Source: a virus (lineage: Duplodnaviria; Caudoviricetes). Taken from it: DNA of 64,000 nt. The stretch lies in IMG/VR virus record IMGVR_UViG_3300031998_000009, positions 32,001-96,000 of that record; one strand, written 5' to 3'. The notes beneath the pieces were generated by a model, which saw nothing but the letters and a program-made list of their open reading frames with translations, was not told the origin of the DNA and searched no databases. Position numbers and translations under genes: made by a program. Shown piece after piece: positions 1 to 64,000 of the stretch; within the stretch, counting starts at the first letter, position 1; each line of letters opens with the position of its first letter.

Positions 1-385
1 CATTTGTATTCGTATACAGCGACTGATGATCAATACAGTAATCACCAAAATCTGTAATTACAATTCCAGAATAACCATATTCTTTAAGTTCAGATTCGAG
101 TTGTTTAATTTCAGGAAGTTCCTTATAACTTTTCTCAAGATCAAAGTCTTCCTCGTCATAATTATGATCTTCCGCGATCATTGTTACAAGATAACTTAAT
201 TTTTCAGAAGGTGTAGTTAGTTCATCTGGACCCCAACTATACCAACCAAGTTCCACCTCTACCTCATTGTTTTCATTTTTAGGTAGGTTTTTCATTCCTC
301 TCCATTCTTCCTTACCTTTAATAGTAACAGAATGACATGAAGAACTGTTTGTTTCAAAAACTCCTCTTCTGATTGAAATTTTCAT
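1..385 (-). CDS. FETNSSS-motif phage protein (partial, runs off window; not in ORF track)
   Basis: Manual translation from ATG at 385: MKISIRRGVFETNSSSCHSVTIKGKEEW...IDHQS, open to position 1; N-terminus nearly identical to 388..918. Confidence 0.9.
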   Translation of the reverse strand, partial: MKISIRRGVFETNSSSCHSVTIKGKEEWRGMKNLPKNENNEVEVELGWYSWGPDELTTPSEKLSYLVTMIAEDHNYDEEDFDLEKSYKELPEIKQLESELKEYGYSGIVITDFGDYCIDHQSLYTNTN

Positions 386-387
386 AG

Positions 388-918
388 TTAATCTTCCTCC
401 TCGAATTCTTCATTTTCATCATTATTATAGGGTGTGTCAACTGTATTCTTATTTACAATTCCAAGATGAACCATATCCATGAAGATATTGTATTCATCAC
501 CGTCACAAATAATAATATATTTCTCATTAACCAAGAAATCTTCCAGTGAGATATTGTGATCAGCTAAAAAACAAGTAAGGTTTACATCACCTTCACTATA
601 TCCACTATCATAAACATCTGTGAAACCCTTAAACTCCGGGATGTACTTTTCTACAATATTTTCCAGTTCTTCCATCAGAGTATCTTTATACCTCGCCATC
701 TCGTAAACGTAACAAACCTTCTCGTAAAACTTTGACAGGTATCGAAAAGGAGCTCTTCCGAATGAAGGATTATCCATCTTCCACATACCTTTACCATTGA
801 TAAAATTTTCAAGAATATAGTCTCTGTCTACAGCAATCTTATCACTATTACTATTTATTGCAATAGAGTGACTAGAAGAACTATTGGTTTCAAATACACC
901 ACGTCTGATAGAAATCAT
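388..918 (-). CDS. FETNSSS-motif phage protein
   Basis: MISIRRGVFETNSSSSHSI N-terminus; AGGAGG RBS. Confidence 0.9.
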   Translation of the reverse strand: MISIRRGVFETNSSSSHSIAINSNSDKIAVDRDYILENFINGKGMWKMDNPSFGRAPFRYLSKFYEKVCYVYEMARYKDTLMEELENIVEKYIPEFKGFTDVYDSGYSEGDVNLTCFLADHNISLEDFLVNEKYIIICDGDEYNIFMDMVHLGIVNKNTVDTPYNNDENEEFEEED

Positions 919-929
919 AATATCCTCCT

Positions 930-1592
930 TTATTCATTGATAACAGTCGCAGATTCTTTATAATCATTAAACAAAATAATTTTATACTCGTCCTTATTAA
1001 ACATATTATCGGCTAACATTCTATCAATATAACCTTCTTCCATATCATCCAAAATAAGAATATAATCTTTTTTGAAGATAATGTCTAAAATAGAAGGCAC
1101 ATACTTTTCAATATGTTTAATAAATGAATAAGAACAGATCTTCCCATAATTAATAAGAGGTGGTTCATCTGGATCTTCAATATTATAATAATACTGTCTA
1201 TAATTAAGTTCTGTTACCTTTGGAAAATCAAATCTATTAAATTCTGGAAATAGTTCTCTTATTTCTTGTACAAGATTGTCTAATTCAACATTAGCGTCTT
1301 CTTGTGTATAGGCACCTTTACTGTGAAGTAAAGAAGCTATATAAAAACGAAGTTTATTCCAGGGTTCATCGAGGATAGTAATATTATTTTCATTCATCCA
1401 GATAAGTTCGTTATATCTTTTGCTATCAAGTCTTAAAATACCATTTTTGTACTCTTTCCATGATCCATCTTCATCTTTAGCCCAAGAAGTATCATACCCG
1501 GATAACTCGGACTTCATAGCACTGAATAATGCCTTACAATAATCGGAAGTACCGTTTTTCTTGATAAACAAATAAACTTTCAAATCTCTCAT
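930..1592 (-). CDS. Hypothetical protein, probable distant paralog of the FETNSSS proteins lacking the motif
   Basis: C-terminus (ILDIIFKKDYILILDD) resembles LEDFLVNEKYIIICDGD of 388..918; coupled to the radical SAM gene. Confidence 0.65.
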   Translation of the reverse strand: MRDLKVYLFIKKNGTSDYCKALFSAMKSELSGYDTSWAKDEDGSWKEYKNGILRLDSKRYNELIWMNENNITILDEPWNKLRFYIASLLHSKGAYTQEDANVELDNLVQEIRELFPEFNRFDFPKVTELNYRQYYYNIEDPDEPPLINYGKICSYSFIKHIEKYVPSILDIIFKKDYILILDDMEEGYIDRMLADNMFNKDEYKIILFNDYKESATVINE

Positions 1593-2500
1593 TACTTACC
1601 TACCTCCGTTCTTACTTTACTGAACATAGTTTCAATACACTCGCTTGTGAATGGATATCTTTTATCGGATGTAGAACTCACTGCATATTCACGTTTTACG
1701 GCATCCACATACATTGTGAAGTTACCATCGTCACCCATATAGAAATGATCCCAATCTTCTTCAGGTACAATAGATTTAACGTCTAACTGTTTGATGGCAA
1801 GATTATCAAAACTTACTACTTTGAATTTCTCAATAATTTCTGGAAGCATCGAAGCGATCTTATTAATTCTTGTATCAATAAGAGCCCCTCTATCTACAGA
1901 ACTTTTGTAAAATGTATTTCCTTTTCTGAAATGTTTATAACCCAAGATCAACAGTTTAATATTCTGATTGTACATTCTTCGAAGCTGTGGTCTAGATACA
2001 ATACCGGCAATAACATGAATAACAGCATTAGGAATTTCCTTTACAAGTTCAATAAACTCCGGTGTAGGTTCCATAAGTGAAATACCCAGACCATAAATAA
2101 GTTTGTTATCAACAAGTTCTTTAATACTATCGAAGTATCTTTCAAAATGATACTGATTTACCGTCATATTACAGATCAAATTATGTTCTTTGCACATAAT
2201 AAGAAACTGTTCCAAATCAGGATGTTCCAGTGGATTACCGCCACCGATTGCAATCTCTGTATATGGATTTAGTGTTTTAATAAACGGAAGATTCATAATG
2301 TCACCATGTTCACCTGAGCTACTAGATGCTTCGTGACACCACATACAGTTTCTATCACATTTATTAGTGATTTTCAAATCCATTGACTCCGGTTTTGTGG
2401 GTACATAAGTATCTTCTTTACAAAAACGAATTTTTGTTCCATCTGAAAACATTGTAATAGTATAGTTTCCATTTTGAGTTGTTCCAATAAGTTGAGACAT
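1592..2500 (-). CDS. Radical SAM protein
   Basis: CxxxCxxC motif (CDRNCMWC) and GGGNP motif. Confidence 0.92.
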   Translation of the reverse strand: MSQLIGTTQNGNYTITMFSDGTKIRFCKEDTYVPTKPESMDLKITNKCDRNCMWCHEASSSSGEHGDIMNLPFIKTLNPYTEIAIGGGNPLEHPDLEQFLIMCKEHNLICNMTVNQYHFERYFDSIKELVDNKLIYGLGISLMEPTPEFIELVKEIPNAVIHVIAGIVSRPQLRRMYNQNIKLLILGYKHFRKGNTFYKSSVDRGALIDTRINKIASMLPEIIEKFKVVSFDNLAIKQLDVKSIVPEEDWDHFYMGDDGNFTMYVDAVKREYAVSSTSDKRYPFTSECIETMFSKVRTEVGK

Positions 2501-2511
2501 ATAAACCTCCT

Positions 2512-2973
2512 TTAAAACGTCAATAGAGTATAATCTGGAGAATCCAATGTGGAAGGTACATAGGAAGGATTATCCGAATAAAGTTTATCATAAGAACCTT
2601 TTAGATATTCGTCTATCTCGATATCTATCCCTAAATACTCATAATTCCAATCGAATTTAGTTGAATCCCACACAGTACAATCGTTTATTTTATACTTTTT
2701 AGATGGACTTGCTAAACATTCCATAAGAAGTTTCTTCTCATGAGAATTAAGTTTCCAGAGTTCTTTCCCGTCTGTTTGATGATATGTCCATCTAGGAGCA
2801 AAAAACATAAGACGTATAACAGAGTCTGCATTTCTGTAATCTGTGTTATTATAAAATTTAAAGTATGGATCACCTATTCGGTTAGAGTCTGGATTAACAG
2901 CAACAGACACATTATTCTTAAAATCTCTGTGAACGGTTGCCATTTCAAATAATTCATTTTTAAGTGGTATCAT
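2512..2973 (-). CDS. Leader-bearing protein (LFE|MA), DUF4160-like, paralog of 9684..10052
   Basis: Shared EMA...GxP[YH]F...HxxGK...LNxxxKKxL...PxxKxK...TxW...PxYxxL pattern. Confidence 0.7.
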   Translation of the reverse strand: MIPLKNELFEMATVHRDFKNNVSVAVNPDSNRIGDPYFKFYNNTDYRNADSVIRLMFFAPRWTYHQTDGKELWKLNSHEKKLLMECLASPSKKYKINDCTVWDSTKFDWNYEYLGIDIEIDEYLKGSYDKLYSDNPSYVPSTLDSPDYTLLTF

Positions 2974-2985
2974 AATAATTTCCTT

Positions 2986-3375
2986 TCAAACATAAGGTAA
3001 ATAGTCAACAAACTTTTTATCTATAAGGTCATACCTATATCTAACAGTGTCACAAGTCTCCTCTATATAATAATAACAGTTCAACACATTGTTACCGTTG
3101 AAGTTCAAATAATAACTTCCAAGGTGCTCCAAAAACTGAATACACATCTGACCAGAAGTTACTGTACTAAAATCTTTACCGTAAAAGAAACTCAATAACA
3201 ATGTTAGATCTACATCCTTAAAAGATATGGTAAATTTATCTCCATTCTGGAAGTAAAACTCGACATCGGATGTGTTTACAGTTTCCTCCAAGGTATAGTT
3301 CCCGAATGTGTCTGTATCCCAGTCTGTTTCAATCTTAACTAGATTAGTATTCTGTAATTTTACAAGAATATCCAT
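2986..3375 (-). CDS. Hypothetical protein
   Basis: ORF with AGGAGG RBS inside operon. Confidence 0.75.
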   Translation of the reverse strand: MDILVKLQNTNLVKIETDWDTDTFGNYTLEETVNTSDVEFYFQNGDKFTISFKDVDLTLLLSFFYGKDFSTVTSGQMCIQFLEHLGSYYLNFNGNNVLNCYYYIEETCDTVRYRYDLIDKKFVDYLPYV

Positions 3376-3389
3376 TTAGAAGTCCTCCT

Positions 3390-3797
3390 TTATTTGATCT
3401 TCCACACTTTTCCCACACATTTATCTGTGCAGTCCCAAATGTCGTGAACCTTACCGTCAATAACAACCGTCAGATGATGTGAACCCATATGACAAATGTA
3501 AACACCGGTATTAAACTCTTCACAGAACTGTTTTCCTGTATATTTAGTTTTATCCGGATGTCTTGGAGATTTAAGTTCTGTAAACATCTTGAGTTTATGT
3601 TTTAGGAGTTTCGGATCGTTGATAGAGTACCCTGTCTGAAGTGAAAGTACTACCATAGATTCCAAGGTATTTTTATAGGTATCACCCAGTGCATTAGCAA
3701 GTGCTCTAATAGTGCAATCACCTGTGTGTTTACCTTTTGGATTAAGATTTTCGTAAACGAACCATTTAGTATTAGGATCAACAATTCGCTTTGCCAT
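3390..3797 (-). CDS. Conserved phage protein, possible papain-like fold
   Basis: GDCTIRAL...HLTVV...DIWD motifs (candidate Cys-His-Asp set). Confidence 0.55.
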   Translation of the reverse strand: MAKRIVDPNTKWFVYENLNPKGKHTGDCTIRALANALGDTYKNTLESMVVLSLQTGYSINDPKLLKHKLKMFTELKSPRHPDKTKYTGKQFCEEFNTGVYICHMGSHHLTVVIDGKVHDIWDCTDKCVGKVWKIK

Positions 3798-3836
3798 AAT
3801 CTTAACCTCCTCAATAACATTTACTTTACTATATAT

Positions 3837-3923
3837 AGTATAACATATTATAAAGAAAAAGTCAAGAGGTTATAGAAATAATTTTATTTTAACTAATAAA
3901 ATTATTTCAATTATAACCTCTTG
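3837..3923 (-). promoter_or_regulatory. Repeated sigma-A type promoter P1 with long inverted repeat overlapping -35
   Basis: -35 TTGACT (3865-3860), 17 nt, TG-extended -10 TATACT (3842-3837); IR caagaggttata...tataacctcttg 3863-3923. Confidence 0.85.
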
Positions 3924-3976
3924 TTTTTGTATAATATAATAATATTAAATTTAATATGAATAAGTAAAGTTAAAAG

Positions 3977-4234
3977 TTAATCTATTCTGGTTACACTATT
4001 CGGAATGGTTATTGATTTTAATCTTTCATTAGAATTGAATGTTGTGGCTTCTATCTCTGTAATAATATTGCCATCAATAGAATCGTCCATATCCAATTTA
4101 GCTTTTCTACCATAATATAGATAGACTGTACAGGTGTTTGGAGAAGAACCTGTTACAAAGTAATAAAATTGAGGTGGTAGTTTAGTAGGTATAGACAAAT
4201 AATACTTTTTTAATATTTCGATTCTAGGTGTCAT
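3977..4234 (-). pseudogene. Truncated BspA-type LRR protein
   Basis: Ends abruptly inside its first LRR unit (LKSITIPNSVTRID*). Confidence 0.6.
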
Positions 4235-4249
4235 AATAAATTCCTCCTA

Positions 4250-5695
4250 TCACGAACTTGGTTCCTCGTATCCAGCTACTACTGCACAGATATGAAAACC
4301 GTCATTAAATAACAATATATGAATAACTGACATTGTTGTAATATCTATTTCTGGATTCATTAAATATATTCGAGTACTATCATTTGCTGTAAAGTTTGTC
4401 ATTAGATCTTCTGCAGCAGTTGTATTTGAAGATTTTCTAAATATAATAACAGCGTTATAATCTCTGGGCGTAATGGATTGTATAATTGTAGTAGGATCGC
4501 CGTAAGTTACTGGATCACTCCATGTAGTCGAGCCAATATCCAATACATTAATTGCTGCCACTGTATGATTTTCCAATGTTGTTTCTGTACTGTTTTGAGG
4601 TAATCTAGATAAAGATAATGTAGAGTTATCGGAAGGAATACTAATTGAATCTAATAGAGATACAAGAGATGTTCCATGTTGACATATGACATTACCTTGA
4701 AATCTTCCGTTTCCACTAGTATCAAGAGAAAAAGCATTAGTTCTATGTGTTTCATCAGAACCGTTACCTACAGCAAAAATAGTTCTGTTATAATCGTAAT
4801 TATATTTACCAAATATCGTGACTGTATTAGGATTTGAATATTGTGCACGAAGATTATTACCCCAAACAAAAGACGCATATTTGTAGATACTTACATCACT
4901 ATAAACACCACCTACGGTGTTGAATTTTCCGGCAACATTATTGCCGACTCCGTAACTGTTACATCCTAAAGAATAATCGGCAATACCTGTATAGGTAAAT
5001 CCAGTAGGTACAGGGGGTAAGCTGTCCTTTATTGTGTCCGGAACGTCATTTGGATCACCTATATTAAATGCTGTACTGGCAATACCAAAATTCTTATTAC
5101 CTACACCAAAAGCAGAAGCGTACAGATTAACAGCTACGTTATTATGTTTATATTCGGAAGAGTTATTATCTTCATCGAAAACATAATTGTATATTTCGGC
5201 ACCAGGAGCTCCTGTATAAGTGCTTCCATCTACAGTGACAGATTTACCTGTCATACTCGCACCCACACCAAATATCTTACTATCGTGTCTACGAATGGTA
5301 ATATTATCCGGTTCTATATTACTACCTATACAATCTAGGAACTTCTGACCGTTCCACATAATGGCACGAAAATATTTATTACCTTCACTATCAAGCTGTG
5401 TACACACGAGCATTTTATCTTTAACTCTATAATCAACTGGAATATTGTAATTATGTGCTGGGTCTGTAAAATCTACATTTTGTATATCACTAATATCTAA
5501 TACGTCACATTGTTTTGATTTACCTACACACAAAGATGCAATTTTTGCTGTCTGGGAAGAAGTTTCTCTGATAAAGTAAACACCGTTTGTTTTGATACCA
5601 CCTTCACTTTCAGGTATCTGTGAAAGTGTATCATATGTTATTCTATCTAATATATAAATTTTAGTGGTCTGTGCATCTATTGCCATTCTAATCAT
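4250..5695 (-). CDS. Putative virion fibre/adhesin with YadA-like beta-roll segment
   Basis: ASAFGVGN-type repeats and FAVGNGSDETHRTNAF motif typical of phage fibre proteins. Confidence 0.6.
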   Translation of the reverse strand: MIRMAIDAQTTKIYILDRITYDTLSQIPESEGGIKTNGVYFIRETSSQTAKIASLCVGKSKQCDVLDISDIQNVDFTDPAHNYNIPVDYRVKDKMLVCTQLDSEGNKYFRAIMWNGQKFLDCIGSNIEPDNITIRRHDSKIFGVGASMTGKSVTVDGSTYTGAPGAEIYNYVFDEDNNSSEYKHNNVAVNLYASAFGVGNKNFGIASTAFNIGDPNDVPDTIKDSLPPVPTGFTYTGIADYSLGCNSYGVGNNVAGKFNTVGGVYSDVSIYKYASFVWGNNLRAQYSNPNTVTIFGKYNYDYNRTIFAVGNGSDETHRTNAFSLDTSGNGRFQGNVICQHGTSLVSLLDSISIPSDNSTLSLSRLPQNSTETTLENHTVAAINVLDIGSTTWSDPVTYGDPTTIIQSITPRDYNAVIIFRKSSNTTAAEDLMTNFTANDSTRIYLMNPEIDITTMSVIHILLFNDGFHICAVVAGYEEPSS

Positions 5696-5797
5696 CCTCT
5701 CATAAAAAGAAAACCACTTTGTATTGGATCACTACTAATTAGTGTTCCGTCAAAGCGGTTTTATTTTATAATATATAATTTATTTCCTACAATTTGA

Positions 5798-6994
5798 TTA
5801 TGCTACTTTGTAGGCTATAACTTTGCATCTAGTAAGTACTGTTTGTTTTTCTTCCTTATATTCTGTGTGGTCTTTGATAGTTCCAGTAATTGTGACGTTC
5901 GTTACTGTATCAATTTCTACAAGGTGTCCTTTTTCATCGTAGAACTCAAGGTATCCAGAGGTTTTCCAAATGTAAATGTTTCCTTCGTTATCTACGAACT
6001 TGTAGATTCTGGTATAACCAAACTGTGTTTCGTATCCACCTACCAGCTTAATAGTTCCAGTAACAGTGATTTTAGTTCCTTTGGTACCTACGAAGTTGCT
6101 GAGTTTTGCAGATTCAAGTCTATTCTTTTCCTGTTCGATTCTAGTAATGATTTTCTTATACAGTTCGTAAGCATATGCTACAAAACCATTTGCACCTGTA
6201 ATAGGCTTCTTACCAGTAACAAATATCATTGTATCATGTTCGAAAGGATCACGAGTATCTGTAAAGTTATTAAAGAACTCAATAACTTTCTTTGCCTTTT
6301 CTACATAAGTCCCTTCAATGTTATTCTTTTTGTAATTACGGAATGCTTCGAATTTGAGTTCCTTGTTATAACCGTATGTTTCAATAAGTTTAATGCAATT
6401 TGCCAGGTAGTTGGTTATATCCAGGCACTCTTTATAGTATCCGGTATAGTCCATAGGAATTTCAAGATCCTGATTGATCCACTCCTGGATCTCGTAAAAG
6501 TATTTGTAGAACATTTCAACATTGTATCCAATGAAGTCCTTGAGGCAAGTAGTACCTACCATAATCTCTTTACCAGTTTCTTCGTGAATAAGAACAACTG
6601 CTTTGTTTCTTTTGTGATTAGTCTTGCAGTGGTCACATCTAATGGTAGAATGTGTGTACTGTCTGAAATCCATTTCTTCATCGACTGTGTAAACAAGATT
6701 TCCTTCAACAGCCTGCTCTACAACACAACCCACTTTATATCCGGAGATTCTGTAAGGAGTGAAGTTAAGAACATATTCCACGCATTCCACATTCATGGAA
6801 CCGACCTTATATTTGGTCTGCGTAAGCTGATCAATGTTGTAAACAGGAACTTCCTTTACAAACTCTCGAACCGGGTAAAACTCTTTTGTAGCTCCGATGG
6901 AGTCCAGTTTCTTGAAAATTCTATTTACTTTTTTAGTAAGTTCTTCAAACAAAACTTTAGTTGTTACATAAGTCTTCATATCCAGTACCTCCAA
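5798..6994 (-). CDS. Conserved phage protein with Zn motif and C-terminal OB-fold-like domain
   Basis: CDHC...VGTTC; C-terminal FVGTKG...FG...WKTS...GTIKDH.EY..EKQTVLTR; true start probably MKTYV (6979). Confidence 0.65.
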   Translation of the reverse strand: MEVLDMKTYVTTKVLFEELTKKVNRIFKKLDSIGATKEFYPVREFVKEVPVYNIDQLTQTKYKVGSMNVECVEYVLNFTPYRISGYKVGCVVEQAVEGNLVYTVDEEMDFRQYTHSTIRCDHCKTNHKRNKAVVLIHEETGKEIMVGTTCLKDFIGYNVEMFYKYFYEIQEWINQDLEIPMDYTGYYKECLDITNYLANCIKLIETYGYNKELKFEAFRNYKKNNIEGTYVEKAKKVIEFFNNFTDTRDPFEHDTMIFVTGKKPITGANGFVAYAYELYKKIITRIEQEKNRLESAKLSNFVGTKGTKITVTGTIKLVGGYETQFGYTRIYKFVDNEGNIYIWKTSGYLEFYDEKGHLVEIDTVTNVTITGTIKDHTEYKEEKQTVLTRCKVIAYKVA

Positions 6995-7027
6995 GCAGTT
7001 ATTCTATATACATTTCTTACTATATAT

Positions 7028-7110
7028 AGTATAACATATTTTAGAGGAAATGTCAAGTAGTTACAGAAAAATTCAATAAAAAATGCCCACAAAGATTGTG
7101 AGCATTTTTT
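7028..7110 (-). promoter_or_regulatory. Promoter P2 plus upstream stem-loop
   Basis: TTGACA-17-TATACT; hairpin aaatgcccacaaagattgtgagcattt. Confidence 0.88.
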
Positions 7111-7136
7111 GTATAGATTATACAGTTTATTACATA

Positions 7137-7517
7137 TTACTCTTTCAACATAGCTTCCAGTTCCTCAATGGACTTGTTCTGAAGTTCGGCATCCTTCTTG
7201 GAAGCCAGGATATCACAAATTCTCTGTTTCTTTTTGGAGATCTCGATAGCATTACGAATAGCTTCTTCCTCTTCTTTACGAGTCTTGTAAATATCCTTTA
7301 CGATCTCGATTTTAATCTCCAGTACAGGATTTGCAGTATTACGAGTATCCATAAGGGATTCTACATCCTGGTTCTTTTCCTCTGTTTTCAGAGATCTGTA
7401 AATTTCGTCCAAATCTTTAAGACTCATAACAAACAGATCTTCAACACACAGATTACCCTTCTTCGTAGCAAATCTAATCTTGTACTGTGCGGCGAGTTTA
7501 TAAATGTTTCCTTCCAT
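7137..7517 (-). CDS. Conserved phage coiled-coil protein
   Basis: KIRFATKKGNLCVEDLF N-terminus, charged helical tail; partner of 7594..9654. Confidence 0.75.
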   Translation of the reverse strand: MEGNIYKLAAQYKIRFATKKGNLCVEDLFVMSLKDLDEIYRSLKTEEKNQDVESLMDTRNTANPVLEIKIEIVKDIYKTRKEEEEAIRNAIEISKKKQRICDILASKKDAELQNKSIEELEAMLKE

Positions 7518-7550
7518 GATAGTATTCCTCCATTTTAATTTTATTTTAGA

Positions 7551-7581
7551 GTAGTTAGAGGATATGGAATCCTCTAACTAC
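7551..7581. terminator. Intergenic hairpin
   Basis: gtagttagagga-N7-tcctctaactac perfect stem. Confidence 0.6.
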
Positions 7582-7593
7582 ATCTTGACTTAA

Positions 7594-9654
7594 TTAGAAC
7601 TGAATTTTAAGAATTCGTTCACTTGTTCCAGTTACCTTCACAACCAATTCTGCTTTCTTGTCCAATGCAAAACCAAGACCGGAAAGCTGGTCATCGGTAT
7701 CATCCACTCTCATTTTATTGCCAAGCGCTGCCATAACACGTTTATTTTCATCAAGTTCGCTAACAAGGAACTCATTGAAAATACCGGAAGGATTTTCATT
7801 GTTCACACATCCATCTAACATGAAGAAGATGTGTTGATGTCCAATGTTCTTATTAGCAGTTGACCAGTAATTAGGAGAGTACATAATACTAGTAACAGGA
7901 ACGAAGTTGTTAGTATCAATATTCCAAATATTCTTGGAAGTGCTAGTACTGTCAAGTTTCGTATTGATAGTAAATGTTCCATCATTATGTAATGTAACAG
8001 TTGCTACTTCTACAGCTTCATGAGTTCTCATTGAATTTGGATAATCGAAAGAGTAGATGTTCCCATCAAACTCAATTTCAGCTCTGAAACCGTTTCTAAC
8101 AGAACCACTATACTGATGTACGAAGAACTTATACTGTCCAAGTGTCATAGACTTCTTGGAAACCCATGTAATATTCTCTACAGCAGTTTTATCAGATCCT
8201 GTGACTTGACGATATGGATCAATAATATCTACGTCCAGTTCACCTCTAGTAGTCGTATCAAACTTGTTACCGTAATAGATCTCTCTTCCATTAGGTGTAA
8301 TACAATGTGCATCCAGATCCACACTGTCCTTACCGTCTTCATTCCACTTGATTGAAAATCTTAACACACCTTCAATGTTACCACCGAATTCTTTTACCTT
8401 CTGCTTAAAAGAGTCTGTAACATTTCCAGTATATGCCCAGGTATAGTTGTTACCCCATTTGAACATAGATTTAGCATCCGGATCTTGAGGAGCAATAAGT
8501 GAAACAAAGTTTGATTTATGGGAATTTTCTACATACGCTTCGATACTTTGAATTGTAGGAAGTACATCAGTGATAAACTTCTGAATAGGAATTGTTTCTA
8601 CTCTGTCGAACTTTTTAGGTTTTGTTTTAACATCTTTTGCAAGTTCGTCAAAGATACTAGTCGAACCTTTAAGTCTTTTGGATACTGACCTATCTACAAA
8701 CAAAATATCATTAACTGTGATATCATCAATCCTAGCAAATCTTCTGGCAAGTGCTGACATAAAACCAAGTTCTGTGATTTTCTTTTCAGCTTCCTGTCTC
8801 ATTTTTTCTGTAAAAATAGGTTTCGGACGTTTATAAACATTAGGATCGGTAATAGCTTCATAAGCTCTTACGGCTTGTTCCAGATCTTTACCTTCTGAAA
8901 TGTCAACAAGAAGTGTTCCAATAGAGGTATTACGAATTCCTGTAATAGAACATCTACCAAGTTTTACAGAATGTTCCCAAGCATACAGATCTTTCTCTTT
9001 TTCAGAAGTAAGTCCCATATACTTGAGCTTATGTTCTTTGAAAATCTTAAGAGGATTTGTCCATTCCTGTCCTCTGTAAATAGAGTTATCTGCAATAAGT
9101 TCCAACAATGTGTCTACAGCGGACATATCAATTTCATCTAAAGCCCTTTTGAATGTGGATTTAGCAGTTCGAAGTTCATTAAGTCTTGGACCTTTGGAAT
9201 CACCAGAAGTAACAAACTTTTCGTCAAGTTCTGTGTAGAAATGATCCCATTTAATAGGATCTCCGCTTTCTACTAATTCAAAATTATGATGACACCCGAT
9301 CTTCCTAAAAGTTGAAAGGTATACATCACTAATATCATGCTTATGAACAAACTCTGACATAGCTTTAATAACAGGACCGAATACAGGATCGTCACATTCG
9401 AAATCCCAAATGGAAACAACTTTACCTTCAATAATAGCAACTACATTTCCAATCTGTTTAATGAATCCTCTACAACACGAGCAATCATGCTCTGTTCTTG
9501 TACGAAAGATCTTATTCGTTCCTTCTGGGTAGGAATTTAAGTACACATTCCACATTTTTTCCTTGTCCATCTGAACTTCGAACAAATACTGCTGAGGTCT
9601 CATAACCTCATCAAAATGTTTGTTCAAAAGATCTCTCATCTGTGCAAAAATCAT
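7594..9654 (-). CDS. Large conserved phage protein with YfaP/TerD-like C-terminal domain
   Basis: HDCSCC N-terminal motif; W...DLDAHC...LDVD...AVENITW...Y.FFVHQY motif. Confidence 0.65.
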   Translation of the reverse strand: MIFAQMRDLLNKHFDEVMRPQQYLFEVQMDKEKMWNVYLNSYPEGTNKIFRTRTEHDCSCCRGFIKQIGNVVAIIEGKVVSIWDFECDDPVFGPVIKAMSEFVHKHDISDVYLSTFRKIGCHHNFELVESGDPIKWDHFYTELDEKFVTSGDSKGPRLNELRTAKSTFKRALDEIDMSAVDTLLELIADNSIYRGQEWTNPLKIFKEHKLKYMGLTSEKEKDLYAWEHSVKLGRCSITGIRNTSIGTLLVDISEGKDLEQAVRAYEAITDPNVYKRPKPIFTEKMRQEAEKKITELGFMSALARRFARIDDITVNDILFVDRSVSKRLKGSTSIFDELAKDVKTKPKKFDRVETIPIQKFITDVLPTIQSIEAYVENSHKSNFVSLIAPQDPDAKSMFKWGNNYTWAYTGNVTDSFKQKVKEFGGNIEGVLRFSIKWNEDGKDSVDLDAHCITPNGREIYYGNKFDTTTRGELDVDIIDPYRQVTGSDKTAVENITWVSKKSMTLGQYKFFVHQYSGSVRNGFRAEIEFDGNIYSFDYPNSMRTHEAVEVATVTLHNDGTFTINTKLDSTSTSKNIWNIDTNNFVPVTSIMYSPNYWSTANKNIGHQHIFFMLDGCVNNENPSGIFNEFLVSELDENKRVMAALGNKMRVDDTDDQLSGLGFALDKKAELVVKVTGTSERILKIQF

Positions 9655-9683
9655 AAAGAACCTCCTTTTAGTATGTTTTTAAT

Positions 9684-10052
9684 TTATAAATTAAGATAAT
9701 TTGGCATATTTTCTCCAATATCATCAGGTAATAGATAATTGGAATTATTATCATCCCAGCAAGCACATAAATATTCCCAATTCGTATACATTTTAAGTTT
9801 ACGGTGTGGTCTCCTTAAAAAACTCACTAATGATTTTTTAAGTTTAGTGTTTAGAACATCTTCTTTACCCGAATGTTTGAAATAGGCACACTCTAAAATC
9901 TTAACACAACAAGAGAAACCGTCTTCATCATTTGTAATGTGAAAGTGAGGGATTCCATCACCTTCTCTATTATAAATCCAGATCTCGTAATTTCCTTCTT
10001 TTCCTATTTGGGTATCAATAGTTCCTATTTTTGCCATTTCTTTTAAGAACAT
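9684..10052 (-). CDS. Leader-bearing protein (LKE|MA), DUF4160-like
   Basis: PHFH motif; paralog of 2512..2973. Confidence 0.7.
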   Translation of the reverse strand: MFLKEMAKIGTIDTQIGKEGNYEIWIYNREGDGIPHFHITNDEDGFSCCVKILECAYFKHSGKEDVLNTKLKKSLVSFLRRPHRKLKMYTNWEYLCACWDDNNSNYLLPDDIGENMPNYLNL

Positions 10053-10083
10053 AATCTTTCCTCCTCACCCGTTTACTAAACAT

Positions 10084-10112
10084 ATTATAACATATTATAG
10101 AAAAAAAGTCAA
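10084..10112 (-). promoter_or_regulatory. Promoter P3
   Basis: TTGACT-17-TATAAT with TG extension. Confidence 0.8.
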
Positions 10113-10118
10113 GTACTT

Positions 10119-10691
10119 TTAAAAATGTTTTTCTTTTACTAAAGGAACATATACAATATTGTTAGAATTATTTGGTTTTGTATTATCTTTTTTATGAATA
10201 TATAACGGTTTCTTTACTATATCTTCTACAAGTAGTTCAAAAAATACTACATCATGATATTTTCCATTAAAGTAATCAGACCGTTTCATATATCCTGTTT
10301 GATGTCCACCGTAGGATTCTATCATATTCTTATAAGTAGGGTATATAGGATTATCTACAAATGCCCAAAATTCTAGTTTCTGAGCACCCATTTTAAACAT
10401 ATACTTTACTCGTTTAATAGCATCGTATATGAGTGGAATTCCATCATCCGTAAAAGAAATAAGACCAAAGTTTCTCATATTCTTACTAGTATCATTATAG
10501 TTGTAACTGAAAAAACCGTCTATAGATCCACTATTGTCTAGATGAACAAAATCTTGGCGCCAATCTGTATTGTCCGGGACAGTGAACTCATGACGGTCAC
10601 CGCTAAAATAATATTGATATTTTGGATCATACCATACAGAAACAAGTTTTCTTTTTAGTTCTTCTTTATATAACTGTGCGGGATAAAGCAT
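10119..10691 (-). CDS. RimJ/RimL-like GNAT-fold protein
   Basis: KLEFWAFVDNP...YGGHQTG...FNGKYHDVVFFELL pattern. Confidence 0.7.
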   Translation of the reverse strand: MLYPAQLYKEELKRKLVSVWYDPKYQYYFSGDRHEFTVPDNTDWRQDFVHLDNSGSIDGFFSYNYNDTSKNMRNFGLISFTDDGIPLIYDAIKRVKYMFKMGAQKLEFWAFVDNPIYPTYKNMIESYGGHQTGYMKRSDYFNGKYHDVVFFELLVEDIVKKPLYIHKKDNTKPNNSNNIVYVPLVKEKHF

Positions 10692-10705
10692 TTGGAATTC
10701 CTCCT

Positions 10706-10880
10706 TTAAGTGAACATTGCTCGTTTATTCCACATTTCAGATGCTTGCAAGATAAGTGAGTTTAGTTCCTCTGCATAATTAGGTCCGAAAACATGAATTT
10801 TGACCTAGATATTTTATTTCTCTGTGTGAAATCCTGGCACGTCCACCACAAAACGGACATCTTCTTAACTCAATGCACAT
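10706..10880 (-). pseudogene. Frameshifted/internally deleted Lar-family zinc-ribbon gene
   Basis: MCIELRRCPFCGGRA... stops early; the typical ...EMWNKR end is in another frame. Confidence 0.7.
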
Positions 10881-11820
10881 CTGGACATACCTCTCTATTA
10901 AAACAACCGATAGAAGGATTGGACACGAGTGAACCTGTTAAAAGACAAGTACATCCATCTTGATCCCATTCGGACCTAACACAACCAAAACATCCAGGTT
11001 TTTCTTTTTTCCTTGTTTCTTTTTTATCTCTTTTTATCTCTTCACACAATTTGTTATGTGACATATTTAAATTATCAAGTTGACGTTCCATATCTGAAAG
11101 TATTTTAAACACTCCATCTAAAGAATTATCTGGAATAGATTCCTCACATAATTTTATAAAATCTGGTTTAGCTTTTTCTTTTATTTCTTCCGATAATTCG
11201 TATATTTGATGAGTATAAATATTTCTTCCCATTAATTCTTTTATGTACTCATAGAAATAAATAAGATCTTCACCTTTTAGCATACAGGTACCTGTGTACG
11301 CCATTATAATAGCGCATTCTCTTTTTGTCATAGTTGTTCCTCCTTATTCAATAACCGTTTTCAAATTCAAGAAGCCATTCTTTTACAGCAATTTGGGCTT
11401 TAGCAAAACACATTTCCATGTCACCATCTTGTACATCGCAAATAATCACATTTCCATCTATATTTTTAGCTTTTGGATAATCGTCAGAACATCCTTTTTT
11501 GAAAACATATATTTGCCAATCACAAATCTTATTGTATGTGATCTCTAAATGGAACGGGAATGTTTCTTTGAGTTTATTCATAAATAGAAGAAATTCATTC
11601 ATTGTTTACCACCTCATTCATTATGGATCCACAGTTTGGACAATATTTATAGTCATAGGTAGAATCTTTGCAGCATACAGAGCACATCCATCCATTAGAA
11701 CAATCTTCCCAATGACCTTTTCTTGTTTCCGTATATGGTGATATTCCAGTAGATACCGGATCCTCATGTAATATTTTATCGTATGCTTCAGATCCTTCAT
11801 CCTCCAGATTTCTAAATTGT

Positions 11821-12051
11821 TTATCCATTATATTTCTCCAATTCCTGATTAACATAGTAATTCCATCTGGAAACGGCTTCCTTGTAAGCACGTTCCCATG
11901 TAGATTTACCACTTTCAGCTTTTAGATGTTGTTTATGAAACAGCGGTTTGCACTGTATAGTGCACCAAGCTCCATAAGACATAGACTCGTATGCATAGTC
12001 TCTTTTTATTTTAGGAGGTCTCCCACAAATAGGACAATTCAACAATTCCAT
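11821..12051 (-). CDS. Lar (restriction alleviation)-like zinc-ribbon protein
   Basis: LLNCPICG...IQC...AVSRWN. Confidence 0.6.
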   Translation of the reverse strand: MELLNCPICGRPPKIKRDYAYESMSYGAWCTIQCKPLFHKQHLKAESGKSTWERAYKEAVSRWNYYVNQELEKYNG

Positions 12052-12343
12052 AAATAATTACCTCCCATTTCTAGACTCCTTATTATTTAAATGTTCTTCG
12101 ATACATTTTTTACAATCACAAGGACAGCCCCTATCTTCCCAACCCATCATATACTGTAAACAAGGTTTTTCAGATATTCCGTCTTCGTAGTATTGTAGCA
12201 TTTTCACAAGCGTTTCCTTGATTCCGTCTTGTTTACCTTGATTATAGGCTTCTTCCGTTATCTTACGGATATACTCATCTGGATTTGGCAATGCCATTTC
12301 TATTCCTCCTACTAATTATTTTTCTCCTAATATCAATATGAAA

Positions 12344-12946
12344 TTAGGAGAATGTTCCATTTTCGGTTTGCACTTCTTCTAGTTTTATTACCATTTTTTC
12401 GTAAATATCTTTTCCTATGTTTTCTTTTGTTAGACCCTCTAAAATTTCACTTACCCAGGAAGGGGAACGCTTTATACGTTGACGTTCAAACATCATACTG
12501 TCATTTATATAGTGAAGAGCTGGTTGAATAGTAGGAAAGAAATGAATGCCTCTAGAGCATATTGTAGTCGGGTCTGTATCTATGTTTCTTACATATAGTG
12601 ATGTTCCAACTTTATATAAAAGAATATCATCATATGATATCATATCGTCCCGAACATAGGATCTTACTCCGAATAAAGACAGTGCCTTAATATCATTATC
12701 TTCCATAGCTAGTTTATAATGTACGATATCCCCTATCACAATCTTTTCTTCTAGTTTAAAAATAGCTGTTACTTTTACACGGTCTGTTCGAAGTTTACAC
12801 GTTTCAACTCCGAAGGGGTAAACAACTATTGCAGATACAGGAATCTCTAACTCCACAAGACAAGGTTTCCATTTATTGCTAACATCGTCAAAATAACAGG
12901 CTATCTTATAACCCTTCCGATCCGATTTATAATAGTTATGTTCCAT
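12344..12946 (-). CDS. DUF5758-like phage protein
   Basis: GYK...LVELEIP...KLRTDRVKV...CSRGIHFF. Confidence 0.6.
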   Translation of the reverse strand: MEHNYYKSDRKGYKIACYFDDVSNKWKPCLVELEIPVSAIVVYPFGVETCKLRTDRVKVTAIFKLEEKIVIGDIVHYKLAMEDNDIKALSLFGVRSYVRDDMISYDDILLYKVGTSLYVRNIDTDPTTICSRGIHFFPTIQPALHYINDSMMFERQRIKRSPSWVSEILEGLTKENIGKDIYEKMVIKLEEVQTENGTFS

Positions 12947-13653
12947 TATAACACCTCACCAAAAATAAAGATTAGTTACCTCATAGGTTTTAATTCCGTA
13001 TCTTCTTTCTATATAAGATGCAAATTCATCTGAACTAATTGCATTAAATAAATATTCGTCCTCGATCATATCTGGGTTATTAACTGTTTGTTCACAATAG
13101 GCAGCACTATGTATGTCCTCAATATTATCCATTATGTCTCTAACAGTTTCCTCCTTGTTAAGAAAAGGTGCTAGGTCCAATGTGTCTAGATAATCGTATT
13201 CTTGCTTTTGAAGAACTTTCCATTCAGCTTCCGTCATTTATTATACTCCTCACATTCGTCAAATGGTCTAGGAACCAATAGTCCGGTTCGTTTACAAGTA
13301 CACCCATCAACATCCCAAGAAGCATTCTGACAATTACGGCAATTTTGTGTTTCGTCCCTTTCATTTTAGCACCACATTTCGGACAGAAGTTAAACCATGA
13401 AGTTTGATTTTCATCAATAATACATTCGCTTCCGGGTTCAATCTTTTCACAATTTGTACAACGGTAATACTTCATTCCACCAATAGTTTCATCGTATTCC
13501 CAGTGTCCATGTTCCTGTTCTTGTTTAACTTCAGGTTGCATTCTAATATGTATTAGAGCAAGAGTAAGCCCTCTCTGTATGAATAGATCACCCAAAGAGT
13601 TTGGGTTTAGATTTTTAACTTCTTCAAATAGTATTTTACATAATTCGTTTCTT

Positions 13654-13974
13654 TCAATTAGTGCCATTGTAATCGTCCCTTTCATATACTCTATCAGTCT
13701 CCATCTTCGCACCACAATCTGGACAATATTCAGTAGCAACCCCAATATATATAACAGCAAAATCAGGATCGCATTCGGAGCAATGCAAACAGTACGGCGT
13801 TCCGTCAGGCTTTCTTTCTAAAATCCACCGCCCGTGTTTCACAGGTTCGGCTTCGATTGTAGGCTGTTTGGCAATCAGATCACCAACTGTTCCGATAAAT
13901 CCTTCTTCTGGTCCTTCCTCTGTGTAGTAACTTCCGTACTGTTCTGAAAAAACATCTGCATCAATCGGTCTCAT
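13654..13974 (-). CDS. IDAD...HGxW...CPxCGAxM zinc-ribbon family protein
   Basis: MRPIDAD...PTIEAEPVKHGRW...CSEC...YCPDCGAKM. Confidence 0.8.
   Translation of the reverse strand: MRPIDADVFSEQYGSYYTEEGPEEGFIGTVGDLIAKQPTIEAEPVKHGRWILERKPDGTPYCLHCSECDPDFAVIYIGVATEYCPDCGAKMETDRVYERDDYNGTN
13822..13864. repeat. 43-bp exact direct repeat, copy 1 (copy 2 at 44296..44338)
   Basis: aatccaccgcccgtgtttcacaggttcggcttcgattgtaggc identical at both sites. Confidence 0.95.
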
Positions 13975-14489
13975 CCTATTTACCTCCTATTCATCTTCAC
14001 ACCACAATTAGGACAAAAATTCTTATTTGATCCTGGAGGATAATTTAAATAATGGATAATGTAATTGGATCCATGCCTTCATTATCAAAAATTTCAATGA
14101 TATATTCGTATGTATTCTCAAAAGGTGCCAATTTAATTTTATCTAAAATATAACCGGGTACAGTCTCGTAAAGTAAAAATTTACAAATTTTACCACAATC
14201 TAAATTTACAGAATATTTAATTGGATCCTTTTCTAGTACATTTTCCATCACAGCACCACAATGAGGACAGTAAGACCAGTATCCTTCTATAGCATAATGT
14301 CTCATGTCTACATCATTTCTGCAATTAGTGCAAATCCAATGTTTAGTTGGTACTTTATGTCCAGGTGCCGGTTCCCATTTAGCATAAATAGGAACAACTA
14401 CCTTCACATTAGGTTTTCCTTCAAAACTCGTGGAATCAACAGTATGTAAGAACTTCATGTCTTATACCACCTTACATTTTTATATTTAT

Positions 14490-14555
14490 AGTATAACACA
14501 TTATAAAGAAAAAGTCAAGGGTTTTGAAAAATAAAAATATTTTTACAAAACCCTT
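14490..14555 (-). promoter_or_regulatory. Promoter P4 with stem-loop abutting -35
   Basis: TTGACT-17-TATACT; IR aagggttttg...caaaaccctt. Confidence 0.85.
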
Positions 14556-15558
14556 TATTCTATTTATTCTTTACTTGAATTATCACTATTAAACGCCTTA
14601 AATTTTTTATATAGCTCAATCAAAAAGTAACTTTTCTCACCCATTTTGCTAATAGAGTCTTGCATCAGACTGTATATGCTGTATAGCTCTTCATAATGTG
14701 GATGTTTCTTATCCAGATTATCTATAACTTCTTTACTTCTTTCCATTAGATAGGATGCAAATTTGATCATTTCTAATGCCTCGGATGTAGTAGAAACAAG
14801 TTTATTTCTTTCGTGACTTTCCAAAATAAATTCTTCGTAATCCATTGTTTTACTCCTTACATATTTTAAGAAATCGTGTTCTTTCTGTTTTTGAATTTTC
14901 GTTGCTGTTATATCGTCTTTAACAGAAGTTGGTATATGTAAACAATGATAGATTTTATCTTGTAGTTCTTTTATATACTCATCGATATTAGTTTCTTCTG
15001 TTTCGGAAGCTATTTCCGGTTCACACTTTTTTACTCTTCGCTTCGGGTCAAAAGGACATTCGTCACTAAAATCACATAAGGGTCCATAACTTGTTAGACA
15101 TTCCTGTGGACACACTCCATAGGGTGACCAAGGACAGGATAGTTCGTAATTATTCAAAATATCACCACCTTAAAATATTTAATTCGAGGTCTAATTTCTT
15201 TATAGATTCCTTGATCTTATTATCTAGTATAGCTCCTTCTTATCCTCTTCGTTTCTAAACATCTGTGCCCCACAATGAGGACAATATCTAGATAAAATAG
15301 ATTCTCCAAACTCATTTACAGGTGCTTCCCATTGACAATTAGTACAAATATACACACATATTTCGTCGTTACCAGAAAGCTCTGGATCGTATCCTTCCAT
15401 TTCTGAACGATTTTTAGGACACCAGGCACCATATTTTACAGGAACAGCATCTACCTTAGGTGCTGATTTAAGAACATCATAAGCAACCATAGCATCTACG
15501 GCATACATTGGTGCTACTTCCATTTCTCTTAATGTAGCTTCTCTATCAATAAGTTCCA

Positions 15559-15930
15559 TCACGAGTCCTCCTCCTTCATAATAGATTGACAGTGAGGACA
15601 ATACTTATATTCGCATTGTTTACCCCACGTTTCCGACATAACAGTTCGAAGACAATTAGAACATTGCCATCTATCAGTATAGTCACTTCCATTATTTCCA
15701 AAAGGAATCCAACGACCTTGTCTATAACTTCTATTCCACTTATCCAAACAATAAGTCAGGGCATCGTTCTTGTTTGAATGTAATTGATGAATGCTAGCTC
15801 CACATTTGCGACATTGAATAGTACACAGATAACCTACTGTGTTTGTTGTTTCTTCACTAACGTCTTTATATGTTATATTAAATGCTGTTTGATCTTTATT
15901 TTGACAAAATGGACAAACTTCTATATTCAT
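15559..15930 (-). CDS. Fusion of Lar-like domain and GxW...CPxC zinc-ribbon domain
   Basis: CPFC...C..CGA...WNR followed by GRW...CSNC...YCPHC. Confidence 0.7.
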   Translation of the reverse strand: MNIEVCPFCQNKDQTAFNITYKDVSEETTNTVGYLCTIQCRKCGASIHQLHSNKNDALTYCLDKWNRSYRQGRWIPFGNNGSDYTDRWQCSNCLRTVMSETWGKQCEYKYCPHCQSIMKEEDS

Positions 15931-17510
15931 AATATCATCACTCTTTTCCTAAAAATGTGTTCACAGAATTATAAAAATCAATTAGACTATTATCTGGAAA
16001 ACATGAAACTAGATCATATATATGATTTTCTGTATCCGAAACATAAAGTCTAGGTTTTATGTCATAGCAAAGTTGTGTAAATACTTTGATATCTGTTTGC
16101 ATAGGAATTTCAGGTTTCCATCTTTCTTTGTTTACATCCGGAAGTTCCACCACAAAATTGACTTTGGAACCTTTTGGAGTAAACATTATATTGACACAAT
16201 AACCTTCGATACCTACATATTTGATATGTTTAATCTCAACATCCTGTAAACGGAACATATCACAGATAAAAACTTTAAGTGCTTCGAAGTCTTCCTTTTC
16301 CGGACATTTTCTTTTTCTACTATATTTGCTTAATGTATCCAGCCACATTCTAGCACCTACGGTTCTTTTTAAAATAGACTGGATAATAGATTCTTGTTCA
16401 ATAAGTCTACGGAGCTCTGCAAGTAACCCGCTATACATTGTAACAAGTTGTACCTTTAATCCTCGATACTGATTTTCAACAAGTTCAATCTGTTCTTTAA
16501 GTTGTGTATAATAAAGGTCTTCCAGTTTTATATAAATATTTTTAGGTGTGATTGTTTCCATATTCTTCTCCTTAATCTGTGACAATGAATCGACTACGGT
16601 ATGCTTCCATTCTTTCATTTACAGATTTGAGTTTTGCTTCTAGCTCTTCCTGTTCTTTCTTAAGTGAGGTATAATGAATGGCACTATTCACATAATCTTG
16701 AATAGGAGTTCCGTAAATATAATCAAGATAAGTATCTTTACATTCTATATCATAAGCCTTTTTATTTGTGCATCCGGTACAGGTGGTTTTGTTTACAGAA
16801 CAACTTTTGCATGGATCTTTAGCACGAAGATCTATGTATTTTTGAAGACGTTCGAATTCTTCGTGTGTAATTCTTATCTCCATAATTATTTCTTCCTCTC
16901 AAATCCAGTAAACGGTATATGAAATGTTTCATAGAAGGATATAGGTCTTACAATAGATGTTTCCTTGTAACATCGTTGAACTGCTTTTTCTAAAGCATCC
17001 AAGAATGCTTTATTTAGTTCTTCTTTATTCAAAGGTTCAGTAGAAACTCCGTTCACTAATATATCATCTACATGGGTCTCTATATTACTCTTCATCAACA
17101 TCTTCCTTTTTACGTTCGTCAAGGATGAATGGTTTTTCTTTGGAGGCATTTTCGTAAAATGTACGGAGGTCGAACCATTTGTCTTTTAGAATGTGTCCAA
17201 TTTTTGTTATGGACAGTCCAGGTCCTGGAATCTCTACTCTGACATATTGACCTACAAGACTCTCCCATTTTGACACACCTACTGTATCCATAATTTTCAT
17301 CATTGCAACAATAGCACTTCCATTGCCTTCCCAATAATCAGAATCAAGGTAACCATGACCGTTAGCATATCCACCCAATCTCGTAAACCATCCAGAACCT
17401 TGTAAATATACGTTTACAACAAGACATCCATGATCTGCCATAGAAATAGAAACATCTGTTATTTTAGCATTTTTGATTTCCATTTTTATATCCTCCATCA
17501 TTAAACAGAA

Positions 17511-17717
17511 TTGTACTAGAATTTATTAAACTCCAAATCAAAATGTATAAGATTTTAATAAAATTCTAATATACATACACAACTTTCTTCATAACCTCGA
17601 AAAGTTATAAAACTGAGATTGTTTCTGTATATTCATCTGTGGATAGATTTTAAGTTAAAAACTTTACTTTCTAAGCATCCACCTCAGCTCGTACAAAGCT
17701 GGTTTTATTATTTTATA
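17511..17717 (-). ncRNA. Putative TnpB omega-RNA region (scaffold to right end at 17531, guide about 17530-17511)
   Basis: About 190-nt non-coding tract right after tnpB with short hairpins, ending TTTGGAG like the right end of the second element. Confidence 0.5.
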
Positions 17718-19211
17718 TTAAATGCCCATACAGGATAAGAATTTATAATTGTTTGATTCTTTGTATTTTGTTAATTCGTTTATCTTATCATCATGCAAAT
17801 ATAAGAAATTATTAAAATTTTGTTCACATAATTGTTGGTCAAAAGACTCTAGGTCTTTTGTTACATTACTTATTAAGAACGCAGAATATAAATCTCTTTG
17901 TAACTTATGTCCCCCAACAAATGTCCATCTTTCCGACAATGTTTTTGGTGTATATATCTTTGTAATATGATTATACTGACTTGCTTTACATTTTTGTGTA
18001 TTTATCTTATTTAATTGTAGTCCAAAATAATTAAGTTTTCTATTCAGAATTTCCAGTAACATAGCTGGTGCCCTGTTACATATTGATTTTCCAAATCGTT
18101 TCTTTTTCTTACATTTTCCGTCTTTTCTTCTTTCTGTAGGTCTTTTACTTCTTTTTGCTAAACCTGCAAAATTCATTTCCTCGACAAAGAATTGATCACC
18201 TAAAGATAATATAAAATTAGTTAATATATTATGTGATAAATTTCTGGCAACTCTTTGTTTTCTGTTTAATTCTTTTAATTGTTTTTCTAGTTTAAGGTAA
18301 TTTTTTGATTTTATCCATTTATCTCTATTTCCTTTTTTGATTGTTCCGTCTATGTTGAATTTATTTGGATTTGTTGATCTACGACTAATATCTAACTTTC
18401 TCTGAACTATTTTCTTTTCCTGCTCATATTTTTGTGCATTGGATGCAAGTTCTAATAATTCAACACGACTATCAGATACTATTGCTATTGTTGATGTTCC
18501 AATATCAATTCCAACTCTTCCAAACCCAACTGAATATCTGGATTTAACATCTTCCCCTTGAAAAACCATCTGAACATAATACCTTCTTTTACATCTGATG
18601 TATTTTCTGACTATTTTACAATATTTCAAATTGTTTAAGCAAGGAAATAAATGATTATTTAAATAATTTAATGGTTTTCCATTTGTTGGATACTTTATTT
18701 TTAGATTCAATCCTGTCCAATCAATATATTCATTTTTAAAACATATTCCAGTACGGGCTTGTTTTCCACTTAAACTATTAAACTGATTAAATTTCTTAAA
18801 ATGAACTTTTCTATTTTGTTTATGAAAGATAGAACTTATAGATTTCCAAACTCTATCTGCTATTTCCTGACATATCTGTGAATGAAGATGCTTTTTAAAA
18901 TGATGTTGCATCGGTTTTACGTCTTTAACAATATCAAAATGGGTTAATTTATATTCCTTTAATAACTCATTTATTTCTTCCCAAATTAAATCTTTATCAC
19001 AAATTGGATCATGCAATGTTTGAATTAAATTTCTATATCTTTTTGTTTTTAGCATTTCCTTATATCTAATAAGCGTTTTTCCTAGAAGTTTATTAAATAT
19101 ATTTCGTCCACATTCTAATCGTTTATCTATAATATCTTCTTGCCATATTTCAGTAATTAAAGGCAACTCTATCATGAAATAATTATTCTTGACCCTTTTC
19201 ATATGAATCAC
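17718..19211 (-). CDS. tnpB: TnpB RNA-guided nuclease (IS607-associated, long type)
   Basis: RuvC motifs GIDIG, FVEEMNF, QRDLYSA all present; RYYVQMVF wedge strand. Confidence 0.88.
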   Translation of the reverse strand: MIHMKRVKNNYFMIELPLITEIWQEDIIDKRLECGRNIFNKLLGKTLIRYKEMLKTKRYRNLIQTLHDPICDKDLIWEEINELLKEYKLTHFDIVKDVKPMQHHFKKHLHSQICQEIADRVWKSISSIFHKQNRKVHFKKFNQFNSLSGKQARTGICFKNEYIDWTGLNLKIKYPTNGKPLNYLNNHLFPCLNNLKYCKIVRKYIRCKRRYYVQMVFQGEDVKSRYSVGFGRVGIDIGTSTIAIVSDSRVELLELASNAQKYEQEKKIVQRKLDISRRSTNPNKFNIDGTIKKGNRDKWIKSKNYLKLEKQLKELNRKQRVARNLSHNILTNFILSLGDQFFVEEMNFAGLAKRSKRPTERRKDGKCKKKKRFGKSICNRAPAMLLEILNRKLNYFGLQLNKINTQKCKASQYNHITKIYTPKTLSERWTFVGGHKLQRDLYSAFLISNVTKDLESFDQQLCEQNFNNFLYLHDDKINELTKYKESNNYKFLSCMGI

Positions 19212-19506
19212 TCTTTTCAGTTATTAACTCTTTAACTTTGTTCATATGTCTTTTTGAATATAGCTTCATAGAATAGCAATGTAACAAACTTACGATTTCT
19301 TCAAAAATTTCCTCACTGTCCAATTTTTGTGATCCAATTTCACTAACGACAATTATTTCAGTATTAAATCGAAGAAATAAATGTTTAAATAATTCAAATC
19401 CAACTCTTGAAAGTCGATCTTTATATGTAATAATTACCTTTTCTATTTTACCTGCAATAATGTCATCCAGCATTTTGAAGAAATCATTTCTGTTTTCAAA
19501 TGATAT
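19183..19506 (-). pseudogene. tnpA: 5'-truncated IS607 serine recombinase
   Basis: ISFENRNDFFKMLDD...ITYKDRLSRVGF...SMKLYSKR; HTH and catalytic YxRxS missing. Confidence 0.85.
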
Positions 19507-19912
19507 AACTTCTTTTTGTGTTTCCTTCTTTATAGTAACGCCAGGTTCCTTTACTAGGATTAAACAGGTAGATATAGTCTACATCCTGATATGATGAGTT
19601 TTCCATAAATTCTTTCTTGTTTTTGTATTTTCTATAGCCTTCCTCTACCGGATCATCTCCTCTATCTCGGATATAGAAAACAGAAACACCTTTTTGTCTG
19701 TGATCAAAATCATGTCTACCTGATGTAGGTTCCAGTTTTTCATAAATACAACTTGCATTTCCCATATAAATTAACGAGTATATTCTGTCTACGCTTTTAT
19801 AGTGCTCGGATAGCAGTTTTCCCATACGTTCTGGATAACCGTCACAATGTACTCGAATGCTACTTACTTCTTTTGTCTTACTATCAATAATGGCAATAAG
19901 AGCGGCTGTCAT
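19496..19912 (-). CDS. HxDGYP-family phage protein
   Basis: SIRVHCDGYP...GKLL...YIYLF; its stop codon lies in tnpA-derived DNA. Confidence 0.8.
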   Translation of the reverse strand: MTAALIAIIDSKTKEVSSIRVHCDGYPERMGKLLSEHYKSVDRIYSLIYMGNASCIYEKLEPTSGRHDFDHRQKGVSVFYIRDRGDDPVEEGYRKYKNKKEFMENSSYQDVDYIYLFNPSKGTWRYYKEGNTKRSYII

Positions 19913-19943
19913 GGACGTTACCTCCTATTTAATCACTAAATAT

Positions 19944-19972
19944 AGTATAACACAAACAAGTTAAAAAGTCAA
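19944..19972 (-). promoter_or_regulatory. Promoter P5 (drives HxDGYP gene, tnpA remnant, tnpB)
   Basis: TTGACT-17-TATACT with TG extension. Confidence 0.85.
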
Positions 19973-19989
19973 GTAACTTTAAAAAATAT

Positions 19990-20583
19990 TTAATTTCTAA
20001 CAATTCCATTATTGTGAGCTCCACAATTAGCACAATATTTATGTTTCTTTATAAGCTCGGGTATTGTTATTACCTCGTATCCACATCTTCTACACCTATA
20101 TAGAGTACCTTCTTTTTGTTCACCTTGTCTCCACCAATAATCAATTTCAGGTTTAAATTTAGGGGTACCTTTTGAGCACATACTGTTCAATTCACTTATG
20201 ATTTTCTTTAAACAGTCTACAAGACAATTCTCACACTCTGAAAGATATGCTGGAAGATAACGATCTATGTATTCGGTAGGTACAACATCCAAAGCAGTGC
20301 TTGCTTTGAATCCATAATTGACTTTATCATCTATTGTGGAGACATATATTTGAATATCTAGACAAGGATCAAATGAGATCGTATGGAAAGGAATAATCCT
20401 TATCTCATATTTAATAGGTATATTATTTATGGACTGTGGTACAATTTTAGTACATAGTTCTCGAGCTCCATTTACTAATGATTCGAGATTCTCCTTTGCA
20501 ATATGAACAGCAGATACAATAGTATCTAAATCACCCTGTACCGTATCTACTTCAAATCTGTCTGGATTGTGTGAAATAATCAT
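19990..20583 (-). CDS. Hypothetical protein with C-terminal zinc ribbon
   Basis: YRCRRCG...YCANCGA. Confidence 0.75.
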   Translation of the reverse strand: MIISHNPDRFEVDTVQGDLDTIVSAVHIAKENLESLVNGARELCTKIVPQSINNIPIKYEIRIIPFHTISFDPCLDIQIYVSTIDDKVNYGFKASTALDVVPTEYIDRYLPAYLSECENCLVDCLKKIISELNSMCSKGTPKFKPEIDYWWRQGEQKEGTLYRCRRCGYEVITIPELIKKHKYCANCGAHNNGIVRN

Positions 20584-21335
20584 TTCTTTACTCCTTTTAT
20601 GGTTTTCTTCAATAAAGCAGGTTTAACGAAACTCCACTCGTATACATCAACGATTTTATCTAAAATTAGATAATTTCCTTTACAGGAGCAACTACATTCC
20701 AATCTGTTACATCCACAAATAGAACATATCTTTCTTTTTACCCAGCAAGATATAGAGGCTTTATTAAGAATACCGTATTTGATATCATTTACCAATGATT
20801 CGTTTTCTTTATTACGAACTAAATATGCCCATGCAGTGATGTGATAGTATTGGTCATTGTATTTTGTTTTTCTTGTTTTGTCTAAATGAAGTTCTGTTTT
20901 AAATATTCTTGCTGGAACTGTGTTGTTTTTATAATCGGAGAGTAAACCTGTAGAACCTACAAACTTTTTTGTCATGTCTACCATGGCATAATAAGAAAAG
21001 CACTCATTATCATCATCCAGATCATTGTTTATGAGTTCAAAGTTAAACAGGAACACAGTATCTGGATTATATTTTTGTTTTGTAAACTCTTCAAATTCTT
21101 TTATTGGTAACCCGTCATCGGCTATTTCTTTAGCTACATTAGAAAACTTTCGACCACATTCTAAACAATATTTACTATATCTAGGTACAACAGATCCACA
21201 ATTAGAACAGTTTACAGAATTGTTAGTTTCACTTTCAAATTCTAATAGTGAGGCTTCCTGTGTAGAGGAAAGGTCTAGTTTTCTTATCTCGTCCGAAAAG
21301 TTATCCAATATTTTTTGAATACTATAATATAACAT
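20580..21335 (-). CDS. Zinc ribbon fused to a domain resembling Firmicute siphophage prohead-protease-like proteins
   Basis: ARIFKTE...AWAYLVR...LVNDIKYGILNKASISC...CSICG...YEWSFV. Confidence 0.5.
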   Translation of the reverse strand: MLYYSIQKILDNFSDEIRKLDLSSTQEASLLEFESETNNSVNCSNCGSVVPRYSKYCLECGRKFSNVAKEIADDGLPIKEFEEFTKQKYNPDTVFLFNFELINNDLDDDNECFSYYAMVDMTKKFVGSTGLLSDYKNNTVPARIFKTELHLDKTRKTKYNDQYYHITAWAYLVRNKENESLVNDIKYGILNKASISCWVKRKICSICGCNRLECSCSCKGNYLILDKIVDVYEWSFVKPALLKKTIKGVKK

Positions 21336-21346
21336 AGTGTAACTCC

Positions 21347-22065
21347 TTATTCAGATACGACTTTTCTTTTTGGAGGTTTCACGAAAACTGGATAGTCGTT
21401 ACATCCTTGGTAGATACAAAACACCTTACCACTACTTGTCAAAGCAAGTTGCTTGGTTAAATCGTACAGGCCAACATATCTATATTCTTGTTTCGTTGCG
21501 AAGTCGTAGAAGCGTTGTCCAAATTTAAGTTTGTTGATTCCTATCTTTTCTCCCATTTTAGGAATATTATAGTTTCTGAATTTTGCCCATGTGATAGCAA
21601 GACCCCATCGAGTAGATTTATTACCATACTGTGTTCTGTACATCTTGTTCTCCTTCCAATCAATAAGAACACATTGTTTCTTATTCTGGAAGGTATTAAA
21701 CATTATCTGAACATCCGGAAACCTATTTTGATTTTCTGTGAAGTCTTTGTTCATTTCGTCTACCCATTTACAAAATCCTTCATAAGAAACAATATCCATG
21801 TCTGTAATAGTTCTGTTCATTTTTTATTACCTCCTGCAATATTTATTGTTCGTAACAGACCTAATATCCATATGTAAAACCAACACAAACTAAATGAAGC
21901 GAATACAAGTGATCTACTAAAGATTTCTTCTTTCTGAAATAAATATAGTGCTGCAAGAAACATGATAAAGGTTATGATGTTTAGGATAATGGAACCTACC
22001 AATTTTAATACAAATTTCATATCAGTTCTCCTTATCAAGATAGCATTTATAATGTTCGGAACCAT
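21347..22065 (-). other. Two hypothetical genes (21347..21820; small membrane protein 21817..22065)
   Basis: ORFs with RBS; the second has two hydrophobic segments. Confidence 0.7.
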
Positions 22066-22450
22066 CTGCGATAAGTTTTACTTTTTTAATTCCATTATAA
22101 TTATTTAGATTAAACTTATCTATCACCCATACCTTTAAATCATCTTGTGGAATATGTGGAGAATGGAATATTTTAGCCACTCCATTACTAATCTCTACTC
22201 TTCCTCTTGGATAATAATCAAACGGTTTTCCTTCTGTAAGTTTTCTATCTAGAGTAGACCAAACTTTCTTATGGTTATAGTTATCAGATCCAGTAGATGA
22301 CATAGAAACAGGAATATGAAAATTTTCGTCATTGATATAACCTAAACTATCACAAGGAATTTGAAAATAAAGTTTAGAACTTTCTATATTATCTATGTCT
22401 GTTATCCAAAATATTCCACGGTACAACTGTTTATCTTCTGTAAGTAGCAT
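22022..22450 (-). CDS. GIFW/YYPRGRV/HYKC family protein, paralog 1 (leader MLLTE)
   Basis: Motifs shared with 22583..23017. Confidence 0.8.
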   Translation of the reverse strand: MLLTEDKQLYRGIFWITDIDNIESSKLYFQIPCDSLGYINDENFHIPVSMSSTGSDNYNHKKVWSTLDRKLTEGKPFDYYPRGRVEISNGVAKIFHSPHIPQDDLKVWVIDKFNLNNYNGIKKVKLIADGSEHYKCYLDKEN

Positions 22451-22480
22451 TTATATCACCTCACAGTTATTATTAAATAT

Positions 22481-22564
22481 AGTATAACACAAACACACCG
22501 AAATGTCAAGTGGTTTTTAGAAATAAGAAAATAAAAACTCCTACAATTAAAATGTAGGAGTTTT
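22481..22564 (-). promoter_or_regulatory. Promoter P6 plus stem-loop
   Basis: TTGACA-17-TATACT; hairpin aaaactcctaca...tgtaggagtttt. Confidence 0.88.
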
Positions 22565-22582
22565 GTGTAAAATATACAATAA

Positions 22583-23017
22583 CTATTTAATGCAACATTT
22601 ATGACATTTATAATGATCACCAGTTACTCCACCTTCAGAACCGATATATTGTATTTCACAATTTTTATTAAGACGGAATTCCCATTTTATCTCATCCAAA
22701 ATATCTGGTTCGTTTATACAATTATCAATATAAATGTATACATCATAGTGGTGAAACTGTTCACTATTATATATAGGATTAACCATAACTCGACCACGAG
22801 GATAATAATTATATGGAACAACAATACCACCTATAACATGCGAAAACTTTATTTCATTCCAGAGCTTTCTGTGATCTAAGGTTGTGGAAAATCTTCCGGT
22901 TATATCCACAGGATCAGTGAACATATATAGTTTATTATCAATAAACCAAAATATTCCTTCTCGAGGAGAGTTAAGATTTTCTTTTAGAAAATTATTGTGT
23001 TCCACAATAAGTCTCAT
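22583..23017 (-). CDS. GIFW/YYPRGRV/HYKC family protein, paralog 2 (leader MRLIVE...LKE)
   Basis: Motifs shared with 22022..22450. Confidence 0.8.
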   Translation of the reverse strand: MRLIVEHNNFLKENLNSPREGIFWFIDNKLYMFTDPVDITGRFSTTLDHRKLWNEIKFSHVIGGIVVPYNYYPRGRVMVNPIYNSEQFHHYDVYIYIDNCINEPDILDEIKWEFRLNKNCEIQYIGSEGGVTGDHYKCHKCCIK

Positions 23018-23043
23018 TTAAATATCCTCCATATAAATTAAGG

Positions 23044-23895
23044 TTATCTCATAATCTCATTATCCAAATACTGTTTCATTTCACGAACAATTCGTTTGAG
23101 CTGTAAGATATAGGATTTAGCATGACCTCTAGCATAATTTTTATAATTTGGATTGGTTTCGTAATTAGAATCTTTATATGCAAGTTGCAGATTACGAAGT
23201 GTATCAAGGAAATTATTCGTCATATTTTTAATATCTAGAATCTTATCAGGTTCATTTCTAAATTGTCTTAACATACTATTAAGAGTATCGTATGTTTCAA
23301 AACCATCTTCGAGAATAGAATCATACTGCTGTAGACCCATCTCACCAAGCATATCTTTATACTTTTTAAGATCTGTTTTTTCGTAACCGGACTTATCGTA
23401 TCCATAGGTGTCCATTCTATCACGGTTACGATCAACTGGTTTGTTACTGCTTCTAGACTGACGGAGATCAACAACATCAGGACTTACTTCAAGATATCCA
23501 AAATCTGTGATCATATTAAGAAGATACTTTACAGGAACATCAGAGGCATATTTCTTATTTCTTCCACCGAAATCAATTTTAGGATTATTAACACGAGCGG
23601 CATAAACAAACTCGTTGCCACGTTCATCTGTTCCGCGCATAACAGCAACCTTATCCTCGGAGTCCATAATTTGATTAAACTCTCTCGATGTTCTCGGTAT
23701 AGGAAGTTCATGATATATAGTAGTATTTAAATCTAAATTAGATACATTTCCAAATGTGGACCTAGGTGCTGAATTAAAGTTACCAGAAGGACCCATTTTA
23801 CCAAACCATCCTTTACTTGTTTCAATAGTATCTTTCAACCAACTAGGAATACTAGAATCTAAAGCTTCTCTAATTTGTAATTTCATAAATAACAA
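23044..23895 (-). CDS. Leader-bearing hypothetical protein (MKLQIRE|A)
   Basis: 283-aa ORF with N-terminal leader motif. Confidence 0.75.
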   Translation of the reverse strand: MLFMKLQIREALDSSIPSWLKDTIETSKGWFGKMGPSGNFNSAPRSTFGNVSNLDLNTTIYHELPIPRTSREFNQIMDSEDKVAVMRGTDERGNEFVYAARVNNPKIDFGGRNKKYASDVPVKYLLNMITDFGYLEVSPDVVDLRQSRSSNKPVDRNRDRMDTYGYDKSGYEKTDLKKYKDMLGEMGLQQYDSILEDGFETYDTLNSMLRQFRNEPDKILDIKNMTNNFLDTLRNLQLAYKDSNYETNPNYKNYARGHAKSYILQLKRIVREMKQYLDNEIMR

Positions 23896-23994
23896 CTCCT
23901 TAAAAATAATTCAGTATTTATCCTCATGTTAGGATTATTACACTATTTATTGTTATGTGTAGTTATTATTTTTTATAACTAGAGTTGTTATTTT

Positions 23995-25390
23995 TTAAAC
24001 ATCTTCAGTTTCCGATTCTGTATTAATTTCTTCTCTCTTATACTGAATACCGTTTTCATAAAAGATATCCCAGTCATCTTTATCAAAGTAACTATCAAAG
24101 TATTCGTAAGTTCTTTTCAAGATTATAATTGTCTTCCAATGTGTAGGAGGAACAAGAACTACCCAACCTTCACCATACTGAACGGACAACTCTTTACAAA
24201 CATCGTGAAGTTGCTTATCGTTAAGATCCCATTCGATAAATTCAATATCATTGAGGGTATCGTTTTTGGTAACATGACCACTACCGTTATCGGCGTTCTT
24301 AAAAAGAATGTAGGTATAATCTTTCAGGTCTTCTGTAAGTTCGAGTCCTTTACGCCAATGCTTCTTGGCAAGGTCTTTTGGACCATAGCAACAAGAGCAC
24401 TGACCGGGTTTGTAAGTATAATGTGCGAAATCGATATCACACTTTTCACGGAGTTCTTTGAGTTTGAGATCATTGTAAGTAGTCATTTTAATATCCTCCT
24501 TTTAATTAAGAAATAACACCACGTTTTTTCATGTCGTAATAGCACCATCTATTAACAGCGTTATCTTCCATTTCCTTGAACTTGTCCATCTGTTCGTCGA
24601 ATTCCTTTTTGTACTCGTCGATCATGTTTCTCTGATTTGTGATGGACTTTCCAAACCAGTCATAACCGTTATTGAGGTCACTAAACATATTGGACATCAT
24701 AGTGTCTAACATACTGGTTTTATCCTGAAACCACATTTCAAACCAATTAGTTCCTTCTGTGATTTTCACAATCAACCCTCCTCAAGCACCAACGGCTTCC
24801 TCTCACCCTTCCACACAAAAGTATGCCGTGCCGAATAACAATCACTACCGTCCTGTTCCAGAGTAGTTGTAAAGCACTTCCAGCATTTAAGTACGGTTTT
24901 AACAAGATAATCAAGTCTTACATGATCGTGTTTCCAGTCTCCCCAGCTGATGTCCACATAAACAATATTCGGATTGTCTCTATTGGAATAAACTTCACCA
25001 TAAAGATTATTTTCTCTCATAAAGTCGTGAACTGTTTTTTCCATATCCAGCATTGTTATATCCTCCTTAAAAAATATCCACACAACTGTCCTGTCCTACT
25101 GGGTGAAATCTGTTTACTACATTTCCTATTAATTTCACAGGTTTAAATGTTCCTGTATAATCAATATACTGTACTTTTCCTTTTTCTGTGATATAAACAG
25201 TTCCTTCCTGTGTGTTAGTTACAAGTTCTTTTCCAAATGGCATAACTCTTGTAATTTGGAAATCAACTTGTAAGGTGTTGTCCTTGTAAGGAGTTACTTT
25301 GAACATTGAAACTTTGTAGTTTGTTGTATAACACATATTATGAACTTTTCTACATACATCTTTTATAGCATTAAGTTGTTTGATTGTCAT
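23995..25390 (-). other. Operon of four short hypothetical genes
   Basis: 23995..24486, 24506..24775, 24772..25083, 25067..25390 downstream of P7. Confidence 0.8.
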
Positions 25391-25447
25391 TCTGAAAACT
25401 CCTCTCTGCTATTTTTCGTGTGTTTTAACTGTTTTACTTACATATAT

Positions 25448-25531
25448 AGTATAACATATTTTATAGAAAATGTCAAGTAGTTTTTGAAATATAGTAAAGA
25501 AAAATCCTCACAAATAAATGTGAAGATTTTG
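25448..25531 (-). promoter_or_regulatory. Promoter P7 plus stem-loop
   Basis: TTGACA-17-TATACT; hairpin aaaatcctcaca...tgtgaagatttt. Confidence 0.88.
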
Positions 25532-25552
25532 TATAGATTATATAAAATTAAG

Positions 25553-26098
25553 TTAATTAGTTTCTTTTAACTTTGTTTTAACTTTACCATATTTTTCCAA
25601 TTCATATTTTGTTATTCTGCTTTGTACTTCAGATAGTTTTGTTTTAAATAATTTCATAACAGCTTTTCGAAGATTTTTAGGTTTCATCCCTACAATAGGA
25701 ACAGGTAAAGTAGGTCCATTTTCTGGATGAACATCTTTATGATCCGATAATCGTATAGTATATGAATAAATTTCTTCTAACTTATCTTGTGGAACATCCT
25801 CCGGATGTCTAAATACAATATCAATGTAATTAGATAAACCCCTTGGATTTTTTCTTCGAGAATTACGGGCACTAGCACTTTCTACATAAGAAAATTGTTC
25901 CAATTCCTCTGCAATAGGATCTAAATATCTTGCCCTTATGTACAGACGTGTCTCTACTTGGTCTCTATAGGAGTCACCACATAATATTTCATCTTCGGGT
26001 TCTAATAACTCTTCTTCTAACGGACCTACCGTATCTAGATAAGGTATCATACTTACATAAAGTATATTACTAAAGGATTCACTAATGGTTAATTTCAT
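25553..26098 (-). CDS. Cassette gene B copy 1 (leader MKLTISE; IRxSDH motif)
   Basis: GLSNYIDIVF.HP, Y.IR.SDHK, IVGMKPKN shared with 52812..53360. Confidence 0.85.
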   Translation of the reverse strand: MKLTISESFSNILYVSMIPYLDTVGPLEEELLEPEDEILCGDSYRDQVETRLYIRARYLDPIAEELEQFSYVESASARNSRRKNPRGLSNYIDIVFRHPEDVPQDKLEEIYSYTIRLSDHKDVHPENGPTLPVPIVGMKPKNLRKAVMKLFKTKLSEVQSRITKYELEKYGKVKTKLKETN

Positions 26099-26535
26099 GG
26101 TCTATTTATCCTTTCTAAAAATCTAAACCTTTCTTCTTTGGAAGGAACATATGTTAAAGAACAGATAAAGTTAATATAATCATATTCAACATAACCATAT
26201 TGCTTCATTATATCATAAGTATCACCTAATACAGAATCATAATGTTTATCTTCGTCGTAAAAATAAGTGATATTATTTATATCATTTAATATGATTAGGG
26301 CTGTATCTTTATCCGTAGTACAATCAATCACGTAATATTTAGAATTTACAAAAACAATATAGCTATGGTTACCTTGTTTATGATAAATACTATCATAGTA
26401 GTCAACTGTGTCCGAATATTCTAAAGAGTTTATATCAAGTTCCTGAATTTCCATATTACCCCTATTTATAAGAAACTCGAGACTTTTCTTTATATTTATT
26501 ATATAACTATTTAGAATATTTAACATAACCATCAC
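26095..26535 (-). CDS. Cassette gene A copy 1
   Basis: IKKSL..(L/I)I.R and Y(I)xFVN..xY.ID..T...ITY shared with 53347..53847; 4-nt overlap with gene B. Confidence 0.8.
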   Translation of the reverse strand: MMVMLNILNSYIINIKKSLEFLINRGNMEIQELDINSLEYSDTVDYYDSIYHKQGNHSYIVFVNSKYYVIDCTTDKDTALIILNDINNITYFYDEDKHYDSVLGDTYDIMKQYGYVEYDYINFICSLTYVPSKEERFRFLERINRP

Positions 26536-26560
26536 CCCTTGGTAATAATGTATTTATTAT

Positions 26561-26637
26561 AGTATAACACATTATTATCAAAAAGTCAATATGTAAATAT
26601 AACAAAAACCACACATAAAAATGTATGGTTTTTGTTG
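26561..26637 (-). promoter_or_regulatory. Promoter P8 plus stem-loop
   Basis: TTGACT-17-TATACT; hairpin caaaaacca...tggtttttg. Confidence 0.85.
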
Positions 26638-26644
26638 TAATAGT

Positions 26645-27196
26645 TTAATTAAGTCTATCAAATGCTTGTTTTAATTCTGGTGTTTCAGATAACTCAAAGT
26701 CTCTTGTAAATAAGGTTCCGAACGAAAATTTATATTTATGATTATAACCGTCTTTAGTTAAATCGTTAGCAGATTTACTATCAGGAGGAAGAAATCCAAA
26801 ACAGTAAATCCATGGATAGATATAGTTGTCATCTCTATTTACTTTATCACTAAATAAAGATAAGTCAAAATCATCTTCATCATATTCATCTAACCCTATG
26901 GATTCTGTTCCAAATGAAAAATAGTCTACTCCCATTCCCCTATTATAAAATCCTATATTCGTTTGTATAAATTGTTTCTGGTCTTCGTACCAACCTGATC
27001 GAAATGCTTCTTTTATCATATCTATGTGGATATGGTCCCATGCACCACATATCATATACAAGTCTGCTTGAGCATCATAAAGTATCCGATATTCTTTAGG
27101 TTTATTAGCACATAGATTTGCTATGTCACCTGCATAATCAGTTATAAGCATATCGGAACCTAATTTTTGCAGACGTTCTTGAATATGAAGTTTCAT
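26645..27196 (-). CDS. Leader-bearing hypothetical protein (MKLHIQE|R)
   Basis: ORF and leader motif. Confidence 0.8.
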   Translation of the reverse strand: MKLHIQERLQKLGSDMLITDYAGDIANLCANKPKEYRILYDAQADLYMICGAWDHIHIDMIKEAFRSGWYEDQKQFIQTNIGFYNRGMGVDYFSFGTESIGLDEYDEDDFDLSLFSDKVNRDDNYIYPWIYCFGFLPPDSKSANDLTKDGYNHKYKFSFGTLFTRDFELSETPELKQAFDRLN

Positions 27197-27200
27197 GATA

Positions 27201-27875
27201 TCAACGTCCTTTTAACTGTTCTCGTAAACACACAGAAACAAGATCCCAAACTTCACTTATCTTGTCTATGATTCTTACACCTAATTCTTCGGTAGCAAGA
27301 ACATAACTATCATCATATTTCTTACTTTCATAGACATAGAATGTTTCGTCAGCTCTATATTGTTCATCTTCTGAAATCATAGTAGCGAAGATGTCAATAG
27401 CATCTTTATCGGCACTATTCCATCTTACATCAAAAGTATCAATTCCGTAATTATCTTTCAAGAGTTCCATATCTCTATCATTAGGTGTCAAAGCTTTAAA
27501 TAATCTATCTAAAGTCATATTACTAGGTCCAATATTTCCTGGATATGCTTTTGTAGGTCCTTCGTGTAAACGACTAATAGATTCTTTCTTTGCATTTGTA
27601 TATTTTAATTTAGCTCCACTATAATTACCTAGGTCTGTGATATAACATTCACCATCCAGACCAAGTTCCTTAATAACTTCGTTACCTGCTTTTTCAATAT
27701 CTTTATTATAAAGACCTTTACTATATATTTCAAACATATTTAGAGCACTGATAGTAATAACTGTTCCTTTACCTGTATTAGATGTTTTTAGGAGTTTAGG
27801 ATCTACTCCCATTTTTTCTGCCCATAATTTTCTTGGATCTTTTGTACTTGTAGATTCTTTAATTCTTAATTTCAT
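27201..27875 (-). CDS. Leader-bearing two-domain protein (MKLRIKE|S; internal KESISRLHE|G)
   Basis: ORF, leader and internal leader-like linker. Confidence 0.8.
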   Translation of the reverse strand: MKLRIKESTSTKDPRKLWAEKMGVDPKLLKTSNTGKGTVITISALNMFEIYSKGLYNKDIEKAGNEVIKELGLDGECYITDLGNYSGAKLKYTNAKKESISRLHEGPTKAYPGNIGPSNMTLDRLFKALTPNDRDMELLKDNYGIDTFDVRWNSADKDAIDIFATMISEDEQYRADETFYVYESKKYDDSYVLATEELGVRIIDKISEVWDLVSVCLREQLKGR

Positions 27876-27886
27876 ATAACATCACC

Positions 27887-28123
27887 TCAAAGATTAGTAG
27901 CTTTCATAGCACGAATAAGAGCGTTAAGAGCATCCCAAACATGATCACGAAGATCCTGGGCATTATTTTTAACATGAGCATTAAATTTTTCAGGCTCTAC
28001 AGACTTAAAAGCATTCCACTTTCTATTAAAGTCTTTAATCAGTTTATCTGTTTCATCAATATATGCCATACGGTAATACATATCACTACTGTCGTCTTCT
28101 CTTAATTTTAACTTTTCTACCAT
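27887..28123 (-). CDS. Leader-bearing small protein (MVEKLKLRE|D)
   Basis: ORF and leader motif. Confidence 0.75.
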   Translation of the reverse strand: MVEKLKLREDDSSDMYYRMAYIDETDKLIKDFNRKWNAFKSVEPEKFNAHVKNNAQDLRDHVWDALNALIRAMKATNL

Positions 28124-28140
28124 TATACAAACACCCCTTA

Positions 28141-28596
28141 TTATTTAGTTCCACTAATTAACATTTCGATCAGGATCTCTTTGATATCGAAATCGTTTAT
28201 ATTTGTTTGGAAACCATCAATAAATCCTTCATCCTCGGCAAAACTTAGGAAATCTTCAATATCACCCATCTGTTCCTCGGATCTGTCAAACAAGGACTCG
28301 GCTTCTTCGTCATCCAGACCCAGGAACATAGCAATTTCTGCCATATCCTCATAATCTTCTACATCATATAGAATAAATGGAAGAAATGCTTGCATCGGTC
28401 CTGTGGATCTATTTGGAATAAATATCTCGGCAAGAATATGACCGTCTTCGTCAAACCATATAGCTTCTTCAACTTGATCATTCCAAATAACAACATCACC
28501 ATTTTTCATTGTGTGTTTATAATTCTTCATTTTTATTTCACTCCTCAATATCTGATAATTGTTTGAATTCATTATATAGTCTGTGAACAGCGGCAT
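28141..28596 (-). CDS. Acidic hypothetical protein
   Basis: ORF; likely start MKNYKHT (28530). Confidence 0.7.
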   Translation of the reverse strand: MPLFTDYIMNSNNYQILRSEIKMKNYKHTMKNGDVVIWNDQVEEAIWFDEDGHILAEIFIPNRSTGPMQAFLPFILYDVEDYEDMAEIAMFLGLDDEEAESLFDRSEEQMGDIEDFLSFAEDEGFIDGFQTNINDFDIKEILIEMLISGTK

Positions 28597-28795
28597 GAAT
28601 ATCAGACACTACCTCTATATAGTGCTGTGCTTCATTATAGTCCCCAAATCTACTTTCAAGTTGATAGTCTTCTTCTGTGTCAGCTATCATATATTTTATA
28701 TCAAGTAAAAAATCTTTTAAGTCGTATTCAAAACTTTCAAGTACCCCTGTTACATCTGGAAACTCTTGTTTAGCTTCGTTTACTTGTTTTACCAT
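28538..28795 (-). CDS. Leader-bearing small acidic protein (MVKQVNE|A)
   Basis: ORF and leader motif. Confidence 0.75.
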   Translation of the reverse strand: MVKQVNEAKQEFPDVTGVLESFEYDLKDFLLDIKYMIADTEEDYQLESRFGDYNEAQHYIEVVSDIHAAVHRLYNEFKQLSDIEE

Positions 28796-28891
28796 AATCC
28801 ATATTCACCCCTTAAATTAAACAAACTACTAATTTTATAGTATAGTGGATTATAATTTGTTTAATTATTTGGGAATATATGTTTTATGTAA

Positions 28892-28930
28892 AATTAGGTT
28901 CACTTATCTAATGAATAAGTGAACCTAATT
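28892..28930. terminator. Stem-loop downstream of 28934..29305
   Basis: aattaggttcacttat...ataagtgaacctaatt perfect stem. Confidence 0.75.
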
Positions 28931-28933
28931 CTT

Positions 28934-29305
28934 TTACTCCTGGTCATTATTCACAACCTTCATATCTCTTCTTCTTCGTGCTTCCATGTTCACAACTTCC
29001 AGGAATGCAGATTTGGTATCCCTGTAGAACTCAATATCCTTCGAATAAGGTTTGTAACCAGTGATAATGTTGTCATCATTAAACTCACAATAGAGTCTGT
29101 CAAAATAATGTTCCACAGCATGCCACATCTCATTGAGTTCTTCTGTTTCTAGTTCTTCCAAAATAAGAGAATCTGTAACAAGCTTAATGTGCCCTGCTTT
29201 TATAAATCCGGGGTTAATATCTTTACGATGTTTTTCATATCTCTTAAATGTAAGGTGAACAATACCCAGTAAATCTTTCCTAGTCAGCATATTCGTTACC
29301 TCCAT
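28934..29305 (-). CDS. Hypothetical protein, monocistronic behind P9
   Basis: ORF between promoter and hairpin. Confidence 0.75.
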   Translation of the reverse strand: MEVTNMLTRKDLLGIVHLTFKRYEKHRKDINPGFIKAGHIKLVTDSLILEELETEELNEMWHAVEHYFDRLYCEFNDDNIITGYKPYSKDIEFYRDTKSAFLEVVNMEARRRRDMKVVNNDQE

Positions 29306-29341
29306 TATTTCGTTTGTCTTGTGTGTTTTACTTACATATAT

Positions 29342-29435
29342 AGTATAACATATTTATAGCAAAAAGTCAAGTGATTTCTGGAAATTTAGAAATAAAAAAT
29401 GTCACAAAGAATATAAAATTCAATGTGACATTTTT
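29342..29435 (-). promoter_or_regulatory. Promoter P9 plus stem-loop
   Basis: TTGACT-17-TATACT; hairpin aaaaatgtcaca...tgtgacattttt. Confidence 0.88.
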
Positions 29436-29458
29436 GTATAATATTTTGTGGATTTATT

Positions 29459-29851
29459 TTACATAAGGACTTTTTTAATAATAGTAGAATCCTTAACAAT
29501 TTCCTCGATCCAATCTCCACCAGAGATTGTGTCATCCCAACCCCAGATGATAGGATCTGTTTTAAGTTCAGGTACATTTAGGAAGAACAAATCAACTTGT
29601 CTACCATCATCGTCTGTCACTTGGAATGTGACTTCTGTTCCTTTTGGAATATACAGGTCACCATTCTCGTCACACCAGAAATCCTGTTCATTGATAAGTT
29701 TCCACAAGAGACCGTTTTCAAGAAGATCTTCGGTTTCATAAGTATTCTTATTTCCGAACCACAGATCGTTGTCCAATCTATAAGTACTACCGAAAACACG
29801 AAGACCTTTCTGAGAAAGGTTATTTGTGTTCATAATAGGTTTCTTTAACAT
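29459..29851 (-). CDS. Leaderless paralog of 31382..31912
   Basis: MLKKP...STYRL...LINEQDFWCDENGDLYIPKGTEVTF...DDDGRQVDLFFLNVPEL. Confidence 0.85.
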   Translation of the reverse strand: MLKKPIMNTNNLSQKGLRVFGSTYRLDNDLWFGNKNTYETEDLLENGLLWKLINEQDFWCDENGDLYIPKGTEVTFQVTDDDGRQVDLFFLNVPELKTDPIIWGWDDTISGGDWIEEIVKDSTIIKKVLM

Positions 29852-29869
29852 AATAACAACTCCTTTTTC

Positions 29870-31209
29870 TTATCTATCAAATGTTTCTGTTACTGTTCCA
29901 GTTTCATAATAAGTATTGACCCGAAGCCAACCATTATATTGAGCTGTCTCTGTTTGGTAGTAATGACCTTCTTCGTCTTTTCCTTCCGAAACAATAACAG
30001 ATTCACCTACTTTATTCTCACCCATAAGAGGTAATTGTTTGTTCTTTACCAGTTCTTTCATTTCTTCATAACTCATAACTTTTTCTCCTTTTTAAAAATT
30101 ACAGCTTTTCAATTCTTCCCTTACCATAACCTGGTGTATCCGAAACCGAATAACCGTTCATAAGGTAAAAGCCTCCATTGTCAAGACGAATCCTACCTGT
30201 AGGTGTGATTCTGATAATCTTACGCTTACCAAGATACTCACCGTAAGCGTTATATTCACGAACAATATCTCCCACGTTGAACTTTGTTGTGTTTGTCATA
30301 AATAGGACCTCCTTCTCAAATCAAACATTTTACGAGTTCATCAATCTTGGAATTTACTTTATCGAGCTTATCCTTGAATTTTTTATCACCGGTTAATTCA
30401 TATCCATCTTCCAGTGAATCCCTTTCGTTTGATAAACGTATGATTTTCTTTTTTATCTTTTCCTGTTCTTTAAGGGTTTCTTCCCATTGTTCTGGAGTCA
30501 TGCCCGTAGGCATCCTTAAAAAATCTTTAATTGTCATTTTATACACCAGCACTTTCACTTGTAAAGGTTTTAACAACGGCATTAAATGTTCCATGCCAAA
30601 TATCTCTTCCAGAATTAAGATAAGCATCTGCAAGTACATCCTCAACTGTTCTGTTATCCCTATTGGCAATATCCTTTGCTAGAACCTCACACATAGCCGA
30701 TAAGGTTTTCATGTAAGAATTTCTTTCAATATCATTCAGGAATACTGTCTCGTCATTAAACTGTAACATAGTAACCTCCATCAATATTTTTATATTTCAT
30801 CAATAAACTTTTTAGCAAGTCTTTTGTGTGTTTCAAAAGAAATGTCTACAACTTTCTTGTAACAATCAGAATTTTGATATCTGTCAGTTTTCTTCAAATT
30901 ATTAAGACGTTCAAGTGTTTCTAAACACTCATCAAGATTTGTTTCTCTACACACCATAATCACCACTCCTCCTTAAAATTCAACACCGTAAAATTTACCG
31001 ATAGCTTCCCAAGTAACATAAATGTGCTCAAGCTCAAGCAGTTCTTTGAACTCCTCAAAATCGGAATCTGTAATTGCCATATTATGGTCAACTTTGTATC
31101 CAAGTGTGGCATCATTGATCTTTTTGAAAATGGGTTTAAGGTAGCTGTATCTACCATCAATGACCTGTTTTTGAATATCCGTGATTTTAATCATCACATT
31201 TACCTTCAT
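29870..31209 (-). other. Operon of very short hypothetical genes downstream of P10
   Basis: 29870..30076, 30099..30299, 30316..30537, 30539..30784, about 30790..30957, 30973..31209, each with RBS. Confidence 0.75.
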
Positions 31210-31251
31210 GGTATACCCCCTTAATCATTACACATCTTTCTTACTATATAT

Positions 31252-31354
31252 AGTATAACATATTTATAATAATTTGTCAAGTAGTTTCCTAAAATTTAGA
31301 TAATAAAAATCACACAAATATATCCTTGTTAGATATGGATATATTTGTGTGATA
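31252..31354 (-). promoter_or_regulatory. Promoter P10 plus stem-loop
   Basis: TTGACA-17-TATACT; hairpin atcacacaaatatatcc...ggatatatttgtgtgat. Confidence 0.88.
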
Positions 31355-31381
31355 TTACTAGACTATATTATAATTCTTATA

Positions 31382-31912
31382 TTATCTATTCTTACGATAT
31401 TTTCCTCTATTCATAGATTCAGCAAAATATTCACCGTCATCAATAGGAGTGGAATCATTAATGATGTCGTAAGCCCAATCATCCTGATTGTAAGCTCTGT
31501 CTATCCACTTTTGAGCAGGTTCAGCTTCTAACTCAGACACGTTTAAAAAGTAAATGTAGAGGTGTCTGCCGTCGTCGTCAGGATAAAAATAGAAAGTAAA
31601 TTCTGTTCCTCTTGGGATATACACATGACCATCTTCGGCAACCCAGAAATCCTCATTCTCGATTAGATCTGCAAGTAGATTATCCTGGATAAACCATTTG
31701 TATACCTCACTCTTAAGATCCAGATCGAAATCTTTATTTAACCTGTATGTCGTACTAAAATCTTTAGCATCTTTGGCATCAATACCGTTTCTTTGAATAC
31801 GAACAAGTTCATCCCAATCCACATAGGGTTTCTTCAAATTCTCTGTCAAACTACGACCACGGACTCTTCTTTGTTTACTTTCATTAGTATTAAGTCTTAA
31901 TCTCTTAATCAT
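31382..31912 (-). CDS. Leader-bearing paralog of 29459..29851
   Basis: MIKRLRLNTNESKQRRVRGRSLTE|NLKKP...STTYRL...LIENEDFWVAEDGHVYIPRGTEFTF...DDDGRHLYIYFLNVSEL; start 31912 chosen from RBS. Confidence 0.85.
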   Translation of the reverse strand: MIKRLRLNTNESKQRRVRGRSLTENLKKPYVDWDELVRIQRNGIDAKDAKDFSTTYRLNKDFDLDLKSEVYKWFIQDNLLADLIENEDFWVAEDGHVYIPRGTEFTFYFYPDDDGRHLYIYFLNVSELEAEPAQKWIDRAYNQDDWAYDIINDSTPIDDGEYFAESMNRGKYRKNR

Positions 31913-32049
31913 AAATAAAACATCCTTTCTAATAATCATAATCATAATCAAAATAATATGGTTTAACCTTATAATTAAGGTTTTACATTATTTAATGTAA
32001 ATTACTGTTTTTTGATATTTTATTTTGTTTATTTTATAAAACTTTATTT

Positions 32050-32316
32050 TTATTTTACATGAACAGACATTGTAACACTATCATCTTCAAAATCAATTAA
32101 CATTACATATTCTGCTCCATATTCATAATAAAGATCTCCGGTTAGTTTTCTTAATTCTCCAATAGTGATATCTTCATAAAGAAGATCAAATTTAGCTCCC
32201 GGTCTTGTAGAATTATAAAGGTATACGTTTATATAAACATCAGAATAATTTATGGAACAGAAATCCATAATTTTGATTTTCTTTGTCTGGATACCTTCAT
32301 TTAACCTGTTTACCAT
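32050..32316 (-). CDS. Leader-bearing small protein (MVNRLNE|G)
   Basis: ORF and leader motif. Confidence 0.75.
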   Translation of the reverse strand: MVNRLNEGIQTKKIKIMDFCSINYSDVYINVYLYNSTRPGAKFDLLYEDITIGELRKLTGDLYYEYGAEYVMLIDFEDDSVTMSVHVK

Positions 32317-32372
32317 AATAAATCACAATCCTTTCACATTCTTAATCATTGCTGAATGGGATTTCATTCTAT

Positions 32373-32466
32373 TTCAATCTAGGTTATATGTTAATAGGTA
32401 TGATACTTGAATAATACTAGATGTAAGGCTTGCATTTTTATTGTTTATTGTTATTGTATAAGATAT
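32373..32466 (-). pseudogene. Decayed third copy of the YTITITN anchor-domain gene
   Basis: Translates ISYTITINNKNASLTSSIIQV, matching MLYTISITNKNVSLTSSTIQV of the 33307..35184 N-terminus; start ATA, early stop. Confidence 0.75.
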
Positions 32467-32481
32467 AATATATCATCTTCA

Positions 32482-33234
32482 TTAATCCCATTTAGGTATT
32501 TCATTGTGCTGAATCAAAATGTTTCCTTCTGAATCTATATATTGATAAAAATAAAAGTAGTACACACCAAAACCCTGTGGACCTACATCTCGAATTTCAA
32601 AAGTATCTATAGAAAAATTTCCGAACATATTATTGATGTAGGAACCGGAAACAATAAGACTATTAGTTTGAACAAGTGTATCTTTAAGAATGTATTTTTT
32701 AGCTGGAGTTTCTTTGGGCTCTACAACTATAAGAATATTATAAGGATCGTCACTAATAGCCTGTACGAGTTGACTTTTTGTTATGGATGTTATATATTTC
32801 TGGGAGTCTACGTCCCACGAAATATCTATTATAAAAGGAGTTGTTCCGCTAGGTTCGGCTTTATTCCAAGCACCATCAACAACTGTAAGAACTTTACCGT
32901 TATCGTCACTATTTACTTCTGGAAGTCCAGCATCAGAAGGACCTGTTTCTACAGTTACAGAAACATTATCTAGATTCATATTAAGATAGTACATGGTTTC
33001 ATCAGTATTATCTGTTTTAATCATAAGACTGGTTCCAGCTTCCAGTTTTACATATTGTACTCTTTTATAAAGTGGCACATATACAAATGTATCTGAATTA
33101 GTTACATCAGATGTATATTCCTCGATAGGAACATTTGGTTCTGTTATAAGTGAAGGAGATATTGTTTCTAGGTTTACTACTTTTGGTTCTACATAGCTAA
33201 CAGAAGTATTTGTAATAGTTATCGTATATCCCAT
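32482..33234 (-). CDS. Putative virion accessory protein: shared N-terminal anchor domain plus variable C-terminus
   Basis: First ~95 aa paralogous to 33307..35184; LPEVNSDDNGKVLTVVDGAW fibre-type linker. Confidence 0.7.
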   Translation of the reverse strand: MGYTITITNTSVSYVEPKVVNLETISPSLITEPNVPIEEYTSDVTNSDTFVYVPLYKRVQYVKLEAGTSLMIKTDNTDETMYYLNMNLDNVSVTVETGPSDAGLPEVNSDDNGKVLTVVDGAWNKAEPSGTTPFIIDISWDVDSQKYITSITKSQLVQAISDDPYNILIVVEPKETPAKKYILKDTLVQTNSLIVSGSYINNMFGNFSIDTFEIRDVGPQGFGVYYFYFYQYIDSEGNILIQHNEIPKWD

Positions 33235-33306
33235 TACACATCATCCTTTCTTCATAAAATAGTTGTTCTAGTATCTAAACCTGAACTACTATTAACAATT
33301 CTTATA

Positions 33307-35184
33307 TTAGTATCCGACATATGTATAGGTATTACTATCTGGATAATTTGTTGCTGATTTATACATTTCCAAAGAATCTGATGGAACATAAATAATACAA
33401 GTTGTAGGAAGATTATAAAATACATTCGAATTACTGACGGTTGGAGGTGTTTCTGATTCAAATCGAATATATCCAAGACTATAACAGTTATAAAATGCAC
33501 TTCCTCCAATATCGGTCACATCATATGGAATTGTGATGTTTGTTAAAGCATAACAACCATAAAATGCCCAATCTCCAATACTTGTAACGCTTTCTGGAAT
33601 TGTGATACTTGTTAAAGCATGACAACCTTGAAATGCAGAATCTCCAATATCTGAAACATAATCTGGAACTGTAATGCTTGTTAAAGCAAAACAAGAATCA
33701 AATGCACCAGAATAAATATATAAAACACTATCTGGAATTGTAATACTTGTTAAAGCCGTGCAGTAGGAAAATGCAGTATTACTAATATATGTAATACCAT
33801 ATGAAATTGTAATATTTGCTAATGAAGTACAATAATAAAATGCTTTGCTTCCAATACTTGTAACACTATATGGAATTGTAATACTTTTTAATGAATTACA
33901 ATTATCAAATGCTTCATCTTCAATATCTGTAATAGTATCTGAAAGTATGACACTTGCTAAATTGTTACAATAATTAAATGCATTCATTTCAATACTTGTA
34001 ATCCCAGATGGAATTGTGATACTTTTTAACGAGGTGCATGACTGAAATGCATACATATCAATGCTTGTATCAACTCCATTTGAAATCATAATTTCAGATA
34101 AAGTATAATGACGTGCAAAAGCTTCGTCACCAATCGATATATTTCCACAAATAAAAATTTTCTTCAGTGTCAATGCATACACATCAACATTATTAGCAGC
34201 CAATGATACAATGATACCTGACGATATTTTTGCATTTCCGCTCACACTAAACGAAATCACATAATTTCCGGGAGTGCTATAAGTATGTGATTGATATACA
34301 GGTGTGTCAACATCAGTACCAACCATTGTATCATGCGTTGAACCGTCACCCCAGTCAACATCAACACTACCATCAATTCCCAATTTTAAATTAGGAGAAA
34401 GTGCGCCATCTGAAAGTGTTATAAACAGTTTTGTCGCACCATCTGTCGTACTATAAGTTGCACCAATATTTAAAAAACCATATTCATCAACATATGCTTT
34501 TGCATCATCCAAGTAATGATTGTATTCATTAAATGTTAAATATTCATGTGATGGTGGTGTTGGATAACTTTCAAGTCGTAAAAATTGTTGTGCTGTGTAA
34601 GATGCAATAACAGAACCATCATAGTCATATAAAATAACATCCTGACCATTACTACTAGGTTCTGGTCCTATATTACCTGCAACATCGGCAATATTTTCAA
34701 TAGCGTCAGAAACAGTAGTAGCATCTCCTTCACCTTGATACATTACAGAAATAGCATTTAGAACATCTACTGTAGAAGTAAGATCAGCAACTGCAGAACT
34801 ATCTCCACCTAATGCTACATATAGATCTTTTAATGAATCTACAACTGGGTCATCTGTTGATTCTCCTGTAATTGGATCTGGATTACATAAAACAATGCTC
34901 CCGGTAAGATTCATATTTCTATAGTATACTGCCTCATCTGGACATTCTGTTGTTATTGTTAAAACTGTTCCTGGTTCAAGAATAACAAACTGATTTCTTT
35001 TATACAGAGGGACATAAATATTCCTATCTTCGTTGGTGTTATCCTTTGTGTATTCTTCAATAGGAGTATTAGGTTTCGTCAATAGTGAAGGTGATATTGT
35101 TCCTAGATCTAATACTTGAATAGTACTAGATGTTAGACTTACATTTTTATTAGTTATTGAAATAGTGTATAACATGAATAACAC
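33307..35184 (-). CDS. BspA-type leucine-rich-repeat protein with anchor and PKD-like domains
   Basis: About ten 23-aa LTSITIPxxVTSIGxxAFxxC repeats; VDWGDG..H.Y..PG.Y PKD motif. Confidence 0.85.
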   Translation of the reverse strand: MLFMLYTISITNKNVSLTSSTIQVLDLGTISPSLLTKPNTPIEEYTKDNTNEDRNIYVPLYKRNQFVILEPGTVLTITTECPDEAVYYRNMNLTGSIVLCNPDPITGESTDDPVVDSLKDLYVALGGDSSAVADLTSTVDVLNAISVMYQGEGDATTVSDAIENIADVAGNIGPEPSSNGQDVILYDYDGSVIASYTAQQFLRLESYPTPPSHEYLTFNEYNHYLDDAKAYVDEYGFLNIGATYSTTDGATKLFITLSDGALSPNLKLGIDGSVDVDWGDGSTHDTMVGTDVDTPVYQSHTYSTPGNYVISFSVSGNAKISSGIIVSLAANNVDVYALTLKKIFICGNISIGDEAFARHYTLSEIMISNGVDTSIDMYAFQSCTSLKSITIPSGITSIEMNAFNYCNNLASVILSDTITDIEDEAFDNCNSLKSITIPYSVTSIGSKAFYYCTSLANITISYGITYISNTAFSYCTALTSITIPDSVLYIYSGAFDSCFALTSITVPDYVSDIGDSAFQGCHALTSITIPESVTSIGDWAFYGCYALTNITIPYDVTDIGGSAFYNCYSLGYIRFESETPPTVSNSNVFYNLPTTCIIYVPSDSLEMYKSATNYPDSNTYTYVGY

Positions 35185-35204
35185 TTCCTTATTTATAGAT
35201 TAGA

Positions 35205-35468
35205 TTATCTAAGGTTAGACAAAGCTACATTAAGGAAGAAATTCTTTATCTCGTCATCAGATTCGTCACTATTAGCAACTACTCCTAGAGTATAGTTACC
35301 AGCTTGATTAGAAGAGATAACTTCAAAATTCATAAATGTTTTACCATCTAGAACTCTCTTAATATTATCAATATCTCTTTTATTGAAGAAACCTAATTCA
35401 TCAAACCAAATTTCTCTACCTGTTTTAGATTCCATGTTTGATTCTGAAAGTCTTAATTTTCTTACCAT
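35205..35468 (-). CDS. Leader-bearing small protein (MVRKLRLSE|S)
   Basis: ORF and leader motif. Confidence 0.75.
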   Translation of the reverse strand: MVRKLRLSESNMESKTGREIWFDELGFFNKRDIDNIKRVLDGKTFMNFEVISSNQAGNYTLGVVANSDESDDEIKNFFLNVALSNLR

Positions 35469-35519
35469 AAATAATCAGACTCCTTTTAATTATATTTAAA
35501 GTATTTATATATAATAAAA

Positions 35520-35545
35520 TTAGTGCGTTTTATCAACGCACTAAA
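35520..35545. terminator. Intergenic hairpin
   Basis: ttagtgcgtt-N5-aacgcactaa. Confidence 0.6.
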
Positions 35546-35902
35546 AATATTGTTATTTATTTCTTACTTTTTCTATGTAAGTGTTTGTTTTTTTTTGTAT
35601 GCTTGCATACCACAAGGGTTACATAGTTTTTATATTTTGGCTAGATATGTGAGTAACTCTCCCTAAAGCGTATGCCAGGCCTTGGTTAATTCCATCTTCA
35701 AATTCAGTTTTTGGATTCTCAATACGACATCTTTCTAATTCCTGAATAAGAACGGTTCTACTTATTGTATCACCATCTGGAACACCTACATATTTTACAT
35801 TTGGTAAATCATTTGACGTATCCATATATAATAACTCCTTATGTAAAATTACTTATTATTAAATTTGTGAATAATTACTAGTATTTAGATTTTTCGAACG
35901 GT

Positions 35903-36520
35903 TTAGTATTCATCAATAACCAGTTCAGATCCGTCATCAGGAGTTAGGACATATTCAGCATCTTCGTATGCTTCTTCTGCTGTTGAGAAATAAGGTTCCG
36001 TAGGTTCAAAATCATCACTACAATACCATGTCCATCCTAATACTTCATCGGTTTCTTCATCATAATATTCTTTAACAGTAAATTCTCCGAAGGTATCTTG
36101 ATAAAATTCTCCATCTGGTTCTACATAACCAAAAGTATGAGTACCTTCATAAGATTCTTTAATATTTCTTTTTCTAGTTCTTGATTCGTTGGTTACATTA
36201 GACCCTCTATCAATAAGGTTATCGGAAAAATATTGTGGAAATTGACGAATAATATATTTTCTAAAATCAGGATCTACTTGATTTATTGAACAAACAGAAC
36301 CTGCTGAAACTCTGATCGGACCACCTTTTGTCTGTCTCTCATAGTAACCAACAAAGATTTCTTCATCAGACAGTCTTTCAAGAAGAAGGGCATCTTCAAC
36401 ATACTTTAAAAACTTGAAACCATTATTGAACAACCACCGTCTGTATTCGTAAACATCTTGAAATTGTGTAGGTTTCCTTGGTAGAAATACATTTTTGGAC
36501 TCATTTAACCTCTTTACCAT
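35903..36520 (-). CDS. Leader-bearing two-domain protein (MVKRLNE|S; internal VTNESRTRKRNIKE|S)
   Basis: ORF, leader and internal basic linker. Confidence 0.8.
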   Translation of the reverse strand: MVKRLNESKNVFLPRKPTQFQDVYEYRRWLFNNGFKFLKYVEDALLLERLSDEEIFVGYYERQTKGGPIRVSAGSVCSINQVDPDFRKYIIRQFPQYFSDNLIDRGSNVTNESRTRKRNIKESYEGTHTFGYVEPDGEFYQDTFGEFTVKEYYDEETDEVLGWTWYCSDDFEPTEPYFSTAEEAYEDAEYVLTPDDGSELVIDEY

Positions 36521-36646
36521 AATAAAAACTTCCTTTCATTTTAGTTCGTATTATCAAATCATTAGATCAGGTCATCCTCTTTCGATCTATATACATATAG
36601 TTGCTACCCATTTATTTTATTTTTAAAATTTACTATTTTTTTACAT

Positions 36647-39600
36647 TCAATCTGTTACCTTAATATAATTCCAGGTATTCCAATCTGCTTGTTTGGCAGC
36701 GTACCAATTGGTTTCACACCTTTTAAGATTCTCCTTTGCAAGGTTCATATTATATTCAGCTCTCATTAATTGCAATTTAAGGGCACGGTACATTGAAAGT
36801 TCATAACTATCACTTTCGATAATATGTTTAATTTTAGAACATATTTCATCACGTTTTTCTTCCCAGGTTTCTGTGATATCGTCACTTAAATAATTATTAT
36901 CGATTGTAAAATCAAGTTTTAGATATTCATCATAAAGTTCTTTTTCTTTACGAGTCATTTCAAATTTATGACTAGAAATAATTGATTTATCCATGTTATC
37001 TTCCTTTCACACTGGTTCGGAACATTGCTTTTCATAATTTTCAAATTCTTCTTCTATTTCTTCTTCTGATCTAGCATAACAAGGTATGTAACTTTCCAAA
37101 AACCGATCCCAAGGATTTACATGATTATTTATTGTATCGACGGCATCATTAAATGCTTGATCGGTTGTCATATACTTACAACCTTCAAAACAATTTACAT
37201 ATTCTTTAACGAATTCTTTCTCGGTTAGATTTATTTTAATGGGTGAACAACTAACAGTCGAAAATAGCATCAAAAGATTATTAGGTTGTCTTATAGCAAT
37301 AAGAGCCATTTAATCACTTCCTTTCATCATACTTAGTTGTCTTCCTTCGATACCGGAAAATAACCTTCTAATCTATATTTAGGTTCATTCTCTACAACTG
37401 TGTATCCTAAACCGTTACATTTTGGACATTTATATATTCTACCATCTGCAACAATTTTCAATATATCAGATAATGTTGCTTTGTCACCATAATCGTTTAT
37501 CAATCTTATCACATCACAGGTTTTTAGCATAGTTTCAATTTTCCTTTACTAGTTATTCTTTTATAAAACCACTTTTTGATTAGTGATTTTCATTTGTTTC
37601 ATTCTAATACGATATTAATCCTTATAAATGCGGCTTGTGAAGCTGTAAACAGCCGTTTGCATATTCATTCTCAACTTGATCAGAATTTGCAACAACGAGT
37701 CCTCGGTTAAACCTCTCACCTTCATGATGGAAGTTGTCGATAAAGTAGAGATACAGCTTACTCGGAATAGTTTCTCCATTCTTAAGTATTGCCTCACAAT
37801 CATATATCCCCTCTTCATGGGGAAAGGGATCTATCCAACAGAGATCAAAGCCATTCATATCCGCAAGAATTCCGTGAAGATATACGAATGGTGTGATATT
37901 GGTTGTGACAATAACCCCGATTTTGTCAGTATCATCAGCTTGAGACAACCCATAAACTTTTATTATGTCAGCCATGATTTCCTCCTTATCATCATATCCA
38001 TGTGAATGTCTCATCATCATTTAACATGGATATCGATCTCACAATACAAGCTGACGTGACGAAGATTGCACACACGATTAGCAACGCAAAAGTCAAAGTA
38101 ATTACGTCGGATTCTGTCAAATGATGTGTCTCTTCATACCAACACGCCCAATACCACAAAAGCGGATGGACGATGAGTGATATAATAATCGTGATTATTA
38201 GTGGAATTAAACCGCTTCTAATCCGTAGATTATGACATCCAATGTATTCTTCACCTTCACAACCACAACCATCACATCGATACTGCACATAATGTCTATT
38301 CCACTTGATACTGTTAAGTATCATCCGTGTATGTACGATTGTCCCGATACGATGCATTTCGAATTGACATTCTGGACACAGATGAACTTGTGTGTCATCT
38401 GTTTCCATATATGTGATCCCATGTTTTGTCACTTTCATGACAATCCCTCCATCAAAACAATATTAGAATCATATTTTACTTCTTCTCGACCGTCATAGAT
38501 CTATAGAAGTTCACCCATGCTTTTCTATATTCAATCTCATCTTTTGTAATATCAGAATCTTTCATGTTAAATAATCCAGTTGGATAAAATGCCCCTGCAT
38601 CAGGTAACCCTTCTTCAGTAAGTTTGGCTGCCCATATGATTGATGCTACTGTCATTAACTCTCCATATCCGATTTTATCCCCTAAATCTTGTACTTCTTT
38701 CCAATGTCTGTTAATCATGATAGGTCATCCTCCTTATTTCTTTATAATCCGGTTTGACTTGTTATAAATTCAATTGGTTCACCTGTTTTTGTATTAGTTC
38801 CTTTACCAACTACATGAACCGTATAATCGTATCCATATTCTTCATCATATTCTTCGTAAACCTCAAACCAAATATCGCCATCAAAATCTTTAATTAAAGC
38901 AGTTGTCCAAGGTCTTTCTGTATGATAATTGAAAGATGGATTATATTGTAACACTTCTGAAAGAAGAAATACACCAACAAGACCAGCATCTGCACAAAAC
39001 TGTCCAATAGAATTTTTTGTAATTATATCAAATACAGTACATGACCAATCACCATATATAGTGTCACGCTCAATGAAATTTTTGATAGCATTTTTACCCT
39101 TATATTCATCGTCCAAAAAGTCAGGCCAATCATTATCTTTTGCAATATAACAAGGATCAGTAATAATGATATCCCCTGTAAAATGTTTCGGATCCGAGTC
39201 TAGATAGTTATTATAACTATCCATTTTTGTTATTACGAGTTCTTCGTAAGGAAGTTTTTCGAGAAATTTCATTGTACTATTAAACAATTCTTTATTCTTA
39301 AATTTGTCAGGAATATAAGGCACGAGTAAACGAACAGAATAGGATCCAAGATTCAACTCATGATGAAATCTTTCAATAAAAAGTTGTAACTCCTCCTCTG
39401 TGTAACCTTCCATAGAAAGAAGAGTATCCTCTATCTGTTTAGTTAGAATTTTAATTTTTTCTTGACGTTCTTTTTCTTTCTTCTCTACCCATTCTTTTTT
39501 CATATGTCAAGTCCTCCTTATCCTGAACATAGATCTACCGTTGGTATATTATTATCAAATACCGTCGGTTTATATGCCGATCCAAGAATGAACTTCCCAA

Positions 39601-42600
39601 TCGGAATATCCATAATCTCGTCGAGATTTAGGTCATTGTCTACATTAATATTTCTTGTCACTTTCATATCAAACGGATTGTCAATTCGGGTGGCGTGAAT
39701 ATCAATGGTTATCTGAAAACCTTTCATCATTCTTCCTCCTCATCATCATAGTAATGGGCTCCAAAATTTTCCTCCGAATATTCTGGAAATTTCCATCCAA
39801 ATTTGCCATACACATCACCATCTTCATCAGGATACCTAATGAAATCAGACATGGATTTCTCATACTCTATCTCTTTGGGTCCGTCTGTCGAATATCGGAT
39901 TACGGTGTATTTGTATTTCTTGTTATATAATAAAGCTGGACAGTTTTCTTTGACCCAGCTTTTTGGAGCAATGATACACCAGTTTGCCGACATATCAATG
40001 TTACCGGAGAGAACGACTAGTTTATTTTTCTTACACCACTTATCATTAGAAAATGCGCGATCGCTTACCCATGAAATGAATGGTTCATCCAGTGGATAAT
40101 CTCTTCCAGAAAACCAGTTGTTCAATTCGAAGTGTACTAATTCGATGTCACTCATCATTTTTCCTCCTTAATTAGACATAGCCTCTTTCAGTTTTTTGTT
40201 TGCTTCTTCACGAACTCGACGTCGTTGTTCAGCAAACCATTCGTCTTCAGAAACTTCGACGATATATTCTGGTAGTTTTAATCCATCGTCTCTGAAATTC
40301 TGAGGCGATATACTGATCAAACCTTTTCTTGGCATTCCATCAGATCCCATTATTTTAGCCGGAACACACCTTTCATCAAATGTGCATCCATTAATCATCA
40401 TCCAATGCTCTTGTGGAACATCAGTGATAATGAACCAATCCGTATGGTTTCCTGTCTTACGAAAATATCTTCCAATGTAAGGTCGGAACAATTCCTGTAC
40501 CAGTTTATAAAGGTTTATATTTATATCACTAATCTGACGCTGTAAATTTTCAATATCATTTTGCAACTTATTTTTTGACTCAATGAAATCCTGAATATTC
40601 TTAAACTCCTCATGTTTCATAATAAACCTCCTTAATTTTTATAAATAACCGTTGTTTGTTTATTTCGGATTATTTATCCTCATCGTCATAGCAATAGTAT
40701 TCTTCGTCAGGATCTTCTTCTACAGCTTTTCTACATCTTTCAGCAACCTCGAATGGTGATTTATCCCCATATAATCTTTTGTATGTTTCAGGATGGTTAT
40801 ATAAAATATATGCCGGGTCGTTTACACAGTTTTTATATCCTCTAGGACACATTGGAATATATGCCATATAACGGGAGTATTCTGGATAGTCTGCAAATTT
40901 TGGATTATCCCTACAGTTATCACACTCACTTCTATCTGATACACAGGTTTCACATTTTTTCTCGTTAGACATTGTCAGTACCTCCGTTCTTATTTATTGC
41001 TCTCATAACATCACAGATCTCGTCATCGTCAAAAGTATCTCCATATGGACAGGCATCACATCCGCACGGCTGATCGCTTACTGCATCACACAAGGTCTTT
41101 ATGTATCCTATTGCTTCGTCAAGTGTCATTCTCAACACCTCCTGTTCCATAATTTTTCAGCATCAGGATATGCATATCTGTATTCAGTATTTGCGCCGCA
41201 ATCATCGCATTTTACATAATACGGTGGGAAACCTCCGCTATCAGGATCATTTCGTGTCGGCATCCAACGCGGGTCAAAATCTTCTTGACATAATTCTGCT
41301 TTACCGCCACAAAACGGGCATGGTTTCAAACCGTTGTTAGAATCTCCTTTGTCATCAACATTAATGTCAGTCCTATCCATATGAGCGCCGCAGTCAGGAC
41401 AAAACGCAGTTAAAGTATCTTCTTCGCCGTTGTGTTCGTGACAACATTCTGAGCATTCCCATTTGTCCCATACGGGTGCACCGTTCGCATAGCTATCATA
41501 CTCTGTCGGGATCCACCGCCCGTGCCGCACATCCGGCTCGATTGTGGGCTGTATATCAACAATTCTCAATGCCATATCATAATTAAATTCAGATAGATCT
41601 TTTTTCAAAGCATTCACCTCAATCAATCTTATTTCTGCCATATTCATTACCTCACAATTCAGATTTTACACTATATTGGGCAATTATTGTTTTGGCTGCT
41701 TCGTATTCCTCACGACTTACAATGTATGGAACATACCCAAAACCACCTTCATTATTAATGTCGTTATATTCTTTCATTCTGCGTCGTGCTTCTTCCCTTG
41801 TTGGGATGTCTTTCTGTGCTTCAGCTTTTACTATTGTTTCATTAGCTGCTTTGATTTTCTTTTCGATTTCTTCTGCTTGCTTTAATGTTCTAATTTCTTC
41901 GGCTTCCGGATCGCTACCCTCTTCAAGAACAGTCTTAAGAAAAGCTTCAATCTCTGTTGCACGTTCATCTGTAAACGCAATCTGTTTAATACCCCAGATC
42001 TTTTTGATTCCAGGCTTTACATCAATAATACGCCAGAAGTTTACATCCCGACAACTGTCAAACTTCTTACTGTCGATATAGGCAGTAAGCATTGCACGTT
42101 TGATAATTTCACGTTCACCGGTATTACAAATGTCCCCATCAAGGTTGACGATCTTATCCTGCACGAACTCTGTATATTCTGCCTCCAATGTTACTGTCCT
42201 ACCATCTGTAAGTTTCCATTCGTAACGCTTCATAATATTTACCTCCATTATGAATCATATAACGACATTATTTACTATAATGTCCTACTTCACAATCCTT
42301 GAAGAAACGAAATAGCATTTTCAGAAATTCCAGGCATCACATATTCCTTTTTATAGTTCCTTGCCAGAATTTCAATATCTGGATCGTTATTCTCAGAATA
42401 GAGAACCTTTCTAATAACATATCTTTTTATTTTATACTCTTTAGCAAATTGCTCTGCTTCCTCTTTAGAAGTAAAACAGGTAGGTGTACCCAAAGAAGGA
42501 TTCACACTAATCATTTTCTGAACTTTAAGAAAATCACTGTAGGAGGACCATGTGAGACCCATAAAGTCATCAACTGTGCTATTAACATCCCAGGACAACA

Positions 42601-43239
42601 GGTAGAGTCTGGAGTTAGAAAAATCATTACTCAACACATATTTAATAGTATCACACATAGTCATATCCTCCTATTTAGTTTGTGTTCTTTTCAATATCCT
42701 TATACTTAAAAACTCGTGTTCCACAAGCTGGACAAAACTTTACAAAAATGTTTTCAATAAGCTCACGACTCCAATTTGCCCCACAATAGGGGCATTTTAC
42801 AAACTCAAAAGAAAACGATTCTTCCCAGATTCTTACATCTTTATTATCAGTGTTCTTCATAAGAATATCTCCTTTCTTAACCCAGCTCGACCCAGATTCC
42901 TTTTTTCTCCTCTTCACCGAAAATATCATTATTTCGACGAAGCATACCAGTATAGATAGTCTTCCAACCCATAAGGTTACATAGGTGTAAGAAATCAATT
43001 GTAATTGTGGTTTTACCGGTGTAGCAGAATTTCTTAACTCCAGAAGTGTTAAGAGTTATAAGAAACTGTTTTGTATCGTCCTCATTATAAGGTGGATCCG
43101 AAACTTCAAATTCTTCGGCACCCAGTCGAATGGATTCCTTATAATTTTTTACAGCGACATATTCACCTACATGGGATTTGATATACTTTCTGTCATCAAG
43201 TTTCCTATCCAGTTCTTCTAGATATTTAATATTTTTCAT
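36647..43239 (-). other. Long operon of about 17 short hypothetical genes downstream of P11
   Basis: Contiguous minus-strand ORFs with RBSs, including 38742..39503 (ITDPCY/DTIYGDW/CADAG motifs). Confidence 0.8.
41132..41647 (-). CDS. Fusion of HGRW...CPxCGA domain and Lar-like domain
   Basis: PTIEPDVRHGRW...FCPDCGAHM then LKPCPFCGG...C..CGA...WNRR. Confidence 0.75.
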   Translation of the reverse strand: MNMAEIRLIEVNALKKDLSEFNYDMALRIVDIQPTIEPDVRHGRWIPTEYDSYANGAPVWDKWECSECCHEHNGEEDTLTAFCPDCGAHMDRTDINVDDKGDSNNGLKPCPFCGGKAELCQEDFDPRWMPTRNDPDSGGFPPYYVKCDDCGANTEYRYAYPDAEKLWNRRC

Positions 43240-43291
43240 TGTATAACCCTCCTATAGTACATATTTTGTAACTGTTCCATTTACTATATAT

Positions 43292-43383
43292 AGTATAACA
43301 TATTTTAATGTAAATGTCAAGTGATTCCTAGAAAAAAGATGATAAAATATCTCACAATGTTTATAATAAAACATTGTGAGATT
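43292..43383 (-). promoter_or_regulatory. Promoter P11 plus stem-loop
   Basis: TTGACA-17-TATACT; hairpin atctcacaatgttt...aaacattgtgagat. Confidence 0.88.
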
Positions 43384-43552
43384 TTAGTTATTTTGTATAT
43401 GACCGGGAATCCTTATCGTAACATTTTTCTAGTCCTATATGTTGTTATTTGATCTTCTTATTTGGTCATCTAAAAACGAAATGATTATAACAACTATAAT
43501 CCATGTAGAACAGAAGTTCCACAACAAGGTGTCAGGAATTACTCCCAATTAT

Positions 43553-43921
43553 TCAATTTTCTGGAGGTTTAGGTAATGGCATCCAGTGCGTGACAGTCTC
43601 AACAGCAGTCCAGGTTGTTCCTGTCCAACCGAGTGTATCCGGATCGTGGTAATCTTGTCTAAATCCCCATTTGTTTTCTTCATTTGAATCAAACGTACAT
43701 TTGAAAACATCTTCGTACTCTGTGAAAACAAGATATTCACCGTCCTGTTCAGGCAGCAGACTGACACACGAAATCCAATGGACGGCAGGAGTGTTTATCA
43801 CGAATTTTCTTGCTTGCAGTAGACCACTATCGAACTCTTTTCTTCCACCCAAGCTATTTCCAAGACAGCAATCAATGCAGGCAAGTACCGCATTTCGTTC
43901 AATTAGATCATTCATTATCAA
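43553..43921 (-). CDS. DUF551-like phage protein
   Basis: WIS...LPE...YLV...VTHWMPLPKPP. Confidence 0.75.
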   Translation of the reverse strand: MIMNDLIERNAVLACIDCCLGNSLGGRKEFDSGLLQARKFVINTPAVHWISCVSLLPEQDGEYLVFTEYEDVFKCTFDSNEENKWGFRQDYHDPDTLGWTGTTWTAVETVTHWMPLPKPPEN

Positions 43922-44099
43922 TTCTCCTGTTCCAGTCTTCTGCTGCTTCTTCTATGGAAGAACAGTTGCCAGTTCGACAAAGACAATCCGAACACCAGAT
44001 ATAATACTCCTCACGATAATTAAAGCCCTCGCACGTCCCAACAGACGGATGTTTGTCCCCGCAAAACGGGCACGGTTTCAGTTCAACCATTATTAGCAT
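43908..44099 (-). CDS. Lar-family zinc-ribbon protein
   Basis: ELKPCPFCG...CSDC...AAEDWNRR. Confidence 0.75.
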   Translation of the reverse strand: MLIMVELKPCPFCGDKHPSVGTCEGFNYREEYYIWCSDCLCRTGNCSSIEEAAEDWNRRIDNE

Positions 44100-44463
44100 C
44101 TCCCATCATTACACTGTCTACCTCGTCAAGTTGCACTTCTGTCGGTGTTTTCAAGTCCATTCGTGCTCCACAGTTAGGGCAGAATTTGAAACGACTTGTC
44201 ATGTCTCGGAAATTATAAATTAGTTTGCAGCATGAGCACATTCCATGCACATTTATAACCCCGTTCGGGTCTTTGTAGTCGAAAGCCTCACTATGAATCC
44301 ACCGCCCGTGTTTCACAGGTTCGGCTTCGATTGTAGGCATCAATGCGGCTGCAAATCCTACTGTGAGATTGCACTGATTGTACAGATATGTGTCTATAAT
44401 CTTTGCCATATCAGAAACAGCAAGCGCATTTGCATCAATCAATCTTACTTCCGGCATCTTCAT
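44083..44463 (-). CDS. IDA...HGRW...CPNCGARM zinc-ribbon family protein
   Basis: Carries copy 2 of the 43-bp repeat (44296..44338). Confidence 0.8.
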   Translation of the reverse strand: MKMPEVRLIDANALAVSDMAKIIDTYLYNQCNLTVGFAAALMPTIEAEPVKHGRWIHSEAFDYKDPNGVINVHGMCSCCKLIYNFRDMTSRFKFCPNCGARMDLKTPTEVQLDEVDSVMMGDANNG

Positions 44464-45451
44464 TTACCTCCTGTTCAGGTTTCGACAACAATCTGAAATC
44501 ACATCCACCGAACGGATACCACGCACACATTTCGATGTGTTCACAATCTTTACACCATTCTTCACATTTCTTGTGGTCTGTCTCATACATTTTTGGTTTT
44601 TGCATGGGTTCAACTTCGATTGTGGGTAGTGCTTCGATTTCGTCAAGCATTTCTCTTATATCGTGCCCTGCTTTCGAACAACATCCGTCATCGTCCGGAC
44701 AGTAACACATAGCTATTTCCAGCACTTTCTGTCTGTCAATCAGTTCTAGCATCTTTGTTCACCTCCTCATATCCACACATATCTCTACCACACGGTATCA
44801 ACCATTGCCCCGAACGGTGAAATCCGTTTCCATGGTGTTGTATAACGGTTTGATCTTTTTTCTTACACCAGTATTCGTATGAAACATTCGAGAATGTAAG
44901 ATGTTTGCATCCTATGCAAGGGCACTCGTTTTTAATTATCTGCGGCATCTGTCTCAGCCTCCTGTTTAAGCCACGCAAGATTTCCGGCAACGCACCCTTC
45001 ACCATATCCACTATCGCATTGACCGTTGCTGTATATACAACGATAGCAGCTTGTTCCAATTGCATTAAGTAGTTCCTCCTCGTCCGTCATCCGACGGATT
45101 TTATCACCGTTGGTCATTTATGATTCCTCCTCAGTTAGTCTTAATTTCCGATTTTATTCTATTCCCATTTTCGTCATAATACACCGTTTCGCACAGCTCA
45201 CATCCTACCTAATTGTATCTTCGATATGTCCCTTCGATGCAATGGTCACAATGTCAAAAATCCTCCCGTTCCTGTCTCTATCAATCAGGCTCACTGTGTT
45301 ATAAGGCATTTTCATTCTCCCTTCTATTTCAAGACGAATATTCATTTAGTCACTCTGCAACGCACTCATTGCACTTGTTTCTTTGATATAACATAATATG
45401 ATTTTGAATATAATTAAGTTTCTCTCCTTACACAAATTACTATATATACAT

Positions 45452-45545
45452 AGTATAACATATTTATATAAAAAAGTCAAGAGGTTTCTAAAAAAAGATA
45501 ATAAAAAATCTCACAATGTTTTATGTAAAACATTGTGAGATTTTT
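45452..45545 (-). promoter_or_regulatory. Promoter P12 plus stem-loop (near-duplicate of the P11 unit)
   Basis: TTGACT-17-TATACT; hairpin aaaatctcacaatgtttt...aaaacattgtgagatttt. Confidence 0.88.
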
Positions 45546-45575
45546 GTGTATATTTTATAGTTATAAATTTTAATT

Positions 45576-45830
45576 TTATGAATTATAAAGACCTATATTT
45601 CTAGCACATTGTTTTATAGCAGTATAGTTAGCTTGCAATTCATTTCTAATGTCTAAAAGATCCTCTACCCACTGATAAATAAATTCTTCGTCAATCCCAC
45701 CTGATTCCTCTAACTCTGTAATATAATTGTCTAATGATTTAATAACATTTGGAATACCCTTAAAATCGACATCTTCAGTTAGTCCTATTCTTCTACTTGC
45801 AGACATTGATCTGTTAGCTTTCTTAATCAT
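45576..45830 (-). CDS. Leader-bearing small protein (MIKK...RRIGLTE|D)
   Basis: Basic leader ending LTE, then acidic body. Confidence 0.7.
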   Translation of the reverse strand: MIKKANRSMSASRRIGLTEDVDFKGIPNVIKSLDNYITELEESGGIDEEFIYQWVEDLLDIRNELQANYTAIKQCARNIGLYNS

Positions 45831-45861
45831 AATAAATCAATTCCTTTCGTAATATATAACA

Positions 45862-45900
45862 AATAGTCTATGTAAGCTGTACTTACCTACATAGACTATT
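45862..45900. terminator. Stem-loop downstream of nrdD
   Basis: aatagtctatgta...tacatagactatt. Confidence 0.7.
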
Positions 45901-45949
45901 GTACTTTTTTTTTATTTTTTTGTATTTTACATCTATTAAATTGTAAAAC

Positions 45950-48379
45950 TTATTTATTTTCGTTTAAGAACTTTCTTATATTAGAAACATTTTGAATTTT
46001 TTTAGGTTGACCTTGTTCAAATACAATAAGGGTTGGTGCTGATGTTATTTCATACATTTTTACAAGATCCTGATTTTCTTCGGCTAATAGTACTTCACAA
46101 TCAAATCCTGCTTCTGAAATGAACTTCTTTGCCATTTTGCAATTCGGACAGGTTGCTGTGGTAAACAACATTGGTTTTCTAGTTCCGGCTAGAATTGTTC
46201 TTACAGTTTCTTCGATGTTTACATCTTTTTGCTCTTGTTCTGGTAGTTCTGTATAGTCTGTTTTACAAGATTCACATTCTTCTGTATTATTAGATAGTTC
46301 ATCTACATTCACCTTATATTCTTTTCTGTCCTTAAATTCGTGGGCCTTTCCATCGTTAAAGTTTTGAACAGCTCTATAATAACCTGTTACTCTACTATAT
46401 ACTTCTGTTGCTTTTCCACATATAGGACAGGTCCATTCTTCTCCCTTAATATATCCATGTTCTGGACAGATAGAATAAGTAGGTGAAAATGTAAAATAAG
46501 GTAGTTTATAGTTTTCTGCTATCTTTCTTGTAAGATTCATAGCAGATTGCCAATCTGGTAATTTTTCACCTAGAAAAGCATGGAATACAGTTCCAGAGGT
46601 ATATTTAGTTTGTAGATCATCTTGGTGATCTAGTGCTTCGAATATATCATCTGTATAACCTACTGGAAGATGAGAACTATTTGTATAATACGGAGACCCA
46701 TCTGTTTTATCTCCTGCTGTTATAATATTTGGATAATCTTCTTTATCGTGTTTTGCAAATCTGTATGTAACACCTTCGGCAGGTGTAGCTTCAAGATTAT
46801 ACAGATCTCCATACTGTTCTTGATAATCCGAAAGTTTATTTCTCATAAAATCAAGAACCTTTGTTGTGAATGTATATCCTTCTTTTGTAGAAATATCTTT
46901 TGCTACCCATTTAGCATTCAAACAACACTCGTTCATACCTACTAGACCAATAGTAGAAAAATGATCATTAAAGGAACCTAGATATCTCTTTGTATATGGA
47001 TATAGTCCTTGTTCAAGATATTGTGTAATAACATTTCTTTTTATTTTAAGACTTCTTGCTGATATGTCCATCAATCTAACTAATTTAGTGAAAAACTCTT
47101 CTTCTGTTGTCGATGTATAAGCTAGTCTTGGCATATTTATAGTAACAACACCTATTGAACCTGTATTGTCACCACTACCAAAGAACCCACCTGATTTACG
47201 TCTTAACTCACGAAGATCTAGACGTAACCGACAGCACATAGCCCTTACCGAATCTGGTTGCATATCACTATTAATATAATTGCTAAAATAAGGTGTTCCG
47301 TATTTAGCAGTCATTTCAAATAAAAGTTTATTATTAGTAGATTCCGGATCCCAATCAAATTCTTTGGTTATAGAATAAGTAGGAATTGGATAAGAAAAAC
47401 ATCTTCCATCTGCATCTCCTTCTATCATAGTTTCGAGAAATGCTTTATTAATCATATCCATTTCACGTTTACAATCTTTATATTTGAAATCTACTTCTTC
47501 TCCACCCACAATGCAATTAAGTTCGGCAAGGTCATCCGGAACAGTCCAGTCCAAAGTAAAATTTGAGAACACAGGTTGACTTCCCCATCTAGAGGATGTG
47601 TTAAGATGATATATTAGAGATTGTATACATTGTTTTACTTCTTTATAGGAAAGGTCCTCATATTTGACAAAAGGAGCTAAAAGTGTATCTACACTATTGA
47701 ACGCCTGAGCCCCGGACCATTCGTTTTGAAGGCAACCAAGATAATTTACCATCTGATTACAAAGAGTAGAGAGATGTTTAGCAGGTTTAGACGCTATCTT
47801 TTTCGGGACTCCTCCAAAACCTTCCTTTATCAATGTCTTGAGGGACCATCCAGCACAGTATCCAGATAACATTGATAAATCGTGTAGATGAATGTCACAA
47901 TTTTTATGAGCTGTCGAAACCTCTTCGTCGTATATCTCTGATAGCCAATAATTAGCTGTGATGGCACCGGAATTACCAAGAATAAGTCCTCCAAGGGAAT
48001 AGTTGATACTTGAATTTTCTTTGACTCTCCAGTCTGTTGCTTGAGTATATCCTTCAATGGTCTTTTTATAGTCAAGCATTGTCTCTTTCGCTTTTCTAGC
48101 ATTCTCGTGTTGTTTTCTATATAGAATATAAGATTTAGCTACATCATCGTAACCGAATGTCATTAATGTTTTTTCTACTGCATTTTGAATATCTTCTACG
48201 GATAGAAGACCGTCTTTAATTGTTTTTTCTGCTTCTGCCATAGATCTTATTGTTATTAGTTCTATAATAGAATCCTGATATTCTCTATTACAGGATTTAA
48301 ATGATTTTACAATTCCTTCTGATATTTTTGATGTAGTGAATACATCAATATCTCCACTTCTCTTTTTTACTTTATACAT
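45950..48379 (-). CDS. nrdD: Anaerobic (class III) ribonucleoside-triphosphate reductase with ATP cone and C-terminal glutaredoxin-like domain
   Basis: VKKRSG ATP cone; IHLHDL; AMCCRL; CPEHG/CPICG; YSRVTGYY glycyl-radical loop; C-terminal TCPNC. Confidence 0.95.
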   Translation of the reverse strand: MYKVKKRSGDIDVFTTSKISEGIVKSFKSCNREYQDSIIELITIRSMAEAEKTIKDGLLSVEDIQNAVEKTLMTFGYDDVAKSYILYRKQHENARKAKETMLDYKKTIEGYTQATDWRVKENSSINYSLGGLILGNSGAITANYWLSEIYDEEVSTAHKNCDIHLHDLSMLSGYCAGWSLKTLIKEGFGGVPKKIASKPAKHLSTLCNQMVNYLGCLQNEWSGAQAFNSVDTLLAPFVKYEDLSYKEVKQCIQSLIYHLNTSSRWGSQPVFSNFTLDWTVPDDLAELNCIVGGEEVDFKYKDCKREMDMINKAFLETMIEGDADGRCFSYPIPTYSITKEFDWDPESTNNKLLFEMTAKYGTPYFSNYINSDMQPDSVRAMCCRLRLDLRELRRKSGGFFGSGDNTGSIGVVTINMPRLAYTSTTEEEFFTKLVRLMDISARSLKIKRNVITQYLEQGLYPYTKRYLGSFNDHFSTIGLVGMNECCLNAKWVAKDISTKEGYTFTTKVLDFMRNKLSDYQEQYGDLYNLEATPAEGVTYRFAKHDKEDYPNIITAGDKTDGSPYYTNSSHLPVGYTDDIFEALDHQDDLQTKYTSGTVFHAFLGEKLPDWQSAMNLTRKIAENYKLPYFTFSPTYSICPEHGYIKGEEWTCPICGKATEVYSRVTGYYRAVQNFNDGKAHEFKDRKEYKVNVDELSNNTEECESCKTDYTELPEQEQKDVNIEETVRTILAGTRKPMLFTTATCPNCKMAKKFISEAGFDCEVLLAEENQDLVKMYEITSAPTLIVFEQGQPKKIQNVSNIRKFLNENK

Positions 48380-48421
48380 AGTAAATCAACTCCTCTTACA
48401 TTTTATATAAATTAACACAGT

Positions 48422-49180
48422 TCAAAACAATTTTCTTCTTTGTGTTTTTTCCGTAGCTTCTATTCTTTCTTTAGCGATGTTAAAGTAATTATTATCCAAT
48501 TCTATTCCTATAAAACGTCTGTGATTTTTCATACATGCTACACCAGTGGTTCCAGAACCCATGAAGTTATCTAAAACGATATCATTTTCATTTGTATATG
48601 TTTTTACAAGATATTCAATTAAAGATAGTGGTTTCTGTGTAGGATGAATATGTTTAGATGGATGTTCTCTACTAAACTCTAATAATTCACACGGATATCT
48701 GGTCCCATCGTCAATATAAGGTGTTACAGTAAGTTCGTTTGCGGATACTGTTTTACTAGAGTTTCCTTTTGGAGAATTTTTAGAAATAGGACCGTTATGT
48801 ATTACTTTTTGAACGTTATAAACACCTAGTTTTCTATAAAAAACACATATATTTTCTATATATTTAGCAGGTCTATTTTTAACTTGAAATATATTTGTAG
48901 GTCTTTCCTTTTTCCAATACCAGTCGTATTTATAATCGTTCAAATTACTTAATCTTAATTTACTAGAAAATGGTTCTTGTGCAAATATTAAAATGGGTGC
49001 TGTTTCTTTTGTAACTCTTTTTATCTCTTTCCATAGTTTTTCAAAATCTACACACTTATCCCATTCTAAAGGTGTCTGACCGTAAGGTGGATCTGTAATA
49101 ATACAATCTATGGATTTATCCGGAATCTGATTCATCAGTTCTAGGCAATCTCCATTATACAATGTATAGTCGTTGATCAT
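48422..49180 (-). CDS. DNA methyltransferase (N6-adenine/N4-cytosine, beta class)
   Basis: DPPY, HPTQKP, LDNFMGSGTTG. Confidence 0.93.
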   Translation of the reverse strand: MINDYTLYNGDCLELMNQIPDKSIDCIITDPPYGQTPLEWDKCVDFEKLWKEIKRVTKETAPILIFAQEPFSSKLRLSNLNDYKYDWYWKKERPTNIFQVKNRPAKYIENICVFYRKLGVYNVQKVIHNGPISKNSPKGNSSKTVSANELTVTPYIDDGTRYPCELLEFSREHPSKHIHPTQKPLSLIEYLVKTYTNENDIVLDNFMGSGTTGVACMKNHRRFIGIELDNNYFNIAKERIEATEKTQRRKLF

Positions 49181-49345
49181 AATAACCTCCTCAACTCAAC
49201 AAAGAGTTGTAATTGTTATTGTAATTCGTATGTGAGTTAATAACACTTGAATTTGAATAAAATCAAAATCCATTTTTAATTCTACTTTTTATATAAAAAT
49301 TGCTATTGATGTTCTTACAATATTTTTAGTTTTTGGTTCAGAAAA

Positions 49346-49393
49346 TAACAGTATATAGTATTTGTGGTATAATCACATTACTACATATTGTAT
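49346..49393. promoter_or_regulatory. Tandem NrdR-box-like operators
   Basis: taACAGTATATAGTat (49346-49361) and ttACTACATATTGTat (49378-49393), 32 bp apart, just downstream of P13 and upstream of nrdD. Confidence 0.7.
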
Positions 49394-49417
49394 TAGACTA
49401 TGATATTCTTCGTTTAT

Positions 49418-49473
49418 AGTATAACACAAAACCTCTACAAAAGTCAATAGGAAAACATGACTTTTGTAGAGGT
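49418..49473 (-). promoter_or_regulatory. Promoter P13 with inverted repeat covering spacer and most of -35
   Basis: TTGACT-18-TATACT; IR acctctacaaaagtca-N11-tgacttttgtagaggt. Confidence 0.8.
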
Positions 49474-49499
49474 CTACATATTTTATAATTTATTAACTT

Positions 49500-50295
49500 T
49501 TAGACTTGCATCACCTCGCGAAATGGAATAAAAAGAACTCCTACATAAAATCCGAGTACAGATTCTTTCATATCTTCATCCAGTTCCGGAGAATGACAAA
49601 TGTCCAACCAAGTAGGTTCTTTGCCGTTAAAACCTACAAGAACTTTATCCGTCATATAGTCAATGTCGTACACAAGAATCGTACAGGTGTTAGACAGACA
49701 AAAACAACCAACAGGCTTTCCTTCTTTTAACATGGTTATTTCCTCCTTACTTATAATGAATAATCATTTTACCTTCCAGGAGACTAATTGTGGTCACGGT
49801 CTTGTCCTTCTCCTCGTAAAAGTAATCACCGTAATCGAAGGAGTTCGCTTTACGAATATTACCTGTGACACCTTCCTGGAAGAATACAGGGATTTTGGAA
49901 GTTCCATAATTAATCTTTTTCATGATATCCTTTACTTTCATATTTGTAACTTCCTTTTATTTATGGTTCGGATGGTTCTGTTCGCAATGGACACGAAGCA
50001 GTAAACCAGGATATCTCTTAATACGATGGAACAACTTCTTATCGTCACGTTTATGTGTGGTATATTGAACGCCACCCTTCTTACCTACAAAGAAGTAACC
50101 ATATTCTCTACACAGTCTTGCGAAAACATTATCCTCATCACCCACAAGACCTACACAAAAGTTAATAAGGACTGTTCCAGTTTCCAGTTCCTTAAAAGAA
50201 ACTTCCTTCACCTCACCATTGTGATAATGATCTCTAGCCAATTTCTCGGCTTCCTGTTTGGTCCATTCAAATACCTGTTCCTGCGACTTTGTCAT
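49500..50295 (-). other. Three short hypothetical genes downstream of P14
   Basis: 49500..49733, 49747..49941, 49957..50295. Confidence 0.75.
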
Positions 50296-50337
50296 AATCG
50301 TGACCTCCTTTTATGTACTTTGTTTCTTACTATATAT

Positions 50338-50419
50338 AGTATAACATATTTATAGTGAAAAGTCAAGTGTTTTTGAAAATTTATAATAAAAAACTCCACG
50401 AACTTATCGTGGAGTTTTT
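50338..50419 (-). promoter_or_regulatory. Promoter P14 plus stem-loop
   Basis: TTGACT-17-TATACT; hairpin aaaaactccacga...tcgtggagttttt. Confidence 0.88.
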
Positions 50420-50439
50420 GTTTAATCTATACAAAATAA

Positions 50440-52641
50440 TTACTTGTTTTGATTCTTATAGAACAGCTTTCTGTAATAAATAATATCTTTGGGCATATGC
50501 TCTCTTTCTTCTTTACTGTATTCACTGTATACTTTCTTCATAAAATCGTAAAACAAATTAGATTCAGGTGTTAGTAGTTGTCCGGTTTTATCGATATAAC
50601 CTTTTCTTAATACAATCATTGCTATTTTTCTCATATGCTTCCAATGATTGTAGTAATCGAGTTTAAGTTTTGTCATATAACCAACACTATCCTCAATAAC
50701 AAAACCTTCAATAACTCTACCACCAAAAGTATAATCAGGCTGTAAAACCTCATTATACCAATCATAGAAATCAGACCAATTATTGATCACAGCTGCCTTT
50801 GTTTTAACTACTAGACCTAATTCTTTACCTACCTCTACCACTTCTTCGTAATCGTGTTGTTTGAATTCAAGACTATTATCAATGATAGAAAGTAGGAATA
50901 GCTCATTTTCTGGATATTCAATGATGTGTGGATCGTGTACTTGGTCTACACATTCAAATACAAGAGTAACATTGTTTTCCTTACAATACTCTTTTACCCA
51001 CTGTACCTTATCCTCTGACAATTTTTGGTAAAGCATTATCTTTAACCAGTCTGCATAGGAACCTACTGGACAGGACTTTGTGGTAATGAACAGATCATCT
51101 GTCTCTTCGTTATATGAAACAAGACCCAGATATCCATTTTCCTTCACATAGCAGGTAACTGGAAATTTAAGTTTGTATTGTAACATATCAAATTGAGTTT
51201 CCGGTCTTTCATTGATATTGAAAAACTTACTGTATCCACGACACATAACTTTCATTGTAGCTGTGTTAATATACAGTCCTCTTGCTACGATTGTTTGTTC
51301 ATTCCAAATCTTATCATAAAAAGCATCTTTTGTAAAGTTGAACGAAGAAATGTTACCATACTGTTTTTCCTGAATGTGTCTGTTCTTACGAAGTTTCATA
51401 ACAGCATCTGCCATATCAGAATTGGTAATTGTTTTCTTTTCCTCGACCTCTTCAATAGGCTTGAATACCGTATTCTGAATAGTTACTTCATGGAACCCTT
51501 CTTTATCCAATTCGACAATACGAAGACATCCACCGTGTTCTATCTTACCCTCAAGATTAAATGTTCTTTCCTCGATGCACATATCAGAGTATCTAATATT
51601 TCTGTGGCCGTGAATTTGGTACATATTAGATTCTGTATTTTCTTTCCAATATTTAGCAACGTCTTCATAATCTTTGTAATCACCTACACCACGAATCATT
51701 TGTTCAGTGGATATAAATGTCAGATTATCAGGCATTGTGGAAAGACCACCATGAGTTACTAAAACATCTTTTCCATCATATGTATACCAAGCACATTGAC
51801 CACATTTTCTGTAAAGTTGTCTAATGTCTTTCAAATCAATATCGGAATTTTGAAGTTGTTTTTTCGTTACAAATTCAAATTCTTTAGAATCAGCAATACC
51901 TTCATTAGCATATATCCACAACCATCTTTCATGGTTACCCTCAAGAAGTAGTACATTAGGTCGTTTCACAGCTTCAATAAAAAACTTTACAACTTCTGCA
52001 TTTTCTAGTCCTCTATCAATAATGTCACCTACAAAGATATACATATAGTTGTCGTTAAAACCATTTTTGAAGTATTCCATTAGGGCAGTATAACAACCGT
52101 GAATATCTCCAATGTGTACGATCTTCTCATATTTATTCAAGTCAAACTTCTTCATCCAAATAGTATCAAGTTCTTCCGGTTTAATAGCTTTAATACCTGC
52201 TGGAATTTTTTGAGTAGCGAATCTAGAATAAATATTCTCAAGTGCTGATTCAGGTACCCACTTAAACATAGGACGAAGTTTATTCCTTCTTTTGCATTCT
52301 TCCAGTGGAACATCTGTCATATCAATACAATAGATTCTGTAACGATATGTTTCACACATATTCTTATAACGATTCATTTCTATTGTTTTACTATTTGTAG
52401 CATCAATGACAGTAAACTCACCACGTTTCATTCTAGTTTCGAGAAGTTTGAATAGCATAGACCATACATCTTTTTCATTTTTCTGACTGATTCCATATGT
52501 TCCATTTACACTAAGTTGTGGTGTAGAACACAGAACACGAATATCATCAGCACAAAGAGTATACGGTTTAAGTCCATGTTCCTCAATAAATGTTGATTTA
52601 CCACATCCAGGTGCTCCACGAAGTAAAAGTAAAACTCTCAT
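50440..52641 (-). CDS. RNA repair enzyme: polynucleotide kinase + metallophosphoesterase + Rnl1-type RNA ligase
   Basis: GAPGCGKS and IDATN; GDIHG, GDIIDRG, GNHE, HGG, HGH; RGYSKFFN, KENG, EGFV, KLK. Confidence 0.92.
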   Translation of the reverse strand: MRVLLLLRGAPGCGKSTFIEEHGLKPYTLCADDIRVLCSTPQLSVNGTYGISQKNEKDVWSMLFKLLETRMKRGEFTVIDATNSKTIEMNRYKNMCETYRYRIYCIDMTDVPLEECKRRNKLRPMFKWVPESALENIYSRFATQKIPAGIKAIKPEELDTIWMKKFDLNKYEKIVHIGDIHGCYTALMEYFKNGFNDNYMYIFVGDIIDRGLENAEVVKFFIEAVKRPNVLLLEGNHERWLWIYANEGIADSKEFEFVTKKQLQNSDIDLKDIRQLYRKCGQCAWYTYDGKDVLVTHGGLSTMPDNLTFISTEQMIRGVGDYKDYEDVAKYWKENTESNMYQIHGHRNIRYSDMCIEERTFNLEGKIEHGGCLRIVELDKEGFHEVTIQNTVFKPIEEVEEKKTITNSDMADAVMKLRKNRHIQEKQYGNISSFNFTKDAFYDKIWNEQTIVARGLYINTATMKVMCRGYSKFFNINERPETQFDMLQYKLKFPVTCYVKENGYLGLVSYNEETDDLFITTKSCPVGSYADWLKIMLYQKLSEDKVQWVKEYCKENNVTLVFECVDQVHDPHIIEYPENELFLLSIIDNSLEFKQHDYEEVVEVGKELGLVVKTKAAVINNWSDFYDWYNEVLQPDYTFGGRVIEGFVIEDSVGYMTKLKLDYYNHWKHMRKIAMIVLRKGYIDKTGQLLTPESNLFYDFMKKVYSEYSKEEREHMPKDIIYYRKLFYKNQNK

Positions 52642-52796
52642 TTATTTTCCTCCTCTATTTTAATTCCATTTGATTTAGCAAAATCATGAACCAGCTGTTC
52701 CAAAGATCTACTAGGTCCTCCTTTTTCTCTATCTTCATATATCATATCAGTTATAGTATCGGCATCCAATAAAGAAAGCACTTCCGAATAGTTCAT
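52638..52796 (-). CDS. Small hypothetical protein (52 aa, below ORF-track cutoff)
   Basis: MNYSEVLSLLDAD...IEEENK*, GGAGG RBS, ATGA overlap with next gene. Confidence 0.65.
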   Translation of the reverse strand: MNYSEVLSLLDADTITDMIYEDREKGGPSRSLEQLVHDFAKSNGIKIEEENK

Positions 52797-52811
52797 ATTA
52801 TTCCTCCATTA

Positions 52812-63169: not shown

Positions 63170-63365
63170 TTTTTATTCTCCGTTTCAGGAATAGGTTTTG
63201 GAACATAACAAAAATAAGGTACGAATTTACCATTATCGTGCTTGTCACATATAGGAAAATCGGATCCATTATGATTATAGAATTTACATTTTTTGCAACA
63301 ATAAGGAATTTCAGTCGGATCAGAATAACCATGCATAATAGGTTTTAGTGGCATTATAGTCAACC

Positions 63366-63770
63366 TCACTTTTCGTATATTCTTATGTACTGTTCATGGG
63401 TTGTAAATCCAAGAACCGGTAACCTATAATATTCCAATAACTGTATAGATTTCTTCTCCCAGCTATCCTCGTGACTAAAATATGGAAACTGGATATTTGC
63501 TAAAACAACTGTTTTTTCTACATCAAACTCACTTATTCTATCAGTTAATGGATATTCCTTATATATAGCATCTAGTTCTGATCTTACAGTATGAAACGGA
63601 TTAGAGAACATTAGTTTAACTTCTTTCTGAAATTCTATTTGAAGTCTAAATGCTATTTCGTCTAATATTTCAAATTTTGTTCCTAGATCTAAACAAGGTG
63701 GACACAATAAACAAACTTGGTTTAACCATCCATTATCTAACAAACTGTTAAAATAACTTAAATAGTCCAT
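63366..63770 (-). CDS. Hypothetical protein
   Basis: ORF downstream of P17, start MDYLSY. Confidence 0.7.
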   Translation of the reverse strand: MDYLSYFNSLLDNGWLNQVCLLCPPCLDLGTKFEILDEIAFRLQIEFQKEVKLMFSNPFHTVRSELDAIYKEYPLTDRISEFDVEKTVVLANIQFPYFSHEDSWEKKSIQLLEYYRLPVLGFTTHEQYIRIYEK

Positions 63771-63796
63771 TTTGTATACTCCTATTTTATGTTTAT

Positions 63797-63825
63797 AGTA
63801 TAACACATAATTTTCAAAAAGTCAA
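63797..63825 (-). promoter_or_regulatory. Promoter P17
   Basis: TTGACT-17-TATACT with TG extension. Confidence 0.82.
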
Positions 63826-63939
63826 TAGTTTTATAAAAAATTAAAATAATTAAATAGTTACCAATAGTTCATAAACATCCTCAATTATCATAATCCTAAA
63901 AATAAAGAATTTATAAATATATTGTAGACACATAAGAAT

Positions 63940-63993
63940 AAACAAAACAATTTCTAGCAAATTATTCTTTATTTGTTAGAAATTGTTTTGTTT
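63940..63993. terminator. Long AT-rich inverted repeat
   Basis: aaacaaaacaatttctagcaaat...atttgttagaaattgttttgttt. Confidence 0.6.
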
Positions 63994-64000
63994 TTATATT

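Follow-up and report, generated by a model that had tools for sequence, protein, structure and literature searches.

Two small and translationally coupled genes, here called A and B, are found as a conserved unit in uncultured, large, T4-like phages. Together with a third gene, C, they represent a conserved module, i.e., A-B(-C). The pair is read here, tentatively, as one of counter-defence, with B an AcrIIA5-like protein and A its obligatory acidic partner. That reading is given somewhat less than an even chance of being correct, and counter-defence is the more likely role for A-B as compared with that of a toxin-immunity pair.

The ‘window’, by which is meant the whole of the DNA stretch analysed (64,000 nucleotides), consists of bases 32001-96000 of a 198.5-kb IMG/VR phage contig of 33% G+C. 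I use here the term ‘cassette’ for an adjacent A and B. Two such cassettes are present in the window, both on the minus strand and with 27 kb between them: A1/B1 at 26526-25553 and A2/B2 at 53793-52812. In the first, A1 (26095..26526, minus; 143 aa) has an ATG start behind AAGGGGTGA, and the start of B1 (25553..26098, minus; 181 aa) overlaps the stop of A1 by 4 nt, i.e., as ATGA. B1 possesses the leader MKLTISE, an N-terminal region which is acidic and conserved, an alpha/beta core which includes Y-x-I-R-L-S-D-H, and a basic C-terminal helix. In the second, A2 (53347..53793, minus; 148 aa, pI 4.5) has its ATG start behind GGAAGGAGG, and B2 (52812..53354, minus; 180 aa, starting MIKLLHE) begins within A2, with an overlap of 8 nt. 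Searching the whole of the 198.5-kb genome yields exactly two copies each of A and of B. The preliminary description of this DNA had recognised a duplicated, coupled cassette, its gene order kept over 27 kb despite strong divergence, and both open reading frames and coordinates agree with that. Particularly, identity is 40% over 167 aa between B1 and B2 (E 7e-45) and 35% over 106 aa between A1 and A2 (E 4e-11), and the shared motifs which had been quoted for A and for B are found in the A1/A2 and B1/B2 alignments. A had been described as well as tyrosine-rich, and A1 indeed is 12% Tyr, with an acidic pI of 4.6.

Homologs were drawn from metagenomic assemblies (ENA, Logan, IMG/VR), with the contexts of their loci scanned using HMMs of both the A and the B families. 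By exhaustive profile search the B family amounts to 33 clusters (50% identity) among 1.84 billion representatives. A is far rarer and more diverged than B, with 8 matches among 5.8 billion proteins. Neither blastn nor tblastn found a match among 50,697 cultured-phage records, the scanned JGI metagenome contigs and GTDB genomes yielded no B relatives, and the ESM Atlas supplied no usable lead for either A or B.

In nine cassettes from at least seven phages, both window copies included, B is immediately preceded by a recognisable A, with A-to-B intergenic distances of from -11 to +7 nt. These cassettes vary in makeup. Contig L006 has A139-B178, and L007/L008 has A136-B181. In L005, the protein ahead of a B::C fusion is of 240 aa and has its A domain at the C-terminus, an arrangement seen with L012 as well. 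L013/L014 has A-A'-B (A242-A'134-B185), and L016 carries, at 2110-4679, the tandem A-B-A-B::X (A133-B185-A137-B::X392). The long A forms, of 240-250 aa, possess an extra, unassigned N-terminal domain. With the most distant B, that of L018, what is found 1 nt upstream is a 136-aa basic protein which is not recognised by the A profile. Among the fetched homolog loci no B was seen to be without a small gene immediately ahead of it, with three B contigs too short for their upstream context to be judged, and there is one orphan A (L011), which has neither B nor a B remnant within 5 kb. The pairing and gene order that the preliminary description had noted from two cassettes are seen, that is, across related metagenomic phages, with no orphan B and a single orphan A: A-B is a real and tightly coupled unit. 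Strict adjacency and coupling persist, furthermore, at A identities of 20-35%, which argues for a joint function for A and B. As a separate observation, a 171-aa ORF consisting of a GmrSD N-terminal (DUF262) domain alone is found in both the L007 (2492-3007) and L008 (2083-2601) contigs, some 1 kb upstream of A-B.

Maximum-likelihood trees of A and of B agree with each other. The second window copy (W2) groups with L006 in both (support of 98/98 for A and 84/79 for B), L005, L012 and L013 cluster in both, and the first window copy (W1) is not sister to W2. Given this agreement, and given the separate placement of W1 and W2, A and B move together as one unit and the window copies are, as judged from these phylogenies, old paralogs or instead separate acquisitions, with no recent duplication. 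Branches are longer in the A tree than in the B tree and A, by that measure, diverges faster than B. Elsewhere in the window, a resolvase-family (PF00239) segment (19186-19578, minus) has 95% protein identity to L008 4984-5634, on a contig which otherwise is ~40%-related to this phage. Such identity suggests a recently exchanged mobile gene, the C-terminal part alone of which seems present in the window.

Each cassette has a promoter ahead of it, at 26561..26589 (minus; TTGACT-N17-TATACT) and at 53827..53855 (minus; TTGACA-N17-TATACT), both with a TG extension. To describe each cassette as having its ‘own’ promoter, as had been done, is thus correct in that one is present per cassette, but those promoters are not cassette-specific. 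That is, TTGACW-N14-TGTTATAMT is found in 16 near-identical copies in the window, all on the minus strand, versus 0.18 copies expected. These sites, of which the cassette 1 promoter is one, span 3837-63825 (e.g., 7028-7056 and 43292-43320), and the same near-invariant, extended -10 promoter heads nucleotide-metabolism genes as well. A looser pattern, TG-N-TATA[AC]T, occurs in 31 copies on the same strand genome-wide and is almost missing from roughly 120-170 kb of the genome. A QueC homolog is found at genome 124876-125508 (minus; 172 bits), and a search of this genome for DpdA gave no match to the Pfam TGT model at E 0.001. A late promoter inside A, TATAAATA, giving rise to B-only late transcripts, was considered and rejected: TATAAATA is found near the 5' end of both A1 and A2 but is common across this AT-rich genome, and it is not conserved in the A genes of other phages.

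Cassette 1 is self-contained, being closed by its own intrinsic terminator (25501..25530, minus). A two-way terminator hairpin (53877..53912) separates cassette 2 from thyX, the product of which (window 53918-55180, minus) is unusually long for a ThyX homolog, at 420 aa, with Pfam Thy1 covering residues 34-185 only and with no assignment for the C-terminal half. On its other side, cassette 2 is followed by no terminator until 50419-50389, and therefore probably heads an operon that extends through a 52-aa ORF (52638..52796, minus), which follows B2 without an intervening terminator and probably shares its transcript, and then into a 733-aa RNA-repair gene (50440..52641, minus). The protein encoded by the latter combines, in one polypeptide, a P-loop kinase (AAA_33), a calcineurin-like metallophosphatase and a T4 Rnl1-type RNA ligase. 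RNA repair of the T4 Pnk/Rnl1 type is a known counter-defence function, with kinase/phosphatase/RNA ligase fusions of such kind used against anticodon nucleases. Probable co-transcription of cassette 2 with an enzyme of this sort thus argues for a counter-defence reading of A-B.

In terms of described families, searches of Pfam, PHROGs, NCBIfam and PADLOC returned nothing above noise for A1, A2, B1, B2, C and the fused forms, and it remains the case, as first stated, that the pair does not correspond to a described system in those collections. The AF2 model of B1, built with 17 homologs, has a pLDDT of 86 and a pTM of 0.77. Residues 1-7 are disordered in that model and residues 8-30 are of low confidence (pLDDT of 44-61 over residues 1-45). 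There follows a predicted core consisting of helix 47-66, strands 72-79 and 89-96, helix 104-111, strands 112-118 and 130-134, and a long helix, 140-170. Residues 1-45 of B are acidic (pI 4.05, net charge -8), the C-terminal helix is strongly basic, and invariant are E29, Y44, R51, S89, Y91, Y111, R116, S118 and H120. The A family, by comparison, is uniformly acidic (pI 4.2-5.2) with invariant residues that are mostly hydrophobic, properties which fit a binding protein over an enzyme. The A1 model is confident and matches no known fold. Naming A an ‘internal head protein’ was rejected, as phrog_7673 was matched by two closely related A proteins only, and too weakly (E 0.0066/0.013).

What B resembles is AcrIIA5. 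Among 177,635 PDB sequences AcrIIA5 (6LKF) is the sole match of the B profile (E 0.0068), with profile positions 102-169 aligned to AcrIIA5 residues 49-114. That alignment spans the R-x-S-D-H motif, which reads Y-x-I-R-F-S-D-H in B and Y-E-I-R-L-S-N-H in AcrIIA5. Among 38,880 PHROGs, the only match of one B-family member, P0020, is to phrog_14794 (E 5.7e-4), which AcrIIA5 itself matches over its full length (4.5e-89); B1 and B2 have no PHROG match of their own. An AcrIIA5 comparison set was assembled as well, of genes from Streptococcus phages plus 120 homologs, and 26 B domains were compared by hhalign with 17 non-redundant AcrIIA5 proteins. The result was a probability of 56% and a score of 32.9, versus at most 1% and at most 17.4 for controls (one reversed and 30 column-shuffled), with the relaxed alignment collinear back to helix alpha1. 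In the opposite direction, an AcrIIA5 HMM places B-family proteins at the top (2.7e-5, 2.9e-5 and 4e-4) of 2,405 sequences (six-frame ORFs of the genome, ORFs from the other loci, and B-family members), and B1 ranks best with that HMM among the genome's 1,623 six-frame ORFs (E 0.07). A fold search of BFVD returns, weakly, the AcrIIA5 homolog ORF56 of phage O1205. The B model, with its four strands and three long helices, is collinear in order with alpha1-beta-beta-beta3-loop-beta4-alpha2, and His120 of B is aligned to AcrIIA5 His66, a residue located where the beta3-beta4 loop starts. By any single measure this link is marginal. Nonetheless, going by sequence, the core of B is somewhat more likely than not to be homologous to AcrIIA5. 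The fold of AcrIIA5, furthermore, was reported as novel, consisting of seven strands and two helices (PMC7367191), with which B having no PDB fold matches is in keeping.

It is this link which bears on the earlier suggestion that B is a nuclease-like effector with R-x-S-D-H as a possible catalytic site. Profile and structure searches lend nothing to that suggestion: they assigned B to no toxin fold or family, whether nuclease, BECR/RelE or other, and found in it neither a PD-(D/E)xK catalytic acidic/Lys triad nor a barnase-EndoU-colicin-RelE fold. R-x-S-D-H instead lies at the centre of a match to AcrIIA5 which is weak but which is seen in both directions, and the reading thereby shifts from that of a toxin towards that of an anti-defence inhibitor.

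With AcrIIA5, the disordered N-terminal tail is essential and the beta3-beta4 loop is mobile (PMC7367191). No stable complex is formed with Cas9, guide RNA is truncated, Cas9 is rendered inactive, and AcrIIA5 thus may act enzymatically (PMC6910239). An H66/N70/H73 mutant is inactive on all tested Cas9s except SpyCas9 (PMC6910239, PMC11662660). By analogy, A-B may be viewed as a two-protein counter-defence module, inherited as a unit by a large T4-like phage and driven, presumably early, by a strong host-type promoter. B would be the active component, i.e., a distant member of an AcrIIA5 superfamily, which might disable a nucleic-acid-targeting immune enzyme of the host, which could be Cas9 along with guide RNA or could be some other nuclease. 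A, as a small acidic protein without enzyme-like invariant residues, would be co-produced with B by translational coupling and would serve as the obligatory partner of B, presumably by binding it, whether as holder/neutraliser or instead as co-inhibitor. Old paralog copies would be kept, most simply, for different target specificities.

Upon this reading, or upon that of a toxin, a means of delivery may be overlaid, which is that B is capsid ‘cargo’. B then would be an internal head protein like T4 Ip1-3 or Alt, that is, targeted to the prohead core by its 7-residue MKLxIxE leader, cleaved after a Glu by the T4-type protease, and eventually injected along with the DNA. In the case of T4, unrelated anti-restriction proteins are directed into the head by propeptides of 7-19 residues, each with L/I-x-E at its end, which then are removed (PMC9026906, PMC12373910), with Ip1, Ip2 and Ip3 each blocking one GmrSD variant (PMC12373910). 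Delivery of B in such a manner is possible, if on the unlikely side. An [LI]-x-E is present at residues 5-7 of both B1 (MKLTISE) and B2 (MIKLLHE), the leader is disordered in the B model, and K-[LIVM]-x-[LIVM]-x-[ED] is found within the first 5 residues of 9/33 B representatives, with others carrying looser forms. That B should possess an [LIV]-x-E leader and A not, as originally observed, therefore extends to the B family, in which the leader recurs, and to A, from which it is missing. Counting against packaging, about a third of B homologs have no N-terminal leader; even so, these leaderless forms carry the same motif, typically as N-E-S-[IL]-K-L-R-I-R-E, just after the B domain, where it connects B with a second domain, or where the contig comes to an end. 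This internal linker, seen at positions of about 176-190 in P0013, P0014, P0019, P0026, P0027, P0029 and P0031, looks like a protease site in small polyproteins. Eight ORFs in the genome start with.K[LIVM].[LIVM].[ED], and a Peptidase_S77 (T4 gp21-type prohead protease, PF03420) is encoded at genome 169838-170350 (minus), at 51 bits versus a cut-off of 27. Recurrence of the motif as leader or linker, in combination with a T4-type prohead protease, thus makes the packaging of B plausible. The only promoter seen, however, is of a generic host type, common to nucleotide-metabolism genes, with no conserved late-type promoter found, and the leader equally could be a translation-start or structural feature.

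Gene C (26645..27196, minus; 183 aa) is found immediately upstream of cassette 1 and starts MKLHIQE. Its N-terminal domain (NKPK-x-YRILYD...D-x-W...DA...H-x-DM) is of no known family, and a C-domain profile matched nothing among PDB sequences. Three paralogs of C are encoded by the genome, i.e., that of the window along with those at genome 4642-5652 (minus) and 178677-179861 (minus). In other phages this domain is fused to the C-terminus of B, or C adjoins the A-B cassette, with C-family regions at L005 6523-7188, L012 1826-2485, L013 6120-6827 and L016 1119-1871.

An alternative with no defence role for the pair is that A and B are two early ORFans having some other host-takeover or replication function, with their linkage a matter of operon inheritance and with the AcrIIA5 likeness a chance motif. 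Most small genes found behind the generic promoters likewise are without a known family, linked genes co-diverge regardless of function, and the AcrIIA5 match is partial, covering about 65 of 140 positions, with 6LKF not among the top matches listed for the B model in Foldseek and VIA fold searches. Chance resemblance nevertheless has to contend with three different searches converging on the AcrIIA5 family, from among PDB sequences and PHROGs in their entirety, with controls far below the real score, and operon inheritance has to contend with strict adjacency and coupling at the low A identities indicated above. This alternative is viewed as unlikely.

More improbable still is that A-B is an effector-immunity or toxin-antitoxin-like pair, with B harmful, possibly catalytically so via R-x-S-D-H, and with A its cognate neutraliser, encoded first. 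Coupling is tight and the order antitoxin-first in every cassette; the asymmetry between genes is as would be expected, i.e., one orphan A versus no B that is missing its adjacent upstream small gene; evolution is faster in A than in B; A is acidic and the C-terminal helix of B is strongly basic; R116, S118 and H120, all polar, are invariant in B; and AcrIIA5 itself may act enzymatically, as based on sgRNA truncation and the formation of no stable Cas9 complex (PMC6910239). Set against these points is the failure of the above-described searches to find a nuclease or toxin fold or family for B. The partner portion of the first reading, i.e., A as cognate inhibitor or chaperone, nonetheless is compatible with the coupling, strict adjacency, faster evolution of A, and single orphan A. 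Given the slimmest chance of all is a composite in which B, whether as AcrIIA5-superfamily inhibitor or as R-x-S-x-H enzyme, is packaged in the virion and injected like T4 Ip1, A holds or neutralises B in the producing cell, and KLxIxE is a general cargo signal and protease site, both N-terminally and between fused domains.

The preferred, counter-defence reading, if true, would widen the AcrIIA5 superfamily, from the small phages of Streptococcus, to include large T4-like phages from gut communities that are uncultured. For AcrIIA5 an enzymatic action has been proposed (PMC6910239), and a distant sister family which keeps only the Y-x-I-R-x-S-x-H strand, loop and helix would mark that site as the functional centre. 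Partner A, the B fusions, and the leader/linker motif supply, as well, three handles on whether anti-defence proteins need partners and on whether they travel in the capsid. Should the anti-defence reading fail, then A-B still would be a candidate new two-protein phage module, with confident models that have no known folds.

Among known systems, type II toxin-antitoxin and polymorphic toxin-immunity systems are similar to A-B in terms of two small coupled genes with the putative neutraliser first, a faster-evolving first gene, an orphan copy of that first gene, and several diverged cassettes per genome. Type II antitoxins, however, consist of a DNA-binding domain (HTH, RHH or AbrB) along with a toxin-binding region, whereas family and fold searches found no antitoxin-type DNA-binding domain in A, and neither A nor B could be placed in a toxin or antitoxin family or fold. 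With polymorphic toxin systems, the immunity gene comes after the toxin, unlike the A-first order seen here. Fusions of B to varying second domains resemble instead the multidomain conflict proteins of phages and conjugative elements, or ‘polyvalent proteins’, as described by Iyer et al. 2017 (PMC5512222), although the B fusions are of two domains only, with no known anti-defence domain recognised.

To T4 Ip1-Ip3 and Alt the likeness is that of a T4-type prohead protease plus a short N-terminal leader ending in [LI]-x-E, with the Alt propeptide likewise 7 residues in length and with unrelated proteins of the genome having the leader alone in common. Several diverged copies per genome would be explicable, as with the Ips, by target diversity (PMC9026906, PMC12373910). 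B nonetheless has no sequence similarity to Ip1-3, the Ips are without an obligatory upstream partner gene, the promoter of B is host-type, and packaging and cleavage of B are putative.

Comparable in organisation are the gp111-acrIIA5 and gp111-acrIIA6 loci of Streptococcus thermophilus phages, where, as with A-B, the acr gene is immediately preceded by a conserved small gene within a short unit driven by a promoter. The gp111-type gene accompanies several different acr genes, whereas A accompanies B only. Relatedness of A to the gene upstream of acrIIA5 (D4276_027, phrog_8487) was considered as well, and no similarity was detected.

The closest comparison is with AcrIIA5 itself. B is approximately 40 residues longer, with an extra helix and without a counterpart of strands beta6-beta7, so that four strands are predicted in B versus seven in AcrIIA5. 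The N-terminal region of B is acidic, whereas the essential tail of AcrIIA5 is basic and needed for Cas9 inhibition. An A always is upstream of B, whereas AcrIIA5 is without A, and B is from T4-like phages of roughly 200 kb versus the 40-kb Streptococcus siphophages which are the source of AcrIIA5. The two nevertheless share, as seen with AcrIIA5 of Streptococcus phage D4276 (6LKF; phrog_14794), a Y-x-[IV]-R-[LF]-S-[DN]-H strand, a variable loop, the next strand, and a long helix. Ahead of that core is, in both, a poorly ordered N-terminal region, and both are small phage proteins which are found behind a strong promoter and which have no other known relatives.

Follow-up and report, generated by a model that had tools for sequence, protein, structure and literature searches.

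Two neighbouring genes in the genome of a large, uncultured, T4-like phage encode related small proteins, one of which carries an N-terminal extension and a basic C-terminal tail. The window analysed here is the whole 64,000-nucleotide stretch of this genome in which the pair lies. The original prediction was that one gene had been duplicated and either fitted with, or stripped of, cleavable leader and trailer peptides, giving an injected and a newly synthesised version of the same activity. We therefore asked what the two proteins share, what the extension is, and how a copy without it came about.

The paralog pair and its transcription context

Both open reading frames are present where they had been predicted (Table 1) and are referred to below as the short and the long copy. 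Pairwise BLASTP aligns residues 2-125 of the short copy with residues 26-157 of the long copy (38% identity, E = 2e-24), establishing them as paralogs. In the AlphaFold (AF2) model of the long copy (mean pLDDT 77, pTM 0.72), a core spanning residues 25-164 is confident whereas residues 1-24 and 165-176 come out as disordered. Both the extension and the tail are thus predicted to be unstructured additions to a compact domain, and they correspond to the two proposed cut points. The core, of about 135 amino acids with mixed helices and strands, has no recognisable match to a known fold or family: searches of Pfam and PHROGs with both copies gave nothing below E = 0.1, and fold searches with the core gave best values of E = 0.39 (Foldseek against PDB), E = 0.055 (BFVD) and Z = 3.7 (VIA-align, wide), while the ESM Atlas (best score 0.77) returned no credible fold or family. 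A search of 1.84 billion proteins yielded only 5 real cluster representatives; scans of IMG/VR and of JGI metagenomes with the family alignment found no relatives, and no GenBank phage matched window positions 28000-34000 by blastn. From these searches, both genes appear to be members of a small family of phage proteins that had not been named before, the pair differing by a short predicted "load into capsid, then clip" tag.

Table 1. Features of the paralog pair and its surroundings (positions in the window).
Feature	Position	Strand	Description
Early promoter P9, next after the short copy	29342..29370	-	
Terminator hairpin after the short copy	29395..29435	-	-18.6 kcal/mol, z -4.7
Short copy	29459..29851	-	130 aa; leader-truncated paralog, last gene of the P10 early operon
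1-nt deletion, C-terminal frameshift	29474..29479	-	TVIEESPYVK-stop to TIIKKVLM-stop; removes an I-x-E↓S candidate site
Leader stump	29840..29851	-	ATG TTA AAG AAA (MLKK); from affine-gap alignment to L004
P10 early sigma-70-type promoter	31252..31280	-	TTGACA-N17-TATACT with TG extension
Terminator hairpin after the long copy	31309..31353	-	17-bp stem, -26.8 kcal/mol, z -5.9, then U-run
Long copy	31382..31912	-	176 aa; leader stump MIKRLRL, then NTNE↓SKQRRVRGRSLTE↓, domain (residues 25-164), FAE↓SMNRGKYRKNR
Basic trailer	31385..31417	-	SMNRGKYRKNR after FAE165; residues 165-176, pLDDT <50
Propeptide, codons 1-24	31841..31912	-	ends LTE24; predicted disordered, pLDDT <50
5' untranslated region of the long copy	31913..32049	-	no early promoter
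Neighbouring leader gene	32050..32316	-	88 aa; MVNRLNE↓G
Arrows mark candidate cleavage positions.

The transcription units are arranged as proposed, with the short copy at the end of a series of tightly spaced genes running from P10 down to 29459, and the long copy beyond a strong terminator in a different unit. P10 is one of 38 near-identical intergenic early promoters genome-wide, and the same terminator and promoter follow the long-copy orthologs in L010 and L012. This arrangement recalls the PeSL cassettes of T4-type genomes, in which motifs composed of a promoter and a terminator mediate the shuffling of modules (PMC2839356, PMC4122927): the combination of a terminator hairpin and a near-identical early promoter recurs 38 times here, and the cassettes bracket units that differ between this phage and its relatives L004, L010 and L012. 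In contrast to PeSL, one breakpoint described below lies inside a coding leader rather than in a cassette, recombination at the cassettes themselves being inferred from the comparisons.

Late expression of the long copy is only suggested by its context. No early promoter occurs between 31280 and 43292, and the 5' untranslated region contains a TATAAAAT box (32031-32038) and, besides two small hairpins, an outer stem pairing with the SD; the orthologs likewise carry TATAAATA-like boxes at a similar distance, TATAAATA itself in L011 and TATAAATT in L012, a weak hint. No late-promoter consensus was definable: TATAAATA, TTTATAAAA and related words show no clear association with structural genes. 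Genes immediately upstream of the long copy have a 100-aa module in common with a gene adjoining the major capsid gene (47% identity, E = 5e-24), which suggests a virion-protein unit. In L004, the ortholog of the neighbouring leader gene and the short-type ortholog share one cluster of leader genes. Note that leader-like N-termini also occur in early-promoter operons (e.g. MKLTISE at 25553-26098, behind a promoter at 26561), so that a division into early, untagged and late, tagged proteins is not clean.

A conserved Glu site and a known type of head protease

If the extension were an ordinary variable N-terminus, no conserved Glu site would be expected, a test that the original prediction had set for itself and that it passes. 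Among about 25 relatives from both lineages, the core is directly preceded by [LIV]-x-E↓[SND] in every member except the short copy of the window, in the forms LTE↓N, LTE↓S, VNE↓S, INE↓D, IYE↓N, INE↓S, IKE↓S and LKE↓D. The motif [LIV]-x-E↓S is found again inside two-domain members, exactly where one domain joins the other (LVGE↓S, SLTE↓S, YTKE↓S, SVNE↓S), as well as at C-termini. An N-terminal [LIV]-x-E is enriched, being present in 69 of 284 proteins compared with 39.8 ± 5.6 for internal windows. The propeptide consensus of the family is M-[VI]-[KR]-[KR]-L-x-[LI]-x-E, or a shorter MKLRI-x-E. A passenger domain, a basic linker or both may follow, in which case another [LIV]-x-E stands immediately ahead of the core, and some lineages have a C-terminal [FI]-x-E↓S trailer. 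Leader codons differ between genes (CTC/TTA/CTT/CTA, ATA/ATT, AGA/AGG), therefore the conservation is at the peptide level, and we rejected conservation of the leader as DNA, in the role of a recombination or RNA element, as the main explanation.

Of 13 aligned sequences, 12 conserve the E24 of the long copy, whose candidate site S-L-T-E24↓N falls at the edge of the folded core. The start at 31912 is supported by a 5-nt indel located just upstream relative to L010: an alternative TTG start at 31951 was rejected since this indel breaks its frame, which is not conserved. Compared with L010/P0019, the long copy lacks 363 nt after codon 7 (121 codons, comprising the leader's Glu and a passenger domain), and a close relative reads leader, 121-codon passenger domain, basic linker, then domain. 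The long copy, too, is thus derived by in-frame deletion from a gene with the order leader, passenger, linker, domain. The passenger domain is common to P0002, P0006 and P0019 (57-60% identity); no copy was found in this genome, nor a stand-alone form at 72-230 aa. The basic tail after FAE is present as described, and F-[AG]-E↓S followed by a basic run is conserved in a subclade (kept in P0002-4, P0019, P0022, P0027 and P0029; absent in P0005-8), with a Phe at P3 that lies outside the T4 L/I rule. Overall, in-frame deletions between leader and core have arisen independently at least four times in the family: in the window long copy, in P0003/P0004/P0029, in P0005 relative to P0006, and in the window short copy.

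The phage encodes a gp21-type head protease (PF03420 match over the cut-off, C1:169838-170350), in which the His of ELDHPE and the Ser of GVSSRG align with T4 gp21 (PDB 5JBL). Near residue 62 of its capsid protein lies ICE↓A, in the vicinity of Glu65, where the T4 capsid protein is cut. The T4 gp21 head protease cuts by an L/I-x-E rule (PMC9026906), and since the candidate sites fit this rule and the phage has such an enzyme, T4-style processing is most likely. By this analogy, the mechanism would be the one known from T4. The internal proteins IPI, IPII and IPIII of T4, with a capsid targeting sequence (CTS) of 10 residues (PMC9026906), provide the closest parallel: there too, a short N-terminal propeptide ending in hydrophobic-x-Glu precedes small unrelated proteins, a gp21-type protease and a gp23-type capsid protein are present, and the tag appears portable between unrelated proteins. 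In contrast, the T4 CTS, MKTYQEFIAE, differs from the leader consensus here (MVKKLRLKE or MKLRIKE), the internal proteins have no similarity to the cargo domain, and some of the putative precursors here are extended by a passenger domain, by basic linkers and by a C-terminal trailer. T4 Alt, like gp21 itself, is trimmed by gp21 at both its N- and C-termini (PMC9026906), and here candidate Glu sites likewise flank the folded core on either side, the long type having FAE↓S... or FGE↓S... as its trailer and the orthologs of the short type I-x-E↓SPYVK; differing from Alt, the long-type trailer has its Phe at P3, several members have no trailer, and cleavage is only predicted. Head proteins and precursors of ejection proteins in the giant phages phiKZ, 201phi2-1 and SPN3US (PMC9026906, PMC5694885, PMC7411985) are also alike in that many head-internal proteins are cut after Glu with few other determinants, and multi-part precursors occur; their sites are of S/A-x-E type and in other protein families, whereas those here are [LIV]-x-E as in T4.

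Origin of the short copy

The claim that the similarity of the pair begins just after LTE did not survive comparison with orthologs. Relative to L004, the short copy retains the RBS, the ATG and four codons, then lacks 24 nt (LRLKEDLD) and is collinear thereafter at 89% identity (affine-gap alignment), with a junction between 29840 and 29839; the same in-frame deletion is seen relative to L006. Short-copy orthologs, 90% identical, begin MVKKLRLKE↓DLDP, and MVKKLRLKE is retained at 89% nucleotide identity on at least three other contigs. The MLKK of the short copy is therefore a leader stump and its match to the NLKKP of the long copy is coincidental; that similarity seems to begin at LKKP is in part due to chance. 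At the other end, the orthologs P0009, P0016 and P0017 terminate in I[ER]E↓SPYVK, which in the short copy is lost by a 1-nt frameshift.

The tagged ortholog in L004 sits among four other leader genes, between two terminators and without an early promoter, and homology of the L004 region to the window restarts only at codon 5. The tagless state is seen in only one phage genome, on two near-identical contigs. An assembly error behind the 24-nt deletion is unlikely, the same 130-aa protein (identical to P0015) being recorded from JGI, Logan and ENA, possibly from the same sample. Since the orthologs keep the leader and the short copy has 24 nt deleted in frame, the latter is derived from a gene that had a leader, through a recent loss of the tag, and was not built on purpose as a second version. 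Of the original prediction, the paralogy and the Glu leader thus stand, as does the modular nature of the tag in so far as N-terminal parts have been exchanged or deleted as modules; the idea that the leaderless copy was made for a purpose does not.

Competing explanations and implications

Our preferred reading, to which we give a probability of about 0.6, is a new family of T4-style head-cargo precursors with one natural tag-loss allele. Members would normally be made as precursors with an N-terminal propeptide, an optional passenger and/or linker, the core and, in some, a C-terminal trailer. Most likely, the propeptide takes the protein into the prohead, the gp21-type protease trims both ends there, and the mature core then travels inside the capsid to be delivered to the host along with the DNA. 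A rearrangement with its right-hand breakpoint inside the leader-coding sequence placed the short copy behind the early sigma-70 operon, leaving only MLKK and no Glu site, and a separate 1-nt deletion took the candidate C-terminal site. The short copy would now be made early in the cell and no longer be packaged or trimmed.

It is possible, but doubtful, that the phage deliberately keeps an injected, trimmed copy together with an early tagless copy of one activity, the tag loss having been adaptive and selected. Such a scenario would account for the disappearance of both candidate sites of the short copy through two independent lesions with the core left intact, for its strong AAGGAG RBS in an early operon and for the retention of the tagged paralog 1.5 kb away. 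The core also shows a dN/dS of 0.09-0.10 relative to orthologs (dS 0.42-0.45), but this purifying selection is not datable to after the deletion. Moreover, a frameshift is tolerated only near the C-terminus, hence its position is not informative, all other members of either lineage are tagged, and the breakpoint within the leader looks like a by-product of cassette rearrangement. The opposite view, that the short copy became useless when its tag was truncated and is a decaying remnant on its way to loss, agrees with the two terminal lesions, the restriction of this form to one genome and the presence of a functional tagged paralog. We consider it unlikely: the reading frame runs through the 118 core codons with neither a stop nor a frameshift, the differences from the orthologs number only 11.5 nonsynonymous against 23.5 synonymous, and the RBS and start codon are intact.

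The N-terminal peptide might also be a tag of another kind, namely a peptide by which a partner or chaperone docks, a signal for degradation or localisation, or the context of a translation start, with the Glu being part of the signal. Leader-like starts in early-promoter cassettes fit this view, as does the RBS and leader of the L004 ortholog, which over 56 nt matches the equivalent stretch of an unrelated leader gene (35442-35497) at 84% identity. It seems unlikely, however, given that neither a start context nor N-terminal docking can explain [LIV]-x-E↓S at domain junctions and C-termini, that synonymous codons vary, that the motif fits the rule of the protease that the phage encodes, and that the capsid protein has its ICE↓A near the T4 cut.

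Beyond the tag-loss allele that we favour, the Glu-bounded leader/linker system could be imagined as an in-frame "exon-shuffling" grammar for capsid cargo, an extension that we regard as improbable. Leader, passenger domain, basic linker, core and basic trailer would be gained, lost and re-joined at or next to protease sites; a rearrangement overshooting by eight codons would turn an injected effector into an early cytoplasmic one, which selection would keep; and the released basic peptides (SKQRRVRGRSLTE, SMNRGKYRKNR) might be DNA-binding counter-ions in the head.

The gain is modest, as the proposed mechanism is already known from T4, and the case carries a warning: a neat register within one genome (MLKKP versus NLKKP) hinted at design where relatives reveal an accident. 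The comparison also shows how such cargo genes change, through in-frame losses that have occurred repeatedly between leader and core. Should the leader prove to be a tag for loading into the capsid and cleavage, the family would provide matched natural alleles with which to test its role, from tagged 140-aa orthologs and a tag-deleted 130-aa allele at 90% identity to forms whose leader is minimal or is joined to a linker or to a passenger domain.

Gene pair and transcription units

The uncultured phage (198.5-kb record, 33% G+C, of which the window is bases 32001-96000) carries almost all of its genes on the minus strand, and encodes a capsid protein of the gp23 type and a prohead protease of the gp21 type, whose ELDHPE His and GVSSRG Ser match T4 gp21 in an alignment to PDB 5JBL. 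Further genes of the window encode NrdD, a Pnkp/RNA-ligase fusion, ThyX and TnpB; the region of the pair has no DNA-level match among GenBank phages. Both open reading frames lie as originally predicted and are paralogous (38% identity, E 2e-24; residues 2-125 of the short copy align with 26-157 of the long one).

Features of the gene pair and its surroundings (window coordinates)
Feature	Position	Strand	Details
Early promoter past the short copy's hairpin	29342-29370		
Hairpin and U-run after short copy	29395-29435		-18.6 kcal/mol, z -4.7
Short copy	29459-29851	-	130 aa, MLKKPIMNT...
Promoter P10	31252-31280	-	TTGACA-N17-TATACT, TG extension
17-bp hairpin and U-run after long copy	31309-31353		-26.8 kcal/mol, z -5.9; immediately ahead of P10
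Long copy	31382-31912	-	176 aa, MIKRLRLNTNESKQRRVRGRSLTENLKKP...
5' UTR of long copy	31913-32049	-	outer stem, z -2.6
Gene upstream of long copy	32482-33234		
BspA-LRR gene upstream of long copy	33307-35184		

The early promoter P10 is one of 38 near-identical intergenic modules (TTGACW-N14-TGTTATACT), and genes run in series, with gaps of 6-25 nt, from it to the short copy. A terminator and P10 stand between the copies; the placement of the hairpins and P10 therefore assigns them to different transcription units, as had been claimed. From 31280 to 43292, the region holding the long copy, there is no early promoter. The surroundings of the long copy favour a virion-gene unit, as hints rather than proof. 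A ~100-aa N-terminal module is common to the two genes upstream of it and to a 108-aa protein adjoining the major capsid gene (G000:C1:166426-166752; 47% identity, E 5e-24), and could serve for virion docking or decoration, with varied passenger domains. Boxes resembling TATAAATA lie ~100-120 nt upstream of the long-type gene in the window and in two relatives (L011, L012); a late-promoter consensus was sought in this phage and none could be defined. In the 5' UTR, the predicted outer stem pairs AAAAUAAAAUAUC with the SD-containing GGAUGUUUUAUUU, comparable to SD-occluding hairpins before other leader-gene units.

Origin of the short copy

The original prediction took the pair for a natural experiment, with injected and newly synthesised versions of one activity. 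Comparison with relatives indicates instead that the short copy is an allele of one phage, derived by deletion of the tag. Its nearest relatives (P0009, P0016 and P0017; 90% protein identity, at least five contigs) start MVKKLRLKE↓DLDP(I/V)MNT and end ...ST(V/I)I(E/R)E↓SPYVK (↓, proposed cut site), and a more distant short-type member, P0012, starts MVKPINE↓S. In an affine-gap DNA alignment with the relative L004, the short copy keeps the RBS, the ATG and codons 2-4 (GTA/TTA AAG AAA), lacks the next 24 nt (LRLKEDLD) and is collinear from CCT ATT ATG on, at 89% identity; its MLKK is thus a leader remnant. The similarity said to start just after the LTE site of the long copy, MLKK with NLKKP, is coincidental; the short-type counterpart of NLKKP is DLDP, removed in the window's short copy. 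A 1-nt deletion six codons from the end further changes TVIEESPYVK-stop to TIIKKVLM-stop, with the old stop and downstream sequence still discernible after the frameshift. The identical 130-aa form is present in JGI, Logan and ENA assemblies, so that an assembly artefact is unlikely.

In L004, the orthologs of the P10-operon genes are followed by three other genes, a terminator and five leader genes without an early promoter (in order, MVKKLRLKE, MVKKLNE, MVRKLKE, the short-type ortholog and MIKKANR...LTE); a terminator and a P9-type promoter end the region. The MVKKLNE gene is the ortholog of window 32050-32316. Homology between window and L004 ends at 30313 and restarts at 29839, codon 5 of the short copy, with two unrelated small genes in between; the rearrangement that brought the gene behind the early operon thus has its right-hand breakpoint within the leader, and a single event may account for the change of transcription unit as well as the tag loss. 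The flanking terminator-promoter cassettes are similar to the PeSL elements that mediate shuffling in T4-type phages (PMC2839356, PMC4122927). The long, basic, LTE-ended leader MIKKANRSM(S/A)(A/T)SRRI(G/E)LTE↓D, resembling the long copy's linker, starts window 45576-45830 and L004:6498-6752; its gene directly follows the short-type ortholog in L004 and lies ~16 kb off in this genome.

We consider it rather unlikely that the early copy without a tag is an adaptation, a second version in its own right; more probably it is an accident that has been tolerated. Its core, the folded shared domain, has a dN/dS of 0.09-0.10 against L004 and L006 (dS 0.42-0.45; 118 core codons), and purifying selection has acted on it through most of the divergence, a span within which the deletion may fall at any point.

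The long copy and the family

Alignments with relatives indicate that each copy in the window arose from a longer precursor by in-frame deletion. P0019, which shares a 90% cluster with the long copy, lies at a locus (L010) collinear with the window over the upstream untranslated region, RBS and first seven codons; it then has 363 nt (121 codons) more, and collinearity resumes at YTKE↓SKQRK (NTNE↓SKQRR in the window). MIKRLRLNTNE is thus a leader stump joined to what was the end of the passenger domain, now lost, and the functional site, if any, would be LTE24↓N. The passenger domain, 57-60% identical among P0002, P0006 and P0019, has no copy in this phage genome, and a search for a stand-alone version found none.

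HMMER, run exhaustively over 1.84 billion cluster representatives, gave only 5 real family representatives; word-based searches and cluster listings brought ~25 distinct sequences. All long-type relatives carry [LIV]-x-E↓[SND], then L-x-K-P, where the core begins, and the stretch before this site differs: a minimal leader (MKLRINE↓DLNKP, P0007; MKLRIYE↓NLSKP, P0008; MVKLINE↓SNGSNKP, P0010), a leader and linker (MVKKLRIKE↓SNDDRRSRSVNE↓SLSKP, P0005; MVRLIKE↓SMEQDITSLTE↓SLKKP, P0004), or a leader, a ~115-aa passenger domain and a basic linker (P0002, P0006, P0019). The Glu before the core is kept in 12 of the 13 sequences of the family alignment, and the motif is found again at internal domain junctions and C-termini.

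P0011 (222 aa) has a leader-like KVKKLIIKE↓SLPKP mid-protein, after an unrelated ~90-aa N-terminal part, and is either a gene fusion with the leader kept as linker or a mis-called start. P0033 (141 aa; MBO7211913.1 / MBO7696799.1), deposited under a Methanobrevibacter sp. MAG on contigs up to 49.8 kb, is probably mis-binned phage, since promoters of the sigma-70 type in the phage point to a bacterial host. In L011:5632-6522(+) (ENA contig, 200,313 bp) and the P0022 contig (76,070 bp), a leader-passenger-linker-core gene has a single in-frame TAG at codon 41, Tyr in relatives, and gene callers split it into 40-aa and 173-aa ORFs; it could be a nonsense allele, or amber read-through/recoding in a putative late gene.

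AlphaFold2 with the 13-row alignment (mean pLDDT 77, pTM 0.72) predicts a confident long-copy core of mixed helices and strands at residues 25-164; residues 1-24 and 165-176 (pLDDT below 50) are predicted disordered, coinciding with LTE24↓N and FAE165↓S. Fold searches with the core gave no credible match in PDB (Foldseek, best E 0.39), among 48,161 chains (VIA-align, best Z 3.7) or in BFVD (best E 0.055), and scores of only 0.77 in ESM Atlas; searches of Pfam and PHROGs found nothing for either copy.

The leader as a proposed protease and targeting tag

The family motif fits the L/I-x-E cleavage rule of T4 gp21 (PMC9026906). The phage's gp21-type enzyme retains its catalytic residues, and the recurrence of the motif at domain junctions and C-termini likewise favours the tag reading. 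In T4, capsid targeting takes only ~10 residues and Alt is trimmed at both its N- and C-end (PMC9026906). In the phage's capsid protein, MICE↓A lies at about residue 62, not far from the T4 cut after Glu65. Of the 284 predicted proteins, 69 carry [LIV]-x-E within residues 2-11, where internal windows give 39.8 ± 5.6. Leader codons vary between genes of this genome, and therefore selection acts on the peptide. However, leader-like starts also occur on early-operon genes, e.g. 25553-26098, which counts against the tag reading, as does the late-promoter search that yielded no consensus. Window 35442-35497 and L004:5974-6027, from two unrelated leader genes of different phages, share RBS and leader DNA 84% identical over 56 nt.

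We put at about 0.6 the probability that members of the family are head cargo trimmed by a protease in the T4 manner. The leader does behave as a module, as was proposed, and it is the family-wide comparison, together with the two deletion events, that is new here.
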